A stretch of 64,000 bases of DNA, taken from the NCBI GenBank assembly GCA_049510215.1, contig JBEKZD010000026.1:1289-65288 (forward strand), written 5' to 3'. The translations under genes were made by a program, and so were the position numbers. The DNA comes from Verrucomicrobiia bacterium. Its GTDB lineage: Bacteria; Verrucomicrobiota; Verrucomicrobiia; Palsa-1439. The stretch's first letter is position 1. Every line of letters starts with the position of its first letter. The notes below the pieces were generated by a model. The model had not been told where the DNA came from. It did not search any database and was given only the letters and a program-made list of their open reading frames with translations. Below are positions 1 through 64,000 of this stretch, in pieces.

Positions 1-1
1 C

Positions 2-1228
2 AGCTACCAGCACCAACAACGGGAGGGTGCTTTGGAGCAGCAATTGCGTCAGGCCCAGAAGGTCGAGGCAATCGGCCGACTCGCCGGCGGCGTGGCGCAC
101 GATTTCAACAACATTCTGACCACCATCCTGGGCTACAGCGAACTCATGCTGACGCGGATCAAGCCCGACGATTCGCTGCGTGCCAATATCGAAGAAATTC
201 GCAAGGCCGCCGAACGCGCCGCCGCGCTGACGCGGCAATTGCTTGCCTTCAGCCGCAAGCAGATTCTGGAGCCGAAGGTGGTCAACCTCAACGACACCCT
301 GAAAGACCTGAGCACGATGTTGCGCCGCATGATCGGCGAGGACATCGAACTGACCACCATTGGCGCGCCGGATCTCGGACGGGTGAAAGTCGATCCAAGC
401 CAGATCGAGCAGGTGATTATCAATCTGGCCATCAACGCGCGCGATGCGATGCCACAGGGCGGCAAGTTGAAGATCGAAGCTGCCAACGTTGTATTGGACG
501 AGACCTACGCAGCCGAGCATGAAGGTGTTGCCCCGGGCAAGTACGTCGTGCTCACCATCAGCGATACCGGTATCGGCATGAGTGCCGAGGTGCGGGCCCG
601 CATTTTCGAGCCGTTCTTCACCACCAAGGAAGTAGGCAAGGGCACAGGTTTGGGATTGGCGACCTGCTACGGCATCGTCAAACAAAGTGGCGGCCACATC
701 AGCGTTGACAGTGAGCCCGGCCACGGGACAACCTTCACAATTCACCTGCCGCAGCTTGAGGGAGCGGCCACGGTCCGTCCCAAGCGAGACGAATCTGACG
801 ATCTGCCGCACGGCAAGGAGACTGTGCTGCTTGTCGAAGACGAGCCGAGTCTGCTCAAACTCGCCAGTTTGATCTTGCAGGAGCTCGGTTACACGGTGTT
901 GGAAGCGTCCAATGGACGGGAGGCCTTGCGCATTGCCAAGGAAAGGAATGGACAGGGAGTCGATTTGGTGCTCACCGACGTGGTGATGCCGCAGATGGGA
1001 GGCAAGGAACTCGCCGATCAGATTCACGCAGCACATCCTGAGATCAAGGTGCTTTTCAGTTCCGGTTACACGGTGAACACGATCGTCCACCACGGCGTGC
1101 TGGACGACGGCGTTGCGTTTTTAAACAAGCCGTACACTCGTGACGTGCTCGCGCGCAAGGTCCGCGAGGTGCTGGACCGTCCAAAGCCTGGGAACGCAGC
1201 CAGCACGGCGGCTCCCTCGAGTGGCTAG
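2..1228 (+). CDS. Hybrid sensor histidine kinase/response regulator (HisKA-HATPase-REC, CckA-like), probably 5'-partial
   Basis: H-box AHDFNN, N-box NLAINARDAM, G-boxes DTGIGM/GTGLGL and a C-terminal receiver (LVED, TDVVMP, KP). The frame is open back to the window edge. Confidence 0.9.
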   Translation, partial: SYQHQQREGALEQQLRQAQKVEAIGRLAGGVAHDFNNILTTILGYSELMLTRIKPDDSLRANIEEIRKAAERAAALTRQLLAFSRKQILEPKVVNLNDTLKDLSTMLRRMIGEDIELTTIGAPDLGRVKVDPSQIEQVIINLAINARDAMPQGGKLKIEAANVVLDETYAAEHEGVAPGKYVVLTISDTGIGMSAEVRARIFEPFFTTKEVGKGTGLGLATCYGIVKQSGGHISVDSEPGHGTTFTIHLPQLEGAATVRPKRDESDDLPHGKETVLLVEDEPSLLKLASLILQELGYTVLEASNGREALRIAKERNGQGVDLVLTDVVMPQMGGKELADQIHAAHPEIKVLFSSGYTVNTIVHHGVLDDGVAFLNKPYTRDVLARKVREVLDRPKPGNAASTAAPSSG

Positions 1229-2232
1229 CGCTGGTTGCGCGAGAAACTTTCCACCAGTTCTTCGGTGGAGCAGGTGGCGGTGCCAATCTTGCCGACGACA
1301 ACACCGGCGGCATGGTTGGAAATCTCTGCTGCCTCGACCGGACTCGCTCCCGCGGTCAGCGCCAGCACAAACGACGCGATGGCTGTGTCGCCCGCGCCTG
1401 AGACATCGTACACTTCGCGTGCCACCGTCGGAGTGTGATAAGGCCGCGCGCCCGAGCGAAACAGGCACATGCCGTGTTCTCCCAGCGTGACGAGCAGGTT
1501 GCGCGCTCTCCATTTGCGCAACAGAATCCTGCCCACGCGCATCAGCGGCTCGTCTCGCAGCACCTCGTCGGCAGGCTCGGCATAGGTCACGCCCGCTGCG
1601 GCGAACGCCTCGGAACGGTTGGGGGTGATCGCGGTGAGGCCTGAGTAACGGAGCAGATTGCGCGCATTCGGATCGGCCGCGGTGATCTTGTGATGCTTGC
1701 GGGCCAGCCGTTGCATGTCATCGAGGAGTTTCTGGGAGAGCACGCCTTTGCCGTAATCTTCGAAAATCACCGCCGCCGCGTGGTTCACTTGAGAGTGGAA
1801 GTACTCCATGAGTTTGTCTGCTACCGACGGCGAAATCTTCTCTGCTTTTTCTCGATCGAACCGCACGACCTGCTGGTGGTACGCCACAATGCGGGTCTTC
1901 AATGTCGTCGGGCGATTCGGATCGACAACCAGACCGCCGGTCTCGACTCCTTGCTCATCGAGCAACCCACGCAATTCTTCTCCCGCGCTGTCTTCGCCCA
2001 GCACGCCCATGATTTTCACAGGAGCGCCAAGCGCGCGCAGGTTGCGGGCGACGTTGGCCGCGCCGCCGGGGAAGGACGACTCGCGTGTGACCTCGACGAC
2101 GGGCACCGGAGCTTCGGGCGAGATGCGGGAAACTCTGCCCCAGAGGAACTGGTCGAGCATCACGTCGCCGACGACAACGATGTTTTGCCGGCGGAATCGG
2201 TTCAGGAGTTTTCTAAGCTGGTCGTGGGTCAT
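1225..2232 (-). CDS. rfaE1: D-glycero-beta-D-manno-heptose-7-phosphate kinase (RfaE/HldE domain I, PfkB family)
   Basis: GDVMLD, RISPEAPVPV, GGAANVA, DYGKG, TPNRSE, DVSGAGDT. The ATG at 2232 overlaps the upstream stop (ATGA). Confidence 0.9.
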   Translation of the reverse strand: MTHDQLRKLLNRFRRQNIVVVGDVMLDQFLWGRVSRISPEAPVPVVEVTRESSFPGGAANVARNLRALGAPVKIMGVLGEDSAGEELRGLLDEQGVETGGLVVDPNRPTTLKTRIVAYHQQVVRFDREKAEKISPSVADKLMEYFHSQVNHAAAVIFEDYGKGVLSQKLLDDMQRLARKHHKITAADPNARNLLRYSGLTAITPNRSEAFAAAGVTYAEPADEVLRDEPLMRVGRILLRKWRARNLLVTLGEHGMCLFRSGARPYHTPTVAREVYDVSGAGDTAIASFVLALTAGASPVEAAEISNHAAGVVVGKIGTATCSTEELVESFSRNQR

Positions 2233-3170
2233 TGAAGTTGTTCCAGGACAGCCGCCGCCCACAAGGGCACGAGCAGTTCGTGGTGCCCGACAATGTAGTA
2301 GCCGCGTCCACCTTTGACGGTCGGACGTCGGACGACGTTTTCCGTAGGGCGATAATGGCGGATCATGTCGAAGGTCACCGTCGTGAATTCCTCGACTTTG
2401 TTGCCAAGGTTGCGTGCGATGGTGAGCGCCTTGAGAAAAACTTCGGGCATGATCACCGCCGAGCCGATGTTGAGCGCGATCCCACCTTCCAAGTGTGCGA
2501 TGGCGGCGGCGAATTTCTGGAAATCAAGATAGGTCGCTTCACCCAGGACTGCGCCGTCAGTGGTCGGATGCTGGTGAATGATGTCCGTGCCGATAGCGAT
2601 GTGGACGGTGATGGGAACGTTGCTGACGACGCTCTGATGCAGGATGCTCAACTCCTTTAGGGCGAACTGTCCTTTGACGATGGCCTCGCCAAGGGCGCGG
2701 CCCGCGCCGATGCCTTGCTTCACGCCGTCGGCCATCGCCTGGTTCATCAGCCGACCCGTTTCGTCGATCATACCGAAGCTGCCGTCGTCGAGTCCGCGTT
2801 GAACGTCTTCGCTGGTCTCGCCGATCAGCGCGAGTTCGAAATCGTGGATCGCGGCGGCGCCGTTGAAAGCAACGGCGGAAATGACGCCGCGCCGCATCAG
2901 ATCGACTAGGATCGGGTTGAGCCCGCACTTGATCGGATGCGCGCCCATCATGACGATGACGGGCCGCCGGTTGCGCATGGCCGAGACGGTGGCGTTGACG
3001 ACGGCACGGAAATCGTTTCCGATCAGGATTCTTGGCAGCGAGTCGATGAACTGCGCGAAGCTGCCGCCTGTTTTCCAGACGCGGGCGAGTTGATCGAGAT
3101 GGACTTTGTTGTCGCGCTCGCGCAGCGGGTAGGTGCGGATGCGGCTGAAGTCGAGAGGTGGGAAATCCAT
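2229..3170 (-). CDS. Conserved hypothetical protein with deoxyhypusine-synthase-like fold
   Basis: MGAHPIKCGL, IHDFE, HIAIGTDIIHQHP, GSAVIMPEVFLKAL, GHHE motifs; coupled to the heptose kinase gene. Confidence 0.7.
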   Translation of the reverse strand: MDFPPLDFSRIRTYPLRERDNKVHLDQLARVWKTGGSFAQFIDSLPRILIGNDFRAVVNATVSAMRNRRPVIVMMGAHPIKCGLNPILVDLMRRGVISAVAFNGAAAIHDFELALIGETSEDVQRGLDDGSFGMIDETGRLMNQAMADGVKQGIGAGRALGEAIVKGQFALKELSILHQSVVSNVPITVHIAIGTDIIHQHPTTDGAVLGEATYLDFQKFAAAIAHLEGGIALNIGSAVIMPEVFLKALTIARNLGNKVEEFTTVTFDMIRHYRPTENVVRRPTVKGGRGYYIVGHHELLVPLWAAAVLEQLQ

Positions 3171-3171
3171 G

Positions 3172-4014
3172 CTAGCGGCCGGCCGCGCTTGACGTTGTGG
3201 GTTCCGAGTTCGCTGTCCCAAAGTTCGACGCAGCCGTCGACAGGCTCGTGTTCGTCTCAGGGGCGTCCGACTCCACCTTGAACAGCACCAACTTGGCGCT
3301 GCCGATTTTCATGTCGGAGGAAACCAGCAACGGCAGCTTGCGGGTATCGTCGCTGACCCAAAACCACATGCGCCCTTTGTTGGCGGCAACGATGTTCAGC
3401 GTGGGTTTTGGCTCGATGCGCATGGCCTCGACATCGCCCAGCGGACGGATCCAAAGTGTTCTGCGGAGGTCGGGGCGCACGTGCACGGAGTAGTTCGTGC
3501 TGCCTGCGTTGACCAGGAAGTTATTCTCGACGGACGGCTTCAACTGCTGGACCCGCACGTAGTAGAGCGCCGAAACGACGTCTTGCACGGGCTGGTCGAG
3601 TGGCATGACGTCCTTTCTGCCGTTGATCAGATTCGTGGTGACGGCTCGTTTGTGGTCGTAATCGTACACCGTCTCGTTGTTCCTGGCTTTTTTGCCTTCG
3701 ACACGATTCTCGCGATAGCGACGAGTGAACAACTGATTCACATCCAGCCAGCTCTCCGTGGTGCTATCGACATGAAACAGCAGTTCCGCCAGCCCGCTGG
3801 TCCTGGCTTGCGCGACGAGATGATAGCAGTCGTGCCCGTCCATCCGTTCGATGCCTTGCACCTCGAGCGAGGCGCGCCCGGCGACAAACGGTCCCCAGAA
3901 AACCTGGTAGGTCAACTTCTCGCCGACGTGGAAGGGGAAGTTCTCCCCCCCATTGGCCCACGAAGAGACCGCCACGGCCAGCAACAACTCCGCGATGACA
4001 ACGATCTTTTTCAT
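3172..4014 (-). CDS. DUF3108 family exported protein
   Basis: Signal peptide, GEKLTYQVFWG, QDVVSALYYVR, WVSDDTRKLP. Confidence 0.75.
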   Translation of the reverse strand: MKKIVVIAELLLAVAVSSWANGGENFPFHVGEKLTYQVFWGPFVAGRASLEVQGIERMDGHDCYHLVAQARTSGLAELLFHVDSTTESWLDVNQLFTRRYRENRVEGKKARNNETVYDYDHKRAVTTNLINGRKDVMPLDQPVQDVVSALYYVRVQQLKPSVENNFLVNAGSTNYSVHVRPDLRRTLWIRPLGDVEAMRIEPKPTLNIVAANKGRMWFWVSDDTRKLPLLVSSDMKIGSAKLVLFKVESDAPETNTSLSTAASNFGTANSEPTTSSAAGR

Positions 4015-4103
4015 GCAACAGTCTCGTCAGTATAGGAACGCGTTCCGGCCCTTTCAACGAAAAACCAGATGACCCTCGCCGAACGGAACCACCATGTATC
4101 GAT

Positions 4104-5165
4104 CTATTCGCTCAGGAGTTTCTCGGCTTGAGCAAGAAGGTCGTCGACCTCGATCGGATGGATGTAGCCTTTTTTGTCAACCAGCCACATAACGGGGATG
4201 GCGCTGATGTGGAACCTGGTGCTGATGTCGTTCTCCCAGACTTTGCCGTCGAAGTATTGCGGCCAGGTCATACCACGCTGCTTCGAGAACGTCACCAGGC
4301 TGTCCTTGTCGCGATCCAGCGAGATGCCGACGATCTCAAAGCCTTTGCCGTGAAATTTATTGTAGGTCGCGATGACCTTGGGCACGGACACCACGCACGG
4401 GCCGCACCACGTCGCCCAGAAATCCAACAGCACCACTTTGCCGCGCAGTTTTTCCAGATCGACGGTTGAACCATCCACCGCTGTGAATCTTAGTTGCACT
4501 GGTTTCATGCTGATATCCAGCGAGGTCAGGTAGCCTTGAGCTTCATAGGCGACTTGAGGGTCGCTGCTCTTGGCGAGCGTCTTCATCAAAGACTCGGCCT
4601 TGGCGGGATCGGCCTTCTGGAACAAGCGCGCCTTGAGCAGCCGCAACTGTTCGTTGCGCGGGTCTTGCGGGTATTGTTTCTCAAACGCGGTGATCTCGGC
4701 TTCGACCGCCGCAACCGCGGTGGCGTTGGTGGATTGCAGCAACGGGGCGGCGTGGAACTGCATCAGAAAAAGGCTGGCTCGCGCCTTCGTCTCCGTCGAG
4801 GCATCCGCAGCAGCGGCGATTTCCTTCAGCGTCTTCTCATCCGCGGCTTGATCGTATGGCCGGCCTTGCAGGTCGGCCAGCAGGTTGGTGTACTGAACTC
4901 GCGTGAGTTTGGCGTCCCAACGCCGCGCATCGGTCGGGAATCGCCTGCAAAACTCCGCCAGCGCCACGTCGATCTGGCCGATGAAGTTTTTGACGATCGC
5001 GCGATGTTCCTCCAGCGTCCGTGCCTGTTCGCTTGGCCCTTGCTGCTGCATTTGCCGGATGTGGAGCCAGAGTTCGTCCGCGGTCTTGAATTGGGAGAGA
5101 TCGGCCGCCAGGATTGTCGCCGCAAACCCGCTGACCGCCAGCAAAAACCCGATCGAGGCTTTCAT
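4104..5165 (-). CDS. TlpA-family thiol:disulfide oxidoreductase
   Basis: Signal peptide and C-terminal DFWATWCGPC thioredoxin fold. Confidence 0.88.
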   Translation of the reverse strand: MKASIGFLLAVSGFAATILAADLSQFKTADELWLHIRQMQQQGPSEQARTLEEHRAIVKNFIGQIDVALAEFCRRFPTDARRWDAKLTRVQYTNLLADLQGRPYDQAADEKTLKEIAAAADASTETKARASLFLMQFHAAPLLQSTNATAVAAVEAEITAFEKQYPQDPRNEQLRLLKARLFQKADPAKAESLMKTLAKSSDPQVAYEAQGYLTSLDISMKPVQLRFTAVDGSTVDLEKLRGKVVLLDFWATWCGPCVVSVPKVIATYNKFHGKGFEIVGISLDRDKDSLVTFSKQRGMTWPQYFDGKVWENDISTRFHISAIPVMWLVDKKGYIHPIEVDDLLAQAEKLLSE

Positions 5166-5281
5166 ACGGGAAAGACTATACCAGAGACTCGCCCACGGCA
5201 ACATCGGCGCGCGGGAGGAGGAACAGTCCCGTGCCACAACTGGCTGCGCCATCTGATCGGGGCTGTCGTGGATGCCTGTTT

Positions 5282-5692
5282 TTAGCTCTTGCGAGCGGCC
5301 TTCCCCAGGATCGTCACCGTGTTGGCTTGTGGATTGATGCTCGTGATTGTGCCGTGGGCGCGCAATTCGTTGGTCGGCATGGGCGGCTGCTGCGGGTGAC
5401 CGCTTGGAGACGAGGTCTTTGGCTGTTTCGCGGTACGCGGCTGCGGGACAACGATCCTATCCGCGACGAGCACGCCGTTCTGGCTCTGGTAACGGATGTT
5501 GACCTTGTCGCCGACTTTGAGGTCGGCCAGCGTGGCCTGCTTCTTGTCGGGGGTGACGACCTTGCAACCGTCATCGACTTTGAATGTCTGGCCGGTGAGC
5601 CCGCTGTTGGCGGCCTGTGCGACCCGCGTCACGGACAGCGTCAGCGCGGCCATGCCAATTCCGATCATCGTGCGGAAACCAAACTTGCCCAT
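5282..5692 (-). CDS. Exported hypothetical protein (small OB-like repeats, LADLKVGDKV)
   Basis: Signal peptide; GGAGG SD upstream of the ATG. Confidence 0.6.
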   Translation of the reverse strand: MGKFGFRTMIGIGMAALTLSVTRVAQAANSGLTGQTFKVDDGCKVVTPDKKQATLADLKVGDKVNIRYQSQNGVLVADRIVVPQPRTAKQPKTSSPSGHPQQPPMPTNELRAHGTITSINPQANTVTILGKAARKS

Positions 5693-5892
5693 CTTGTTCC
5701 TCCGTCGTGTTGGAAGTTGCGTTTGTCGACAAAGTAAACACCGCTCGCGCGAAAAAGTTCCTTCCCAGTGCTCCAGCGTGCGGCAATTGGGCAGGTGCTG
5801 GTGACGAGGAGGCGCGGGGAATCGAACGGAGGCAAGGACTTAAAAAGCGTTGACTGGCATGGAGGAATGGTGTTATACGTTGCGCCAGTTCA

Positions 5893-6456
5893 ATGCAAGG
5901 AGGACGTCAGTATTTTATGACCAATTCCAACAGGTTTCTTGTATCCAGCCTCAGCGCGCTTTGCGCAGCCGCGCTGCTGAACGGTTGCGCGACCGCCCGC
6001 AAGAACATGCAGCCCGTGAACGAACAGCAGAAGAGCGAGTTCCTCAAGGGCATGGATGTTGTCGAGCAGCCAGCGCTCGAGCCCGAGTGGGCCGATTTCG
6101 TGAAAGATAAGTACCCGAACTGGCGGCAGCATTACTGGGTGGACCGTGGGAACTGGGGTAACCGCGGTTACATCGTCGGCAAGCCGCCCGCAGAGGCTGA
6201 GCCTGTCGTCGAGGCCCAGGTAACGCCGTTGCCGCCCGCGCCGCCGGCGATCATCGAAACCGAACCGCCGAAGGTTGAGGTTGCCGAGAAGCCGACGAAA
6301 TACATCGTGAAAAAAGGGGATTCGCTCTGGAGGATTGCGGGCAAAGTGTACCACAATCCGCTGAAGTGGCCACGAATCTATCGCGCCAATAAGGACAGGA
6401 TCAAGAATCCGAACCGGATCTACCCGAACCAGGTTCTGACGATTCCGCAGAATTAG
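5893..6456 (+). CDS. LysM-domain lipoprotein (start may be 5917)
   Basis: Lipobox LLNGC; C-terminal YIVKKGDSLWRIA...IYPNQVLTIP. Confidence 0.88.
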   Translation: MQGGRQYFMTNSNRFLVSSLSALCAAALLNGCATARKNMQPVNEQQKSEFLKGMDVVEQPALEPEWADFVKDKYPNWRQHYWVDRGNWGNRGYIVGKPPAEAEPVVEAQVTPLPPAPPAIIETEPPKVEVAEKPTKYIVKKGDSLWRIAGKVYHNPLKWPRIYRANKDRIKNPNRIYPNQVLTIPQN

Positions 6457-6547
6457 CGCGCGGCGTGGGAGCGAATGCTTGCGTTGTCAACGCAGGGCGA
6501 ATGAGTTATGCTTGTTGGCGGTGCGAAGGCATAGCTCCGTTTAAGTC

Positions 6548-7546
6548 ATGGCTAGCGAGACCCTGCATTTTGACAATCCGCGCGTGGCGCAAGCCCTTTT
6601 CATTAATGAACCCAAGAATCTTCGCTTGGTCGAGGATCTGCTCGGGCTGAAGGTCAGCGCCCGCGAAAGCTGGATCAACCTAGAAGGCGATGAGGCCAGC
6701 ATCGAAAAGGGCAAGATGCTGTTCACCGAACTGCAGCAGGCGATTGCGCGAGGTACTTCCATTCATCGCCGGGAGTTCAGTCAGGCCGTCAGCGCCATCA
6801 GTCGTGGGGAGCATCTTCATCTGCAGGAGTTGAACGAGGAACGCGTCGAAGTCTCCACGCGCAAACGCGCCGTTGTGCCCAAGACCCTCGGACAGAAACG
6901 TTACATCGAGGCCATCCGCAAGCACGACATCGTCATCGGCATCGGCCCCGCCGGGACGGGCAAGACCTATCTGGCCATGGCCATGGCCGTCAACGCGCTG
7001 CGGCAGGACAAAGTCGGCCGCATCATCCTGTGCCGACCCGCGGTCGAAGCAGGTGAGGCGCTCGGTTTCCTGCCCGGCACGCTGGAGGAGAAAGTCGCGC
7101 CGTACCTGCGCCCGCTCTACGACGCGCTCTACGACATGATGGAGCCTGACGAAATCCAGCGCAACATGGAACGCGGCGTCATCGAGATCGCGCCGCTGGC
7201 CTACATGCGCGGTCGCACCCTGAACAATGCGTTCGTCATTCTCGACGAAGCGCAGAACTCCACCAGCGAGCAGATGCTGATGTTTCTGACGCGTATGGGA
7301 TTCGACTCCAAGGTCGTGGTCACCGGCGACATCACCCAGGTGGACCTGCCGGGACATAAAACGTCGGGACTGATCGAGGTGCAGGGGATCCTCAAAAACA
7401 TCCCGGGCCTGGAGATCGTTTACTTCGACGAGCGGGACGTGGTGCGGCACGAACTCGTTCAGAAAATCATCGGCGCCTACGCCCGGTTCAAGGAAGAACG
7501 CGAACGCCGCCGCCAGGAGAGCGCGGCCAACGGCAACAGCAAATGA
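6548..7546 (+). CDS. phoH: PhoH family ATPase
   Basis: [34 protein letters not shown]. Confidence 0.95.
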
Positions 7547-8043
7547 CGGACATCGCAGTCCGCAATCAGCAGCGACGGTTGAAGGTCAACATTCGTTTGC
7601 TGGCTGGGATCGCCGAACGCGCACTCGAACTCGTCAACTGGAGGGCCACGCTCTGTCGTGGCCGATCCCGGCAGCGGACGCGACGGAGCGCGTCCCTCCA
7701 GACACTCGTCAGCCTCAGCATCGTCCTCGTCAACGACGAAACCATCGCCGAACTCAACGAACAATTTCATCACACCCGCGGCCCGACCGACATCCTGGCG
7801 TTCGAGTACGATGGCCTTGGCGAACTGATCATCTCAACGGAGCGCGCCGTGGCCCACGCCAGACGTTACCGTACCACACCCGCCCGCGAGCTGGCGCTCT
7901 ATGTCATCCACGGCATCCTGCACCTTCACGGTTACGACGACCTGAAGCCGGGTCAGCGCCAACGGATGCGCGCCGCCGAGCGCCGCCTGCTCGCGCGTCT
8001 GGGCCGGTCTTTCGACCTGCCGAAACTCGTCGCGTCGAAATAG
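7543..8043 (+). CDS. ybeY: rRNA maturation RNase YbeY, carrying an in-frame REP insertion
   Basis: PTDILAF and [10 protein letters not shown] motifs; follows phoH. Confidence 0.9.
7638..7701. repeat. REP doublet inside the ybeY coding sequence
   Basis: TGGAGGGCCACGCTCTGTCGTGGCC ... GGACGCGACGGAGCGCGTCCCTCCA, two internally palindromic units in inverted orientation. The left unit matches 26159-26183 at 24/25 nt. Confidence 0.88.
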
Positions 8044-8075
8044 CATCCTACCGGCAACAGCGGACGGAGTCGCCG

Positions 8076-8774
8076 ATGATCAAGATTCGACCAGGCAGGG
8101 AGCGCGGGCACGCCGACCACGGTTGGCTGGACACCTACCACACGTTTTCATTTGCAGATTACTACGACCCCAAGCACATGGGTTTTCGCAGTCTGCGCGT
8201 CATCAACGAGGACCGGGTCGAACCCGGCCAGGGCTTCGGCGCGCATCCGCATCGCGACATGGAAATCATCACGTACGTGTTGGAAGGCGCACTGGAACAC
8301 AAGGACAGCCTCGGCACCGGCTCGGTTATTCGGCCCGGCGACGTGCAGCGGATGAGCGCGGGCACGGGCATTACGCACAGCGAGTTCAATCATTCGCGGA
8401 TGGAACTCGTTCACTTTCTGCAAATTTGGATTCTGCCCGAACGCAAGAGTCTGAAGCCGGGTTACGAACAGAAAACGTTTAGCGCCCAGGACAAACGCGG
8501 ACAATTGCGCTTGCTAGCGGCGCGCAACGGACACAACGGCACGGTGACCGTACATCAGGACATGGCCCTGTACGCAGCGTTGCTTTCAGCCGGCGAGAAG
8601 GTCACCCATTCACTGGAGCGTGGTCGTCACGCGTGGTTGCAGGTGACGCGCGGCGCGGTGATGCTCAACGGTGAGAAGCTCAATGCGGGCGACGGCGCGG
8701 CAATCAGCGAGGAGCAATCGCTGGAGATCGAAGCGGCTGCCGAGTCGGAGATCCTGCTGTTCGATCTGGCCTGA
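8076..8774 (+). CDS. Pirin family protein (YhhW-like)
   Basis: [36 protein letters not shown]. Confidence 0.93.
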
Positions 8775-8838
8775 GAGATTTGGCGGGTCGTGTCCCAGGG
8801 TGGCACGAGGCCGCAACCAAAACGGCCTACTCTTGTTT

Positions 8839-8912
8839 GTCATTCTGAGCGCAGCGAAGAATCTCTGTCGTTGGTGGCGCTCGACACGGCAGAGACCCTT
8901 CGACTAGCTCAG
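8839..8912. repeat. REP-like inverted repeat (GTCATTCTGAGCGCAGCGAAGAATCT class), right arm truncated
   Basis: CTGAGC..CGAAG.ATCTCTGTCGT pairs with ACGGCAGAGA.CCTTCG..GCTCAG. Confidence 0.65.
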
Positions 8913-9811
8913 TCGCCCTGCCTCGTTGCATCGGCTGGAAAGTGCCGTTGTACTTCGATCCTGTACTTTCCACAGAAATCGAGCGCCAACTCAAATCTTT
9001 CCGGCCAGTGAATCATCCCGTCTATCTGCCATGTCTCTCCCGGACTTGCAGAGCGCATCTCTTGTAGCTTTTCGTAGAAGCCGTCGCGGTCAAAGGGCGG
9101 CGGAGGCGGCGGGAGGCATACGATAGATTTACCCATCTTGACTCCTAGGCAATGAATGGGCCTCTGAAAGAGGAGTAATGCCTTCTCGATCTCATCTCCG
9201 CTGCCCGCGTCAAGCCGAAATACCTCCAATAGTTGAGATTGAGGCGACCTAATCTGCTGCCGAACTCTATCCAGCCCGTGCATCAGAACATAGGCATAGC
9301 CGAGCTTCGCGAAGGCGGCCAGATAAGCGGATTTCAAGTACCCAACATCCGCCATTTTCCTACTGTATGAAACTTCGTCTCGAAGTTGAAAGCTAGTGCC
9401 ATCAACAAGAATTTGTGAATCAGATTTCTCAACAACTTTCGGGTCATTGTGCTCGCCGAGTATCTGAATCTGGATGCCCTTCTGATCATTACGAACATCA
9501 ACATTCAACTGAATCTCGCCTTTGATCAGTGTTGCCCTTCTAGTTTGGCCATTTTTTTCCATGAAGGAGTGAGAAAGCTGCTCCCGATGCACGTGTGCAT
9601 CAATCTGATATCCGGCTTCTGAATTGCATTTACGGCAAGTTAGGCAGAGCACCTTTCCACCTACGGAGTCAGGAGGTACGTGTTCCTCAGAAAGATCTTG
9701 AAGCTCTAGGAAGTTATTCAGGCAAACCGGGCAAACATAACCAACATCTTCTCCGCCTGTGAGTTTCCGTAGTGCCTCACGCCCGATATTGTAAAGCTCT
9801 TGCTTCGACAT
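8909..9811 (-). CDS. HNH-endonuclease-domain protein (lower GC, accessory)
   Basis: CPVC...EEHVPP..GG...CRKCNS zinc/HNH motif at the N-terminus. Confidence 0.75.
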   Translation of the reverse strand: MSKQELYNIGREALRKLTGGEDVGYVCPVCLNNFLELQDLSEEHVPPDSVGGKVLCLTCRKCNSEAGYQIDAHVHREQLSHSFMEKNGQTRRATLIKGEIQLNVDVRNDQKGIQIQILGEHNDPKVVEKSDSQILVDGTSFQLRDEVSYSRKMADVGYLKSAYLAAFAKLGYAYVLMHGLDRVRQQIRSPQSQLLEVFRLDAGSGDEIEKALLLFQRPIHCLGVKMGKSIVCLPPPPPPFDRDGFYEKLQEMRSASPGETWQIDGMIHWPERFELALDFCGKYRIEVQRHFPADATRQGD

Positions 9812-9918
9812 GACTGTCGATTCTGCTCCTACGGCGATATTATCACAAATGCCGCGGCCATCAAAGCGGTAAGGCTTCAGCGTGCGTCCCGGGAAGGGAA
9901 AGGGTCAAGTGGCCGGGG

Positions 9919-10551
9919 TCAACTTCGTAAAGCGCAGTTCCCTTTGCAGCGGGCGACATATCGGCCGCGCGATTCCTTCACCTGAAAACCGATTCCCTTC
10001 TTGGTCGGCGGTTCCGGCATTGCCGGCGGGTCGATGATGTCCATGACGCGTTGGAGGATGGTGACGATGGCTGCTTCGTGCACGTCGAGCCGGTCTTTGA
10101 GTTCCTTCTCCAGCGCCGCCAGTTTGCGGGCCAGTTCCCGGTTGTCCGACAACACCGCGCGCATCTTCAGGAATGCGCGTATGACGAACACGCTCATCTG
10201 CGTGGCGCGCGGACTGTTGAGCACATTGGCCGCCATAAGCGCACCGTGCTCAGTGAAGACGTAGGGAAGATAGCGCCGACCACCGCGTCTTTGCGAAGTC
10301 GCAAATTGCGCTTTTACGTTTGAGATGCCAATTTGGCATCTCAAAAAGTCAAACTCTTCGGCGGTCAATCGGAACACGAAATCTTCGGGGAAACGTTCTT
10401 GGTTACGCTTCATCGCCCGATTCAACGCGCCGGTTTCGACGCCATAGACCGCCGCCAAGTCAGCGTCGAGCATGACCTTCTGTCCGCGAACCTCGTAAAT
10501 CAGGCGGTCAAGACGTTCCACCTGAATTGCCAGTTCTTTCCCCGTAGCCAT
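9919..10551 (-). CDS. ORF6N domain DNA-binding protein
   Basis: IYEVRGQKVMLDADLA.VYGVET, RNQERFPEDFVF, GGRRYLPYVFTEHG. The start is set at MATGKEL, outside the adjacent IS. Confidence 0.88.
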   Translation of the reverse strand: MATGKELAIQVERLDRLIYEVRGQKVMLDADLAAVYGVETGALNRAMKRNQERFPEDFVFRLTAEEFDFLRCQIGISNVKAQFATSQRRGGRRYLPYVFTEHGALMAANVLNSPRATQMSVFVIRAFLKMRAVLSDNRELARKLAALEKELKDRLDVHEAAIVTILQRVMDIIDPPAMPEPPTKKGIGFQVKESRGRYVARCKGNCALRS

Positions 10552-10748
10552 AGCCGCGCAGTATGCCAGTTCGAGTAGTTGCCGGCAAGCGCCTGAAATC
10601 GCGGGTAGTGGGCTACTTTGAAACGCGATAATTTCCTGCCTGTCTAAACCGCAATCCCGTAGGTCGCCTTTTTTAAGGCGAGGTGTCGCCAATGACGGCG
10701 CTCCTAATGCGAAAGGTGGCGACTATTATGACGCCATTGCTTTGGAAG

Positions 10749-11069
10749 TTACGGCTTGGTGCTCTGTGTCTGGTTATGCTGGCCTGCCTGAATATGATAA
10801 GAGTCTGCATTTCGATTCTCATGGAGCATTATGGCTGTCTGAACCGCAGCAAAGGCAAGAAGCGCGATTGTGACGAGAAGCAGCGCCCAAGTGAGTCTGA
10901 CAATTCGCCGCGTGGAAATCTCGCCAAGCTGCAAGGAAAGCGCCAAAATACGCAGCCACACGTTCGTAACTCTCTGCTCAAAATCTGCCCCAGCAAGTTC
11001 TTTGTCGGGTTTCTCGATTTTTTCACGAAGTGCAGCAATTTGTGCGTGAAGTTCTTTGGCGGTCTGCAT
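10749..11069 (-). CDS. IS passenger: small single-pass membrane protein
   Basis: GGAG SD before ATG 11069; hydrophobic helix LTWALLLVTIALLAFAAV. Confidence 0.55.
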   Translation of the reverse strand: MQTAKELHAQIAALREKIEKPDKELAGADFEQRVTNVWLRILALSLQLGEISTRRIVRLTWALLLVTIALLAFAAVQTAIMLHENRNADSYHIQAGQHNQTQSTKP

Positions 11070-11125
11070 AAGCCATAGCTCCTGTGGTTTGGGTTTGGTG
11101 TGTACAAATCCTGCCACGGGTGGCA

Positions 11126-11956
11126 TCATTGGTCAAGAAGCGCAACGACTTCTTCCAGACTCCAAACGTGATCGGCAACGCCCGCTTCCATTGCCGGTGT
11201 CACGCGTAGGCTTTGGTGGATTCGGCAGAAGTTGTAGTGCATCATATAAAGCGCAACTGCGTGCTTGTGATTCTCCACCTTCTTGCTGAAAGCATTAGTC
11301 AGGCGTGTGAATCGGCGATTGCCCATTCGCAACGACAAATTTTGACGCTCTACATAACTGGTGGAGACAAGCGCCGGATTTGGGTTGCCTGCGATTGTGG
11401 TTTTGCGTGTGCCGATACATGCTGGCGGACTATATTTGACTTCGGGCTGTGGCGTTTCGCTCCCGTAAAGCTTTACCAATTGCGCGAAATCAATTTCCGA
11501 ACCAAACGCATCTTCCACTGCTTGAACATAAGCGCGATGACCATCTGAGGTTAATTGAACTCGATGTTTCAACCGGCTGCTCAAATCTTGGATAAACCAG
11601 TAGGCATCGGTCGCGCCTCGATTTCCTATATGCCATGATGCAACAAGCTTAGACTGAGCATCTAACGCAATCCAAGTCCAAGTATCACCAATTCCATCAC
11701 AGCCCTGCAAATGCTCAGGAATGTTGGCCTGCTTACAATATGTAAAACTCCACACTTCATCCACCTGCAAAATTTTGCATGGCAGATTACGCATTACGCG
11801 ATCATGGTATTCAGCGCAAGCTTTGCCAACTTCTACAAGCACCCTAGAAACTGTTTTCTTGGCAAAACCCGTCATCCTGACGGTGCTGCGGAGGCTGCAT
11901 CCTTCCACTAGGCATGAGATTATTTGTGCTCGTTCCTTTACACTCAGACGGTTCAT
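11126..11956 (-). CDS. IS1-family DDE transposase
   Basis: N-terminal HTH (LVEGCSLRSTVRMTG), QVDEVWSF, LTSDG, STSYVERQNL.LRM..RRFTRLTNAFSKK, TPAMEAG. Confidence 0.9.
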   Translation of the reverse strand: MNRLSVKERAQIISCLVEGCSLRSTVRMTGFAKKTVSRVLVEVGKACAEYHDRVMRNLPCKILQVDEVWSFTYCKQANIPEHLQGCDGIGDTWTWIALDAQSKLVASWHIGNRGATDAYWFIQDLSSRLKHRVQLTSDGHRAYVQAVEDAFGSEIDFAQLVKLYGSETPQPEVKYSPPACIGTRKTTIAGNPNPALVSTSYVERQNLSLRMGNRRFTRLTNAFSKKVENHKHAVALYMMHYNFCRIHQSLRVTPAMEAGVADHVWSLEEVVALLDQ

Positions 11957-11967
11957 ATACTTTAGCC

Positions 11968-11996
11968 TTGCTTTTTTGGCCGGCCTCGGCTAAAGT
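11968..11996 (+). promoter_or_regulatory. Putative sigma70 promoter pointing away from the transposase
   Basis: TTGCTT-N17-TAAAGT, overlapping the inverted repeat ACTTTAGCC/GGCTAAAGT. Confidence 0.45.
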
Positions 11997-12101
11997 GACT
12001 TAGTATCGTAGAAGGTACGAGTCCTTTGGCCTCTGGCCGGGGATTCCTGCTCCGCAGTGTTCACGCATTGCGGAGCACACTTTCTTGTTCTTTAATCAGG
12101 G

Positions 12102-12194
12102 AAGGGGCGGCAGGAATCGAACCTGCAACCTCTCCCACGCAATGTTTGGTAACAATGCTGAATGGGAGTGCACGTTCCTTCGTGCTGCGCCCCT
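12102..12194 (-). ncRNA. tRNA-like cloverleaf with an elongated anticodon arm
   Basis: Acceptor AGGGGCG/CGCCCCT, D-arm GCAC-GAAGGAAC-GTGC, stem CTCCC/GGGAG enclosing 27 nt, T-arm GCAGG-TTCGATT-CCTGC; no encoded CCA. Confidence 0.65.
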
Positions 12195-12199
12195 GTAAC

Positions 12200-12235
12200 T
12201 TCCCCGCCTGTTTGTGCAGGCGGGGAATCCTTTTT
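12200..12235 (+). terminator. Intrinsic terminator-like hairpin
   Basis: 11-bp stem TTCCCCGCCTG/CAGGCGGGGAA followed by TCCTTTTT. Confidence 0.55.
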
Positions 12236-12241
12236 CAAACA

Positions 12242-12610
12242 TCACTTGTTCAACCTCCAAAGTCGTGCTTCTTGCACAAACGACTTTGGATTCTTTCGCA
12301 GTGTGAATGCAGTTGACGAGGCGGAGATTCCTGTCGCCCTAGAAATCTCGATCATCCTTGCGCCTTTGCCATCGGGCAAGTGCGTGAGATATTCTAAAAT
12401 GCGCGTCTTGTTCGCGCCGTGTGGCTGGCGACTTCCGGCACCGTTTCCGCCTTGTAGCTGTGCGCGTAACGTCTTGGCACTTTCTTCCAGCTTGTTGATT
12501 TCTTGGCTCAACGCATCACGGCTGCGAATCTTCTCCGAAATCTGGCGTTCAAATTCGGAGAGTATCCGCTTTGCTATTTCTGGTTCGACTTGCAGAGTTA
12601 GCGTCTTCAT
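12242..12610 (-). CDS. IS passenger: coiled-coil plus putative winged-helix protein
   Basis: N-terminal coiled coil; C-terminal ILEYL...EISRATGISASS; TTGCAA-N17-TACTGT upstream. Confidence 0.6.
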   Translation of the reverse strand: MKTLTLQVEPEIAKRILSEFERQISEKIRSRDALSQEINKLEESAKTLRAQLQGGNGAGSRQPHGANKTRILEYLTHLPDGKGARMIEISRATGISASSTAFTLRKNPKSFVQEARLWRLNK

Positions 12611-12757
12611 GGTAAGGGACAGTACACGGTCTTCCCGGACATTGCAACAAGTATTTTCAGATTTTTTACAGTGGGTAGGTAAGCCGACTTATTGGAACTG
12701 AGAACTTGTCATAACCGTTACCATTTGCCGGCGCAGATAAGCAGAAAACACCTGATT

Positions 12758-12895
12758 TTACTTGGTTTTTCTGCGTTTCTGGGATGCCTTTGGCGGCAGT
12801 TTGATGGGCTTTTCAGATAGCCTTATTACGTCGGCAACGACGCTGTGCGCAACCTGCGAGAAATCACCAGAGCGTTTTTTCTTGGGCTTAATCAT
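12758..12895 (-). CDS. IS passenger: 45-aa basic protein (below the ORF-track cutoff)
   Basis: Hand-translated as MIKPKKKRSGDFSQVAHSVVADVIRLSEKPIKLPPKASQKRRKTK*; first ORF inside the right TIR. Confidence 0.5.
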   Translation of the reverse strand: MIKPKKKRSGDFSQVAHSVVADVIRLSEKPIKLPPKASQKRRKTK

Positions 12896-12964
12896 GGCCG
12901 CATACTGCCACAGCAGGCAGCCCTTGTGAACTCAAAAATCAAAGTAGCCCACTACCAAATCGCG

Positions 12965-13035
12965 GTAGGAATACCGCTCCGACAGATCAGGATCGCGGCA
13001 GGAATGTTTACCCCGCTCTGCGGGGTCGCTCCTAC
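12965..13035. repeat. GTAG-type REP with a nested mini-hairpin
   Basis: GTAGGA...GATCGCGGCAGGAATG[..ACCCCGCTCTGCGGGGT]CGCTCCTAC, related to the REP arms in cdsA and proB. Confidence 0.65.
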
Positions 13036-13140
13036 GAAGTTCCTTTTAACCATTTTAACCTTTTCAACGGTCTAACCCTGCCGTTGGGCCTGGCGGCACA
13101 CGTTGACACCTCTGCCGACGACGACTACGATGACGCGCAG

Positions 13141-13776
13141 ATGAGCGCGTTTTGGAAGAATTTCAGGAATTCGTTTTTCGCCGGGCTGCTGGTCGTGGTT
13201 CCAGTAGCGGCCTCCATCTTGATCCTGCTCGGCTTGTTCAATTGGATCACCGATTTCATGTTGCCCGGGTCGCTGCGGACGCAGTTCCTGACGCCGTTGT
13301 ACCGGATCGGCGCTCTGATCGCGTTCGTGGTGCTCACCACGCTGGTGGGACGGGTGACGCGGTTGGTCGTCGGTCGGCGGATGGTCGCCGTCGTAGAAGA
13401 CATGATCCGGCGCGTGCCGCTGTTGAACAAGACGTATTCCTTCATGAAGGAAATCAGCCAGACACTGCTGGCCAGCAAGCGGACGATGTTTCAGCGCGTG
13501 GTGCTGGTGCAGTTCCCGCGGCCCGGCATCTATTCCATCGGTTTCGTCACCAGCGAAACCGCAGGCGAAGCGCAGGCGAAGACCAAGGAGATAGTCATCA
13601 ATGTGTTTGTGCCGACGACGCCGAATCCGACCAGTGGATTTCTGATCCTTGTGCCGCGCGAGCAACTCATCGACCTGGAAATGACCGTGGGCGAAGGAAT
13701 GAAGATGGTGATTTCCGGCGGCGCGGTCGTGCCGCCGTACACGGCCAAGACCCAGCAGCCAACAATGCCGTCGTGA
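13141..13776 (+). CDS. DUF502 membrane protein
   Basis: FFAGLLVVVP, RVVLVQFPR, VFVPTTPNPTSGF. Confidence 0.9.
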   Translation: MSAFWKNFRNSFFAGLLVVVPVAASILILLGLFNWITDFMLPGSLRTQFLTPLYRIGALIAFVVLTTLVGRVTRLVVGRRMVAVVEDMIRRVPLLNKTYSFMKEISQTLLASKRTMFQRVVLVQFPRPGIYSIGFVTSETAGEAQAKTKEIVINVFVPTTPNPTSGFLILVPREQLIDLEMTVGEGMKMVISGGAVVPPYTAKTQQPTMPS

Positions 13777-13788
13777 AGTTACGCCGCC

Positions 13789-14433
13789 ATGGACACCGAG
13801 CGCGCGGAAGCGATTGTGTTGCGTCTTCATCCCGTGACGGAATCGAGCCTGATCGTCACGTGGTTCACGCGCGAATGCGGCAAACTCAAAACAATGGCCA
13901 AAGGCGCGCGCCGGCCCAAAAGCCCGTTTCGCGGCAAGATCGATTTGTTCTACCACGACGAGATTCTGTTTTTGCGCAGCAAACGTAGCGACCTGCACCT
14001 GCTGCACGACTGCTTTCTGGAAAATCCGCACGCGAAATTGCGCGATTCTGTGGAAACATTGGCGGCGGCTTCGTACATCAGCGAGTTGGCGGATCTTGCC
14101 ACGGAGTTGGAAGATCCGAACCCGAAGTTGTTCGATGTGCTGGGCAAAACACTCGACGCGCTGGAAATCCAGCGAGGAAGATCCGCCGTAATCATCTGGT
14201 TCGAATTGCAGCTTCTCGCTGCCGTTGGGTGGGCGCCGAAGTGGGAGTCGCGCACCGCAGTCACCAAGGTTCTCGATTCTCTTGCCGCGACGAGCATCGA
14301 AGGCGCACGGCGTGTGCGATTGAGCGACGAACAACTCGCCAACGCCCGCACGGTCGTGTGGAATTTCCTCGACGAGCAGATCGGCAAAGCGCCCCGCTCG
14401 CGCAAGCTGTTGGTGGAAACTTTGCCTCGGTGA
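13789..14433 (+). CDS. recO: DNA repair protein RecO
   Basis: AIVLR...ESSLIV.WFTRECGKL..MAKGARRPKS, FELQLL...GW.P. Confidence 0.88.
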   Translation: MDTERAEAIVLRLHPVTESSLIVTWFTRECGKLKTMAKGARRPKSPFRGKIDLFYHDEILFLRSKRSDLHLLHDCFLENPHAKLRDSVETLAAASYISELADLATELEDPNPKLFDVLGKTLDALEIQRGRSAVIIWFELQLLAAVGWAPKWESRTAVTKVLDSLAATSIEGARRVRLSDEQLANARTVVWNFLDEQIGKAPRSRKLLVETLPR

Positions 14434-14472
14434 ATTTGCGTCCGCCGCCGGCCGCGCCGTTCTTCTCATGGA

Positions 14473-14536
14473 TGGTGGGACAGGCCTCCGTGCCTGTCTA
14501 GATCCGTCCGCACAGGCAGGGACGCCTGTGCCACCA
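14473..14536. repeat. Intergenic REP doublet between convergent recO and lpxA
   Basis: TGGTGGGACAGGCCTCCGTGCCTGT / ACAGGCAGGGACGCCTGTGCCACCA. Confidence 0.85.
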
Positions 14537-14561
14537 AAAACTTGCTAGACCACTTCTACTG

Positions 14562-15362
14562 CTACGTCCGCCGCGGCGGCGGACAGATGCCGTTGGGCGA
14601 GTTGCGCACGAACTCGATGAACTCGCGCGCCTCGTCCGTCGCAAACGCGCCGTCCTGCGACGCCTGTTTCAGCGCCTCCGAACAGTTCAGGCCGGAAAGG
14701 TAGAACAGCTTGAACAGCTTCTTGATCTCCGCGATCGCTGCCGGAGAGATTTTGGCGCGCTTCAACCCGACAAGGTTCACGGCGTGAACCTCGTTCCGTT
14801 CTGCTGCCAGCAGAAATGGCGGCACGTCCATCGACACGCGAGCATTGCCCGAGAACATCGCCAGCCGCCCGACGTGCGTGAACTGGTGAATCACCACGCC
14901 GCCCGAAATGAACGCCTGGTCGCCGACATGCACGTGACCCGCCAGCAACGCGCAGTTGCAGATGATGACGTTGTTGCCAATGACGCAGTTGTGCCCGACG
15001 TGCGACACGCCCATGAGATAACAATCGTTGCCGATGATCGTGGCGCTCTCAGGCTCCGTGCCGCGATGCACCGTGCAGTATTCGCGGAAGACGTTCCGGT
15101 CGCCGATTCTCAGGTAGCTGCGGCAGTTGCGGTCGAACTTCAGGTCCTGTGGCTCGTGCCCGATCACCGCACCCATGTGGATTTGGTTGTCCCGCCCGAT
15201 CTCGGTGTAGCCGGTGATGTACGCGTTGGCCCAAACTCGCGTCCCCGCGCCAATCTTCACGTGATCTTCGATGATCGCATTAGGTCCGACCTCGACGGTC
15301 GGGTCGAGTTCCGCCTTCGGACTCACCCCGAAGGCTTTCGGGGCTGTTGGATGAATGGCCAT
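14562..15362 (-). CDS. lpxA: UDP-N-acetylglucosamine O-acyltransferase
   Basis: Hexapeptide repeats, PQDLK, TVHRGT, SHVGHNC, LAGHV, IHQF, N.VGLKR. Confidence 0.9.
   Translation of the reverse strand: MAIHPTAPKAFGVSPKAELDPTVEVGPNAIIEDHVKIGAGTRVWANAYITGYTEIGRDNQIHMGAVIGHEPQDLKFDRNCRSYLRIGDRNVFREYCTVHRGTEPESATIIGNDCYLMGVSHVGHNCVIGNNVIICNCALLAGHVHVGDQAFISGGVVIHQFTHVGRLAMFSGNARVSMDVPPFLLAAERNEVHAVNLVGLKRAKISPAAIAEIKKLFKLFYLSGLNCSEALKQASQDGAFATDEAREFIEFVRNSPNGICPPPRRT
15326..15343. repeat. 18-bp mini-palindrome in the lpxA N-terminus
   Basis: CCCCGAAGGCTTTCGGGG, encoding PKAFG. Confidence 0.75.
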
Positions 15363-15461
15363 ATAGTCGTGAGTGTTTGTGCCACAACCAAAGCAGAAAT
15401 TCCATCACGGAAACAAGCTGCGAATGGGAATCACAACTGGAACGGTATGCGTGCGATGCGG

Positions 15462-16955
15462 TCAGTGCAGGCCCAAGTCCCGCAACGCCGCGCCGGCCCC
15501 GGCGAGGTTTTCGGGTTTCATCTCGACGTAATTGCGGGAGAGGAACACGCCCGGGGCGCCGGCCTTGAAAACCGCCAGCACTTCTTGTCGGACGCTCTCG
15601 GGCGTGCAGTGGCTGGCGCCTGCGGGCACGGGCACGTCGATGTCGATGCCGGGCCAGACCTGGGTTGACGTACCGGCCACGCCTTCCAGCGCTCGTTTCG
15701 TTTCGCGAAGGACATAATCGGCGGAGAAACCCGTCGAGGCCAGCTTGTCGTACGGAGCTTCCTGGTAATCGAGCACCCGGTAGAGGAATTCGAGTGTCTG
15801 GTCGGGCGGCACATCACCGAAAACGTTGGCGTGAGTACTGTCCACGAAACTCTTCATGCGGTTGGCGGCGGAGTTGCTGTAGGGCACCGGCCGTATGAAG
15901 TCGGAGTAGGCCGTTATCTCCGCAAAATCTTCCTCGGCCCGGTGGAACGGACTGAACGTCAGATTGTGCCACGTGTGCCAGCCGACGACGATTGAAGGCT
16001 TGATAGATTTGACCTTGCGATAAACGTCGGCTTGGAACTCGTGTCGGCTCGTGACCCAGAGGTTGTCCCAGGCGAGCAATTCGGGATAGTGGAGCAGGAG
16101 CCGCCAGAAGGAAACGAAGTAGCCGTCGCGTGGACGTTTACCGGCCCTGCCGTTGCGGACAAAGGTTTCCAGTTCCCCGAAACCCCGACGCGCCCGGTCG
16201 GCGTCGATCCCCATGTCTTTGGCTTTTTTCACGCAGAATTCGCAGAAACAGGTGACCCGTCCGGGATCGGACTTTGCGCCGTTGTGATAAGCGCCGAGCG
16301 CGTTGAACAGCGCGCCCTGTCGTTCCGATCCCCACATGATGCCGTCGATCTCGTAGGAGCGAGAGTAATCTTCAACCAGCCCGAGCAGCCAGGCGCGATA
16401 CATGGGATTGTTGTAACACGGCCCGCCCGGATGGCCTTCGGAGCGGCGACCGTGGAAATCGACCTCGTAGAGAGGCTCCCAATGTGCAATCGCGGGGCGT
16501 TTGTTGTCTTCGATGATCCAGGCGAACGTCTTGATGCCATGTTTGTGAGCTGCGGGAATCAGGCGGGCGAACACATCCACGTCGCCAAACTCCGTGCCGC
16601 GCATGTCTTCGTACGTGAGGCCCGTGTCCTTGTAATATTCCATGTGCGGAATCGCGTAATTGCCGCCGCGGAAGCCGGCCGCGGGCAATCCCGCCCGGGC
16701 CGTCCCGTGGGTGTAGATGAACGGAAAGATCGCGTTGACGCCTGCACGTTGTTGGAGGTCGTCCAGCAACTTGTCGAGGTCTTGCTTGGCAAAAGGGGCC
16801 GGGCTGGTCGCGATGGCGACCATTGCGGCCTTGCGCGCGGCCGGTGCTGGTGTTTCAGCGGCGGCAAGTTCTGGGATGCGCGACAAAGCTGCCGTGACAC
16901 CGAGTGCGGCAGCGGCTTTCAGTGCTTCACGACGGGTCATGGGTTGATCGTTCAT
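15462..16955 (-). CDS. Tat-exported glycoside-hydrolase-like TIM-barrel protein
   Basis: MTRREALK twin-arginine signal; C.NNP.YR...YEIDGI motif typical of GHL-like folds. Confidence 0.6.
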   Translation of the reverse strand: MNDQPMTRREALKAAAALGVTAALSRIPELAAAETPAPAARKAAMVAIATSPAPFAKQDLDKLLDDLQQRAGVNAIFPFIYTHGTARAGLPAAGFRGGNYAIPHMEYYKDTGLTYEDMRGTEFGDVDVFARLIPAAHKHGIKTFAWIIEDNKRPAIAHWEPLYEVDFHGRRSEGHPGGPCYNNPMYRAWLLGLVEDYSRSYEIDGIMWGSERQGALFNALGAYHNGAKSDPGRVTCFCEFCVKKAKDMGIDADRARRGFGELETFVRNGRAGKRPRDGYFVSFWRLLLHYPELLAWDNLWVTSRHEFQADVYRKVKSIKPSIVVGWHTWHNLTFSPFHRAEEDFAEITAYSDFIRPVPYSNSAANRMKSFVDSTHANVFGDVPPDQTLEFLYRVLDYQEAPYDKLASTGFSADYVLRETKRALEGVAGTSTQVWPGIDIDVPVPAGASHCTPESVRQEVLAVFKAGAPGVFLSRNYVEMKPENLAGAGAALRDLGLH

Positions 16956-17257
16956 GATGGACTCCTAGCCGCCAAGCTTCTGATGCGGACTGGGCGGCAG
17001 CTGTTTGCGTAGGTCTTTTGCAAGTTGTTTGAGCTTTTCAGGGTTCACGGCTGTCAATATGCCAACGCGAGACGCTGCCGGCAAGTTTGGACGGGGGGAG
17101 ACTTGCGGTCAAACATCGTACGCGGTCAGGAGACCGGCGCACATCTTAGAAGGTGTGCACAGGACGGTAGAATGGCTGGCCGATCAGGCGGGTGGGACTT
17201 GATCGGTACTCGAACTGCCGATATGATGAGCACACGACAAGAAACGGCTCGGCACTA

Positions 17258-18172
17258 ATGCCCGCAAGAACGAACCAATTCCAAAAGCTGGTCTATGAAA
17301 TTGAACGACAGCTTGCGCCGCTCGGCGCGGTTGTCGAAGAATCTGCGATGTTACCCGAGCGTGTAACCGGGGAGCTCCGTGAGGTCGATATCCTCGTTTC
17401 GCTTGACGAAGGACATCATCGCGTTCGAATTGGAATCGAGTGCCAAGACCGGTCACGGCCAGCGACCAAGCAGTGGGTAGAAGCAATAGCGAAGAAACAC
17501 GAGGATCTCGGAATTAATAAGACAGTCTTGATCTCGTCGTCGGGATTCTATGCTGCTGCCAGACGACGGGCAGAGTCGTTATTCGTAAGCGTCCTTGACA
17601 TTACGGGCATAGCTAAGGCCGATTGGCCTACTGAAGTCTTGCGCAATTTGAAGGTACCCGTGAGAGACCGCAGCTCAGAGATCATCAAAATCGGTTGGGG
17701 CTTTCTTGAACTTGGACCGGGCCAGACACGGAAAACGGTATCGAACTTGAAGGGCGTCACAGCCCAGTTACCGAACGGTCCTCGAGTCGATTTACTCAAA
17801 GTCGTGCAGCAGTACGGCAACGGCATTCTAGAGCAAGCAGCGGGGCAAGACGAAGGTCCGCAAGTTGCCATAGGCCGGCTACACCACGATCTACGGCTTT
17901 ACCGGGGCCGCGAGTTTATCGGCGTAGTAAGGTTTCTCTTTCTACGCTGGAAACACACAACGCGATTCTTCGCAATCCGGCTTAAGCCGTTTCGTTACGG
18001 CAATCGAGTTCTGGCCGTCGGACAGGCAAAGCGGCGGGGAATCCAGTGGACCGCGAGCGCAATCGTGGAGAGTCCGGGCGTCGTGCGGATAAGATGCGAG
18101 GCGCCGGGAACTCTCAAGACAACTCTTAGAGTCGGCAAGCTTCCTAAAGGACAAGAGCATCTTGCGATGTAA
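17258..18172 (+). CDS. Restriction-endonuclease-like PD-(D/E)xK (Mrr_cat-like) protein
   Basis: REVDIL...IGIECQD, ISSSGF..AA; no adjacent methyltransferase. Confidence 0.7.
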   Translation: MPARTNQFQKLVYEIERQLAPLGAVVEESAMLPERVTGELREVDILVSLDEGHHRVRIGIECQDRSRPATKQWVEAIAKKHEDLGINKTVLISSSGFYAAARRRAESLFVSVLDITGIAKADWPTEVLRNLKVPVRDRSSEIIKIGWGFLELGPGQTRKTVSNLKGVTAQLPNGPRVDLLKVVQQYGNGILEQAAGQDEGPQVAIGRLHHDLRLYRGREFIGVVRFLFLRWKHTTRFFAIRLKPFRYGNRVLAVGQAKRRGIQWTASAIVESPGVVRIRCEAPGTLKTTLRVGKLPKGQEHLAM

Positions 18173-18403
18173 TGCCTCCGCGACTCGACGGTTACAGGCG
18201 GCCGTTCCCGAGGCATTCGCGGCGCGCATCAAGCGGGAGAGCGTCGTCAACGCTTGGGATGACGAGCGGTTTGCCAGCGCCTGCCGGCAAACGGGACAAC
18301 TGCGGGAGTGACCCCTTCGAGCCATGGATTGGCGGAGGCCGTCAAATTGTGGAAATGCTGGAATGCTTGAATTCGCATTCATGCAAACACAGTAGGTTGA
18401 AAG

Positions 18404-19615
18404 CTAATACTGCGGCACGTTGGGGTCGATGCGCTCGGCCCAGGCGTTGATACCGCCGGCGACGTTCTTGAGCTTGGGGTAACCATGGCTCCGCAGGAAT
18501 TTGAGGGCACGCGTGCTGCGGGCACCCGTCTTGCAGTGGAGGACGATGAGTTTGTCCTTGGGCAGTTCCTTGAACCGTTGCGGCAGATCGGGCAATGGGA
18601 GTTTTACCGAACCGTCGATGGTGCAAATCTGGAATTCGTCCGGGTTGCGCACGTCCACGAGGACGAAATCTTCTTTCGCGTCGCGCATCTTCTTGAGTTG
18701 TTCGACGCTGATGTCGTCGGGGCCGAGGCCGGCATCTTCTTTTCCCACAGTTGAATCTCTTGGTGTTCCCGCTTCCTCGCCGCCCCGAAAGCTTTCGGGG
18801 CAGAATTGGTTGTAATCGATCAGCTTCGTAATCGTCGGGTGCTTGCCGCACACGGGGCAGTCGGGGTCGCGCGGAATCTTGTACTCGCGGAAGCTCATAT
18901 CCATCGCGTCAAATCGCAGGAGCCGGCCCATGAGCGGTTTGCCTTTACCGATGATGAGCTTGACGGCTTCGTTGGCTTGGATGTTGCCGATGATGCCGCA
19001 GATGACGCCGAGCACGCCGCCTTCGGCGCAGCTTGGGACGAGGCCGGGCGGGGGCGGCTCGGGATACCAGCAGCGGTAGCACGGCCCACCGAGATGCGGC
19101 GCGAACACGCTGGCCATGCCTTCCCAGCGGAAGATCGAGCCGTACACGTTCGGTTTCTTGAGCATCACACAGGCGTCGTTGACCAGATAACGCGTCGGGA
19201 AATTGTCCGTGCCGTCAATGACGATGTCGTAGTCCTTGAGAATATCGAGCGCGTTCTCGCTGGTGAGCTTGACGGGGTGCGGGATGAACTTCAGGTTCGG
19301 ATTGATCGCCTTCATCTTTTCTTCGGCGCTCTTGAGCTTGTGTTTGCCAACGTCGGCGGTGAAGTGAATGATCTGCCGCTGGAGATTACTGAAGTCCACC
19401 GTGTCGAACTCGACCATGCCGATGGTGCCGACGCCGGCCGCGGTCAGATAAAGCGCGAGCGGTGAGCCGAGTCCGCCCGAGCCGATGAGCAACACCTTCG
19501 CCGCTTTGAGCCGCTCCTGGCCTTCCATGCCGACTTCGGGCAGAATGAGGTGACGCGAGTAGCGTTTGATCTCCTCGTTGGTGAGCTTCACGCGGTTGGT
19601 GACGATGGGTTCCAT
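18404..19615 (-). CDS. moeB: MoeB/MoeZ adenylyltransferase with C-terminal rhodanese
   Basis: RYSRHLIL, GSGGLGSP, SNLQRQ, CYRC, SCAEGGV, CPVC, rhodanese HCKTGARS. Confidence 0.93.
   Translation of the reverse strand: MEPIVTNRVKLTNEEIKRYSRHLILPEVGMEGQERLKAAKVLLIGSGGLGSPLALYLTAAGVGTIGMVEFDTVDFSNLQRQIIHFTADVGKHKLKSAEEKMKAINPNLKFIPHPVKLTSENALDILKDYDIVIDGTDNFPTRYLVNDACVMLKKPNVYGSIFRWEGMASVFAPHLGGPCYRCWYPEPPPPGLVPSCAEGGVLGVICGIIGNIQANEAVKLIIGKGKPLMGRLLRFDAMDMSFREYKIPRDPDCPVCGKHPTITKLIDYNQFCPESFRGGEEAGTPRDSTVGKEDAGLGPDDISVEQLKKMRDAKEDFVLVDVRNPDEFQICTIDGSVKLPLPDLPQRFKELPKDKLIVLHCKTGARSTRALKFLRSHGYPKLKNVAGGINAWAERIDPNVPQY
18782..18801. repeat. 20-bp perfect palindrome inside moeB
   Basis: GCCCCGAAAGCTTTCGGGGC, encoding PESFRG between QFC and G. 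Confidence 0.8.
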
Positions 19616-19674
19616 GAAATCGCGCCGTAGTCTAGTGCATTTGTGGCCGATTGCAACCGGCTCGCGGTGGAAAA

Positions 19675-19782
19675 TGGCGTGCCGAGCCGAAGCTCGAAGC
19701 TGGGTGTATGGCCCGCCTACGCCTGACCAACTCGGCTTCGGCGTGGCAGCCTCCGCTCTTCGCTTAGGCTTCGAGCGAGGGC
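19675..19782 (-). repeat. tRNA-3'-linked structured repeat
   Basis: Starts directly after CCA with a GCCCTCGCTC..GAGCGGAGGC hairpin and ends GAGCTTCGGCTCGGCACGCCA; homologous to 61095-61157. Confidence 0.7.
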
Positions 19783-19805
19783 TGGTGGAGATGAGGGGAT
19801 TTGAA
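19783..19805 (-). repeat. 23-bp duplicate of the tRNA-Ala 3' end
   Basis: TTCAAATCCCCTCATCTCCACCA, identical to 20118-20140. Confidence 0.93.
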
Positions 19806-19828
19806 TGCGCCTGAGGCGCACAAGCCCG

Positions 19829-20110
19829 TCATGTCCGGGCGCAGCCTTGCCCGCCTAAGGCGGGCCGTGACCGAGGATACAAGAAGTTGAGCCATTCCCT
19901 GCCTTTACCTGACTTCAAAAACTTCTCGCGAGCACGAGCAGTCGCGTAATCTGGGAAGCGCTCTGAGTGGATCAGTTGAAATTGGCCGAGAATCTGACCT
20001 GCCTTGGACTCGCTGCTCCGATGCTCTCTCAAGCGCCGTGGAAGATCATTTGTGATACCGACATAGCGTTTTCCGCTGACTGTTCCGTCGAGGACATACA
20101 CGAAGATCAT
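19829..20110 (-). CDS. Stand-alone GIY-YIG nuclease
   Basis: FVYVL...RYVGIT.DL.RRL.EH...ARAREKFLKSGKGREW. Confidence 0.9.
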   Translation of the reverse strand: MIFVYVLDGTVSGKRYVGITNDLPRRLREHRSSESKAGQILGQFQLIHSERFPDYATARAREKFLKSGKGREWLNFLYPRSRPALGGQGCART

Positions 20111-20117
20111 AAAAAAT

Positions 20118-20193
20118 TGGTGGAGATGAGGGGATTTGAACCCCTGACCTCCTCGTTGCGAACGAGGCGCTCTCCCAACTGAGCTACATCCCC
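20118..20193 (-). tRNA. tRNA-Ala (anticodon CGC)
   Basis: 76-nt cloverleaf GGGGATG...CATCTCC-A-CCA with a G3:U70 pair; anticodon arm CCTCG-TT-CGC-AA-CGAGG. Confidence 0.96.
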
Positions 20194-20226
20194 AAAAGCC
20201 GCGCTGCCCGGAAATGGAACGCTCAA

Positions 20227-20255
20227 ACTTTAATGGCTTGACGGTTTGGCGTCAA
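20227..20255 (-). promoter_or_regulatory. Putative sigma70 promoter of tRNA-Ala
   Basis: TTGACG-N17-TAAAGT on the minus strand. Confidence 0.6.
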
Positions 20256-20296
20256 CGTTTCACTTTCTTGTGCTATAGTACGAGGCTGATAATCCG

Positions 20297-21826
20297 ATGG
20301 ACTCTGTTTCAAACAATCAAGACGCATTGCCGTTGCACGAACTGCAGATCGCTCCACAGTGGGCGAGGTCCGCCGCCAAATCGTACGAGAATCACTCGGG
20401 CGAAGATGGAGACCGAAAGAGTGAGCGGCGTGGGCGCGACCGTGACCGCCAGCCGCGAAAGGAGTTTCCGCCGCAGCGGGCCGCTGGTCGTCCTCCTCGT
20501 CGCGACGATCGGCGTGGTCCTTCCGCCATGCAGCGTTCTCAATACAGACCCCAGCAACCCGACAGACCCCAGCAACCTGTGGTTGCGGCGATCGAAGTCA
20601 GCTTCCTTCCTGAGGAAAAAGGTCTTGCCGCGATGATCGAAACGATGAAGCAGTCGCGGCGGGCGTACGCGTTGTTCGACGTTGCGAAGCTGATTCTCAA
20701 CAAGCCCGAGCGACATCTGGTCAAACTCGCCCGCGAACCGGCGGCGGACGGCGCGCGCGGATCATTGTTTTTGGCGACGAGCAGTGGGAGTCCGTTCCTG
20801 AGTCAGGAGGAGGCGCTCCGCTTCATTTTCCGCCGGCAAGGCGACAAGGTCTTCAAAGAAACGAAGAAACCCATCGATCCACCAAAAGGCAATTTTGCCT
20901 TCGTCAATCGTTGCGGAATCACTGGCGAATGGCTTGGGCCGCCCAACTATCACGAGTACCAGTCGCGTTTGGTGCGACACCATCAGCAACGATTGCGGTA
21001 CCTACCGTTTGAAGAGTTCAAGGCGCGCATCCAAACGGTGAAAGATTCGGAAGCAGTCAAGGCGTGGATCGAGTCGAGGAGCTTCGTAACCGAATATGAG
21101 TGCCTGCTCGACACCGAGTCGAAGGTGTTCTCTTCGCGCAGTGAATTGGAGAAACACATCGTCGAAAATCATCTCGACCAACTGGTGACGACCGCGACCG
21201 AGCTGATCATCAGCGGGCCTGAGAGTCGCCAGGTGGAGCACAGCGGCATTCTGGAGGCGATTCGTCTGGCGTGGCAAGCGGAGCGCAGATTCCCGCTGAA
21301 GACGGCCAACCAACTCAGCGAGCAATTGCGAAAGGAAGGTTTCCATTTCTTCAAACACAACAAGGGCATCACTTGCATCAGCCACATCAAGCCCAAGCGG
21401 TTCGAAGCCACGGAAGGTTTGACCGAGCACATTCGGAAGCTCGTCACTTTTCTGCGGGCTAATCCCTATTGTACTCGCAAACAAGTGTTCGAGCATTTCG
21501 TGCCATCACCCGTGACGGAGGGCGCACCCGCAGCGGCTCAGCCGGGGACTGCTTCGACGGAAGAGGAGCACTTGCTGGCCGATCTGCACTGGTTGATCCA
21601 GGATGGCTACGTGGTGGAGTTTTCTGACGGGCGACTGTGGGCGCTGGATGACAAGCCAGCGCCGAAACCTCCCACGCCGGCTCCGGCCAGCCAAGAGACA
21701 ACCGCCCCTCCGGTTCCTGGTGATGCCGGTGGAGTGCCAGACGCAACTCAATCTCAGGCGCAGCCCGCGTCCGAGACGTCGCCGGTGCCAGCCTCTCCAT
21801 CCACGTCACAAGAAACCCAGGTTTAG
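20297..21826 (+). CDS. Conserved hypothetical protein with low-complexity termini
   Basis: 509-aa ORF with CGITGEWLGPPNYHEYQ and DLHWLIQDGYVVEFSDG motifs. Confidence 0.75.
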   Translation: MDSVSNNQDALPLHELQIAPQWARSAAKSYENHSGEDGDRKSERRGRDRDRQPRKEFPPQRAAGRPPRRDDRRGPSAMQRSQYRPQQPDRPQQPVVAAIEVSFLPEEKGLAAMIETMKQSRRAYALFDVAKLILNKPERHLVKLAREPAADGARGSLFLATSSGSPFLSQEEALRFIFRRQGDKVFKETKKPIDPPKGNFAFVNRCGITGEWLGPPNYHEYQSRLVRHHQQRLRYLPFEEFKARIQTVKDSEAVKAWIESRSFVTEYECLLDTESKVFSSRSELEKHIVENHLDQLVTTATELIISGPESRQVEHSGILEAIRLAWQAERRFPLKTANQLSEQLRKEGFHFFKHNKGITCISHIKPKRFEATEGLTEHIRKLVTFLRANPYCTRKQVFEHFVPSPVTEGAPAAAQPGTASTEEEHLLADLHWLIQDGYVVEFSDGRLWALDDKPAPKPPTPAPASQETTAPPVPGDAGGVPDATQSQAQPASETSPVPASPSTSQETQV

Positions 21827-21904
21827 CGGCGCTCGCCGATTCAATTCGGTTCGTTGCGGCTGGGCGCCTCAACCCTGGCATATCGGCTGCTAATGTAAAG
21901 CACC

Positions 21905-22087
21905 ATGAAACCAAACGGTTCGAAATCGCGCGGCCGCAACGCTCCCACCTTGGCTGAACTGGTCGCCACAGTCTCCAAGCTGACTCCCAATGAACGGCTG
22001 AGCGCCTTGATTGTGGCCGATATGATCAACAGGCGCCAGGTCCGCCTCGGCGGCAGTTTTCGCGGTCGCCGGGTGATCGTCGCGTAA
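21905..22087 (+). CDS. Small hypothetical protein
   Basis: 60-aa ORF (TLAELV..V...ERLSALIVADMIN) fills the gap in the same orientation as its neighbours. Confidence 0.5.
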   Translation: MKPNGSKSRGRNAPTLAELVATVSKLTPNERLSALIVADMINRRQVRLGGSFRGRRVIVA

Positions 22088-22255
22088 TCGGCGAGCTGCA
22101 AAAAAGACCTTACTTTCGCGCTCATTTTTGTCATATTTGACAAAAATGGGCGCACGTTTTTGTTCCCGCAAAAGACATTTCATCGGCGTACTGCGCGTCC
22201 AACCTCTGCCCGTCTTGCCGCGCTGGCACACGTGATCGCTGGCTGACCAACTGTT

Positions 22256-22633
22256 ATGGTCAAGAAGCAAAAGATTCCGATCAATACCGTTAGCACCGGC
22301 TGGAATACCCCATTCGGGAAACTCTCGGCTGAAGAACTGCCTCCAGATCAGAAAACACCGGCCAAGACCCAGCACGTTGCGCCAACGCGACTCGGCCGCG
22401 TGGTGCTGCGACGGGAAACGGCGCACCGCGGAGGCAAGACCGTGATTGTGGTTCACGACTTTCCGCCACAGATCAGCGACGCTCAAATCGAAGCGTTGGC
22501 AACCAAGCTCAAGAAAGCTTGTGGCTGTGGCGGCACGGTCAAGGGACGAACCATTGAGATTCAAGGCGACCAACCCGCCAAGGTTCGCACGCTTTTGGAA
22601 GCGGAAAGATTTCGAGTCGCAGGCGTCAGTTGA
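22256..22633 (+). CDS. yciH: SUI1/YciH family translation factor
   Basis: RGGKTV, LKKACGCGGTVK, IEIQGD. Confidence 0.88.
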   Translation: MVKKQKIPINTVSTGWNTPFGKLSAEELPPDQKTPAKTQHVAPTRLGRVVLRRETAHRGGKTVIVVHDFPPQISDAQIEALATKLKKACGCGGTVKGRTIEIQGDQPAKVRTLLEAERFRVAGVS

Positions 22634-22878
22634 GAATGCGCGCGCCGGTGGGCGATGCCGACTACGGCGGCGCGCCGTTATTCCTCTCGCAGGTCAAACG
22701 CGACTACAAAACGAAATCTGGACAGGAAGAAAGACCTTTGCCCGCGCGCCCGGCGCTCCACGCCGAGCGCCTTACCATTGCGCAACCGACCGCCGGTCTG
22801 ACTGTCGCGATTAGCGCACCGTGGCCGAAGGATCTTGCGGTTGCGGTGAAGAGCGTGCGCAGATTCGCTGCGCGCTAG
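22630..22878 (+). pseudogene. C-terminal fragment of an RluA-family pseudouridine synthase
   Basis: PVGD..YGG, ALHAERL, APWPKDL; the catalytic HRLD region is absent. Confidence 0.65.
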
Positions 22879-22921
22879 TGCCCTTGTTTAGGGGAGTGGG
22901 TGCGCGGCTTCGAGCGCGACG

Positions 22922-25900
22922 TCACCGTGCGGTTGCACCCTCGTCGGGCGCAAGCGTTGCCAGTCTCTGACATGTCACGTACAGCAGCAGGCTCGGTTGC
23001 CTGATTTGCGCGGCGAGCGTGCACAGGCGCGTCGCATCCTTCGGTCGGCCCACTTGCGCGCAAGCCTCCGCCGCGTGGGCGATGATGCCAGAAAAGAGCT
23101 GTGGCTCCAGCGTCGACTCCAGATCTGCCAACGACGCGTTTTCCAGAGCCTTCTGCCCCCACTGCAGACAGGCCTGGTCGTCGCCGCGGTCCCACGCCAA
23201 CTCGGCCAGGAGCAATTGGTCGGCACGCCGATTGGGCGGGTCGGTTTCCAGCAGGCGCTGCAGCACGGCCTCCAGTTCGCTGGTCGGAGGCAGATAGAAT
23301 ACGGATCGCTGGGCGAGGTAGGTGCGCAACAGTTGGACACAGTACGAGCGGAGCGGACGGGGATCGTGTTCGGCTTTTTTCCAGAGCGCGTCCCGAATGC
23401 GAGCAAGCCCCTGAATCGGCGGCTCAAAAGCCAGTCCGTTCTCGGACAGGACGGCCATCAACTGGAGTGGCTGTGGATCATCGGGCCGGTCGTGCTGCCA
23501 ACGGCACAGCAGCGAGCGAAACAGGGTCGGTTCAGGTAAACCGAAAGAGGAATACCGTGTGCGAAACGCTTCGAAGTCAACCGCTGCGAGCAAGTGATTC
23601 TGGAGGTAACGGGCCAACAGAGTCGTGCAGCGTGGTGAGAGCCGCTCGTCGACTGTCTTCCACCGTTGCGCGAAGCTTCGGACGAAAAACGCGCGCTCAG
23701 CGGCATACTCGAGCACAGGGTCGACATCGGTGTGCAGTGGTGCGCTTGGCGTCGGCACGAAGCGGGTGTTTTCCTGCGAGATTGCCTCCAGAGCGAGCAG
23801 GACGGCCGGCGTGGTCAGCCCGATCGGTCTCAGGCTCTGCTGTACAGTCGCCTTGCCCAGTCTGGCTTCGAGGGCGTTCAAATCTACCATCCATGGCTTG
23901 GCCGCGCCGACGAGGATGATATCGCCCCGCGCTGGCTCCCAAACGGTCGCATACGGGAAGACCGAGACGAAGGTGGCCAGGACCGTGTCAAGCATCTGGT
24001 CGTTGGCCTCATAATAATGGATCCACTGCACCATCAGCCCGTCGGGTTCCAGACGGTCGCGGCAGTTCCCGTAGAACTCAGCGGTGAAAACGCCCGCAAC
24101 GCCCGCCAACCACGGGTTGGACGGCTCATTGACGATCACGTCGTAACGATGGGGAGTGATTTGCAGGTAGGTCTTTGCATCTTCGAGGTGCACGTGCAAA
24201 CGGGGATCGTCCAGCACACGACCGTTGCGGTCTTGAAACAAACGTGCCGCGCGCGTCACCTCGGGTGAGATTTCCACGACATCAATTTGCCGGATGCTGG
24301 AATGGGCGGCCACGGCCCCGCAGGTCATGCCACTTCCCAGACCGATCACCAGCGCGCGTTCGGACTGAGGCCGCAGCAGCATGGGGAGATGACCAACGAG
24401 TAGTTGGGTGCCAACATCTCGGGTCGTCGTGGCATCGATCTTGCCGTTGATCCTCAGCTTGAGCTGTCGGACGCCCACTTCGTCGGTAAAGCTGTTGACG
24501 GTCACCGTAGCGTCCGCGCCGTCGCTGTGAAACTCCAACCGGTTGTAGTCCGCCAGCATCCGATACTCGGCGAGACTGGTAGGCTGTTGTGGTTCCCGCC
24601 ACAGTCCCAACGTCAACGCGCGCGGCCATCGCTCGAACCAAATGCCCGCAGCCCACACCAGGCCCGCCCCTAGCGCCACCGCGAGCACGGCAAACGCAGA
24701 GCGCGGCAACCGCCGTTTGCGCTGGAGCACGACGCAGCCCACCAGCGCGTTCGCCGCAACCCCCACCGCGAACGTACGTGCCAGTCCCAACCGTGGCATG
24801 AGCCACAGACCAGTGACGGCCGCACCGAGCACCGTGCCAAGCGTGTTGACGGCAAACACGCGCCCAACGGCTCGCCCCGTCTCCGCCAATTCCGCCGTGG
24901 CGATGCGGCTGACCAGAGGCAACGTCATGCCCAGGCAAAGCGTCGGCACGAACATTACCCCAAAGCAGATCAATGCCTGAAACAACTCGTAGAGCGGATA
25001 CGCCTCCTCCCGGCGCGCCAGGAGTCCCGCCAACGTCATGAACGCGTACGGTAAGTACTCATACAGAAACATCGACGCCAGCAGTGTTACCGCCAACGCC
25101 AGTTCCGCCCATGCGAACGCATCGAGCGTCCGCCGCAAGCCCTTCCACTGCGAAATCAACCACGCGCCTGCGGCCAGCCCTGCGATGAACGTCATCAGCA
25201 TAAGCGAGAACGCATGCGTGCTCGAACCCAGCGCCAGCGCCAGCAGCCGCGTCCACGCCACCTCGTACAGCATTGCCACAAACCCCGAGACGCCGATGCC
25301 GACGGTCGCCAACCGCAAATCACTGGGCGAAATCGGTTCCTCGACCACTTCCGTCGCAGGCGCGTCGGCCTGCTGCGTCGTTGGGGCCTGGCGCAACCGC
25401 GCGCTCAGCACCAGCGCGGCAAGCCCCGCGATGAGGTTGATCCCCGCTGCTTCCCGCAACGTGATCGGCAGACCCAGCGTCGGGATCCACCAGAAATCCG
25501 CCACCACACAGCCAACGGCTGCACCCGCGCTATTGGTCGCGTACAGCATTGCCACCCGCCGGCGCAGTTCCGACAACGTGCTCGTCACGAACTTCGCGAG
25601 TGCTGGCAGCGTGCCTCCCATCAACACCGTCGGCAAGAGTACTGTCAGCAGGCTGAAGGCAAACTTGAGTGCGAGCATCGCGCCGCCCTCGGGCTGCCAA
25701 CTACGGGCCACGCTGACGAACGCACGATGGCACAGCGCATAGTGCCACGGGAAGATGAGCGCGTAGACCGCAATGCCGATCTCCAGCCACGCGTACAACG
25801 CCAGCGGCTTGCGGACCCGATCGGCCAAGCGTCCCAACCAGGCGTTGCCGAGCGCCAGCCCGCCCATGAACGCCACCAACACGGCGACCACAGCATAGCT

Positions 25901-26023
25901 CGTGTGTCCCAGAAACAAAGCCAGATACCGTACCCAGACGATCTCGTAGACGAGTCCTGCCAGACCGGATGCAAAGAGACAGGCCAACACCAAGGCGCTG
26001 GCCCACCGGGTAAGTCGCGTCAT
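22922..26023 (-). CDS. Fused MFS/spermidine-synthase-like membrane protein (start may be 26095)
   Basis: Duplicated SG..GL.YE..W.R membrane repeats; VIGLGSG, VEISPEV, EDA, EPSNPW. Confidence 0.88.
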   Translation of the reverse strand: MTRLTRWASALVLACLFASGLAGLVYEIVWVRYLALFLGHTSYAVVAVLVAFMGGLALGNAWLGRLADRVRKPLALYAWLEIGIAVYALIFPWHYALCHRAFVSVARSWQPEGGAMLALKFAFSLLTVLLPTVLMGGTLPALAKFVTSTLSELRRRVAMLYATNSAGAAVGCVVADFWWIPTLGLPITLREAAGINLIAGLAALVLSARLRQAPTTQQADAPATEVVEEPISPSDLRLATVGIGVSGFVAMLYEVAWTRLLALALGSSTHAFSLMLMTFIAGLAAGAWLISQWKGLRRTLDAFAWAELALAVTLLASMFLYEYLPYAFMTLAGLLARREEAYPLYELFQALICFGVMFVPTLCLGMTLPLVSRIATAELAETGRAVGRVFAVNTLGTVLGAAVTGLWLMPRLGLARTFAVGVAANALVGCVVLQRKRRLPRSAFAVLAVALGAGLVWAAGIWFERWPRALTLGLWREPQQPTSLAEYRMLADYNRLEFHSDGADATVTVNSFTDEVGVRQLKLRINGKIDATTTRDVGTQLLVGHLPMLLRPQSERALVIGLGSGMTCGAVAAHSSIRQIDVVEISPEVTRAARLFQDRNGRVLDDPRLHVHLEDAKTYLQITPHRYDVIVNEPSNPWLAGVAGVFTAEFYGNCRDRLEPDGLMVQWIHYYEANDQMLDTVLATFVSVFPYATVWEPARGDIILVGAAKPWMVDLNALEARLGKATVQQSLRPIGLTTPAVLLALEAISQENTRFVPTPSAPLHTDVDPVLEYAAERAFFVRSFAQRWKTVDERLSPRCTTLLARYLQNHLLAAVDFEAFRTRYSSFGLPEPTLFRSLLCRWQHDRPDDPQPLQLMAVLSENGLAFEPPIQGLARIRDALWKKAEHDPRPLRSYCVQLLRTYLAQRSVFYLPPTSELEAVLQRLLETDPPNRRADQLLLAELAWDRGDDQACLQWGQKALENASLADLESTLEPQLFSGIIAHAAEACAQVGRPKDATRLCTLAAQIRQPSLLLYVTCQRLATLAPDEGATAR

Positions 26024-26158
26024 GCGCGCGGATGATAGCGATAGCTCCTCCGCCTCGCAAGGTCTTTGGTTCTGCGATGTTTCCCGCAGTTCCATGACAG
26101 CATCGAGTGAAAGGCTAGTCCTCCGACACGCTTCGTCACGCTCCGTGCGTGATTCATT

Positions 26159-26183
26159 TGGAGGGCCACGCTCCGTCGTGGCC
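26159..26183. repeat. Single REP unit upstream of the likely start
   Basis: TGGAGGGCCACGCTCCGTCGTGGCC, 24/25 identical to the ybeY insert arm. Confidence 0.8.
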
Positions 26184-26245
26184 GCCAAAATCGTCACAGA
26201 CGCTGTGTCGCGGCACTAGGTGCCTCGTCAAAGTTCATCGCAAGG

Positions 26246-26336
26246 GTTGTAGCCGCCGGTCCCGCCATGGCGGGATCGCCGCGTCAGCCGGATTACGCGG
26301 TATGCCCTCACGCCGACAGAGCGGCGTGGCTACAAC
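26246..26336. repeat. GTAG-type REP doublet with a nested 16-bp palindrome
   Basis: GTTGTAGCC...GGCTACAAC ends; TCCCGCCATGGCGGGA at 26260-26275. Confidence 0.7.
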
Positions 26337-26420
26337 GCACCACTGCAATCGAGATTGACGGAACACCAAGTGCCTCGTCGCCGCGTTGATTCCCTGCGAC
26401 TTTGCGCCTCTGTGTGAGGC

Positions 26421-27974
26421 TTACAACGTCGGTTTTTCGCCTTCGGCGCGACGGCGTTGTTCATCGAGGTAGCGGTGCAACGCGTTGAGGTACGCAAGCG
26501 CGCTGGCTTCGATGATGTCGGTGCTGCCGGCTTTGCCGGTGACGATTCTGACCGCGTCGCCGTTGAATTTGACCCGAACGCTGACTTCGCCGATGGCATC
26601 CTTGCCGCGCGTGACGCTTTTGACGGAGTAGTCCACAAGACTGCCCTTGAGGCCCGTGATGCGGTCGATCGTCTTGAGCATCGCGTCGATCGGGCCATCC
26701 CCGGTGCCGGCGTTGGTGATCGGCTCCTTTTTGCCGGCGTGAGTAAGCGTCACCGTGGCAGTCGGAGTCTTGCCGGTGATGACAGTGAGATGATCGAGTT
26801 TCCAGACCTGCGGCACTTCGATGAACTGGCCTTCGACGAGGGCGCGCACGTCATCGTCGTAAACCGCCTTCTTCTTATCCGCGAGCGCCTTGATCTGGTC
26901 GGTGACGCGGCGGATCTCATCCTCGGAGAGTTTGTAGCCCATCTCTTCTAGTTTCTTGCCGACCGCGTGGTGGCCCATGTGTTTGCCCCAGGTAAGCTCG
27001 CTAGAGCGGCCCACGTCCTCGGCGTGCATGATCTCGTAGGTGGAACGGTGTTGCATCATGCCGTGCTGGTGAATGCCCGCCTCGTGGGCGAACGCGTTGT
27101 CGCCGACGATCGCCTTGTTGCGCTGCACCACCATGCCCGTGAGGTGCGACACGAGACGGCTGGCCGGATAAATCTGCTGCGTGTCAATGTTGGTGTAATA
27201 ACCGCCGAAGGCGTCCTTGCGCGTCTTGAGCGCCATGACGATCTCTTCGAGTGAGGTGTTGCCGGCGCGTTCGCCGATGCCGTTGACCGTGCATTCGACC
27301 TGGCGCGCGCCGTTCTGCACGGCGGCCAATGAATTGGCCACGGCAAGTCCGAGATCGTTGTGGCAATGGACGCTGATGACGGCGCCCTTGATGTTCGGTA
27401 CGTGGTCGAAAAGGTATTTGATGAGCGCGCCGAATTGATGCGGCGCAGCGTAGCCGACCGTGTCGGGGATGTTGACCGTCTTCGCGCCCGCTTCGATGGC
27501 GGCATGCGTGACTTCTGCGAGGAACTCGGGTTCGGTGCGGGAAGCGTCCTCGGGCGAGAACTCCACATCCTTGCAGTAGCCGAGCGCGCGTTTCACGCCT
27601 TCGACGCTGCGCTTGAGGATTTCGTCCTGTGCCATCTTGAGTTTGAATTCGCGATGGATGGCGCTGGTGGCGAGGAACACGTGGATCCGCGCCCGGTCAC
27701 CCGCCGGTTTTACCGCTTCGGCGGCGCGGTCGATGTCCTTGTCAACGCAGCGCGCCAGGCCCGCAATGCGTGGCCCTTGGATTTCGCTGGCAATGGATTT
27801 GACCGCCTCGAAATCGCCGTCGCTGGCGATGGGAAAACCCGCCTCGATGATGTCCACCCGAAGCCGCGCCAATTGCCGGGCCACTTCGAGTTTCTCGCGG
27901 ATGTTCATGGACGCGCCGGGGCATTGCTCGCCGTCGCGTAACGTCGTGTCGAAGATCAAGATTTGTTCGCTCAT
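26421..27974 (-). CDS. leuA: 2-isopropylmalate synthase
   Basis: [36 protein letters not shown], regulatory domain GDGPIDA. Confidence 0.96.
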
Positions 27975-28015
27975 GTTGTCCTTTGGATTCTACCACCGAC
28001 ATACGTCAGGGAAAT

Positions 28016-28052
28016 AAAAAACCCACCCCGACGTTCGCGTCGGGGTGGGTTT
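28016..28052 (-). terminator. Attenuator terminator upstream of leuA
   Basis: Stem AAACCCACCCCGACG/CGTCGGGGTGGGTTT with a 4-nt loop and a U-tract on the minus strand. Confidence 0.85.
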
Positions 28053-28073
28053 GAAGTTTCTTTTTAGCAGACG

Positions 28074-28142
28074 TCAACCCGCCGTCTCCGACGCGAGTCG
28101 GAGCGCCAGCAAAGCCAGCAGCAGGTTAAGGTTGCGATTCAT
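28074..28142 (-). CDS. Leucine-rich leader peptide MNRNLNLLLALLALRLASETAG
   Basis: 8 Leu in 22 aa, lying between TTGACG-N17-TATTTA (28180-28152) and the terminator before leuA. Confidence 0.8.
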   Translation of the reverse strand: MNRNLNLLLALLALRLASETAG

Positions 28143-28203
28143 TGTCCTGTATAAATAGCAGGTATCGGGCCGTTCGTCAACACCGGATTGATAATGCCCC
28201 GGC

Positions 28204-29013
28204 TCACCGCACTGCCATGGCTTTGAAGAAGGTGTAGCAGAAAGTGCCGTCAGGACGGTCGGCGACCTGATTGAGGTCGCGGATGCCGGTTCGCCAGGTC
28301 TTCTCATCCACAAAACCGAGTTCCAAAGCCTGTGCCTTCACGCCCTCGACCATCGCGATGATGGTTTTGCGCACGAAACCGTCCACCAGCGCGGGATTGC
28401 TGCGGTCGCAGTACACCATGCGCGGTGACACCCGGATGTCATGGAACCCCGCCCGTTCGAGCAGCGGAAACAGCCGTCGGCCGATGAGTGAGTCGGCGCC
28501 CAGTCGCGCCTGTGCGCGAATCAGACAGTTCCAAACCGCCAGCGACGCTGCAGTTTCAGGATGAAAGTAACATGAGCCGTGGTCGCCCTCGATCACCGTA
28601 ATCGAGCCGCAGGGTTTGAGCACGGTGCCGAGCGCCCGTAGTGCGGCGACCGGATCCGGCAGGTGTTCGAGCAGGTGACAAACGAACACGTGATCAAACG
28701 TCGCGGGACCAAACGGCAGGGCAAGGACGCTGGCCCGTTGGAAGGTCACGTTGGTCAGCCCATGCTGAGTCGCCATCGCCTTGGCTTTGGCCAATGATTC
28801 CGCGGAGATGTCCACGGCAAGGAATCGGGCGTCGGGGCTGCGCGCCGCAAGTGTGACCGTCTTCGCACCGACGCCGCAACCGGCTTCCAACACGAGGTTG
28901 CCGGATGGGTATGTGGTGTCGCCGAGCAATAGCTCCCGAAGTGTGCCTGCTTGATCGTAAAGGCGTTCCGCCTCGCGCTCCGAGTATCCATGAACGTAAC
29001 GATGTGCCGTCAT
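28204..29013 (-). CDS. Class I SAM-dependent methyltransferase
   Basis: YVHGYS.RE..RL.DQA, VLEAGCGVG, FDHVF, FCYTFFKA. Confidence 0.88.
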   Translation of the reverse strand: MTAHRYVHGYSEREAERLYDQAGTLRELLLGDTTYPSGNLVLEAGCGVGAKTVTLAARSPDARFLAVDISAESLAKAKAMATQHGLTNVTFQRASVLALPFGPATFDHVFVCHLLEHLPDPVAALRALGTVLKPCGSITVIEGDHGSCYFHPETAASLAVWNCLIRAQARLGADSLIGRRLFPLLERAGFHDIRVSPRMVYCDRSNPALVDGFVRKTIIAMVEGVKAQALELGFVDEKTWRTGIRDLNQVADRPDGTFCYTFFKAMAVR

Positions 29014-29100
29014 GGCAATGGGTTCGATGGCGAAGCACAACGCGGGTCGTGTGGCGCCCCGCGTGCGTGCGACAATGTTATTCCGTCGGCTTATTGGGCA

Positions 29101-30198
29101 TTACGCCTTCCGGCCGGCGACGCCTTTGGTGCCTTTGGTGATGGCCTTGGCCTTTTCCTTCGGGCGCAGGGCGCGAACGGCGGCGCCAGCACGCCACATC
29201 TCGGAGTCGCGGATGGCAGCCAGTTCCTTGGCAAGGCGCTGCTGGTAGTCCTTCCCGCTGCAGGCCGAAATGACGCGGGCGGTTTCCTTGCCGGACTTCA
29301 CCGACTTGTAGAGCTGGTTAAAAAGCGGCAACACGGCTTTGCGGAACCGCGATTTCCAGTCGAGCGCGCCGCGCTGCGCCGTCGCGGAACAGTTGGAGTA
29401 CATCCAGTCCATGCCGTTCTCGTCCACGAGTCGGATCAGGCTCTGGGTCAGTTCCTCGACCGTTTCGTTGAACGCTTCGCTCGGCGAATGACCGTGCTTG
29501 CGGAGCGTGTCGTATTGCGCTTCCATCACGCCGGCCAGACAACCCATCAGCACGCCGCGTTCGCCGGTCAGGTCGCTGTAAACTTCCTGCTGGAACGTCG
29601 TGGGGAACAGGTAGCCCGAACCGATGCCGATGCCGACCGCAAGGCAGCGTTCTTCGGCGCGGCCGGTGTAATCCTGGCCGACCGCATAGCTGGAGTTGAT
29701 GCCGGCGCCGGAGAGGAAATTGCGTCGGACCGAAGTGCCCGAGCCTTTCGGCGCGACCATGATCACGTCCACGTTCCTCGGCGGAATGACGCCGGTCTGG
29801 TTTTTGTACACGATGGAGAACCCGTGTGAGAAATACACCGCGTCGCCGTCTTTCAGGTGTTTCTTGATCGACGGCCAAATGACACGCTGAGCGGCATCGG
29901 ACACGAGCATCTGGATGATCGTGCCTTTCTTCGCGGCCGTCTCGATGTCGAACAGGTTCTTGCCGGGCACCCAGCCGTCCCGGACGGCGCGGTCCCAATC
30001 GCGCTTGAACTCCGGTGCCTGCCCGATGATGACGTTGAATCCATTGTCCTTCATGTTGAGCGACTGGGCCGGGCCTTGGACGCCGTAGCCGATCACGGCG
30101 ATCACTTCGTTCTTCAGAACCCGGCGCGCTTTCGCCAGTGAAAATTCCTTGCGGGTAACGACTCTCTCTCTGATGCCGCCAAAATCAATAATAGCCAT
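29101..30198 (-). CDS. ilvC: Ketol-acid reductoisomerase
   Basis: GYGVQG, FSHGF, VAPKGSG, SDLTGERGVLMG, CSATAQRGALDW. Confidence 0.95.
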   Translation of the reverse strand: MAIIDFGGIRERVVTRKEFSLAKARRVLKNEVIAVIGYGVQGPAQSLNMKDNGFNVIIGQAPEFKRDWDRAVRDGWVPGKNLFDIETAAKKGTIIQMLVSDAAQRVIWPSIKKHLKDGDAVYFSHGFSIVYKNQTGVIPPRNVDVIMVAPKGSGTSVRRNFLSGAGINSSYAVGQDYTGRAEERCLAVGIGIGSGYLFPTTFQQEVYSDLTGERGVLMGCLAGVMEAQYDTLRKHGHSPSEAFNETVEELTQSLIRLVDENGMDWMYSNCSATAQRGALDWKSRFRKAVLPLFNQLYKSVKSGKETARVISACSGKDYQQRLAKELAAIRDSEMWRAGAAVRALRPKEKAKAITKGTKGVAGRKA

Positions 30199-30312
30199 GT
30201 TGTGTTCTCCTTAGTTCGATTAAAACCGGCGGATAGACCTAGCGTTGGATGACCCGAACGTCAAGCACTTAGAGGGACGCGGGTGCGATTAAACGTGGTG
30301 CCCGGGCTGCAC

Positions 30313-30429
30313 GTAGGATAGGCATCCTGCCTGTCCAGTAGAACGGGCTTCCAGCTCGTTCATTCCGTGAATACTCAACGGGCTGGAAGCCCCTTCTACG
30401 AGGCGGACAAGCTTGGAAGCTCGCCCTAC
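30313..30429. repeat. Nested GTAG-type REP cluster between ilvN and ilvC
   Basis: Outer pair GTAGGATAGGC../..CGCCCTAC encloses inner pair AGTAGAACGGGCTTCCAGCTCGTT / AACGGGCTGGAAGCCCCTTCTAC. Confidence 0.8.
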
Positions 30430-30434
30430 TCGCG

Positions 30435-30908
30435 TCACTTCCTCGCCATCGCCACTTTTCCCGTTCGAGTGATGTCGCGGATGCCGAACGGCTCCATCAA
30501 ATCCAGAAATGCGCTGATCTTCGATTCATTGCCGGTGATCTCGACGGTGAGCGCCTTGTGCGCGACATCGACGATCTTGGCCCTGAAAATATCGCAAATC
30601 TGCATCACCTCGGGCCGCGTCTTGTTGTCAACGCCGACTTTGACCAATACCAACTCGCGGTCAACGTATTCGCCCTCTTGGAAATCCTGCACCTTGATCA
30701 CGTCCACGAGTTTGTTGAGCTGCTTGGTGATCTGCTCCAGCACGGCGTCGTCGCCCTTGACCACGGCGGTCATACGCGACGTCGTCGGGTCTTGCGTCGG
30801 CGCGACGTTGAGCGTGTCGATATTGAAGCCGCGCCCGCTGAACAAGCCCGCGATGCGCGCCAGCACGCCGAATTTGTTTTCCACCAGCACTGACAGAGTA
30901 TGTCTCAT
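30435..30908 (-). CDS. ilvN: Acetolactate synthase small subunit
   Basis: HTLSVLVEN..GVLARIAGLFSGRGFNI, RELVLVKV, RTG. Confidence 0.95.
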   Translation of the reverse strand: MRHTLSVLVENKFGVLARIAGLFSGRGFNIDTLNVAPTQDPTTSRMTAVVKGDDAVLEQITKQLNKLVDVIKVQDFQEGEYVDRELVLVKVGVDNKTRPEVMQICDIFRAKIVDVAHKALTVEITGNESKISAFLDLMEPFGIRDITRTGKVAMARK

Positions 30909-31198
30909 AAAGCGCCAAGCTTATACGCCAATCCCCGCTGTCAAGCAATCTCATTTGCACAGCTCCGGCAAAGCAGGCGTCGAAATAGTCTTAAGTGCCT
31001 ACTTGGCGTGCGCGGTTTTGGGAAAGAAACAGTTTCTCACTCGCCAGAGCGCCGGCGCATCCAGCTTCTCGCCCTCAAACACAATCTGCCTGCTCGTCTT
31101 GTCCTGCCTGTCAGACGCACAACAAAGCGAATCGATGACCCGCGCTTCACAAAAGCGCGGCTACAATAGCCAGAGCACTTGGGCAACGTCCTGGAAAC

Positions 31199-32044
31199 TC
31201 AGTGCCGGCTTTCCTTTGCCGACTTGTCCAAGAGGCGGGCGAGGACGGTGAAATCATCTTCGCCCCAGCCGCGTTGCAGACCTTCCTCGTAAATGCGCAT
31301 TACGCTCAGTGTTTGCGGCAACTCCAGGTCGCGCGCCGTCTCCAGGGCCAGCCGCAGATCCTTGGCCATGTGTTTGAGCGAGAATTGCGGGGAGAAATCT
31401 CGGCTCCGGAGCTTCGGCCCTTTCAACGTGGCTATGCCAGAATGCGATACGTTCAGTTTCAGAGCCGAGAAGTAGGTGTCGTCGGAAATGCCAGCAGCGC
31501 GGGCGAACGTGAGGCTTTCGCTCAGCCCTTGAGCGACCAGTGCGATGTTGATGTTCGTGGCCAGTTTCAACGCCGACGCGCTTCCGAAGGGGCCGATGTG
31601 TAAGATCGTGCGTGCCAGGCGTTCCAATACGGGACGAGCTTTCTCCAGCACTTTTTCGTCACCGCCAGCGTAGAAGACCATCTGGCGTTGCTCGGCGGCA
31701 GGCTTGCTTCCAGTGAAAGGCGCTTCCAGAAACGCCGCACCCGTCTTTTGCACCTGGCGGGCAAAATCCAGCGTAGCTTTCGGCGAGATCGTGCTGGATT
31801 GAATCACCACTTGGCCCGCATGCAGCACGGGCAGAATCTGGTCCAATACGTTTTGCACGGCAGGCGGATCTGCCACGACGATGAAGATGATTTCCGCGTC
31901 CTTCGCCGCTTCGCTGGCGCGGGCCACGTACCAAGGCAACGGTTTGGGCGTCCGGTTCCAACCGCGAACATCGTGCCCGTCCTGCCGTAAATTTTCGCCC
32001 CAGATGCTTCCGATGATGCCTAATCCAAACACGCCGATCTTCAT
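31199..32044 (-). CDS. 3-hydroxyisobutyrate-dehydrogenase-family NAD(P) oxidoreductase
   Basis: GLGIIG, WNRT, SSTISP, APFTGS, F.LKHMAKDLRLA. Confidence 0.88.
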   Translation of the reverse strand: MKIGVFGLGIIGSIWGENLRQDGHDVRGWNRTPKPLPWYVARASEAAKDAEIIFIVVADPPAVQNVLDQILPVLHAGQVVIQSSTISPKATLDFARQVQKTGAAFLEAPFTGSKPAAEQRQMVFYAGGDEKVLEKARPVLERLARTILHIGPFGSASALKLATNINIALVAQGLSESLTFARAAGISDDTYFSALKLNVSHSGIATLKGPKLRSRDFSPQFSLKHMAKDLRLALETARDLELPQTLSVMRIYEEGLQRGWGEDDFTVLARLLDKSAKESRH

Positions 32045-32146
32045 GGATAGTTTCCTTTCTGAATCAATCTCCGCCGCAAGGTTATCACAGATCGGCGTGC
32101 AAAGGAACGAGACGCGTTGAGGTCCGATTGAGATGGCGGACAGAAT

Positions 32147-32199
32147 CCTCATCCTGACCTTCTCCCTTGCGGCAAGGGAGAGAGGATTAAGGTGAGGGG
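32147..32199. repeat. Palindromic repeat of the CCTCA..CTCCC/GGGAG..TGAGG class
   Basis: CCTCATCCTGACCTTCTCCCTTGC-G-GCAAGGGAGAGAGGATTAAGGTGAGG. Confidence 0.65.
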
Positions 32200-32298
32200 A
32201 ATGCCGTGCGCTCTATGACCGTTGCTTCTTTAGGCGCGTCGCGAGCTTCGCTTGCTTCTTGCCACGGCGTTCGCGGTTCGGCTATGGTTGGTTTCGTC

Positions 32299-33570
32299 AT
32301 GGCTACAACGATTCTGGTCGGCGCCCAGTGGGGCGATGAGGGCAAGGGGAAAGTCATCGACGTGTTGACCGAGAAGGCCGACGTGGTGGTGCGTTACCAG
32401 GGGGGCAACAATGCCGGTCATACCGTCGAAGTCGGCGCGCAGAAGTATGTGTTGCACCTCGTGCCGTCGGGAATTCTGTATCCGGGCAAGATCAACGTTG
32501 TCGGCAACGGCGTGGTCGTCGATCCGTTGGCGCTGTGGGAGGAAATCGAGCATCTGCGCCAGCGTGGCATTGCCATCGACGGAAACCTTTACGTCAGCGA
32601 GACGGCGCATCTGGTGTTCCCGTACCACCGCCTTCTCGATGAAGTCCGCGAGGAGCAGAAAGGCAAGCGCAAGATCGGCACGACCAAGCGCGGCATCGGC
32701 CCCGCCTACGCCGACAAAGTAGCGCGCACGGGTTTACGGCTGATCGACTTGCTCTCGCCTGAACGTTTCTCCGAGAAGCTGCGTCGAAAGATTCGGGAAA
32801 ACAATGAGATGTTCAAGGCGTTTGGCGCGAAGCCACTGAACTTTGCCACCATCAACCGCGAATACCTGGCGTGCGGGCAGAAGCTGCGGTCATTCATTAT
32901 CGACACCGTGACGTTTCTGAATCGCGCTGTGCAAGAAGATAAAAACATTCTTTTCGAGGGCGCGCAGGGCACGCTGCTCGACATCGATTTCGGAACGTAT
33001 CCATTCGTGACCAGCTCGAATGCCACAGCGGGCGGTGCTTGCACGGGCACGGGCATTCCGCCGCACCGCGTTGATCGGGTGGTTGGTGTCATGAAGGCGT
33101 ACACGACGCGCGTGGGCGAGGGGCCGTTCCCGACGGAACTGCTCGACGACCGAGGCCTGCTGTTGCGCGAGACGGGGCGCGAGTTCGGCGCGACAACGGG
33201 CCGGCCGCGCCGGTGCGGATGGTTCGACGCGGTGGCGACGCGCTACTCGGTAATGGTCAACGGCATCGACGACCTCGCTGTGACGAAGCTCGACGTGCTT
33301 GACGCGTTGCCGAAGATCAAAGTGTGCGTCGGCTACAAAGTCGGAAGGAAACTTTACGAGACGATGCCCAACGACATCGACGCACTGAAGCAATGCGTGC
33401 CGGTTTATCAGGAGTTCGACGGCTGGCAGGCTTCGACCAAGCACGCGCGGGAGTTTGACAAATTGCCCAAGCGGGCGCGGATTTACTTACAAAAGCTTGC
33501 CCGGTTCAGCGGCGCGAGACTGAGCATCGTGTCCGTCGGCGCGCGGCGCGAGGAAACGATATTTCTGTGA
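32299..33570 (+). CDS. purA: Adenylosuccinate synthase
   Basis: GAQWGDEGKGK, GGNNAGHT, EGAQG, GATTGRPRRCGW, TKLDVL. Confidence 0.97.
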   Translation: MATTILVGAQWGDEGKGKVIDVLTEKADVVVRYQGGNNAGHTVEVGAQKYVLHLVPSGILYPGKINVVGNGVVVDPLALWEEIEHLRQRGIAIDGNLYVSETAHLVFPYHRLLDEVREEQKGKRKIGTTKRGIGPAYADKVARTGLRLIDLLSPERFSEKLRRKIRENNEMFKAFGAKPLNFATINREYLACGQKLRSFIIDTVTFLNRAVQEDKNILFEGAQGTLLDIDFGTYPFVTSSNATAGGACTGTGIPPHRVDRVVGVMKAYTTRVGEGPFPTELLDDRGLLLRETGREFGATTGRPRRCGWFDAVATRYSVMVNGIDDLAVTKLDVLDALPKIKVCVGYKVGRKLYETMPNDIDALKQCVPVYQEFDGWQASTKHAREFDKLPKRARIYLQKLARFSGARLSIVSVGARREETIFL

Positions 33571-33574
33571 AACC

Positions 33575-33669
33575 CTCTTGCTGTCGCTCATGTTCTTACT
33601 CTTGCTCAATTTGTTTGGACGAACCGCAGCGAGCGCGGGCACGAGCACGAGCGTGAGCGGGAGTACGAG
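33575..33669. repeat. Inverted pair of degenerate hexamer arrays
   Basis: A (CTCTTG/CTCATG)-like run faces a (GAGCAC/GAGCGT/GAGTAC) run between purA and uppS. Confidence 0.55.
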
Positions 33670-33678
33670 ATACGTGAG

Positions 33679-34410
33679 ATGACCCCAGTCCCCAAAAATC
33701 TTCCCCGCCACGTGGCCATCATCCTGGATGGTAACGGGCGCTGGGCGCGGCAGCGCGGGTTGCCGCGAATTGAGGGGCATCGCGCGGGCGCGGAAAGCGT
33801 GCGCGAGATTGTGCGGGTGTCTGGCGAGGTGGGCGTCGAGTACCTGACGCTCTACGCGTTTTCCATTGAGAACTGGGATCGACCGAAGGCCGAGGTGACG
33901 GCGCTGATGCATTTGCTGGAGTTTTATCTGACGCAGGAGATCCCCGAGCTGAGCAAAAATAATGTACGACTGGCAGCCATCGGGCGGTTGCACGAGTTGC
34001 CGCAGAGCGCGCAGCGTCAGCTCGACAAGAGCATCGAGGCGCTGAGCAAGAACACCGGGCTGACGCTGGTACTGGCGCTAAGCTATGGCGCCCGTGCCGA
34101 GATCGTGGACGCGATGCGCTCCATCGGACGCGAGTTGAAAGCGGGGCGGCTCGATGTTGCCGACATCGACGAGAAGGTCATCAGCGAGCATCTGTACACG
34201 CGGGGCATTACGGATCCGGATTTACTGATTCGCACCAGTGGCGAGATGCGAGTGAGCAATTTCCTGTTGTGGCAGATTTCGTATGCCGAGATTTATGTGA
34301 CGGACACGCTCTGGCCGGACTTTCGGAAAGAGGCGTTTATGAAGGCGCTGGAAGACTACAGCAAGCGGCATCGACGATTTGGGCGCGTCGGCGGCGGAGA
34401 GACTGAATGA
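33679..34410 (+). CDS. uppS: Undecaprenyl diphosphate synthase
   Basis: HVAIILDGNGRWA, YAFSIENW, DLLIRTSGEMRVSNFLLWQ. Confidence 0.96.
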   Translation: MTPVPKNLPRHVAIILDGNGRWARQRGLPRIEGHRAGAESVREIVRVSGEVGVEYLTLYAFSIENWDRPKAEVTALMHLLEFYLTQEIPELSKNNVRLAAIGRLHELPQSAQRQLDKSIEALSKNTGLTLVLALSYGARAEIVDAMRSIGRELKAGRLDVADIDEKVISEHLYTRGITDPDLLIRTSGEMRVSNFLLWQISYAEIYVTDTLWPDFRKEAFMKALEDYSKRHRRFGRVGGGETE

Positions 34411-35378
34411 GCGGAGACTTGGATCGGGGGAGCGGCGTCCCCGCCGCGACGGGGCCCGCAGATCGCGGCGGGGACGCCGCTCCCACAATGGTTCAAACAA
34501 CTCCAGAGAAGCGGACAGGCTTTCGCTGGCGGCTGATCAGTTCCATCGTTCTGTGGGGGGTCATGCTGGCGGTGGTGTTCTGGCTGCCGCCGACAGGGCT
34601 GTATCTATTCATGAACGTGGTCATCGCTCGCGCCGTCTGGGAGTTTTACGAGATCTGCGAAGCCAAAGGGCTGAAGGCGTTCAAAGTGTGGGGCGTGATC
34701 GGCGCGGTGGCGCTGATCTCGGGAAGCTGGTTCGTCTTCGGCATGCAGCGGTTCCGCTCGCAATCGGATTTTCCCGCGCTGTCGTACGACTTCGACATTT
34801 TCATTCTGTTGGTGTTCGCCTTGGGAGTTTTCATTCGGCAGTTCCCGCAGAAACTCAACCCGCATGGGATCGAAACGATGGCGGTCACATTCTTCGGGTT
34901 GATTTACGTCGCATGGCTGAGCAATTTCATCACCCGCATCAATTTCGCTTCGGCAGACGGTCGGTTTTTTGTGATGTACCTGGTGGTGGTGACAAAATTC
35001 ACGGATATCGGCGCGTATCTGGTCGGCACGACGGTCGGCAAACACAAAATGATCCCACGCATCAGCCCCAACAAAACCTGGGAAGGCACGGCGGGCGGCA
35101 TCCTGTTTGCCGTTGCGAGCAGCATCGTGTGTTTCCACTGGCTTCATGAATTGGGTGAAAGCGGGATGACGCGGAACGACGCGCTATTGCTCGGCGTCGT
35201 GCTGGGCGCAGCGGCGGTGGTTGGCGATCTGGCGGAATCGCTGATCAAGCGCGAAGCGGGCGTGAAAGATTCCAGCAACGTGTTGCCCGGCCATGGCGGC
35301 GCGCTCGATTTGGTCGACAGCCTCCTCTTCACCGCGCCGCTGCTGTACGTTTACATGAGGTTGATGCTCCGAGGATGA
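34407..35378 (+). CDS. cdsA: Phosphatidate cytidylyltransferase (alternative start 34488)
   Basis: DIGAY, ISPNKTWEG, GDLAESLIKR, KDS...PGHGG.LD. Confidence 0.93.
   Translation: MSGDLDRGSGVPAATGPADRGGDAAPTMVQTTPEKRTGFRWRLISSIVLWGVMLAVVFWLPPTGLYLFMNVVIARAVWEFYEICEAKGLKAFKVWGVIGAVALISGSWFVFGMQRFRSQSDFPALSYDFDIFILLVFALGVFIRQFPQKLNPHGIETMAVTFFGLIYVAWLSNFITRINFASADGRFFVMYLVVVTKFTDIGAYLVGTTVGKHKMIPRISPNKTWEGTAGGILFAVASSIVCFHWLHELGESGMTRNDALLLGVVLGAAAVVGDLAESLIKREAGVKDSSNVLPGHGGALDLVDSLLFTAPLLYVYMRLMLRG
34428..34487. repeat. REP doublet in the cdsA 5' region
   Basis: Perfect 22-bp inverted repeat GGGAGCGGCGTCCCCGCCGCGA / TCGCGGCGGGGACGCCGCTCCC. Confidence 0.88.
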
Positions 35379-36556
35379 AACCCAAGAACGTTGTCCTGCT
35401 TGGCGCCACTGGCTCCATCGGGGTCAGCACGCAGAAGGTGGCAGCCGATTTGCCTCAGCACATCCGCATTATCGGCATGGCGGCGCGCGAGAACGTGGAC
35501 GCGCTGGAAAAGGCCATCCGCCAGTTCAAGCCGAAGGCCGTAGCGATGACCAACCGCGACAAGGCGAAGGAGCTTGAGCGGCGGTTCACAGGCGGGGACC
35601 ACCGCCGAGGCGGGGCAAGCGCCTGTACCACCAAGTTTTTGGCGGGGGAGCGCGGATTGGTCGAACTGGCCACGATGCCGGAAGCGGACATTGTGCTGGT
35701 CGCGATTGTAGGCACGGCGGGCCTTGAGCCGGCATTGGCCGCGATTCGCGCGGGCAAGGATTTGGCGGTGGCATCCAAGGAGATCCTCGTGATGGCGGGC
35801 GAACTTGTCATGACCGAGGCGCGCAAGCACGGCGTGAAAGTGCTGCCTGTGGACAGCGAACACAGCGCGATCTTTCAGTGCCTGGAAGGACGCGATCCCG
35901 CGGATGTGAAGCGGTTGATTCTGACGGCTTCAGGTGGGCCGTTTCGTCAGACGCCGCGGGAAAGATTTGAGAGCATCACTGTCGCCGAGGCGCTGAAGCA
36001 TCCGAGTTGGAACATGGGACAGAAGATCACGATCGATTCCGCCACGCTGTTCAACAAGGGACTGGAGATGATCGAGGCGCGCTGGCTGTTCGACATCGAC
36101 ATCGACCGCGTGGACGTGGTGATTCATCCGCAGAGCGTGGTGCATTCAATGGTGGAGTTTCTGGATGGCTCGATCCTCGCGCAACTCAGCGTGCCGGATA
36201 TGCGGTACCCGATTCAGTACGCGCTGACGTGGCCGCGCCGGTTGCCGAATTCGATGCCCCCGACCGATCTGGCGAAGATTGCCGAGCTGACGTTCGAGAA
36301 CCCGGACCCGGAACGGTTCCCATCGTTGCGGCTGGCGCGCGAGGCGGGACGCGCGAGCGGGACGATGCCCGCCGTGTTCAACGCGGCGAACGAGGTTGCG
36401 GTGGCGCGGTTCGTGGACGGGAAGATCAAGTTCACGCAGATTTTCGAGACGGTGGAGCAGGTGATGCGGGCGCATCGCGCGGTTGCATCGCCTTCGTTGG
36501 ATGTTATAGTGGCAGCAGACCTTTGGGCGCGAAAGGAAGCAGAACATGCCGTTTGA
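35375..36556 (+). CDS. dxr: 1-deoxy-D-xylulose-5-phosphate reductoisomerase
   Basis: LGATGSIG, LPVDSEH, HPSWNMG.KITIDSAT..NKGLE, NAANE. Confidence 0.96.
   Translation: MKPKNVVLLGATGSIGVSTQKVAADLPQHIRIIGMAARENVDALEKAIRQFKPKAVAMTNRDKAKELERRFTGGDHRRGGASACTTKFLAGERGLVELATMPEADIVLVAIVGTAGLEPALAAIRAGKDLAVASKEILVMAGELVMTEARKHGVKVLPVDSEHSAIFQCLEGRDPADVKRLILTASGGPFRQTPRERFESITVAEALKHPSWNMGQKITIDSATLFNKGLEMIEARWLFDIDIDRVDVVIHPQSVVHSMVEFLDGSILAQLSVPDMRYPIQYALTWPRRLPNSMPPTDLAKIAELTFENPDPERFPSLRLAREAGRASGTMPAVFNAANEVAVARFVDGKIKFTQIFETVEQVMRAHRAVASPSLDVIVAADLWARKEAEHAV
35588..35633. repeat. REP unit with a nested hairpin inside dxr
   Basis: ACAGGCGGGGAC[CACCGCCGAGGCGGGGCAAGC]GCCTGTACCACCA compared with ACAGGCAGGGACGCCTGTGCCACCA at 14512-14536. 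Confidence 0.8.
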
Positions 36557-37951
36557 TTTACTGCAGAATATTGTTGTCACTAAGCTCTACCCGGCGTTGC
36601 TGGTGGTGTTCTTTTTTAGTTTGACCGTCTTTGCGCACGAGTACGGCCACTTCGTGATGGCCCGCCGCCGGGGAATGAAGGTCGAACGGTTCTCGATTTT
36701 TGGCTGGGGGCCGCCGGTTTTCCGTTGGACGCGCGACGGCGTGGAGTATTGCATCTGCTGGATTCCGTTCGGTGCATACGTTTCGATTCCGCAGATGGCG
36801 CCTATGGAAATGATCGAAGGCAAGGCGGAATCGAAGCCCGAAGAACTTCCGCTCGCGTCGCCCGCGTCGAGAATCTTGGTCGCGTTCGCCGGGCCGATCA
36901 TGAACGTCGTGCTGGCTGCGATCATTGCTTGCATTATCTGGCGGGTCGGCCTCGCAGTTGCCGTCAACCCGCCAATCGTTGGCTGGGTGGAACCGGGCAG
37001 CCGTGAAGAACAACTGGGAATCCGCGCTGCGGATCGCATTGCTAAAGTCAACGGCCAGGAAGTGAAGAATTGGTTCGACATCCAACGGTTGGTGGCGCTC
37101 AGCTTGGATCCCTCCGTCAGTGTCGTTATCGAGCAGAAAGGCGTGCCAAAAGAATTCCTTTTGGAGACGGAATTCAATCATGATTTTGGCCTGAAGACGA
37201 TCAACCTCTATCCGGAAGGGCGTCCGTTCGCAAAGATGGTTCTTCCCAATAGTCCTGCGGAAGCTGCCGGTGTGCTTCCCGGCGACGAGTTCCTCGCGGT
37301 TAATGATGTGCCGATTTCGACTCGGCAGGAGTTGATCAACTTCATCAGCAAGAAACCAGGACAGCCGGTCCGCCTCAAGGTCATGCGCGAGGGGAAGATG
37401 ACGGTGATCACGGCCACTCCGCGACTCGAGCCGGAGAAGAACGTGGGACGCATCGGCGTCGAATTGGAGGATCGAGTGGACTTCGAGGTGGTTCGCCCCG
37501 GTCCCACGCTTGAAGCGCAATTCTCGGAGGTTGCTCAGATGTTGGGCGACACGTTCTATGCCGTGTTTCACCACAATCGAACCGGTGTTGGAATCAGCAG
37601 CTTCAGTGGACCGGTCGGCATTGCCGGTGGCTGGTGGTACGAGATTCGGAGTGGTGGTATCACGCGCGGTCTCAAGTTCGCCGTCCTCATCAATCTGGCG
37701 CTCGCCGTGTTCAACATCCTGCCCATTCCCGTGCTCGACGGCGGCCACATTTTCTTCGCAGTCTATGAGTCGGTGTTTCGCCATCCGCTGCCCGCGCGCT
37801 TTGTGCACGCGGTTTCCACCGCGTTCGCCGTTTTGCTCATCAGCTTTATGCTCTACATCACAGTTTTTGATTTCAAACGCTTTTTCGGTTTTCGCTTCAA
37901 CTCGAGTGAGAAGCCGGTGCAGACCAACGAAAGCGTTCCCGCAACCCAGCC

Positions 37952-37955
<4 letters not shown>
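36546..37955 (+). CDS. rseP: RIP metalloprotease RseP
   Basis: HEYGH, AGPIMN, two PDZ domains, NILPIPVLDGGH. Confidence 0.94.
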
Positions 37956-40087
<2,132 letters not shown>

Positions 40088-40100
40088 AACGGGAGGGTAT

Positions 40101-40517
40101 ATGAAACGGTTTATCATCGTAATCGTGGGACTGGCGGCGGCGGTGGTGTCTGTGGGCGCCGAGACGGTCAAGTGGGAAACCGATTACGACAAGGCGATCG
40201 CGGCAGCAAAGAAAGACAACAAACCGGTCGTTGTGGACGTGTACACCGACTGGTGCGGCTGGTGCAAGAAACTGGACAGAGATGTTTACGCCGATGCCAA
40301 GGTCAGCGAGAAGCTCGCAAAGAATTTCGTCACGGTGAAAATCAACCCCGAAAAGACCTCACGCGCCGCGCAACTGGCCAGTCAATTTGGCACGCGCGGT
40401 TACCCGCACATCGTGTTCGTCAACGGCGACGGCAAGAAAACCGGCGAGATTCTCGGCTACGTATCCGCCACCGAGTTCCTCCAGCGGCTAGACAAAGCCG
40501 CCAGCAATGCCAAGTAG
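40101..40517 (+). CDS. Exported thioredoxin-family protein
   Basis: GGAGG SD, signal peptide, DWCGWCK. Confidence 0.88.
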   Translation: MKRFIIVIVGLAAAVVSVGAETVKWETDYDKAIAAAKKDNKPVVVDVYTDWCGWCKKLDRDVYADAKVSEKLAKNFVTVKINPEKTSRAAQLASQFGTRGYPHIVFVNGDGKKTGEILGYVSATEFLQRLDKAASNAK

Positions 40518-41088
40518 CGGCAACGGTGTGATCCGTCCCTGGCAGATCGCTCGATCGGAACAGGTCGCGGACTGCCGCATCTTCAAGGTGCGCAAGGAAG
40601 TCGCCATCAACCCGCGCACCGGTCAGCCGCACGACATGTACGTGCTGGATCAACCCAACTGGGTGAACGTCATTCCGATGACGCACGACGAGCAAGTGAT
40701 TCTGGTTCAACAGTGGCGGCACGGATCGCACACCGTCGAACTGGAAACACCCGGTGGCTTGATGGACGAAGGTGAAACGCCCGAGCAATGCGCCCGGCGT
40801 GAGTTGCTGGAGGAAACCGGTTACGAGCCGGGCGAGTTGGTGCGGCTGGGCACGGTGCGTCCCAATCCCGCGATCCAAAACAATCTGCAGTATTACATGC
40901 TGGCCACCAATTGCCGAAAAATTGGCGAACCGGCCCTCGATCACGCCGAAGACATCGTTGTGCGCTTGGCACCGCTGTCACAAATCGACGGCATGATCCG
41001 GTCAGGCCAGATCACGCACGGAATTGTGATTGGCGGGTTCTACTGGCTGTGGCAATATCGGCAAGGAGAAAGGCAGCGCGGACTATGA
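40507..41088 (+). CDS. NUDIX hydrolase (ADP-ribose pyrophosphatase-like)
   Basis: Nudix box GGLMDEGETPEQCARRELLEETG. Confidence 0.92.
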   Translation: MPSSGNGVIRPWQIARSEQVADCRIFKVRKEVAINPRTGQPHDMYVLDQPNWVNVIPMTHDEQVILVQQWRHGSHTVELETPGGLMDEGETPEQCARRELLEETGYEPGELVRLGTVRPNPAIQNNLQYYMLATNCRKIGEPALDHAEDIVVRLAPLSQIDGMIRSGQITHGIVIGGFYWLWQYRQGERQRGL

Positions 41089-42056
41089 AAGACACGACAC
41101 GGCGTGAGTTTCTGCGACGGGGCCTGTTCGGAGCAGCCACGTTGATGGCGGGGTTGAGATCGTCCAAGATTTTGGCGGCGCTTCCATCGACGAAGCCGAC
41201 TGTTGATCGCCGGTCGCTCGGGCGGATCGAAACAGAGGTTTCCATCTTGGGCTTGGGACTTGGTACCGGCCTGTATCGCCGTGCCACGCCGGGCAGTGCG
41301 GCGCACGAAGAGTACCTGCGTCATGCGTTGGATCTGGGGATTAACTACTGGGATACCTCGCGATCGTACGGACGCAGCGAGGAAACCATTGGTCCGGTGG
41401 TGAAGCAGTTCCGCGACCGAATCTTTCTCGTAACCAAGGGCGACCATCGCGATTACGACGGGTTCCGCCGCGATATTGAAACCAGTCTCAAGAATTTGCA
41501 GACCGATCACATTGACCTCTATCACATCCACGACCTACGGCCAGAATGGGACCCCGACCTCCGCGTGATTGAGCAAGGCGCGGTGCGGGCGGCGCGCAAA
41601 GCCAAGGAGGAGGGGATCATTCGGCATTTCGGCATCACGGGCCACACCGAGGCCGGCATTCTCATCGAAGCCATCCGCCGGTTCGATCCTGACGCGGTAT
41701 TGACGGTCTTTCCGTGCACCCGGCCTGACAATGGCCGGTATGAGGACAAACTTCTGCCGCTGGCGGCCGAGCGGAAGATGGGCGTCATCGCGATGAAGAC
41801 GGTGCAATTTGCCCAGGGGGCGAAGCTGCGGGGAACGGATCTCCTGCGCTACGCGCTGAGCTTGAAAGGCGTTCACTGCGCCATCACCGGCATGGAGTCA
41901 GTCCGTCAATTGGATGAAAACAGCGCAATCGCGATGAACTTCCGGCCCCTGAGCAAAGAGCAACGGGCTATGATCCACGACCAAACCTGCGTGGCTCTTG
42001 CCGATACCGTGGCGCCGTGGGATCGTCCAGGATACGTGGACGGCAGCGTGGTTTAG
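41085..42056 (+). CDS. Aldo/keto reductase with a Tat-like signal
   Basis: TRREFL, GINYWDTS..YG.SE, SLKNLQTDHIDLY.IH, VIAMK. Confidence 0.88.
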   Translation: MKDTTRREFLRRGLFGAATLMAGLRSSKILAALPSTKPTVDRRSLGRIETEVSILGLGLGTGLYRRATPGSAAHEEYLRHALDLGINYWDTSRSYGRSEETIGPVVKQFRDRIFLVTKGDHRDYDGFRRDIETSLKNLQTDHIDLYHIHDLRPEWDPDLRVIEQGAVRAARKAKEEGIIRHFGITGHTEAGILIEAIRRFDPDAVLTVFPCTRPDNGRYEDKLLPLAAERKMGVIAMKTVQFAQGAKLRGTDLLRYALSLKGVHCAITGMESVRQLDENSAIAMNFRPLSKEQRAMIHDQTCVALADTVAPWDRPGYVDGSVV

Positions 42057-42226
42057 TTTGACTCACGACCAGATGGGTCCGCCATGAGCGGCCTCGTCAG
42101 CAAGCTCAACGAGATGGCGCGCGACGATGGGTTGGGTGCGCTTGCTGGGTCGGGCGGAACCTTTTGTGCAGTCGAGGTAGGCAGTCGGTTGAACATTGCG
42201 TTAGGACCCGTACCGGAGAATTCAAA

Positions 42227-43564
42227 ATGTCAAAGAACCGTTCGTTGAGATCGATCGCTTTCTTGGTGGTCATTGCGGGACTCGCTGCGGCGATCTTTCC
42301 AACCAAGGCGCAGACGGTGGGGGCCGCCACCAACCGGACATCCAGAACCAGCTTCAAGTTCGGTTTTGGGTCTGGGAAAGTCCAGCCGGGGTACACTCGG
42401 ATTTTGCCGACCACCGTTTACACCAAGGAACTCGGCTATGGGTTTGAACCCGCCGCGAACGTCACTGCTTTTGATCGCGGAGGAGACGAGCCGTTGCGCA
42501 GCGGTTTCATTACTTCCGACAAACCATTCTACTTTTCGGTCGCGTTGCCGGAGGGAAATTACAGAGTGACGGTCACGCTGGGGGACAAGGACGGGGAATC
42601 CGACGCGACTGTGAAAGCGGAGTTGCGGCGGCTGATGCTGGAAAAAGTGCACACGACGACCGGGAAATTCGAGACGCGCACGTTCATCGTCAACACCCGT
42701 ACGCCCCGGATTTCGACCGGTGGCGAAGTCAGGCTCAAGGAGCGCGAGAAGACGACGGAGATTTGGGCTTGGGACGATAAGCTGACCTTGGAGTTCAACG
42801 GCGCGCGTCCATGCGTTTGCTCTCTCGAAATCAGCCGGGCAGACGATGTTCCCACGGTCTATTTGTTGGGCGACTCGACCGTCTGTGATCAACCGCGCGA
42901 ACCGTGGAATAGCTGGGGGCAAATGCTGACTCGTTTCCTGAAGCCGGACATCGCTGTGGCCAATCACGCGGAATCGGGCGAGTCCGTGGCAAGCTCCCTC
43001 AGCGCCCGCCGGTTCGACAAGGTCTTCAGCCTGATGAAATCCGGCGACTATCTCTTCATGCAATTCGGGCATAACGACATGAAGAACAAAAGCCCGAACG
43101 CCCTCGAATCCTACAAGAGCGACCTGAAACATCTCGTCGCCGAAACGCGCAAACGGGGCGGCATTCCCGTGCTTGTGACCTCAATGGAGCGCAAGAACGG
43201 CGTGGAGAAAGATACCTTGGGTGAATATCCCGAGACCGTGCGCCAGGTGGCCAAGGAAGACAACGTGACGCTGATCGATCTGCACGCGATGAGCAAGCTA
43301 CTTTACAAAGCCTTGGGGCAGGACATCGACAAAGCGTTTCAGGATGGCACCCACCACAACAACTACGGCAGCTACGAACTGGTACAGTGCATCGTCGAGG
43401 GAATCCGACAAAGCAAGCTGGCCCTCGCCAAACACATCGTGGATGACTTCCACGGATTCGACCCGAGTCACCCCGATTCGGTTGAGAATTTCGTCATGCC
43501 GGCCAGCCCCGAAAGCTTCGGGGCCAGCCCGCTCAGCACGGCCGCCAAGCCCGAGGGCAGTTGA
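42227..43564 (+). CDS. Rhamnogalacturonan-acetylesterase-like SGNH/GDSL esterase
   Basis: Signal peptide, LGDSTV, WGQML, QFGHND, DGTH. Confidence 0.88.
   Translation: MSKNRSLRSIAFLVVIAGLAAAIFPTKAQTVGAATNRTSRTSFKFGFGSGKVQPGYTRILPTTVYTKELGYGFEPAANVTAFDRGGDEPLRSGFITSDKPFYFSVALPEGNYRVTVTLGDKDGESDATVKAELRRLMLEKVHTTTGKFETRTFIVNTRTPRISTGGEVRLKEREKTTEIWAWDDKLTLEFNGARPCVCSLEISRADDVPTVYLLGDSTVCDQPREPWNSWGQMLTRFLKPDIAVANHAESGESVASSLSARRFDKVFSLMKSGDYLFMQFGHNDMKNKSPNALESYKSDLKHLVAETRKRGGIPVLVTSMERKNGVEKDTLGEYPETVRQVAKEDNVTLIDLHAMSKLLYKALGQDIDKAFQDGTHHNNYGSYELVQCIVEGIRQSKLALAKHIVDDFHGFDPSHPDSVENFVMPASPESFGASPLSTAAKPEGS
43501..43530. repeat. Mini-palindrome with an overlapping 9-bp direct repeat
   Basis: GCCCCGAAAGCTTCGGGGC (43506-43524); GGCCAGCCC at 43501-43509 and 43522-43530. 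Confidence 0.75.
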
Positions 43565-43977
43565 CAGGTGGCGTGAGCACCGTCGCCGAAAAACTCAATG
43601 AGATTCTGGCGGACGAATGGGCGTGCGTCCGCGTACTGCGTCGGTCCGAATCCCAATGCGACGACCCCGTCAAACGAGAGGTCATCAAGCGCATCCGCAA
43701 AGATTGCAGCGTGAACTGCGTCAGCCTCGCGAACGTCATTCGCGCCCTCGGCGGAAGCCCGACCGATATCTCCAGCGCGCGTTTCTCGCTGAAGTTGTCC
43801 GATGAATCGCTGACCGACACGCTCTACATGTTTCAGTCCGCACAACAGCACATCATCGACGAGATTAGCACGGCGCTGGACGAGCCTGATCTCAAGTCGG
43901 GGCGCAGTCCGCTCGCCACTGTCCAGCAGCTTCACAAGGAGAACATCCGCTGGCTCAAGTCGGCGCTGCCGGCTTAG
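43561..43977 (+). CDS. Ferritin-like four-helix hypothetical protein
   Basis: LNEILADE...IRALGGSP...HKENI.WL; start uncertain (TTG or GTG). Confidence 0.6.
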   Translation: MTGGVSTVAEKLNEILADEWACVRVLRRSESQCDDPVKREVIKRIRKDCSVNCVSLANVIRALGGSPTDISSARFSLKLSDESLTDTLYMFQSAQQHIIDEISTALDEPDLKSGRSPLATVQQLHKENIRWLKSALPA

Positions 43978-43985
43978 GCGGCCCC

Positions 43986-44064
43986 GGCGGCCAGGATGGC
44001 CGCCCTACAATTACAGATCGTGATGCAAATTGTGGGTTGTTGTAGGGCGGCGATTTTCGCCGCC
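43986..44064. repeat. GTAG-type REPs at the RAYT 3' end
   Basis: GGCGGCCAGGATGGCCGCCCTACA (43986-44009) and TGTAGGGCGGCGATTTTCGCCGCC (44041-44064). Confidence 0.85.
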
Positions 44065-44499
44065 GCCGGGCTTCCGAAAACCGATCGAGTAAGGCCACCC
44101 TTCCCAGCGAGACACCAAACCTGCGCGCACAGGATTCTCGCGCATCTAGAGCCACTTGGTTTCTGCTGATTCGTCACGCCGAAGCAGCCGGTCAAACACA
44201 CCTTCCTGCCAATGCCACTCTGCATGAACCGCTCGGCGGACATGGCGTTTCAAGCCTGCTGAGAATTGAGTGACTGGAGCGTCACGATCCATCGGCGCGA
44301 CCAACGCGTGAAGATGATCAGGCATGATCACGGCCGATAGCAAAAGCCAGTTTGTGTTGGATGAGCAAAACATCCTGACCGCGGCCAAGACGTCTGGGTT
44401 GTTCAAAACCCGCTCGCGTCTCGCGACACAGATTGTGATGTAGTACACCACCGGTTGATCCAGCGATAACCAGACGGGGATTCGCGGAGGCCTGCCCAT
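44011..44499 (-). pseudogene. REP-associated tyrosine transposase (RAYT, HUH-Y1) with an internal TAG
   Basis: YYITIC, VIMPDHLHAL (HUH), WQEGVFDRLLR, then KWL*MRENPVRAGLV..W..WPY; TAG at 44148-44146; the frame continues to TAA at 44013-44011. Confidence 0.88.
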
Positions 44500-44550
44500 G
44501 ACGGCTGAGCAGTTTACCCCGAGCGACACGGATATTTCAACTTTCGACGT

Positions 44551-44880
44551 GGCGGCCAACATGGCCGCCCTACAAACGGCGGATCCTTGCTACAGACGAT
44601 GGGTCGTTGTAGGAAGATAGGGTCACATCTTCTGGGCGTGTTGCCCAAATGGTGTTTATTGTTGTAGCCGCGCTTCTGCGAGGCGCGGGCCGTTGATTTT
44701 CCGAGAGAATTCGGCGCTTCGCAGAAGCGCCGCTACACCGGAAGTGGCAAGAATTAGTGGCGACGTGAAACGGTTACGAAAACGGGCGCAGGGTTGCGCC
44801 GCGATGAATAGGAATTGTGGGGCAAGCGTACCGCTGGCCGTTGTTTTCGCACGGTGGCAGGCGAAGCGCCTACCCTACAA
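44551..44880. repeat. REP cluster upstream of the RAYT
   Basis: Unit at 44551-44574 and doublets at 44663-44737 and 44815-44880, all with TGTAG/TGTGG...CTACA feet. Confidence 0.85.
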
Positions 44881-44900
44881 CGGATTCTCTTAGGACGCTG

Positions 44901-45419
44901 TTAGTACACGATCGTCGAAAAGACCCGGTAGTCTTTCAGGCGTTCACGGCCTTTGAGGAAGGACAGTTCGATGAGGAAATCGATTTCGATGATGTTGCCG
45001 CCGAGTTGTTTCACCAGCGTCGCGGCGGCCATGGCGGTGCCACCGGTGGCAAGGAGATCGTCCACGATAATGACGTTGTCTCCTTTCTTCAGTGCGTCCA
45101 CGTGCATTTCGCTGGTCTCGCTGCCGTACTCCAGCGTGTAGCTGGTGACGACGGTTTTGTACGGGAGCTTGCCTTTCTTGCGGACGGGGACGAGGCCGAT
45201 GCCGAGCTTGTAGGCCACGGCGCCGGCGAAGATGAACCCACGCGCGTCGATGCCCACCACGGCGTCCATTTTCCTGCCTTTGTGACGGTCGGCGATGGCA
45301 TCCACGGCCTGACGGAAAAGTTTGCCGTCCTGCAGAATCGGGGTGATGTCTTTGAACAGAACGCCCTTGATGGGAAAATCCGGCACGTCGCGCACAGCGG
45401 CTTTGAGTTGGTCGTTCAT
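44901..45419 (-). CDS. apt: Adenine phosphoribosyltransferase
   Basis: PDFP..GVLFKDIT, ARGF, RKKGKLP, LEYG, VDDLLATGGT. Confidence 0.96.
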   Translation of the reverse strand: MNDQLKAAVRDVPDFPIKGVLFKDITPILQDGKLFRQAVDAIADRHKGRKMDAVVGIDARGFIFAGAVAYKLGIGLVPVRKKGKLPYKTVVTSYTLEYGSETSEMHVDALKKGDNVIIVDDLLATGGTAMAAATLVKQLGGNIIEIDFLIELSFLKGRERLKDYRVFSTIVY

Positions 45420-45529
45420 GGCGGGCCGTTTGTACAGGAAGAGTCGCGGAAATGAAAGTCCGAAAGTCAGGCTTCAGCCCGGACGACGCGGCGGCGCATG
45501 AGTGTGTCCGATATGTGAATCGTGAGGGC

Positions 45530-46387
45530 TCAGTGCTTGCCGGCGGCTGGGACAGTGCGCTCCTGTTTTTCCATGATGCGACGCAGCTTGATGAGGGCGA
45601 TGTTCTGAATCTGGCGGACGCGCTCGCGCGTGACCTTGAACTTCTTTCCGACTTCCTCAAGCGTCTGTGGCTTGCTGCCGTCCAGCCCGAAGCGCAGTAT
45701 CAGAATCTCGGCTTCACGCGGTTCGATTTCGCTGAGGACTTCTGAGATGTCCTCGCGCAGCGTCTTGTCGCGCAGCAGCTCAAACGGCGTCAGCGCGTTT
45801 TCGTCGCCGACGATTTCGCTGAACTCGGCGACGTCGTCCTCGCCGATGGGCGCATCAAGGCTGGCGGGCCGTATGCTGATGGTGCGCAACTGAGTGACCT
45901 TGGCGGGCGACATGTCGAGCTTGGCCGCCAGTTCGGCATCGGTTGGCTCGCGACCGAGTCTCTCGCTGAGCTGGTGGCTGGCGCGCTTCACCTTGCTGAT
46001 CTTATCGACAAGGTGGACGGGCAGGCGAATGGTTTTGCCTTGGTTGGCCAGCGCGCGTTTGATGGATTGTTTGATCCACCACGCGGCGTAGGTGGAGAGC
46101 TTGCCGCCCTTCTTGGGGTCGAACCGCTCGACGGCTTTCATCAATCCGATGTTGCCTTCGCTGATGAGGTCGAGCAACGGCAGACCGAGGTTGGAGTAGT
46201 CGTGGGCGATCTTGACAACGAGGCGCAGGTTCGCCCTGATCATCTTGGTACGGGCCTTCTTGTCGCCCTTCTTGATGCGCGCGGCCAGCCTGACTTCATC
46301 CTCGGGCTTGAGCAGGGGAATCTTCCCGATTTCCCGGAGGTAAATCTTGATCCCGTCGTCGCTTTCTCTTTCGCGCTCGATAGCCAT
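45530..46387 (-). CDS. RpoD/RpoS-family sigma-70 factor lacking region 1.1
   Basis: YLREIG, ANLRLVVKIA, DLISEGNIGL, STYAAWWIKQ, TLEEVG...VTRERVRQIQ. Confidence 0.93.
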   Translation of the reverse strand: MAIERERESDDGIKIYLREIGKIPLLKPEDEVRLAARIKKGDKKARTKMIRANLRLVVKIAHDYSNLGLPLLDLISEGNIGLMKAVERFDPKKGGKLSTYAAWWIKQSIKRALANQGKTIRLPVHLVDKISKVKRASHQLSERLGREPTDAELAAKLDMSPAKVTQLRTISIRPASLDAPIGEDDVAEFSEIVGDENALTPFELLRDKTLREDISEVLSEIEPREAEILILRFGLDGSKPQTLEEVGKKFKVTRERVRQIQNIALIKLRRIMEKQERTVPAAGKH

Positions 46388-46562
46388 TTCTGCAACTTTC
46401 TCCTTACAAAGGAGAATCAACCCCACTTGGTACGGTCAGGCTATGAATTTAGCCACGAGTACGCAAGCACTTTAGCCGCGGATCTGTCACATTATCGTTC
46501 TCCCGCAGCTTAGATGTCCGACAACCGCGTTTGGTTCAATGGGCGCCCGAGCAGAAAAGTAA

Positions 46563-46587
46563 GGGCGACCCGACGGGTCGCCCCTAC
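46563..46587. repeat. Single GTAG-type REP downstream of ppdK
   Basis: GGGCGACCCGACGGGTCGCCCCTAC. Confidence 0.75.
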
Positions 46588-46610
46588 CGTAAACCGTATG
46601 ATTCGGTCGG

Positions 46611-49379
46611 TCATTCATTGTCCTTCAGCGCCGCCTGCGCTGCGGCGAGGCGCGCCACGGGGACGCGGAACGGCGAGCAGCTTACGTAGCTCAATCCGAT
46701 GCGGTGGCAGAACTCCACGCTGGCCGGGTCGCCGCCGTGCTCGCCGCAGATGCCGAGCTTGATGTCGGGTCGCGTCTTGCGGCCCTTCTCGATGGCGATC
46801 TGCATGAGTTGGCCGACGCCGCCCTGGTCAATCGTGGCGAACGGATTGTTCTTCACAATCTCCAGTTCCTGGTAGTATGGCAGGAACGATCCTGAATCAT
46901 CGCGGCTCATGCCGAGCGTGGTCTGGGTCAGGTCGTTGGTGCCGAAGCTGAAGAACTGCGCGTCCTTAGCGATCTCGTCGGCGCAGAGCGCGCCACGCGG
47001 GATTTCGATCATCGTGCCGACCAGATAGCTGATCTTGGTCTTCTTCTCTTCCATGACCTGCTTGGCGACACGATGGACGATCTCCAACTGGTTCTGGAGT
47101 TCCTTCGCGAAGCCGACCAGCACGATCATGATTTCAGGTTTCACCTTGATCCCTTCGCTTTGCACCTGAATGGCCGCCTCGATAATGGCACGGGTCTGCA
47201 TCTCGGTGATTTCGGGATAGGTGATCCCCAAACGGCAGCCGCGATGACCGAGCATCGGGTTGGCCTCGTGCAACGCCTGCACGCGAGCAGCAACCATTTC
47301 CGGGCTGATGCCGAGACGGTGCGCTGTGGCCCGTTGCGTCTCGCTGTCGTGCGGCAGGAACTCGTGCAACGGCGGATCGAGCGTGCGGATGGTGACCGGA
47401 TAGCCCTTCATCTCGCGGAAGATACCGACGAAGTCATCGCGTTGCAGCGGCAACAGCTTGGCCAGCGCCCGTTCGCGGGCTTCCTTGGTCTCGGCGAGAA
47501 TCATCTCGCGCATCGCGTAGATGCGGTCGCCTTCGAAGAACATATGTTCGGTGCGGCACAACCCGATGCCCGTTGCGCCGAACGCGATGGCGTTGGCGGC
47601 TTGGTCGGGTTGGTCGGCATTGGTGCGGACATCGAGCCGGCGCAGCTTGTCGGCCCAGTTCATCAACTTGGCGAACTGCTGATAGGTCCGGCTCTGTTTC
47701 GGATCGAGCGACTTGGCAACCAGCACCTGGACAACTTCGCTGGGGGCGGTCTTGACTTGCCCCTCGTAAATCTCACCGAGCGTGCCGTCGATGGAGATGT
47801 AATCGCCTTCCTTGATCGTGCGGCCTTTCACCTGCATCACGCGCGCCCGGTAATCAATCACGATGTCCGCTGCGCCCGCAACGCAGACCTTGCCCATCTG
47901 CCGGGCCACCAACGCCGCGTGGCTCGACACACCGCCGCGCGCAGTGAGGATGCCTTCAGCAGCGATCATCCCGCGCAAGTCTTCGGGGCTGGTTTCGATG
48001 CGGGCGAGAAGAACCTTTTCGCCCCTGTGCGCGCGCTCCACGGCGTCTTCAGCGTTGAACACGACTCTGCCGCTCGCGGCGCCGGGGCCTGCCGCCAGGC
48101 CTTTGCACAGCAGTCGTCCAGACTTCACCGCCGCATCGCGGTCGTTGCGGTCAAATATCGGCGCCAGCACCTGCGTCAACGAATCAGCAGGCACGCGCGC
48201 CACGGCCGTCTTCCAATCGATCAGTTTTTCGTCCACCATCTCGATGGCGATGCGCACGGCGGCGACGCCGGTGCGTTTGCCGTTGCGGGTTTGGAGCATG
48301 TACAGCTTGTGGTCTTCGATGGTGAACTCGAAGTCTTGCATGTCGCGGAAACGGCTCTCCAACGTCTCTCGCACTTTGTTCAGCTCAGCGAACGCCTTAG
48401 GCATGTCGTCATTCAACTTCGCAATCGGTTGCGGCGTGCGAATGCCTGCGACCACGTCTTCGCCCTGCGCGTTGATCAAGTACTCGCCGTAGAACACTTT
48501 CTCGCCCGTCGCCGGATCGCGCGTGAACGCCACGCCCGTCGCGCTGGTGTCGCCGAGGTTGCCGAACACCATCGTCTGCACGTTCACCGCCGTGCCCCAT
48601 TCGTGCGGGATGCCGTACTTGCGGCGATAGACGATGGCGCGGTCGTTGTTCCACGAACCGAACACGGCGCCAATCGCGCCCCAGAGTTGCTCGCGCGGAT
48701 CCTGAGGGAAGTCCTTGCCCGTGCGCTTGCGGATCAGGTCCTTGAAACGGGAGACGAGTTCGCGAAGTTGCTTGGCATTGAGGTCCATGTCCTGTTTCGC
48801 GCCGACCTTCTGTTTGATTTCATCCATGACCTCGTCGAACGGCTCGTGCTCGTCGCGGCCGATCTTCTGCACGCCCATGACCACGTCGCCGTACATCTGG
48901 ATGAACCGGCGATAGCAGTCCCACGCCCAGCGCGGGTTGCCGCTCTTCTTCGCGACCACTTCGACCACCTCGTCGTTCAAGCCGAGGTTGAGGATCGTGT
49001 CCATCATGCCCGGCATCGAATCGCGCGCGCCCGAGCGCACCGAGACGAGCAAGGGATTGTCCTTGTCGCCGAACCTCTTGCCCGTCAAAGCCTCCAGCCG
49101 CACCAGCGCCGTCTCGACCTGATTGGCCAGTTGCTTCGGATAGGTCTTCTTGTTCTCGTAATAATACGTGCAGACTTCGGTAGTAATCGTGAAGCCGGGC
49201 GGCACGGGCAATCCAATGCGGGTCATCTCGTGCAGGTTCGCGCCTTTGCCGCCGAGCAACGGTTTCTGCGAGCCGTTGCCGTCGGCTTTGCCGCCGCCGA
49301 AGAAATACACGTACTTCGCCGACGCGGGCGCTTTGGTTGTCCTGGGCTTCGCAGCAGACTTCTTTGAACTCTTCGTCAT
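46611..49379 (-). CDS. ppdK: Pyruvate, phosphate dikinase
   Basis: [50 protein letters not shown]. Confidence 0.97.
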
Positions 49380-49520
49380 AATCTTTGGTATCCTTGTGAA
49401 ATATCCTGCCCTTGAGCAGGCAGAAGATTTGCCTCTCTAACGGGGGAAACTCCATTGCCAGTCTAACAAAACCTCACCCTCTGTCAACGAGCGTTTCGAT
49501 TTCATACGGCACATTTTTTC

Positions 49521-49952
49521 CGCCGCACGGCGTGGGGCTCGTGGCTTTCGGCCTCCGCGCCGTTCGTCATCGCACCGGTGGAAGTGGTTGTTGTGCTCTA
49601 CAAGGAATCGTGGAAGAAAACGTCCGGCTCCGGCGCATCCGACATCTCGCGCAACGAGTTCATGGGATGGACGAACGGCGTGTGGACATTCAAGGGCGAG
49701 AGCAATAAACGCGTCGGCCATCCCGCCCCGTTTCCAGTCGAGCTGCCCCGCCGGTGCATCAAGCTGTTCAGTTTCGTTGGCGACACAGTGCTCGATCCGT
49801 TTTGCGGCAGCGGTTCGACTCTGATTGCCTGCCGGCAAACGAAACGGCGCGACATCGGCATCGAGATTGATGCCGGCTACTGCGCATTGGCCGTCGATCG
49901 ACTCACGAAGGAGGCGGATATTAACCAGCTTGTGTCTCAAGAGGTCGAGTGA
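49521..49952 (+). pseudogene. 5'-truncated beta-class N4/N6 DNA methyltransferase
   Basis: RRTAWGSWLSASAP.VIAPVE, HPAPFPVELP, VLDPFCGSGST; the N-terminal catalytic (S/D)PPY half is missing. Confidence 0.8.
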
Positions 49953-49993
49953 CGATCCCTGCGACCGCAAACAGTAGCAACTAACGGCTTGAT

Positions 49994-52327
49994 CTAGGGG
50001 ACCAATCGCACGCGGTAGAAGCGGACGGGGCCGTTGGTCGCGCCGCCGACGTCGAGATAGTTGGTTGTCACATCGCCGGTGTGCGAAATGCAGTATTCCG
50101 GCTGCACCGAATTGCTGGTGATGATCGGCTCGCTGATGTCGATGAAGTTGCTGCTGTACCCGCCATCCGTGCCGCCGGTGGCGGCTTGCACCGCGTTGGT
50201 CCGCCCGTCCGCCATTGTCCAGGTAATGCGCACGTCGTCGCCTTCCTGCGTGACGCCGGTGATGCGAAACGCCGAGGCGCTGTTGGTCGGGTCAGTACCG
50301 GCCAGGAACTCCGCCAGATTGTTCTGGCCATCACCGTCGGGGTCCGCAGCCCCTGCTGCCTGCGGGCAGTCGGTGCAGCCGAAATACTGCATCTGCCACG
50401 CCTCGGGTGGATTCGGAATCGGCCCCACTACGATGCAATTCTGCTGGATGTTCGTGCTGACGCCCGAGGGGCCACTGACCACCAGCATGACAGTGTCCGT
50501 GCCGGACGTGGTGTACGTGTGCGATACGTTGGTAGCCGTAGTGTTGAACGTGCTGCCGTCACCAAAATCCCAGAAACGATTGGTGATCGTGCCGACCGAG
50601 GTGTCGGCAAAGGTCACCGCAAGCGGGGCGGCACCGCTGGTAGGGCTGGCGCTAAAGCCGGCCACGGGCGGGGGCGGATTGACCACAGTGAGTGTGACCG
50701 GCGTGGACGTAGCGTAAAGCCCGCCGCTGTCGAAGGCGACGGCGGCAAGGCTGTACACGCCTGTGGTGGTGTTGCTCCAGATGACGCTGTAGGGACTTGC
50801 CGTCGCGCTGCCGAGTGTGCCGCCGTTGACGAGGAAATCCACCCGGGTGACGAAACCTTCTGCGTCGCTGGCTGTAGCCTGGAGTGTCACATTCGTGCCG
50901 GCGAAGACGGTGGTGCCATCGGGCGGCTGGGTGAGGGCAACCGTCGGCGCGGTGTTGGTGCCGGTTGCCGTCGTGGTGAAACGCCAGGTCGGACTGGTGA
51001 CATCATCGTCGCCATCGTCGAGAGTGACGTACCACTGGTATTTCGAGTTGGGTGTCAGCCCGGGCCATGTCATGTTGACCGTGGCATCGGAGGGGACATT
51101 GGTCGTACCGATGACGAAATACGAGGCGGCTGCGCCTTGACTCATCTGGTAGCTAAACTGAAACTGGCTGTTGGCATCGGTCTGGTACTGATTGAGGTAT
51201 GGCGAGTAGGTTTTCACGCGGACGAGGTTGTTGCTTGGGGAAAACTGGTACAGGCGAAGGAAGCCGTTGCCGCCGTTGGGGTCAAACTGGTAGTCACTGA
51301 GACAGGTCGTGATGGTGTGGCTCTGATAACTGTCCTGGCGCCAAGACTCGCCGTAGTTGTGCCCGCACAGCATAAGGAACAGGTTTGGGTTGCCCTTCAA
51401 ACTGCTGTACACCGACGGACTGCGGTCGGGGTCGTAGCTGCCGTCCGGTTCCAGAATGCAGTGAGACACGACGATGGCGCGGCGGTTGGCGTTGGACTGC
51501 AGCACGCTGTTGGCCCACGCGTCGATCGCCGTGTAATTCACGTCGGGTTCTGAGTAGTTGAAGTCCATGTGCACAATGACGAAGTCCATGCCGCCGGCGC
51601 TGAGCAGGTCGTAGTGGTTCTGGTTGTTGCCGCCCAGGTTGCCGCCGTAGTAACTGTGGCCTGCAAAACGGCTCGCGCCAAAGTAGGTGTTGTAGAGCGT
51701 GGTCCCGCAGTGGTGGTCATGATTGCCGGGAACCATGCCATACGGGATACCGTCGGGCAGGCCGGTAGTCGCAGGGTTTTCGAGGCGGTACATTGCGTTG
51801 GTGGCGTTGGCCCACTGATAGGGCTGACAGTCGCCGCCGTCCGTGATGTCGCCAAGACTCGCGACGTACACGATGTTGAGGTTCGTGCGGTTATTGACAA
51901 TCCAGTCAATTTGATTCTGATAGATATCGGGGTAAGTCGAGGAGTAATACTGCGTGTCTGGCAGCGCCACGATGGTGAAGTCGGGTCCGGACGTGGCCAA
52001 ACGTCCGAAGAATGTGACAGTGATGTTGGTCGCTTCCGGATCGGACACTGTGACGCTGAGAGTCGGTGACAGCGGGACATTGTTGGTGCCGTCGGCCGGG
52101 AAGTTGACCGTGTCTACTTCCGGACCGTCGTCGTCCTCTGTGGCTGCCATATTGGCCACCGTGGACGTCGCTGTGAGTTCGCCGTTGTCGGCTGCGGCGG
52201 CAACCTGACCGTCGGCCGCACTTGCGGGCTGCAGCTGGGCAGGTTCGGTTTGGTTTCCCCAAGAGGTCGGCAAGACGGTGGCAATGGCTAGCAACTGCAC
52301 AAAAACAAAAGCCCTAACCCCATGCAT
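49994..52327 (-). CDS. Secreted metallophosphoesterase with Ig-like and PKD domains
   Basis: PDTQ, LGDI, GNHD, CGH; PTVALT.P Ig-like domain; WDFGDG PKD; DPDGDG..NLAEFLAGTDP and C-terminal RFYRVR. Confidence 0.85.
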   Translation of the reverse strand: MHGVRAFVFVQLLAIATVLPTSWGNQTEPAQLQPASAADGQVAAAADNGELTATSTVANMAATEDDDGPEVDTVNFPADGTNNVPLSPTLSVTVSDPEATNITVTFFGRLATSGPDFTIVALPDTQYYSSTYPDIYQNQIDWIVNNRTNLNIVYVASLGDITDGGDCQPYQWANATNAMYRLENPATTGLPDGIPYGMVPGNHDHHCGTTLYNTYFGASRFAGHSYYGGNLGGNNQNHYDLLSAGGMDFVIVHMDFNYSEPDVNYTAIDAWANSVLQSNANRRAIVVSHCILEPDGSYDPDRSPSVYSSLKGNPNLFLMLCGHNYGESWRQDSYQSHTITTCLSDYQFDPNGGNGFLRLYQFSPSNNLVRVKTYSPYLNQYQTDANSQFQFSYQMSQGAAASYFVIGTTNVPSDATVNMTWPGLTPNSKYQWYVTLDDGDDDVTSPTWRFTTTATGTNTAPTVALTQPPDGTTVFAGTNVTLQATASDAEGFVTRVDFLVNGGTLGSATASPYSVIWSNTTTGVYSLAAVAFDSGGLYATSTPVTLTVVNPPPPVAGFSASPTSGAAPLAVTFADTSVGTITNRFWDFGDGSTFNTTATNVSHTYTTSGTDTVMLVVSGPSGVSTNIQQNCIVVGPIPNPPEAWQMQYFGCTDCPQAAGAADPDGDGQNNLAEFLAGTDPTNSASAFRITGVTQEGDDVRITWTMADGRTNAVQAATGGTDGGYSSNFIDISEPIITSNSVQPEYCISHTGDVTTNYLDVGGATNGPVRFYRVRLVP

Positions 52328-52508
52328 GCCGCTATAAAATCAGAAATCGGCTAAATTGCAAAGCCAAACTCAGCCACCTAAACTCAGCCACCGCTGCCGC
52401 GCCAGTTGCATCTAGCGCTTTGTGCGCGTCTTGTCTGCATCTGGCCACGTGCCGCCCAAATGGTTGGCAACGGTATGGTTCCGCTGTAGTGCGCTCGCGG
52501 GCAGCCGC

Positions 52509-54062
52509 TCATTTTGTCTGCATGATGTCATAACTTGGAGACGGTGGGGCTTTGTGCGTGTCCAACCAAGCGACCGCGTCCGGAAGCGTGGAGATCTCCT
52601 TTCGGAGGATGGCGAGGACCAGATCTTGCGTGACCACGGTGTTGAGAAACGCGCCATAGATCATCGGTGGATTCTTTCCCGGCGCTTTGAGAATGAATGG
52701 AACGCGATGATCCAGCCGGCCATCGTAGTCCCGAGCCTCGCGCCACCAGTGGTCCGCACTGATGATGACCCATGTGCGATCCCACAGGCCGTCTTGTTCC
52801 ATGTCCCGGCGCAGGATTCCCATGGCTTTGTCGGTCAACTGCAAGTTCTGGAAATACCCGCGAGTGCGGGAGAAGCTTGTGAGGGTGAATGTCCCCTTAC
52901 CGGGATTATAAATACCGGGATAGTGCGGCCCCGGTAAGTGGAGAAACACCAACCCGTAGCGGCCATCTTTCACTACACTGCGCGCCTTATTCAGGGACTT
53001 CTGGTAGAAATCGATGTGCTCCCGGCGCTGCTGCAACACCGGTGCCAATGACCAAATCTGGTTGATCATGCTGCCCAGAACCGTTTTGGCCCGGACCAGT
53101 TGGTACGGCTCATAAGGGTACCACGCGCAAAAGTTCAAAGAGGACGGAAAGAGGCGCGAGTATGGATGGAACCACCCCACCAGCGCGGTGTTAAACCCCA
53201 GTTCACGGGCGCGGGAGAAAACTGTCGGTTGGGTGCTCCAGCCCACGGGGGCGTTGGTGTTCGCATAGGTGATGTTTAACTCGCTTCTGGAAGCAGGCTT
53301 CGCGTCGATAACATAGCGCCCCGTGATCAAGGCCGGTAGCGAGGTGGCGGTCGAACCTTCCGGAGGGAAAGCGTTGGTCGCCTGCAAGCTCTCGCCACGG
53401 ACGCGATCAAGCTCGGGAAGCGGACAATCTTTCGGCCGGTTGGAAAACGCCAGGCGCTGGTCCAATTCGTCGTAGATGATCCAGACCACCCGCGGTTCCA
53501 CGGATGGCGTTGGTGTGTGAAATAACGCCGCCAGTTGAGGCGGGGCTTCAGGGCGGGTTTTCAACAGGTAGTACCCAATTTTCCCGAACGTCAGGAATAC
53601 CGATGGCAACAAGACCGTCAAAACCACACCTATCGCGCGCAGGACAAATCTCGGCCAATGCCAGACCGCAAACAACACGATCAGGCTGCCCACGATGACG
53701 AGCGGATTCGTGCCCCAATCCATCAGCGCCCTGCCGCCTTGAGTGTGCAAGAAATGGGTCCGAAAGAAGTCGACCGGGATGGCGAACAAGCCAAAGGCGA
53801 CCACACAGGCGACCCTGTAAAGGAGGCGGGATTGCGCACGCCTGACCCAACGGGTCAGGCGCCAAGTAACAAACCCAAGCAGAATAAGGTTCAGCGCCAG
53901 CCCCAACAAAACCTGTCTGTTCAGGGGAAGGTTTTTATAGTACTGGAACTGCTCGTTGTAAAACAACGCGTGCCGCGTGGTGATGAAACACAGATTCGCC
54001 AGCGAAAACGCCAGCAAGGCATCCCGCAGCGATTTCAATCGTTCTTTTACAGTCTCATTCAT
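52509..54062 (-). CDS. Membrane-anchored sulfatase/alkaline-phosphatase-superfamily protein
   Basis: About five TM helices followed by WIIYDE, T.TSLP, FLHLP.PH.P, IISADH. Confidence 0.78.
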   Translation of the reverse strand: MNETVKERLKSLRDALLAFSLANLCFITTRHALFYNEQFQYYKNLPLNRQVLLGLALNLILLGFVTWRLTRWVRRAQSRLLYRVACVVAFGLFAIPVDFFRTHFLHTQGGRALMDWGTNPLVIVGSLIVLFAVWHWPRFVLRAIGVVLTVLLPSVFLTFGKIGYYLLKTRPEAPPQLAALFHTPTPSVEPRVVWIIYDELDQRLAFSNRPKDCPLPELDRVRGESLQATNAFPPEGSTATSLPALITGRYVIDAKPASRSELNITYANTNAPVGWSTQPTVFSRARELGFNTALVGWFHPYSRLFPSSLNFCAWYPYEPYQLVRAKTVLGSMINQIWSLAPVLQQRREHIDFYQKSLNKARSVVKDGRYGLVFLHLPGPHYPGIYNPGKGTFTLTSFSRTRGYFQNLQLTDKAMGILRRDMEQDGLWDRTWVIISADHWWREARDYDGRLDHRVPFILKAPGKNPPMIYGAFLNTVVTQDLVLAILRKEISTLPDAVAWLDTHKAPPSPSYDIMQTK

Positions 54063-54141
54063 GAAGTGGTCCGCCGGTCGCAGGTGCGGACGGCGGGGCG
54101 TTCATGTTCATATTGGAGCAACAAATGGACCCGGTTCGTTA

Positions 54142-55599
54142 TCAGGCGGCAACGGATTCCTTGGGGCCCGCTTTTTTCAGAAGGTAGAGCCGGCGGTGGG
54201 TGCCGTCAAGTTGTTTGGCGCGGACAATCTGAAAACGCTGACGGCACGCGGCCTCGAAAGTGGCCGGGGTGAGATCCGCGTGAAGATGCTCACGTCCGCG
54301 AGCGATGGTTTGAAACATCTCGTCGCCCGTCTCGACAAATTCGATGATCAACACGCCGGTTGTCAGTTCGGCCGCAAGATCCAGTACCTCGTCCAAAGGG
54401 ATTCGCTCTGTCACCAGCAAGTGGTGCAGCACGGCCAGCATCAACACCGCGTCGAACGCGCCCGTCGCTCGCTCCAGAAAGCTGGTGCATTCCCGGTTGC
54501 GCCACCCTTTGGCTGCGCTTGGACGGCACAAATCCACAACGAGCGGGAGAATACTCCGGTTCTGCTCGTGCGCCTGCCGCCAGAGCGTGCCGACACAACT
54601 GAGATCGCTGTCAATCGCCACGACCTGCGCGCCGGCCCGGACCGCCAAGTCACTGAAATGACCGGTATTGCACCCGATATCCAGAACGCGGCTGGGCTTG
54701 AACTCAGCCAGCGCGGCGCTCACGAATTCCTCCTTGGCACTGAAGTTTGCCTCCGTGTAGCTGCAAGAGTCCGTGTAGTCCGACCATACCGTCCTTCGGC
54801 CTGGTTTCGGCTCCACCCGCTGGAGCGCACGCCGGAGCCGATTGAACAGGGAGTCGAGGATGAACCGTGCTTGCTCGTGATTCTGGAGAATGTGCTCGCG
54901 GTAGATGGATTTGTCGGCGCCTTTGCGCGACAGCCAGGTCGGCAGAGAAACCTGCATGAGAAAGGGAGGCAGAAACTTCCGCAGCGGCCCGCAGAACCGG
55001 TACACCTCGTTTGTCTCGAAGCCGTCCCGGCGTTTGGTAAACACATCGGCGGGCCGGACACCCCAATGCTTGTACGCGAGTAGCGGCAGCAGAAACGTCC
55101 GGCAAAACTGCGCGTGCGGTTTCCAGACGGGATCGCCCGGATGACGGCGCTCGAAGGAAAGCAGGTCGATGAAGACCGGCTTGCTGCCGCGAAACAGCAC
55201 GTTGTAGGGCGTGGCGTCTTTCAGCCCGTAGCCTTCCGCCAGACACGCTTGGCCCAGGTCCAGAGTCAACATCGCCGCGGCATAAAGCATCTCGGGCGGC
55301 CACTCATAGGGATAGCTGGGAAAATCCACCCGCTCATGCTCCAACACCGCCCCCACCTCGTATCGCCGGGCCAGCTCTTCAAAGCCCTCTGCTTGGCGCA
55401 ACTCATCCAGCTCGCCAGAGTCCAGCTTCCGGGTGGCAACAAGTTGCTGCCTAGCCACGAACTGAACTGCCGTGCCCGATGCCAGAAAAGGTTCGATTTC
55501 AGCCAGCGCGTCGGGATCGACAACGCGCAGAATCCGCTTGCCCCACGCAAAACAACATCCGTCAGGATCTCTGAAAGAAGAGACAGGCAACATATTCAA
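54142..55599 (-). CDS. Class I SAM methyltransferase with a kinase-like N-terminal region
   Basis: SFRDP.G, SYPYEW, LKDATPYNV...FID (kinase-like); VLDIGCNTG (SAM binding). Confidence 0.8.
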   Translation of the reverse strand: MNMLPVSSFRDPDGCCFAWGKRILRVVDPDALAEIEPFLASGTAVQFVARQQLVATRKLDSGELDELRQAEGFEELARRYEVGAVLEHERVDFPSYPYEWPPEMLYAAAMLTLDLGQACLAEGYGLKDATPYNVLFRGSKPVFIDLLSFERRHPGDPVWKPHAQFCRTFLLPLLAYKHWGVRPADVFTKRRDGFETNEVYRFCGPLRKFLPPFLMQVSLPTWLSRKGADKSIYREHILQNHEQARFILDSLFNRLRRALQRVEPKPGRRTVWSDYTDSCSYTEANFSAKEEFVSAALAEFKPSRVLDIGCNTGHFSDLAVRAGAQVVAIDSDLSCVGTLWRQAHEQNRSILPLVVDLCRPSAAKGWRNRECTSFLERATGAFDAVLMLAVLHHLLVTERIPLDEVLDLAAELTTGVLIIEFVETGDEMFQTIARGREHLHADLTPATFEAACRQRFQIVRAKQLDGTHRRLYLLKKAGPKESVAA

Positions 55600-55636
55600 G
55601 AAACCAGGTAATGGCGGGATTCAGCCCAACGCCAAG

Positions 55637-55984
55637 TCAGTGTTTCTTGAACCACTTGTCCACCAGTTTGCGGAAGAAAACCCTGATTCGTTTGAGGTAG
55701 AATAAGGCTCCGACACAGGCAGCCACGGCCATTTGCAGAATCAACTGGCCTGTCCCAGGGTCCACATAGGCCAATGGGTAACCTGCCAGGCCTTTGCCTT
55801 CCTGAGAGGGTGTGAAAGTGAGCACCCACATCCCACCCAAAACGGATTGGCTGGCTGCAGAGAACTGCTGATCGACCCCAGAACCCGCCGAAATGCCTCT
55901 CGCAATAGCTGAAGTCCCCACGGCCACCATCGCCATGAGTGAAATCAGCCACCTCCACCGAAATAGTTGGCGCTGGTAACGCAC
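55637..55984 (-). CDS. Small membrane protein with an AYVDPGTG motif (start uncertain)
   Basis: AYVDPGTGQLILQ, then a TM helix and a basic tail; first gene of a co-oriented trio. Confidence 0.65.
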   Translation of the reverse strand: MRYQRQLFRWRWLISLMAMVAVGTSAIARGISAGSGVDQQFSAASQSVLGGMWVLTFTPSQEGKGLAGYPLAYVDPGTGQLILQMAVAACVGALFYLKRIRVFFRKLVDKWFKKH

Positions 55985-56239
55985 GGTATGACTCTTCTTA
56001 CCCTAGGAATTTAGGGGTTTATACGCGCGGGTCAAGTGCAATCACGTCCCTATCTCCCGTCCCCCCGGTGGCGCTGATGCGGTGGCGGGATACACTAAAA
56101 TGGCATCCTGAACAGTGAACCACGGCTGCCAGTTCATGAGGTCGGCTGACGACCCAGTGAGGTGTGAGAGATAATACCAATAGGGATTTGGATGCGCTGT
56201 CGACAGCAGCGCCCGATTCTGGTAAGCAACTAGGTTGCG

Positions 56240-57355
56240 ATGAAACTTCGACAGGAGATTTTGAAAGACGTCAAACGTGTCGTTGTCAAACTCGGCACCG
56301 GTTTGCTAACCGACGCTCAGAACCAACTTTCCGAGCAGAAAATCGAACAGCTCGTCACACAGATCGTGGGACTCCACCAGCAACACAAGCAAGTCATCGT
56401 CGTCTCGTCCGGGGCCATCGGGGCCGGCATGGAGCGGATGAGCTTGAAGCAACGCCCGAAACGGCTCGACGAACTCCAGGCCGCCGCCGCCATCGGTCAG
56501 ATCAGATTGATGGCTATTTACGACAGGCTATTTGCCAAGCACGACACCACCGTCGCTCAGATTCTGCTCACACACGATGACGTGATGGAACGTCGCTACC
56601 GATATCTCAACGTCCGCAACACGCTTGAGCAACTCTTGAAACTTGGCGTCGTGCCGATCATCAACGAAAACGACACGGTCGCCGTGGAAGAAATCAAGTT
56701 CGGCGACAATGACCGCCTTGCCGCGCTGACCGCGACGCTCATCGACGCGGATCTGCTCGTCGTCCTGTCGCATGTCGAGGGGTTGTATGCCAATCCTTGT
56801 GGGAGGGGCATTCCTGCCCCGACCGGTCGCGACAAGAATGTCGCTCCCACAATCATCCACACCGTGGCCGAAATCACACCGGAAATCGAATCGCTCGCGG
56901 GCGGTACCGACCGCCGGACGAGCGTCGGCGGCATGAAATCTAAGGTCGAAGCGGCGAAGATCATGACGCGCGCGGGCATTCCGATGATTGTCGCCAGCGG
57001 CGAACGCCCCAACGTGCTTGCTGACGTGCTTGCCGGTGAAGAGGTCGGCACGATTTTTCTGCCGAAGACCACGAAATTGGAGAGCCGCAAGCGTTGGATA
57101 GCGTTTTTCCAGAAGCCCACGGGCGCACTGATCGTGGACGAAGGCGCGAAGCAGGCGCTGTGCGTGAACGGCAAGAGTTTGCTCGCAAAAGGAGTCGTAA
57201 GGATCGATGGGAAATTCGAGCGGGGCGATGTCGTCAGCATTCGCGACAAGAATGATGTTGAATTTGCGCGAGGGCTGGCGAAAGTTGGCGGTGGCGAAGG
57301 ACTCGAAGCAGAAACGGGCGTGGTTGTGCATCGCGATGATTTGGTGATTCTGTAA
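56240..57355 (+). CDS. proB: Glutamate 5-kinase with PUA domain and a REP insert
   Basis: VVKLGT, VSSGAI, PIINENDTV, FGDND.LA, GGMKSK. Confidence 0.95.
   Translation: MKLRQEILKDVKRVVVKLGTGLLTDAQNQLSEQKIEQLVTQIVGLHQQHKQVIVVSSGAIGAGMERMSLKQRPKRLDELQAAAAIGQIRLMAIYDRLFAKHDTTVAQILLTHDDVMERRYRYLNVRNTLEQLLKLGVVPIINENDTVAVEEIKFGDNDRLAALTATLIDADLLVVLSHVEGLYANPCGRGIPAPTGRDKNVAPTIIHTVAEITPEIESLAGGTDRRTSVGGMKSKVEAAKIMTRAGIPMIVASGERPNVLADVLAGEEVGTIFLPKTTKLESRKRWIAFFQKPTGALIVDEGAKQALCVNGKSLLAKGVVRIDGKFERGDVVSIRDKNDVEFARGLAKVGGGEGLEAETGVVVHRDDLVIL
56797..56852. repeat. REP doublet inside proB
   Basis: TTGTGGGAGGGGCATTCCTGCCCCGACC / GGTCGCGACAAGAATGTCGCTCCCACAA. Confidence 0.85.
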
Positions 57356-58600
57356 ATGGATTTGAAGCAACAAATGCGATTGCTTGCCGAACGTTCGCGT
57401 GATGCGGCGCGCGCGCTGGCGAAGCTTGAAACGAAGACGAAGAACGCGGCTCTCATCGCGATGGCCGATGGCCTCGAACGCAACGCCGAGAAGATCGAGG
57501 CCGCCAACGCGAAGGACGTTGCGGCAGGGAAAGCCGCTGGATTGTCGTCGGCGGTGCTCGACCGTTTGCTGGTTGACGACAAGCGCGTCCGCGAGATGGC
57601 GGAAGGCGTGCGGGAAGTCGCTGCGCTCGACGATCCCGTTGGCAAGACCATCAGCGAGTGGACGCGCCCCAATGGCATTCGCATCCAGAAAGTTCGCGTG
57701 CCGCTCGGTGTCATTCTTATCATTTACGAGTCGCGCCCCAACGTCACCGCAGACGCCGCGTGCCTGTGCTTCAAGACGGGCAACGCCGTGATCTTGCGCG
57801 GCGGCTCGGAGGCCATCCGCTCCAACCTCGCCATTGCAGAGGCAATGAACGCGCCCGGCATCCCGCCGAACAGCATCACCGTCGTGCCGACGACCGACCG
57901 CACTGCCGTGGACGAATTGCTGCAACTGGACGAGTACATCAATCTTTGCATCCCGCGCGGCGGCGAGGGACTGATTCGGGCGGTTGCGGAGAAATCGCGC
58001 ATCCCCGTCATCAAGCACTACAAGGGTGTGTGCCACGTGTACGTGGACGGCGAAGCTGATCTCGACATGGCCGAGCGCATCGTGATCAACGCCAAGTGCC
58101 AGCGGCCCGCCGTGTGCAACGCAATGGAAACGTTGCTCGTGGATGCGAGGGTGGCCGACAGTTTTCTGCCGCGCATCGGCAAGGCGCTTGTGGAACGCAA
58201 AGTCGAATTGCGCGGCGACGATCGGACGCGTCGGCTCTTGCCGAATGCAAAAGCCGCCGTCGAGAACGATTGGTACGCTGAGTATCTGGACTTGATTCTG
58301 GCGGTACGCGTCGTGAATGGAGTGGGCGAGGCGATCGATCACATCACGAAGTACGGCTCCGCGCACAGCGACGCCATCGTCACACGCGACCGCGCAACTG
58401 CAGAAAAGTTTTTGCGCGAGGTGGATAGTTCGAGCGTGTTCTGGAACGTCTCCACGCGATTGGCTGACGGTGGTCAGTACGGTTTCGGTGCCGAGATCGG
58501 GATTTCTACCGACAAGCTGCACGCGCGCGGGCCGATGGGATTGGAGGAGTTGACCAGTTACAAGTTCGTCGTCGTCGGGGACGGCCAGTTGCGCGAATGA
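57356..58600 (+). CDS. proA: Glutamate-5-semialdehyde dehydrogenase
   Basis: RVPLGV, YESRPNVT, LRGGSEA, CNAMET, N.STRLADG..YGFGAEIGIST. Confidence 0.96.
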   Translation: MDLKQQMRLLAERSRDAARALAKLETKTKNAALIAMADGLERNAEKIEAANAKDVAAGKAAGLSSAVLDRLLVDDKRVREMAEGVREVAALDDPVGKTISEWTRPNGIRIQKVRVPLGVILIIYESRPNVTADAACLCFKTGNAVILRGGSEAIRSNLAIAEAMNAPGIPPNSITVVPTTDRTAVDELLQLDEYINLCIPRGGEGLIRAVAEKSRIPVIKHYKGVCHVYVDGEADLDMAERIVINAKCQRPAVCNAMETLLVDARVADSFLPRIGKALVERKVELRGDDRTRRLLPNAKAAVENDWYAEYLDLILAVRVVNGVGEAIDHITKYGSAHSDAIVTRDRATAEKFLREVDSSSVFWNVSTRLADGGQYGFGAEIGISTDKLHARGPMGLEELTSYKFVVVGDGQLRE

Positions 58601-59916
58601 CAAGTGAGGCCTCAGCGCAGTCGGCTGCGGAACGGGCGCGTTACGTGCGCGACCATCTGCCTGCGGGTGGGCTGTTTGCGGGCGCAACGTGGCGGATTTC
58701 CCCCGAGGCTTTCCCGCTCCCGACAGATCTCGTCGCCAAACTCGAAGCGCTCGGGCCGCAATTGTTGGCGTTTTATCGCGCCTGCAACGTGATGTATCGG
58801 CACAGCGTGCAGGACAAGTTGCCGCGTTGGATCGCGGAGTATCTCGACGCGGGCAAGCCGAAGGAACTGGTCGAACTCTCGCGCCGAGATCGCTTCAAGA
58901 GCCACATTCCCCGCGTGATTCGCCCCGATGTCATTCTCACAAACGATCACTTCTTCATCACGGAACTGGACTCAGTCCCCGGCGGTATTGGGCTGACGGG
59001 CTGGCTGGGCAAGACGTACGGCGAGTTGGGCGACGAGATTGTCGGCGGCGCGCACGGGGTGATGGAGGGATTCGCTGCAGCGATGGAGATCGATAAGCAT
59101 CCGCTCACCGTTGTTGTTTCGGAAGAGGCGGCGACGTATCGGCCCGAGATGGAGTGGTTGGGGCAACAGGTGGGGTTTCGCGTCGTGCGGCCCGAGGAAT
59201 TGACCAACCTGTCGAACGTCCGCTCGCTGTACCGTTTCTTCGAGTTGTTCGACCTGCCGAACATACCGAACCCGCACGCGATTCTTGATGCGGCGGCGCG
59301 TGGCGAGGTGAACGTAACCCCGCCGATCAAACCGCAGCTTGAGGAAAAGATGTTGTTCGCGTTCCTGTGGATGGAGCAGTTGCGGTCGTTTTGGCGCGAG
59401 CAACTCGGCGAGAAGGGGCTGGAGAGCTTGCGCCGCGTGTTCCCGTACACCTGGATCGTGGATCCGACGCCGCTGCCACCGCACGCCATCATCCCCGAAC
59501 TCGGCATCAATGACTGGCGCGAGATGGCGCGCTTCTCGCAGAAGCAGCGCGAATTGGTGCTGAAGATTTCGGGGTTCCACGAACACGCGTGGGGCGGCCG
59601 CGGCGTGTATGTCGGGCACGACCTGCCCGCACACGAGTGGGCGCAGGCGATCGAGCGGGCGCTGAGCAGTTCTGCGACGCATCCTTTCATTTTGCAGCGG
59701 TTCGAGAGGTCGAAGCTTTTCGATGCGCAGTACTTCAACTTCGAGGCGAACGAACTGCACACGTTCAGCGGGCGGGTGCGGTTGTGTCCGTACTACTTCG
59801 TGGTCGGCGACGACGCGAAATTGGGGGGCGTCCTCGCCACGGTTTGTCCGTCCGACAAAAAGATTCTACACGGCATGCCGGACGCCGTGATGGCGCCGTG
59901 CCGCGTGAGGCGCTAG
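58597..59916 (+). CDS. Glutathionylspermidine-synthase-like / ATP-grasp-related protein
   Basis: IRPD..TELD..PGG, LVLK.SG, WGGRGV, ILQRF, RVRLCPYYF. Confidence 0.6.
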   Translation: MTSEASAQSAAERARYVRDHLPAGGLFAGATWRISPEAFPLPTDLVAKLEALGPQLLAFYRACNVMYRHSVQDKLPRWIAEYLDAGKPKELVELSRRDRFKSHIPRVIRPDVILTNDHFFITELDSVPGGIGLTGWLGKTYGELGDEIVGGAHGVMEGFAAAMEIDKHPLTVVVSEEAATYRPEMEWLGQQVGFRVVRPEELTNLSNVRSLYRFFELFDLPNIPNPHAILDAAARGEVNVTPPIKPQLEEKMLFAFLWMEQLRSFWREQLGEKGLESLRRVFPYTWIVDPTPLPPHAIIPELGINDWREMARFSQKQRELVLKISGFHEHAWGGRGVYVGHDLPAHEWAQAIERALSSSATHPFILQRFERSKLFDAQYFNFEANELHTFSGRVRLCPYYFVVGDDAKLGGVLATVCPSDKKILHGMPDAVMAPCRVRR

Positions 59917-59969
59917 TCCTTAAAATGCCAAAGGCCGCAGGAGGTTGCTTGCGCCCTTTAACACAAATA

Positions 59970-60662
59970 TTAGTTCACTTTCGCCTTTTTGCGAAATGCC
60001 AGTCCGAGCCCCGTCAAACCCAGTCCCAACAATACGATTGTAGAGGGTTCTGGAACAGCCATAAAGAGAACATCCTGCGCGGGATCGCTATATACACCAC
60101 CATTGTGAGACTCCCACAGGTCCAAAACAGAAACACCGTAAAGCCCAGAAGCACCAGATGACTCGTTCCAAAACGTCGTTGCTAGTCCCGCCGGTAGGTT
60201 GGTGATTTCTTGTTCTTCATACCAGATGGCATTCTGGAGGCCGGTTTGCGATGCATTATCGCCAGTGTAATTGGGGAGAGTCCCAAGTGTAAACTGGCTG
60301 AATAACCATGCAGTTCTAGCATCAATCGGATCAGGGTCACCACCACCAACTCCACCGGGAATCGCTGCGTTGGTAACATTAGCGTAGTAAGTATCACCTG
60401 CACTGATGTACTCATTTAATTCAATACAGTAGGTGAAAAAATCAAAACCCTGGGTCACGTCCGTGAACTTGAATACTCCCCCATTCGGGCTGGATCCAGC
60501 TATTTGCCCGATATACTTCACCTGATCTCCAGATATTACCATTGAACCTGCAAAAACCGGCGCAGAGGCAATCAAAGCGCCGAAGAGAACCAACGCCGCG
60601 ATCATGGCCAGTTTTTTATATGTTGAATCTTTGATCATTGGACTAATCTCCTTCGTTTTCAT
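59970..60662 (-). CDS. PEP-CTERM sorting domain protein (lower GC)
   Basis: Signal peptide, TYCIE, LQNAIW, C-terminal VPEPST followed by a TM helix and RKK. Confidence 0.92.
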   Translation of the reverse strand: MKTKEISPMIKDSTYKKLAMIAALVLFGALIASAPVFAGSMVISGDQVKYIGQIAGSSPNGGVFKFTDVTQGFDFFTYCIELNEYISAGDTYYANVTNAAIPGGVGGGDPDPIDARTAWLFSQFTLGTLPNYTGDNASQTGLQNAIWYEEQEITNLPAGLATTFWNESSGASGLYGVSVLDLWESHNGGVYSDPAQDVLFMAVPEPSTIVLLGLGLTGLGLAFRKKAKVN

Positions 60663-61019
60663 ACCGTCACTAAGGGTGAAATAGGAGGGAAAAAGCGGGA
60701 GACGCGCCGGCCCAACCAGCGAGTCTTCTTACATAGCGATCTATGTTGAGACATACCTTGATTCCCTTGATTCCCTTCTGCCCTAGAACAAACCCTAGCC
60801 ACGATAAACTCGCTTACCCTAGATGCAAGGCCCCATCTATACCGATCTTCATTGTAGCAGGGATTGACAGCGCTGTCAAGTTCAAGTTCCGGACCCGCAT
60901 GTCTCGCTCGGCCAGTGTTTTCAAGTCTTGGAGGCTTCCCCCTCGACGGCAAAACGAGCGCTGTTACACGTTCCCGCTGCGTCTGGAACGGGCCGGACAA
61001 GCGGCGAAACGCGCCAATT

Positions 61020-61094
61020 GCAGGCGTAGCATGGTGGTAATGCGCCAGCCTTCCAAGCTGGTGAGGAGGGTTCGATTCCCATCGCCCCGCTCCA
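61020..61094 (+). pseudogene. Degenerate tRNA-Gly (TCC)
   Basis: D-arm and anticodon arm (CCAGC-CT-TCC-AA-GCTGG) are intact; there is an A:A mismatch in the T-stem and a mismatch plus an extra base in the acceptor stem; CCA is present. Confidence 0.7.
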
Positions 61095-61157
61095 GCCTTC
61101 GCTCGGAGCACTGCGCAGAGCGAAGGTTGATCTCCCGAGCTACGGCTCGGCACGCCA
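61095..61157 (+). repeat. tRNA-3'-linked structured repeat
   Basis: GCCTTCGCTC..GAGCGAAGG hairpin; GAGCTACGGCTCGGCACGCCA matches 19695-19675 at 20/21 nt. Confidence 0.7.
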
Positions 61158-61174
61158 GTTTCCGCGCGGAGCGT

Positions 61175-61225
61175 GGAGAGGTACCGAAGTGGCCAAACGG
61201 GGCAGACATCCATCCCTCTCCACCA
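61175..61225 (+). pseudogene. Internally deleted tRNA, Tyr-like
   Basis: GGAGAGG-TA-CCGAAGTGGCCAAACGG-G-GCAGAC is fused to AT-CCATC-CCTCTCC-A-CCA; the region from the anticodon to the T-loop is missing. Confidence 0.75.
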
Positions 61226-61702
61226 TCATCTATTATTATTGCTCGGGCGTCGCGGGAAGAGCCATTCTAGCCGCTAGACCTGAGGACCGCGGCACGGGGT
61301 CTTCTGCGCGAGCAGGTTGTTGAAAAACGAGCCAGACTGGGACAGGTTGAACTGATGAATTTAGGAGGATGGCGTCGCGAGCCCCGTCGGACAGGTCGTT
61401 CTCTGAGTTTGTCTCGGCGGGGCTGGGGACAACTGCGGCAAATGCACTTGTTCATTTCGGCAGCACGCCCCGCTGGCCTGCGAGAGCGGCGATGAACGGC
61501 AGCGCCTGGGGTTTACGCCAAGCCCATCGAATTGACTTCTGGCCGTGTGCGGTGGCGTTCGCAAACAGGTCGACTTGTGACTTTGTCTTGGCGCGTACTG
61601 GGTACGGTTTCAGAGGATGCCGCTTGGGCGCTGACTTGTGATTCTAGCAAGAGCGCTTCGGTGAGAATTTCCTGACCGAACAAGTTCAGCGATCAACCAC
61701 GC

Positions 61703-62490
61703 TCATTGAACCGGAGCTACCGACAAGGTTGCCTGTGCCTTCGCGCGCACCTGCTCAGACGGATCGGAGGCCGCCGTTCGTTGCAGCAACGCCACGGCCT
61801 GATCGTTGTGCACTTGCGCCACCGCCGTCACAGCGTTTTCCCGAATGGCCTCGTTCGGATCGTTGAGCAACTGCTGGAACACGCCGAGCGCATCAGCCCC
61901 AAAACTCCGGGCCAATTCTTGAATGGCTGTTTGCCGGATGCCGACGTCCATGCCGCCTTCCGCGACTCCAGCCAGCACGCGCTGGGCGGCATCGTTGTGA
62001 ATCGCGCCAACGGCCAGAAGCATCTTCTTCTGCACGTCTGGATTCGTTTCGGTCTGGATAAGCTGCGTCAGCACGGGCAAGGCATCCGGCTGGCCGGCCA
62101 GGGATTGTGCAGCGGCGAATCGGAGTTGCGGATCGGTCTGACCGGCCGCGATCTGGCTGAGTATCGCAACCGACTCTGGATCCTGGCGCTGGCCCAGGGC
62201 CGCAACAATCTCGCGTTGGAGACTGAATGAGCTTTCGCAAGCGTTGCATCTGCCGCTCCATCCTGGATCCTACCCAAGGCGTGAATCAGCATCAGCTTGC
62301 CGCGCACGTCATCCGTTTCGTTGTAGCCGGCAGCGATTGCTGCGGCGCCACCGGCGCCGAGACCAGCCAGGCGATCCTCAATCGCCTTGGTCTCTTGCTG
62401 GCGTCGGGTTACCAAGGCTTTGGCATCATCCCAACTGAGCGCTCCGGCGTACCCGTAGAGCTTCTTCTCATCCTGCAACGCAGCCATGAC
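61703..62490 (-). pseudogene. Frameshifted HEAT-repeat protein
   Basis: ...LIHALGRIQDGAADATL switches frame near 62240 to ESSFSLQREIVAALGQR...LPVLTQLI; the HEAT repeats continue to 61703. Confidence 0.65.
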
Positions 62491-62628
62491 GGAGGCTTTC
62501 AGGGCGGCAGAAACAACAACCGCCGCGATTTGTCCTGCGGATAAAAAGATTCTCCACGGGATGCCCAATGCGGTAATGGCGCCGTGTTGCGCATAGCGGA
62601 GTCGAAAGGGCGCCAGCGACAGCAGCAA

Positions 62629-63363
62629 TTACGGGGAGTCCCAGCCCATCAATCGCGAGATGGACGCCGCTACCGCGGGATCGTCCGGGAAGATGACGGG
62701 CAGTTCTTTGGTGCGCACCGTTTTGTCTCCAACGCGGCGAGCCAAGACCTTCACTGGACAGCCGCAAGCACTGTAGAAGAAGGTGACTGGGCGCTCCGCG
62801 GCGTCGGGCCAAAAGTCTTGGACGGGCATTCCCGTGTCGCGGACCACAGCATTTAGAATCGAGGTCGCGCCCTTCGATTCCTCGAGCAAGAACGATTTTC
62901 CTTCCTCATTGTCCAGCATGATGAACAGGTTCTTGCCGGCGAAAGAGGATGTCGGTGGATGAGTCGCGGGGACAACCCGAGTCTTCCACAGGCTTACCCC
63001 GGTGCGGCGGAAAACCAGAGCGCCGAGGCCGGGTTTCTCGGTGCTCACGTGCATCGAAATGTGCAATTTGCCGTCGGTTGTCGGCTCGCCATAAGCGTCG
63101 AGGATGGCAAACGTGCGGCCTTGGCCGTCATCGGGCTGATAACGGCGCTCAATCTCACGCAATGCCTGCGCGATGCTCGGAGGTTTCGCGCCGAAATCGA
63201 GTTCAACGGTCACCATCACCGACTGGGCGACCTCCATGGTGGGCAAAGATTCTACAGGGTGCTGCGGCGAGGGCGTTGGGGGCCGTCCCTGCTGGCCGCA
63301 AGCTGATAGGGCAAGCCAACCGACAAACAGCAACCCGGTCACCTGCAGGCGAAACGTGGCCAT
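62629..63363 (-). CDS. Hypothetical lipoprotein
   Basis: Lipobox LSAC; conserved-looking RTFAILDAYG, YSACGCPVK, IFPDDP. Confidence 0.65.
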   Translation of the reverse strand: MATFRLQVTGLLFVGWLALSACGQQGRPPTPSPQHPVESLPTMEVAQSVMVTVELDFGAKPPSIAQALREIERRYQPDDGQGRTFAILDAYGEPTTDGKLHISMHVSTEKPGLGALVFRRTGVSLWKTRVVPATHPPTSSFAGKNLFIMLDNEEGKSFLLEESKGATSILNAVVRDTGMPVQDFWPDAAERPVTFFYSACGCPVKVLARRVGDKTVRTKELPVIFPDDPAVAASISRLMGWDSP

Positions 63364-63464
63364 ACAAACCTCGGTACCTTTCAGCGGCGGCAGACGCCGG
63401 CCGCCCGCGGCGACCAGACGCGGGCGCCGCGGGCGGTTGTGGAAGTCCGGTTACTCGATTTCAC

Positions 63465-64000
63465 TTACTGCGCCGTAGCGTACGCCTGGGCCGAGTTGGC
63501 GCTCGTACCTGCGCAATTGGCCGCTGAGAAGACGTAGTAGTACGTCTTTCCCCTGGTCAATCCGCTATCGGTGTACGTCAACGACGTGATTCCGGTGGCG
63601 ATGCTTGAGTACGAACCGCCGCTGACCGTCGAGCGTAGCACGTTGTACGTGATCGGGGCGCTGCCGGAGGAGCAAGCCGTCCAAGTCAATGTGCACTTGC
63701 CGGTGCCGGCCGTGCATTTCGGTGAGCCCGGGCAACCCGGCTTAGTGCAGGTCACAATCACCTTGAACGAGGCACTCGCCGTATTGCCGGACGCATCGGT
63801 GGCCGTGCAGGTCACGGTGTTGGTTCCTTGCGCGAAGGCGGTGCCGCTGGCCGGGGTGCAGTTATAGGTCACGCCCGAGCAGTTGTCGCTGACGGTTGGT
63901 GTAAACGTCACCACGGCGCTGCTGGCGCAGGTATTGGTGGTGATGTTGGCCGGACAGGTGATCGTCGGCTTGGTCGTGTCGGTGGCAACAATCACCTTGA
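63465..64000 (-). CDS. C-terminus of a HYR + fibronectin-III domain protein (runs off the window)
   Basis: DTTKPTITCP..SDNC..G.NTVTCTATDASGN (HYR); YNVLRST.SGG.Y..YTD..L..GKTYYY (FN3). Confidence 0.85.
   Translation of the reverse strand, partial: KVIVATDTTKPTITCPANITTNTCASSAVVTFTPTVSDNCSGVTYNCTPASGTAFAQGTNTVTCTATDASGNTASASFKVIVTCTKPGCPGSPKCTAGTGKCTLTWTACSSGSAPITYNVLRSTVSGGSYSSIATGITSLTYTDSGLTRGKTYYYVFSAANCAGTSANSAQAYATAQ

What the first reader, a model, noticed from the sequence alone, without database searches (positions are those of the whole stretch)
12102..12194. tRNA-mimic RNA inside the IS, just upstream of the transposase
Seen: the minus strand folds into a near-canonical cloverleaf with a perfect 7-bp acceptor stem, a GG-containing D-loop, a 5-nt variable region and a perfect T-arm with TTCGATT. 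The anticodon stem encloses 27 nt instead of 7, with an inner hairpin GCA-T-TGTT-ACCA-AACA-T-TGC. Position 8 is C and no CCA is encoded. Known: tRNA-like folds are RNase P substrates, and the phage P1/P7 C4 and P4 CI antisense RNAs are processed that way. Inference: a processing signal or regulatory RNA that controls transposition, or a decoy tRNA. A weaker alternative is that removing 20 nt after position 37 would leave a UCA anticodon.
Basis: partly seen in the sequence, partly recalled or inferred. Interest (0 to 1): 0.75.

Follow-up and report, generated by a model that had tools for sequence, protein, structure and literature searches.

The report
Transposon-borne tRNA gene, anticodon loop expanded
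A jumping gene in a peat-soil bacterium carries its own tRNA-shaped gene just ahead of its transposase, as many of its relatives do, but in this copy a 20-base hairpin sits in the anticodon loop, so it can no longer read codons and probably survives only as an RNA-processing site.

Summary
Window 12102-12194 (minus strand) is a tRNA-shaped gene with four perfect stems, a canonical T loop, C8, no CCA and a 27-nt anticodon loop holding a hairpin. It lies inside a complete 2353-bp IS1-like element (10604-12956) with perfect 18-bp inverted repeats and an 8-bp target duplication.

The feature is not isolated. In 202 related IS loci, 19 carry a tRNA gene on the transposase strand upstream of the transposase. 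In the window's own well-supported clade, 7 of 14 do. Those tRNAs have normal 7-nt anticodon loops, odd recurring anticodons (UGC, ACU, GUA, UGU, AGU, UUA) and compensated stem changes between homologues. The window's copy is the only one with an expanded loop. Removing a 20-nt block flanked by ATT repeats would leave anticodon UGC, the commonest type in the family.

Best reading: a cargo tRNA module that has lost decoding but is still cut like a tRNA inside the transposase's transcription unit. Processing is inferred, not shown. An inert relic is nearly as likely. Splicing to a UCA suppressor is rejected.

Irregular soil tRNAs linked to transposable elements were noted by Mukai et al. 2017. 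Earlier notes of this scan report tRNA-carrying transposons of this type on other DNA.

The parts
10604..12956 (-). Complete IS1-like cargo insertion sequence, 2353 bp
   Evidence: Perfect 18-bp terminal inverted repeats. 8-bp target duplication AAATCGCG. The same IR motif and 8-bp duplications occur in relatives: an IR pair in 59 of 81 elements examined, with an exact 8-bp duplication in 52 of those 59.
12939..12956 (.). Left inverted repeat (transposase orientation)
   Evidence: The motif GGTAGTGGG...TTTGA is conserved across the family.
10604..10621 (.). Right inverted repeat
10596..10603 (.). Target-site duplication copy (AAATCGCG)
12957..12964 (.). Target-site duplication copy (AAATCGCG)
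12758..12895 (-). Small basic ORF (45 aa) next to the left end; core gene of the family
   Evidence: Homologues lie next to the left IR in 53 of 59 bounded elements. The window's clade has a short version.
12242..12610 (-). 122-aa ORF: N-terminal coiled-coil-like part plus C-terminal winged-helix-like part
   Evidence: There is no Pfam, NCBIfam or PHROG family. Homologues occur in L013 and in L086, which is identical to L165. Residues about 58-122 of the Atlas model resemble IclR/MarR-type HTH domains at TM 0.43-0.46, which is a lead only.
12204..12227 (-). Hairpin CCCCGCCUG-CACAAA-CAGGCGGGG, ending 9 nt 5' of the tRNA-like gene
   Evidence: A hairpin in the same place precedes the tRNA in L009, L010, L012, L013 and L089.
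12102..12194 (-). tRNA-like gene (the finding): 7/4/5/5 stems, 27-nt anticodon loop, C8, U73, no CCA
12131..12157 (-). Expanded 27-nt anticodon loop. Loop nt 6-25 (window 12152..12133, GCAUUGUU-ACCA-AACAUUGC) form the inner hairpin.
   Evidence: The 20-mer is unique in the genome with up to 3 mismatches allowed. A 20-nt block flanked by ATT repeats can be taken out at 4 equivalent places, leaving AUUGCGU.
11957..12101 (-). 145-nt spacer with a 13-pair hairpin (12048-12077), no promoter-like site on this strand
11126..11956 (-). Transposase, 276 aa, single ORF (HTH plus DDE)
   Evidence: Pfam DDE_Tnp_IS1 26 bits (cut-off 24.1) and HTH_38. NCBIfam IS1 48.8 bits, below its cut-off of 100. Relatives were confirmed in 523 of 600 pattern matches in genome contigs, 553 of 600 in metagenome contigs and 42 of 50 in viral contigs.
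10749..11129 (-). 126-aa ORF overlapping the transposase stop (ATGA); no family

Best explanation
The element is a tRNA gene that belongs to the insertion sequence itself. This lineage of an IS1-like cargo IS family keeps a tRNA gene directly 5' of its transposase. In this copy a 20-nt quasi-palindromic block has been inserted into the anticodon loop, probably of a UGC-type ancestor, so the RNA can no longer read codons. The parts that tRNA-processing enzymes recognise are intact: the acceptor stem, the T arm, and the D arm with GG. The gene lies between the 122-aa winged-helix-like gene and the transposase, all on one strand, with no recognisable promoter or terminator in between. I therefore propose one transcript that RNase P cuts at 12194 and a 3' tRNA-processing activity cuts near 12102. 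That would release a roughly 93-nt stable RNA and separate the transposase message, with its 145-nt leader, from the upstream message. Shown: the anatomy, the IS membership, the recurrence in relatives, and the structural conservation of the intact relatives. Inferred: co-transcription, cleavage, the UGC ancestry, and any effect on transposase level.
For: (1) The gene is tRNA-shaped beyond chance. (2) It lies inside an IS bounded by inverted repeats and a target duplication. (3) Same-strand tRNA genes lie upstream of the transposase in 8 of 80 genome loci, 8 of 80 metagenome loci and 3 of 42 viral-contig loci. L104 and L106 are identical. Six of the 8 genome-locus tRNAs lie between mapped IRs; no IR pair was found for L013 and L071. 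This genome has 48 tRNA matches in 3.05 Mb, so by my arithmetic a random 400-nt same-strand window would hold one about 0.3% of the time. (4) On a transposase tree the window sits in a clade of 14 rows (support 99), of which 7 carry a tRNA. The label needs 10 changes against a shuffled mean of 15.5, and 0 of 500 shuffles were as low. (5) Intact relatives are under structural selection. Between L009 and L089 the D and T arms are identical, while 4 of 7 acceptor pairs changed on both sides and still pair. In 10 class-I sequences, 93.3% of cells pair and 20 of 21 pairs change on both sides. (6) The clade members with a tRNA 46-54 nt before the ATG (L009, L010, L013, L089) and the window lack the family's promoter next to the ATG, scoring 5-8 of 12. 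L012 is borderline at 9 of 12. That promoter scores 9 of 12 or better in 85 of 157 loci. (7) No terminator-like site lies on the minus strand between the tRNA-like gene and the transposase. (8) Removing a 20-nt block between ATT repeats leaves the 7-nt loop AUUGCGU with anticodon UGC, as in L097a, L103, L104 and L203.
Against: No RNA data: no RNA run was listed, so transcription, ends and cleavage are unobserved. In 7 other tRNA-bearing elements (L071, L080, L091, L094, L097, L103, L122) the transposase keeps its own promoter between the tRNA and the ATG, so a processing role cannot be the general reason for carrying the tRNA. All 19 related tRNAs keep 7-nt anticodon loops, which suggests that what is selected in the family involves the anticodon, and this copy has lost it. 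The window's copy also has C8, A1-U72 and no CCA, which fits relaxed constraint. It is a singleton. No close homologue of the expanded loop was found in 400 genomes of the phylum, in 202 family loci, or as a variant in 4 peat/wetland DNA runs, so the hairpin cannot be tested for covariation. The covariation count is biased, because ARAGORN selected those sequences for folding as tRNAs.
Confidence: 0.45

Rival explanations
1. Inert relic. The cargo tRNA was knocked out by the 20-nt insertion, perhaps favoured because a mis-charging UGC-type tRNA is costly to the host. What remains has no selected role, and any cleavage is incidental.
For: This is the only expanded loop among 20 IS-borne tRNAs. 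It has extra departures from the tRNA norm: C8, A1-U72 and no CCA, whereas nearly all of the host's own tRNAs encode CCA. The IS is single-copy in the genome, and one invariant sequence was seen in the 4 runs laid. Hairpin-forming insertions arise readily by template switching (general knowledge). Mukai et al. 2017 report that two engineered allo-tRNA variants killed E. coli (PMC5389517, section 16 read).
Against: All 21 stem pairs are intact and the T loop is canonical, although a recent event would also leave them so. The transposase has no promoter consensus of its own, so the RNA is probably part of its transcript whatever its history.
Confidence: 0.35
2. Trans-acting tRNA-like regulatory or decoy RNA. 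The long rod-like anticodon arm (7-bp stem, UCA bulge, 8-pair hairpin) is a new functional surface. It could bind the neighbouring 122-aa winged-helix-like protein or a host tRNA-binding or tRNA-cleaving factor, or pair with a target RNA.
For: The insertion stacks neatly on the anticodon stem and the whole RNA folds far better than shuffles. A 122-aa protein with a homologue in L013 sits directly upstream of the tRNA in both elements. Earlier notes of this scan, unchecked, describe transposon tRNA-shaped RNAs with changeable anticodon arms.
Against: No complement of 8 nt or more to the arm was found in the IS transcript, and shuffled arms give 7-8. No homologue with the same arm was found. L086, identical to L165, has the 122-aa homologue without a detectable tRNA.
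Confidence: 0.13
3. Intron-bearing tRNA that is spliced to give a UCA (opal suppressor) or UGC decoder.
For: A 20-nt removal after position 37 leaves AUUCAGU with anticodon UCA, and other placements leave UGC.
Against: The host is a bacterium (LpxA-type gene at 14562-15362). No tRNA-splicing endonuclease (PF01974) was found in the 94%-complete genome, while the control search hit 4 archaea. The fold has one 3-nt bulge, not a bulge-helix-bulge. At 20 nt it is far too short for a group I intron (general knowledge). No other tRNA in the genome has an insert.
Confidence: 0.02

Closest known systems
Irregular and allo-tRNAs of forest/peat-soil bacteria (Mukai et al., Nucleic Acids Res 2017, PMC5389517; section 16 and found passages read, supplements closed)
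   Same: Odd tRNA genes from peat and forest soil bacteria, with anticodons that do not fit the body. Some are tandem, some are stop-reading, and they are associated with a 'transposon-related protein' and with toxin-antitoxin genes. The authors suggest some are not used in translation. The relatives found here (L012, L013, L071, L072, L091, L094, L097, L103) fit that description.
   Different: That paper defines no IS family, ends or target duplication in the parts I read. The window's RNA has the ordinary 7/5 acceptor/T arrangement and a 5-nt variable region, not 8/4 or 9/3 with a long V arm. Its peculiarity, a 27-nt anticodon loop, is not among the features in the text I read. The 'E-loop' there lies between the acceptor and D stems, according to the review PMC7609411 (passages read).
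IS1 family insertion sequences, and cargo-carrying ('transporter') IS of the IS1/IS1595 kind
   Same: DDE_Tnp_IS1 domain, ends beginning GGT, 8-bp target duplication, and passenger genes between the ends.
   Different: It has a single 276-aa ORF with an N-terminal HTH, not an InsA/InsB' frameshift. It scores below NCBIfam's IS1 cut-off (48.8 against 100). Every bounded element found has 940-2464 nt between the left end and the transposase. A tRNA as cargo is not described in any paper my searches found.
tRNA punctuation and RNase P cleavage of tRNA-like structures in longer transcripts (mitochondrial punctuation model; E. coli tRNA-mRNA co-transcripts such as the tufB operon; recalled)
   Same: A tRNA-shaped module between two cistrons on one strand, without a promoter or terminator of its own, would be excised by the tRNA-processing enzymes and so define mRNA ends.
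   Different: Nothing is shown here: no transcript ends are known. In those systems the tRNAs are functional decoders, and this one cannot be.
Phage P1/P7 C4 and P4 CI antisense RNAs matured by RNase P
   Same: A small RNA of a mobile element that would be matured by RNase P.
   Different: Those RNAs act by base pairing with targets in the same element. No such complementarity exists here, and those RNAs are not full cloverleaves.

Membership tests
tRNA (Rfam RF00005) | Score at or above the family's gathering score | tested here: met
   37.3 bits against 29, model positions 1-71 of 71. The whole-window scan with fast filters missed it.
tRNA (Rfam RF00005) | Cloverleaf with 7-bp acceptor, D arm with G18 G19, and 5-bp T stem with a TTCRANY loop | tested here: met
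   All stems are perfect; D loop GAAGGAAC; T loop TTCGATT.
tRNA (functional decoder) | 7-nt anticodon loop with U33 and a purine at 37 | tested here: not met
   The loop is 27 nt. All 19 related IS-borne tRNAs and the host tRNAs have normal loops.
tRNA (functional decoder) | U8, and a 3' CCA that is encoded or can be added | tested here: not met
   It has C8, and the discriminator T is followed by CCC. Whether CCA is added after trimming cannot be tested here.
Intron-containing tRNA (archaeal/eukaryal type) | Bulge-helix-bulge at the splice sites, and a splicing endonuclease in the host | tested here: not met
   There is a single 3-nt bulge only. PF01974 has no match in the genome (94% complete), while the control search hit 4 archaea.
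allo-tRNA (Mukai 2017) | 8/4 or 9/3 acceptor/T-stem arrangement and a long variable arm | tested here: not met
   The window's RNA is 7/5 with a 5-nt variable region. Some relatives, such as L012 and L013, have long variable arms.
IS1 family | DDE transposase of the IS1 type | tested here: inconclusive
   Pfam DDE_Tnp_IS1 scores 26 bits, just over its cut-off of 24.1, on residues 199-240 only. NCBIfam IS1 scores 48.8 bits, below 100, and IS1595 scores 17 bits.
IS1 family | Terminal inverted repeats beginning GGT and an 8-9-bp target duplication (criteria recalled) | tested here: met
   18-bp IR GGTAGTG... and an 8-bp duplication. An exact 8-bp duplication occurs in 52 of 59 bounded relatives.
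IS1 family | InsA and InsB' joined by a programmed -1 frameshift (classical IS1; recalled) | tested here: not met
   A single uninterrupted 276-aa ORF.
RNase P-matured antisense RNA (P1 C4 / P4 CI type) | Complementarity to a target within the element | tested here: not met
   No Watson-Crick match of 8 nt or more between the anticodon arm and the rest of the IS transcript. The longest match of shuffled arms is mostly 7-8. Only the same-strand transcript was tested.
RNase P / tRNA 3'-end processing substrate | Cleavage at the mature 5' and 3' ends | not testable with these tools
   No RNA holder was listed. Only the acceptor/T-arm geometry is shown.

The most novel reading that the evidence does not exclude
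The tRNA-shaped gene is a working part of this transposon family rather than passive cargo. Its anticodon arm would be an exchangeable specificity module, which would explain the recurring anticodons UGC, ACU, GUA, UGU, AGU and UUA in unrelated lineages. That module would couple transposase expression or activity to the host's translation or tRNA-surveillance state. The window's rod-like 27-nt arm would then be a new specificity variant, for example a decoy for a tRNA-binding or tRNA-cleaving host factor, rather than damage.
Probability: 0.12. Interest if true: 0.85.

Novelty: new variant of a known kind. Interest (0 to 1): 0.55.

Why it matters
Insertion sequences are usually thought to carry a transposase and little else. 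Here a widespread IS1-like family repeatedly keeps a tRNA gene directly before its transposase. The family occurs in Verrucomicrobiota, Acidobacteriota, Planctomycetota, Proteobacteria and phage-like contigs. The tRNAs' anticodons do not fit their bodies. This gives the irregular soil tRNAs described in 2017 a defined vehicle with known ends, which makes them testable. Candidate roles are mistranslation, tuning of the element's own genes, escape from tRNA-targeting defences, and processing of the transposase message. The window's copy is a natural loss-of-decoding allele. If it still supports transposase expression, the tRNA body rather than the anticodon is what the element needs in cis.

Tried and rejected
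- **Whole-window Rfam scan at gathering threshold:** it missed the element, and only the local scan found it.
- **Other IS copies in the genome:** none was found. There are only short matches to the transposase's C-terminal part, plus REP-like repeats outside the IS.
- **DNA search of 40 relatives with the whole IS:** only the transposase's catalytic part matched, and ARAGORN found no tRNA in loci L002-L008.
- **122-aa protein against metagenome contigs:** 485 pattern matches, none confirmed.
- **Covariance model R1 over 167 loci:** it found nothing beyond ARAGORN's calls at E up to 1, except a weak 16-bit hit in L104/L106, and it missed the class-II tRNAs of L013 and L091.
- **Sequencing runs:** 24 DNA holders were listed (peat and wetland metagenomes, 2017-2020, possibly the source). 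No RNA holder was listed.
- **Laying 4 DNA runs:** in each run one contig was identical to the window over 10400-13200. No variant and no indel was seen in the tRNA-like region. The joint 10622 to 12934 has only 21-22 nt on a side and most likely comes from other family members' ends.
- **221-nt search in 400 genomes of the phylum:** most of the short matches are to the T arm of ordinary tRNAs, with a few other short chance-level hits, and none extends over the tRNA-like gene.
- **Antisense target search within the IS:** nothing above chance.
- **Codon matching between each IS-borne tRNA and its transposase:**
  - The three ACU-bearing elements are rich in AGT codons (5, 5 and 3; ranks 157, 159 and 142 of 160).
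  - The AGT codons lie at Ser/Thr/Ala-variable columns.
  - The other anticodon classes show no match.
  - No in-frame TAA occurs in the L094 transposase.
- **Family and structure look-ups of the 122-aa and 126-aa ORFs:** no Pfam, NCBIfam or PHROG family. For the 122-aa ORF there was one PDB sequence hit at E 0.56.
- **Literature searches:** those for IS-borne tRNAs found only Mukai et al. 2017 and a review of it. Supplementary figures of that paper, which show the loci and cloverleaves, were closed and may bear on how much of this was already drawn.

Full report
**1. The observation**

Read on the minus strand, 12194..12102 is a cloverleaf:
- acceptor AGGGGCG/CGCCCCT;
- C8-A9;
- D arm GCAC-GAAGGAAC-GTGC;
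- anticodon stem CTCCC/GGGAG around a 27-nt loop;
- variable region AGGTT;
- T arm GCAGG-TTCGATT-CCTGC;
- discriminator T followed by CCC.

ARAGORN reports a tRNA of undetermined type at 12100-12194. Rfam's tRNA model scores 37.3 bits, above its gathering score of 29, when the region is scanned alone. It places a 24-nt insertion in the anticodon loop. The whole-window scan missed the element through its speed filters.

The RNA folds much better than shuffles: z = -5.24, and 0 of 200 shuffles fold as well. In the minimum-energy fold the anticodon stem grows to 7 pairs. UCA becomes a 3-nt bulge. An 8-pair hairpin with one U.U mismatch is capped by ACCA.

**2. The host and its other tRNAs**

The genome is bacterial. 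It is 3.05 Mb in 51 contigs and 94% complete, and an LpxA-type acyltransferase lies at 14562-15362.

Its other tRNAs have ordinary lengths, and nearly all encode CCA. No tRNA-splicing endonuclease domain was found, while the same search hit four archaeal controls.

A 20-nt insert in a bacterial anticodon loop therefore has no known way of being removed. As encoded, the RNA cannot decode.

**3. It is inside an insertion sequence with mapped ends**

Perfect 18-bp inverted repeats (GGTAGTGGGCTACTTTGA) lie at 10604-10621 and 12939-12956. The 8-bp direct repeat AAATCGCG flanks them on both sides. This defines a 2353-bp element.

On the minus strand the element holds, in order:
- a 45-aa basic ORF;
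- a 122-aa ORF;
- a hairpin;
- the tRNA-like gene;
- a 145-nt spacer;
- a 276-aa single-ORF transposase (HTH plus DDE_Tnp_IS1);
- a 126-aa ORF.

It is the only copy in the genome. The whole element is held letter for letter in 24 listed peat or wetland DNA runs from 2017-2020. These runs may include the source of the window, so they are not independent. No variant of the tRNA-like region was seen in the four runs I laid.

**4. The family**

The transposase has hundreds of relatives:
- 523 of 600 pattern matches confirmed in genome contigs;
- 553 of 600 in metagenome contigs;
- 42 of 50 in viral contigs.

The genome records come from Verrucomicrobiota, Acidobacteriota, Planctomycetota, Proteobacteria and other phyla, mostly from soil and peat.

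I examined 81 elements: 80 genome loci plus the window. An IR pair of the same motif was found in 59 of them, and 52 of those 59 have an exact 8-bp duplication. The elements are 2069-5007 bp long. Each has 940-2464 nt between the left end and the transposase, so this is a family of cargo-carrying IS.

A small basic ORF next to the left end is present in 53 of the 59. A near-consensus promoter (TTGACA, 16-18 nt, TATAAT) ends 6-7 nt before the transposase ATG in most of the 85 of 157 loci that score 9 of 12 or better. This implies a leaderless message.

**5. tRNA genes recur at this position**

ARAGORN, a hand-written T-arm/acceptor scan and a covariance model agree. Same-strand tRNA genes upstream of the transposase occur in:
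- 8 of 80 genome loci: L009, L010, L012, L013, L058, L071, L072, L080;
- 8 of 80 metagenome loci: L089, L091, L094, L097 (two in tandem), L103, L104 and the identical L106, L122 (two);
- 3 of 42 viral-contig loci: L191, L198, L203.

Where ends could be mapped, the tRNA lies between them: L009, L010, L012, L058, L072 and L080.

The anticodons are odd and they recur:

| Anticodon | Loci |
|---|---|
| UGC | L097a, L103, L104, L203 |
| ACU, in class-I bodies | L080, L097b, L122b |
| GUA | L013, L072, L091 |
| UGU | L012, L089 |
| AGU | L009, L198 |
| UUA (reads a stop codon) | L094, L191 |

All of these have 7-nt anticodon loops.

On a FastTree of 160 transposases the window falls in a clade of 14 rows with support 99, of which 7 carry a tRNA. 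L080 dropped out of this tree because its tblastn match failed my length or stop filter. Over the whole tree the label needs at least 10 changes. The shuffled mean is 15.5, and 0 of 500 shuffles were as low. The tRNA is therefore clustered, but it has been gained or lost many times.

**6. The relatives' tRNAs are maintained**

- **L009 against L089:** the D arm, T arm and CCA end are identical. Four of seven acceptor pairs are changed on both sides and still pair. The anticodon differs, AGU against UGU.
- **L013 against L091:** compensated changes appear in the acceptor stem and the long variable arm (by eye).
- **Ten class-I sequences including the window:** 93.3% of cells pair and 20 of 21 pairs change on both sides. 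Slid controls give 39-52% pairing.

The last count is inflated by ascertainment, because ARAGORN picked these sequences for being cloverleaves and they are not all homologous. I lean on the pairwise comparisons instead.

**7. What is special about the window's copy**

It is the only one of 20 IS-borne tRNAs with an expanded loop. It also has C8, A1-U72 and no CCA.

The 20-mer hairpin occurs nowhere else in the genome, with up to 3 mismatches allowed. No homologue of the expanded arm was found in 400 genomes of the phylum. Nearly all the matches there were short hits to the T arm of ordinary tRNAs, and none spans the gene.

The 27-nt loop reads ATT-CAGC-ATT-GTTACCAAAC-ATT-GCGT. A 20-nt block can be removed at four equivalent places between ATT repeats. 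This leaves AUUGCGU, a normal loop with U33, anticodon UGC and G37. UGC is the commonest anticodon among the family's tRNAs, and L104 shares the ACTCCC 5' strand of the anticodon stem.

I infer that the ancestor was a UGC-type cargo tRNA hit by a short quasi-palindromic insertion.

**8. How it most likely works now**

In the window's clade, the members with a tRNA 46-54 nt before the ATG are L009, L010, L012, L013 and L089. L009, L010, L013 and L089 lack the family's ATG-adjacent promoter, scoring 5-8 of 12. L012 is borderline at 9 of 12. L089 and L010 instead show a promoter-like site about 70 nt upstream of the tRNA. In L009, L010, L012, L013 and L089 a hairpin sits a few to some 15 nt 5' of the tRNA.

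The window has the same layout, with three differences:
- the hairpin is at 12204-12227;
- the spacer is longer, 145 nt, and its last roughly 30 nt resemble the relatives' A-rich leaders (by eye);
- no promoter-like or terminator-like site lies on the minus strand between 12102 and 11956.

The simplest reading is a single transcript running through the 122-aa gene, the hairpin, the tRNA-like gene and the transposase. Bacterial RNase P and the 3' tRNA-processing enzymes recognise the acceptor/T-arm half of a tRNA (established knowledge). That half is perfect here, so the transcript should be cut at both ends of the tRNA-like gene. Decoding is not needed for this cut.

I commit to this 'punctuation' reading at 0.45.

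It has clear weaknesses. No RNA data exist. Seven other tRNA-bearing elements keep a separate transposase promoter. The family-wide conservation of 7-nt loops suggests that the selected role of the intact tRNAs involves the anticodon, which this copy has lost. A purely inert relic (0.35) is therefore nearly as likely. The two readings differ only in whether the cut matters to the element.

**9. Other readings tested**

- **Antisense regulator of the P1 C4 type:** not supported. The anticodon arm has no Watson-Crick complement of 8 nt or more elsewhere in the IS transcript, and shuffled arms typically reach 7-8.
- **Binding site for the neighbouring 122-aa protein:** this stays open. The protein's C-terminal half resembles winged-helix DNA-binding domains at TM 0.43-0.46, a lead only. 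However, L086 (identical to L165) has the protein without a detectable tRNA.
- **Codon tuning of the transposase:**
  - This is irrelevant to this copy.
  - In the family it shows only for ACU. Those transposases hold 5, 5 and 3 AGT codons against a family mean near 1.2. GC3-matched neighbours of L080 and L097 reach at most 4.
  - The other anticodon classes show no match.

**10. What is known**

Mukai et al. 2017 (PMC5389517; section 16 and found passages read) described irregular and allo-tRNAs from forest and peat soil. These include an allo-tRNA pseudogene overlapping a 'transposon-related protein', tandem irregular tRNAs, and association with toxin-antitoxin genes. The authors suggested that some are not used in translation. 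A 2020 review repeats this (PMC7609411; passages read).

I found no paper that defines the IS family, its ends, or the tRNA's fixed place before the transposase. The supplements of the 2017 paper were closed and may show more.

Earlier notes of this scan, all AI notes and unchecked, report tRNA-shaped genes on IS1/IS1595-type cargo transposons in other genomes. The class has therefore been seen before by this scan on other DNA. The expanded-loop allele has not.

**11. Verdict**

'Inside the IS, upstream of the transposase' is right. 'tRNA mimic evolved as a regulator' is not shown. The element is best described as a decoding-dead derivative of a recurrent transposon-borne tRNA gene.

The class deserves attention. 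This particular copy is mainly useful as a natural allele for testing what the tRNA body does for the element.

Noticed in passing
G000 contig C6, about 43.2-48.9 kb (outside the window): A second, distant IS1-like cargo element lies in the same genome. Its transposase is 41% identical, at C6:47516-48331, and its inverted repeats are of the GTTGTCCTAATTTG type. It holds an odd tRNA with a CUA (amber-reading) anticodon at C6:46295-46370, on the strand opposite to its transposase. That tRNA scores 36 bits on RF00005.
   Followed up: partly
window 61021-61090 (+): A 70-nt truncated near-copy of the genome's tRNA-Gly(UCC) gene (C1:2099-2172). It scores 43.7 bits and lacks the first bases and the CCA end. 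It looks like the leftover half-site of an integrated element.
   Followed up: no
window 8835-8912 and 14461-14540: Dispersed REP-like intergenic repeats with dozens of copies across the contigs. They bracket a lower-GC stretch (0.52-0.55 against about 0.60). That stretch holds an HNH protein, an ORF6N/anti-repressor-like protein, the IS, and a 465-aa ORF with no family.
   Followed up: no
window 9919-10692 (-): The IS sits in the 5' part of, or just upstream of, the ORF6N-domain gene. With the IS and one duplication copy removed in silico, the frame is open for 263 codons and the junction falls near codon 35. The domain itself starts at residue 64.
   Followed up: partly
loci L009-L088, left ends; window 12758-12895: The small ORF beside the left inverted repeat is a core gene of the family, present in 53 of 59 bounded elements. 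Most versions end in a motif like GGxKGGKARAxxLSxExRxEIAxKAAxxRW. The same motif heads larger cargo proteins of 328-361 aa in L023, L061, L074 and L077. The window's clade has only the N-terminal 44-50 aa.
   Followed up: partly
loci L009-L168, 45 nt before the transposase ATG: A near-consensus sigma-70 promoter ends 6-7 nt before the ATG in most of the 85 of 157 loci that score 9 of 12 or better, which implies leaderless transposase mRNAs in much of the family.
   Followed up: partly
L080, L097, L122 transposase genes: The three elements with an ACU-anticodon tRNA have unusually many AGT codons in their transposases: 5, 5 and 3, ranking 157, 159 and 142 of 160. The window's transposase also has 5.
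   Followed up: partly
L013:1-2520: The module of 126-aa gene, hairpin, tRNA(GUA) and transposase 5' end is present twice, 1674 nt apart. The first transposase copy is cut off after about 190 nt by sequence with a DPPW-type methyltransferase motif.
   Followed up: no
G000 contig C11, near 57851: A solitary perfect copy of the 18-bp inverted repeat with no transposase nearby. Similarity to the window's IS ends stops after about 20 nt. It is probably a remnant end.
   Followed up: partly
whole genome G000: ARAGORN found no tRNA-Tyr gene in the 94%-complete assembly, while related IS elements elsewhere carry tRNA(GUA) genes. This is probably an assembly gap.
   Followed up: no
window 12048-12077 and 12200-12227 (+ strand): Both hairpins that flank the tRNA-like gene score as intrinsic terminators on the plus strand, antisense to the IS genes, because T-rich tails follow them there. 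They might stop antisense transcription across the tRNA-like gene.
   Followed up: no
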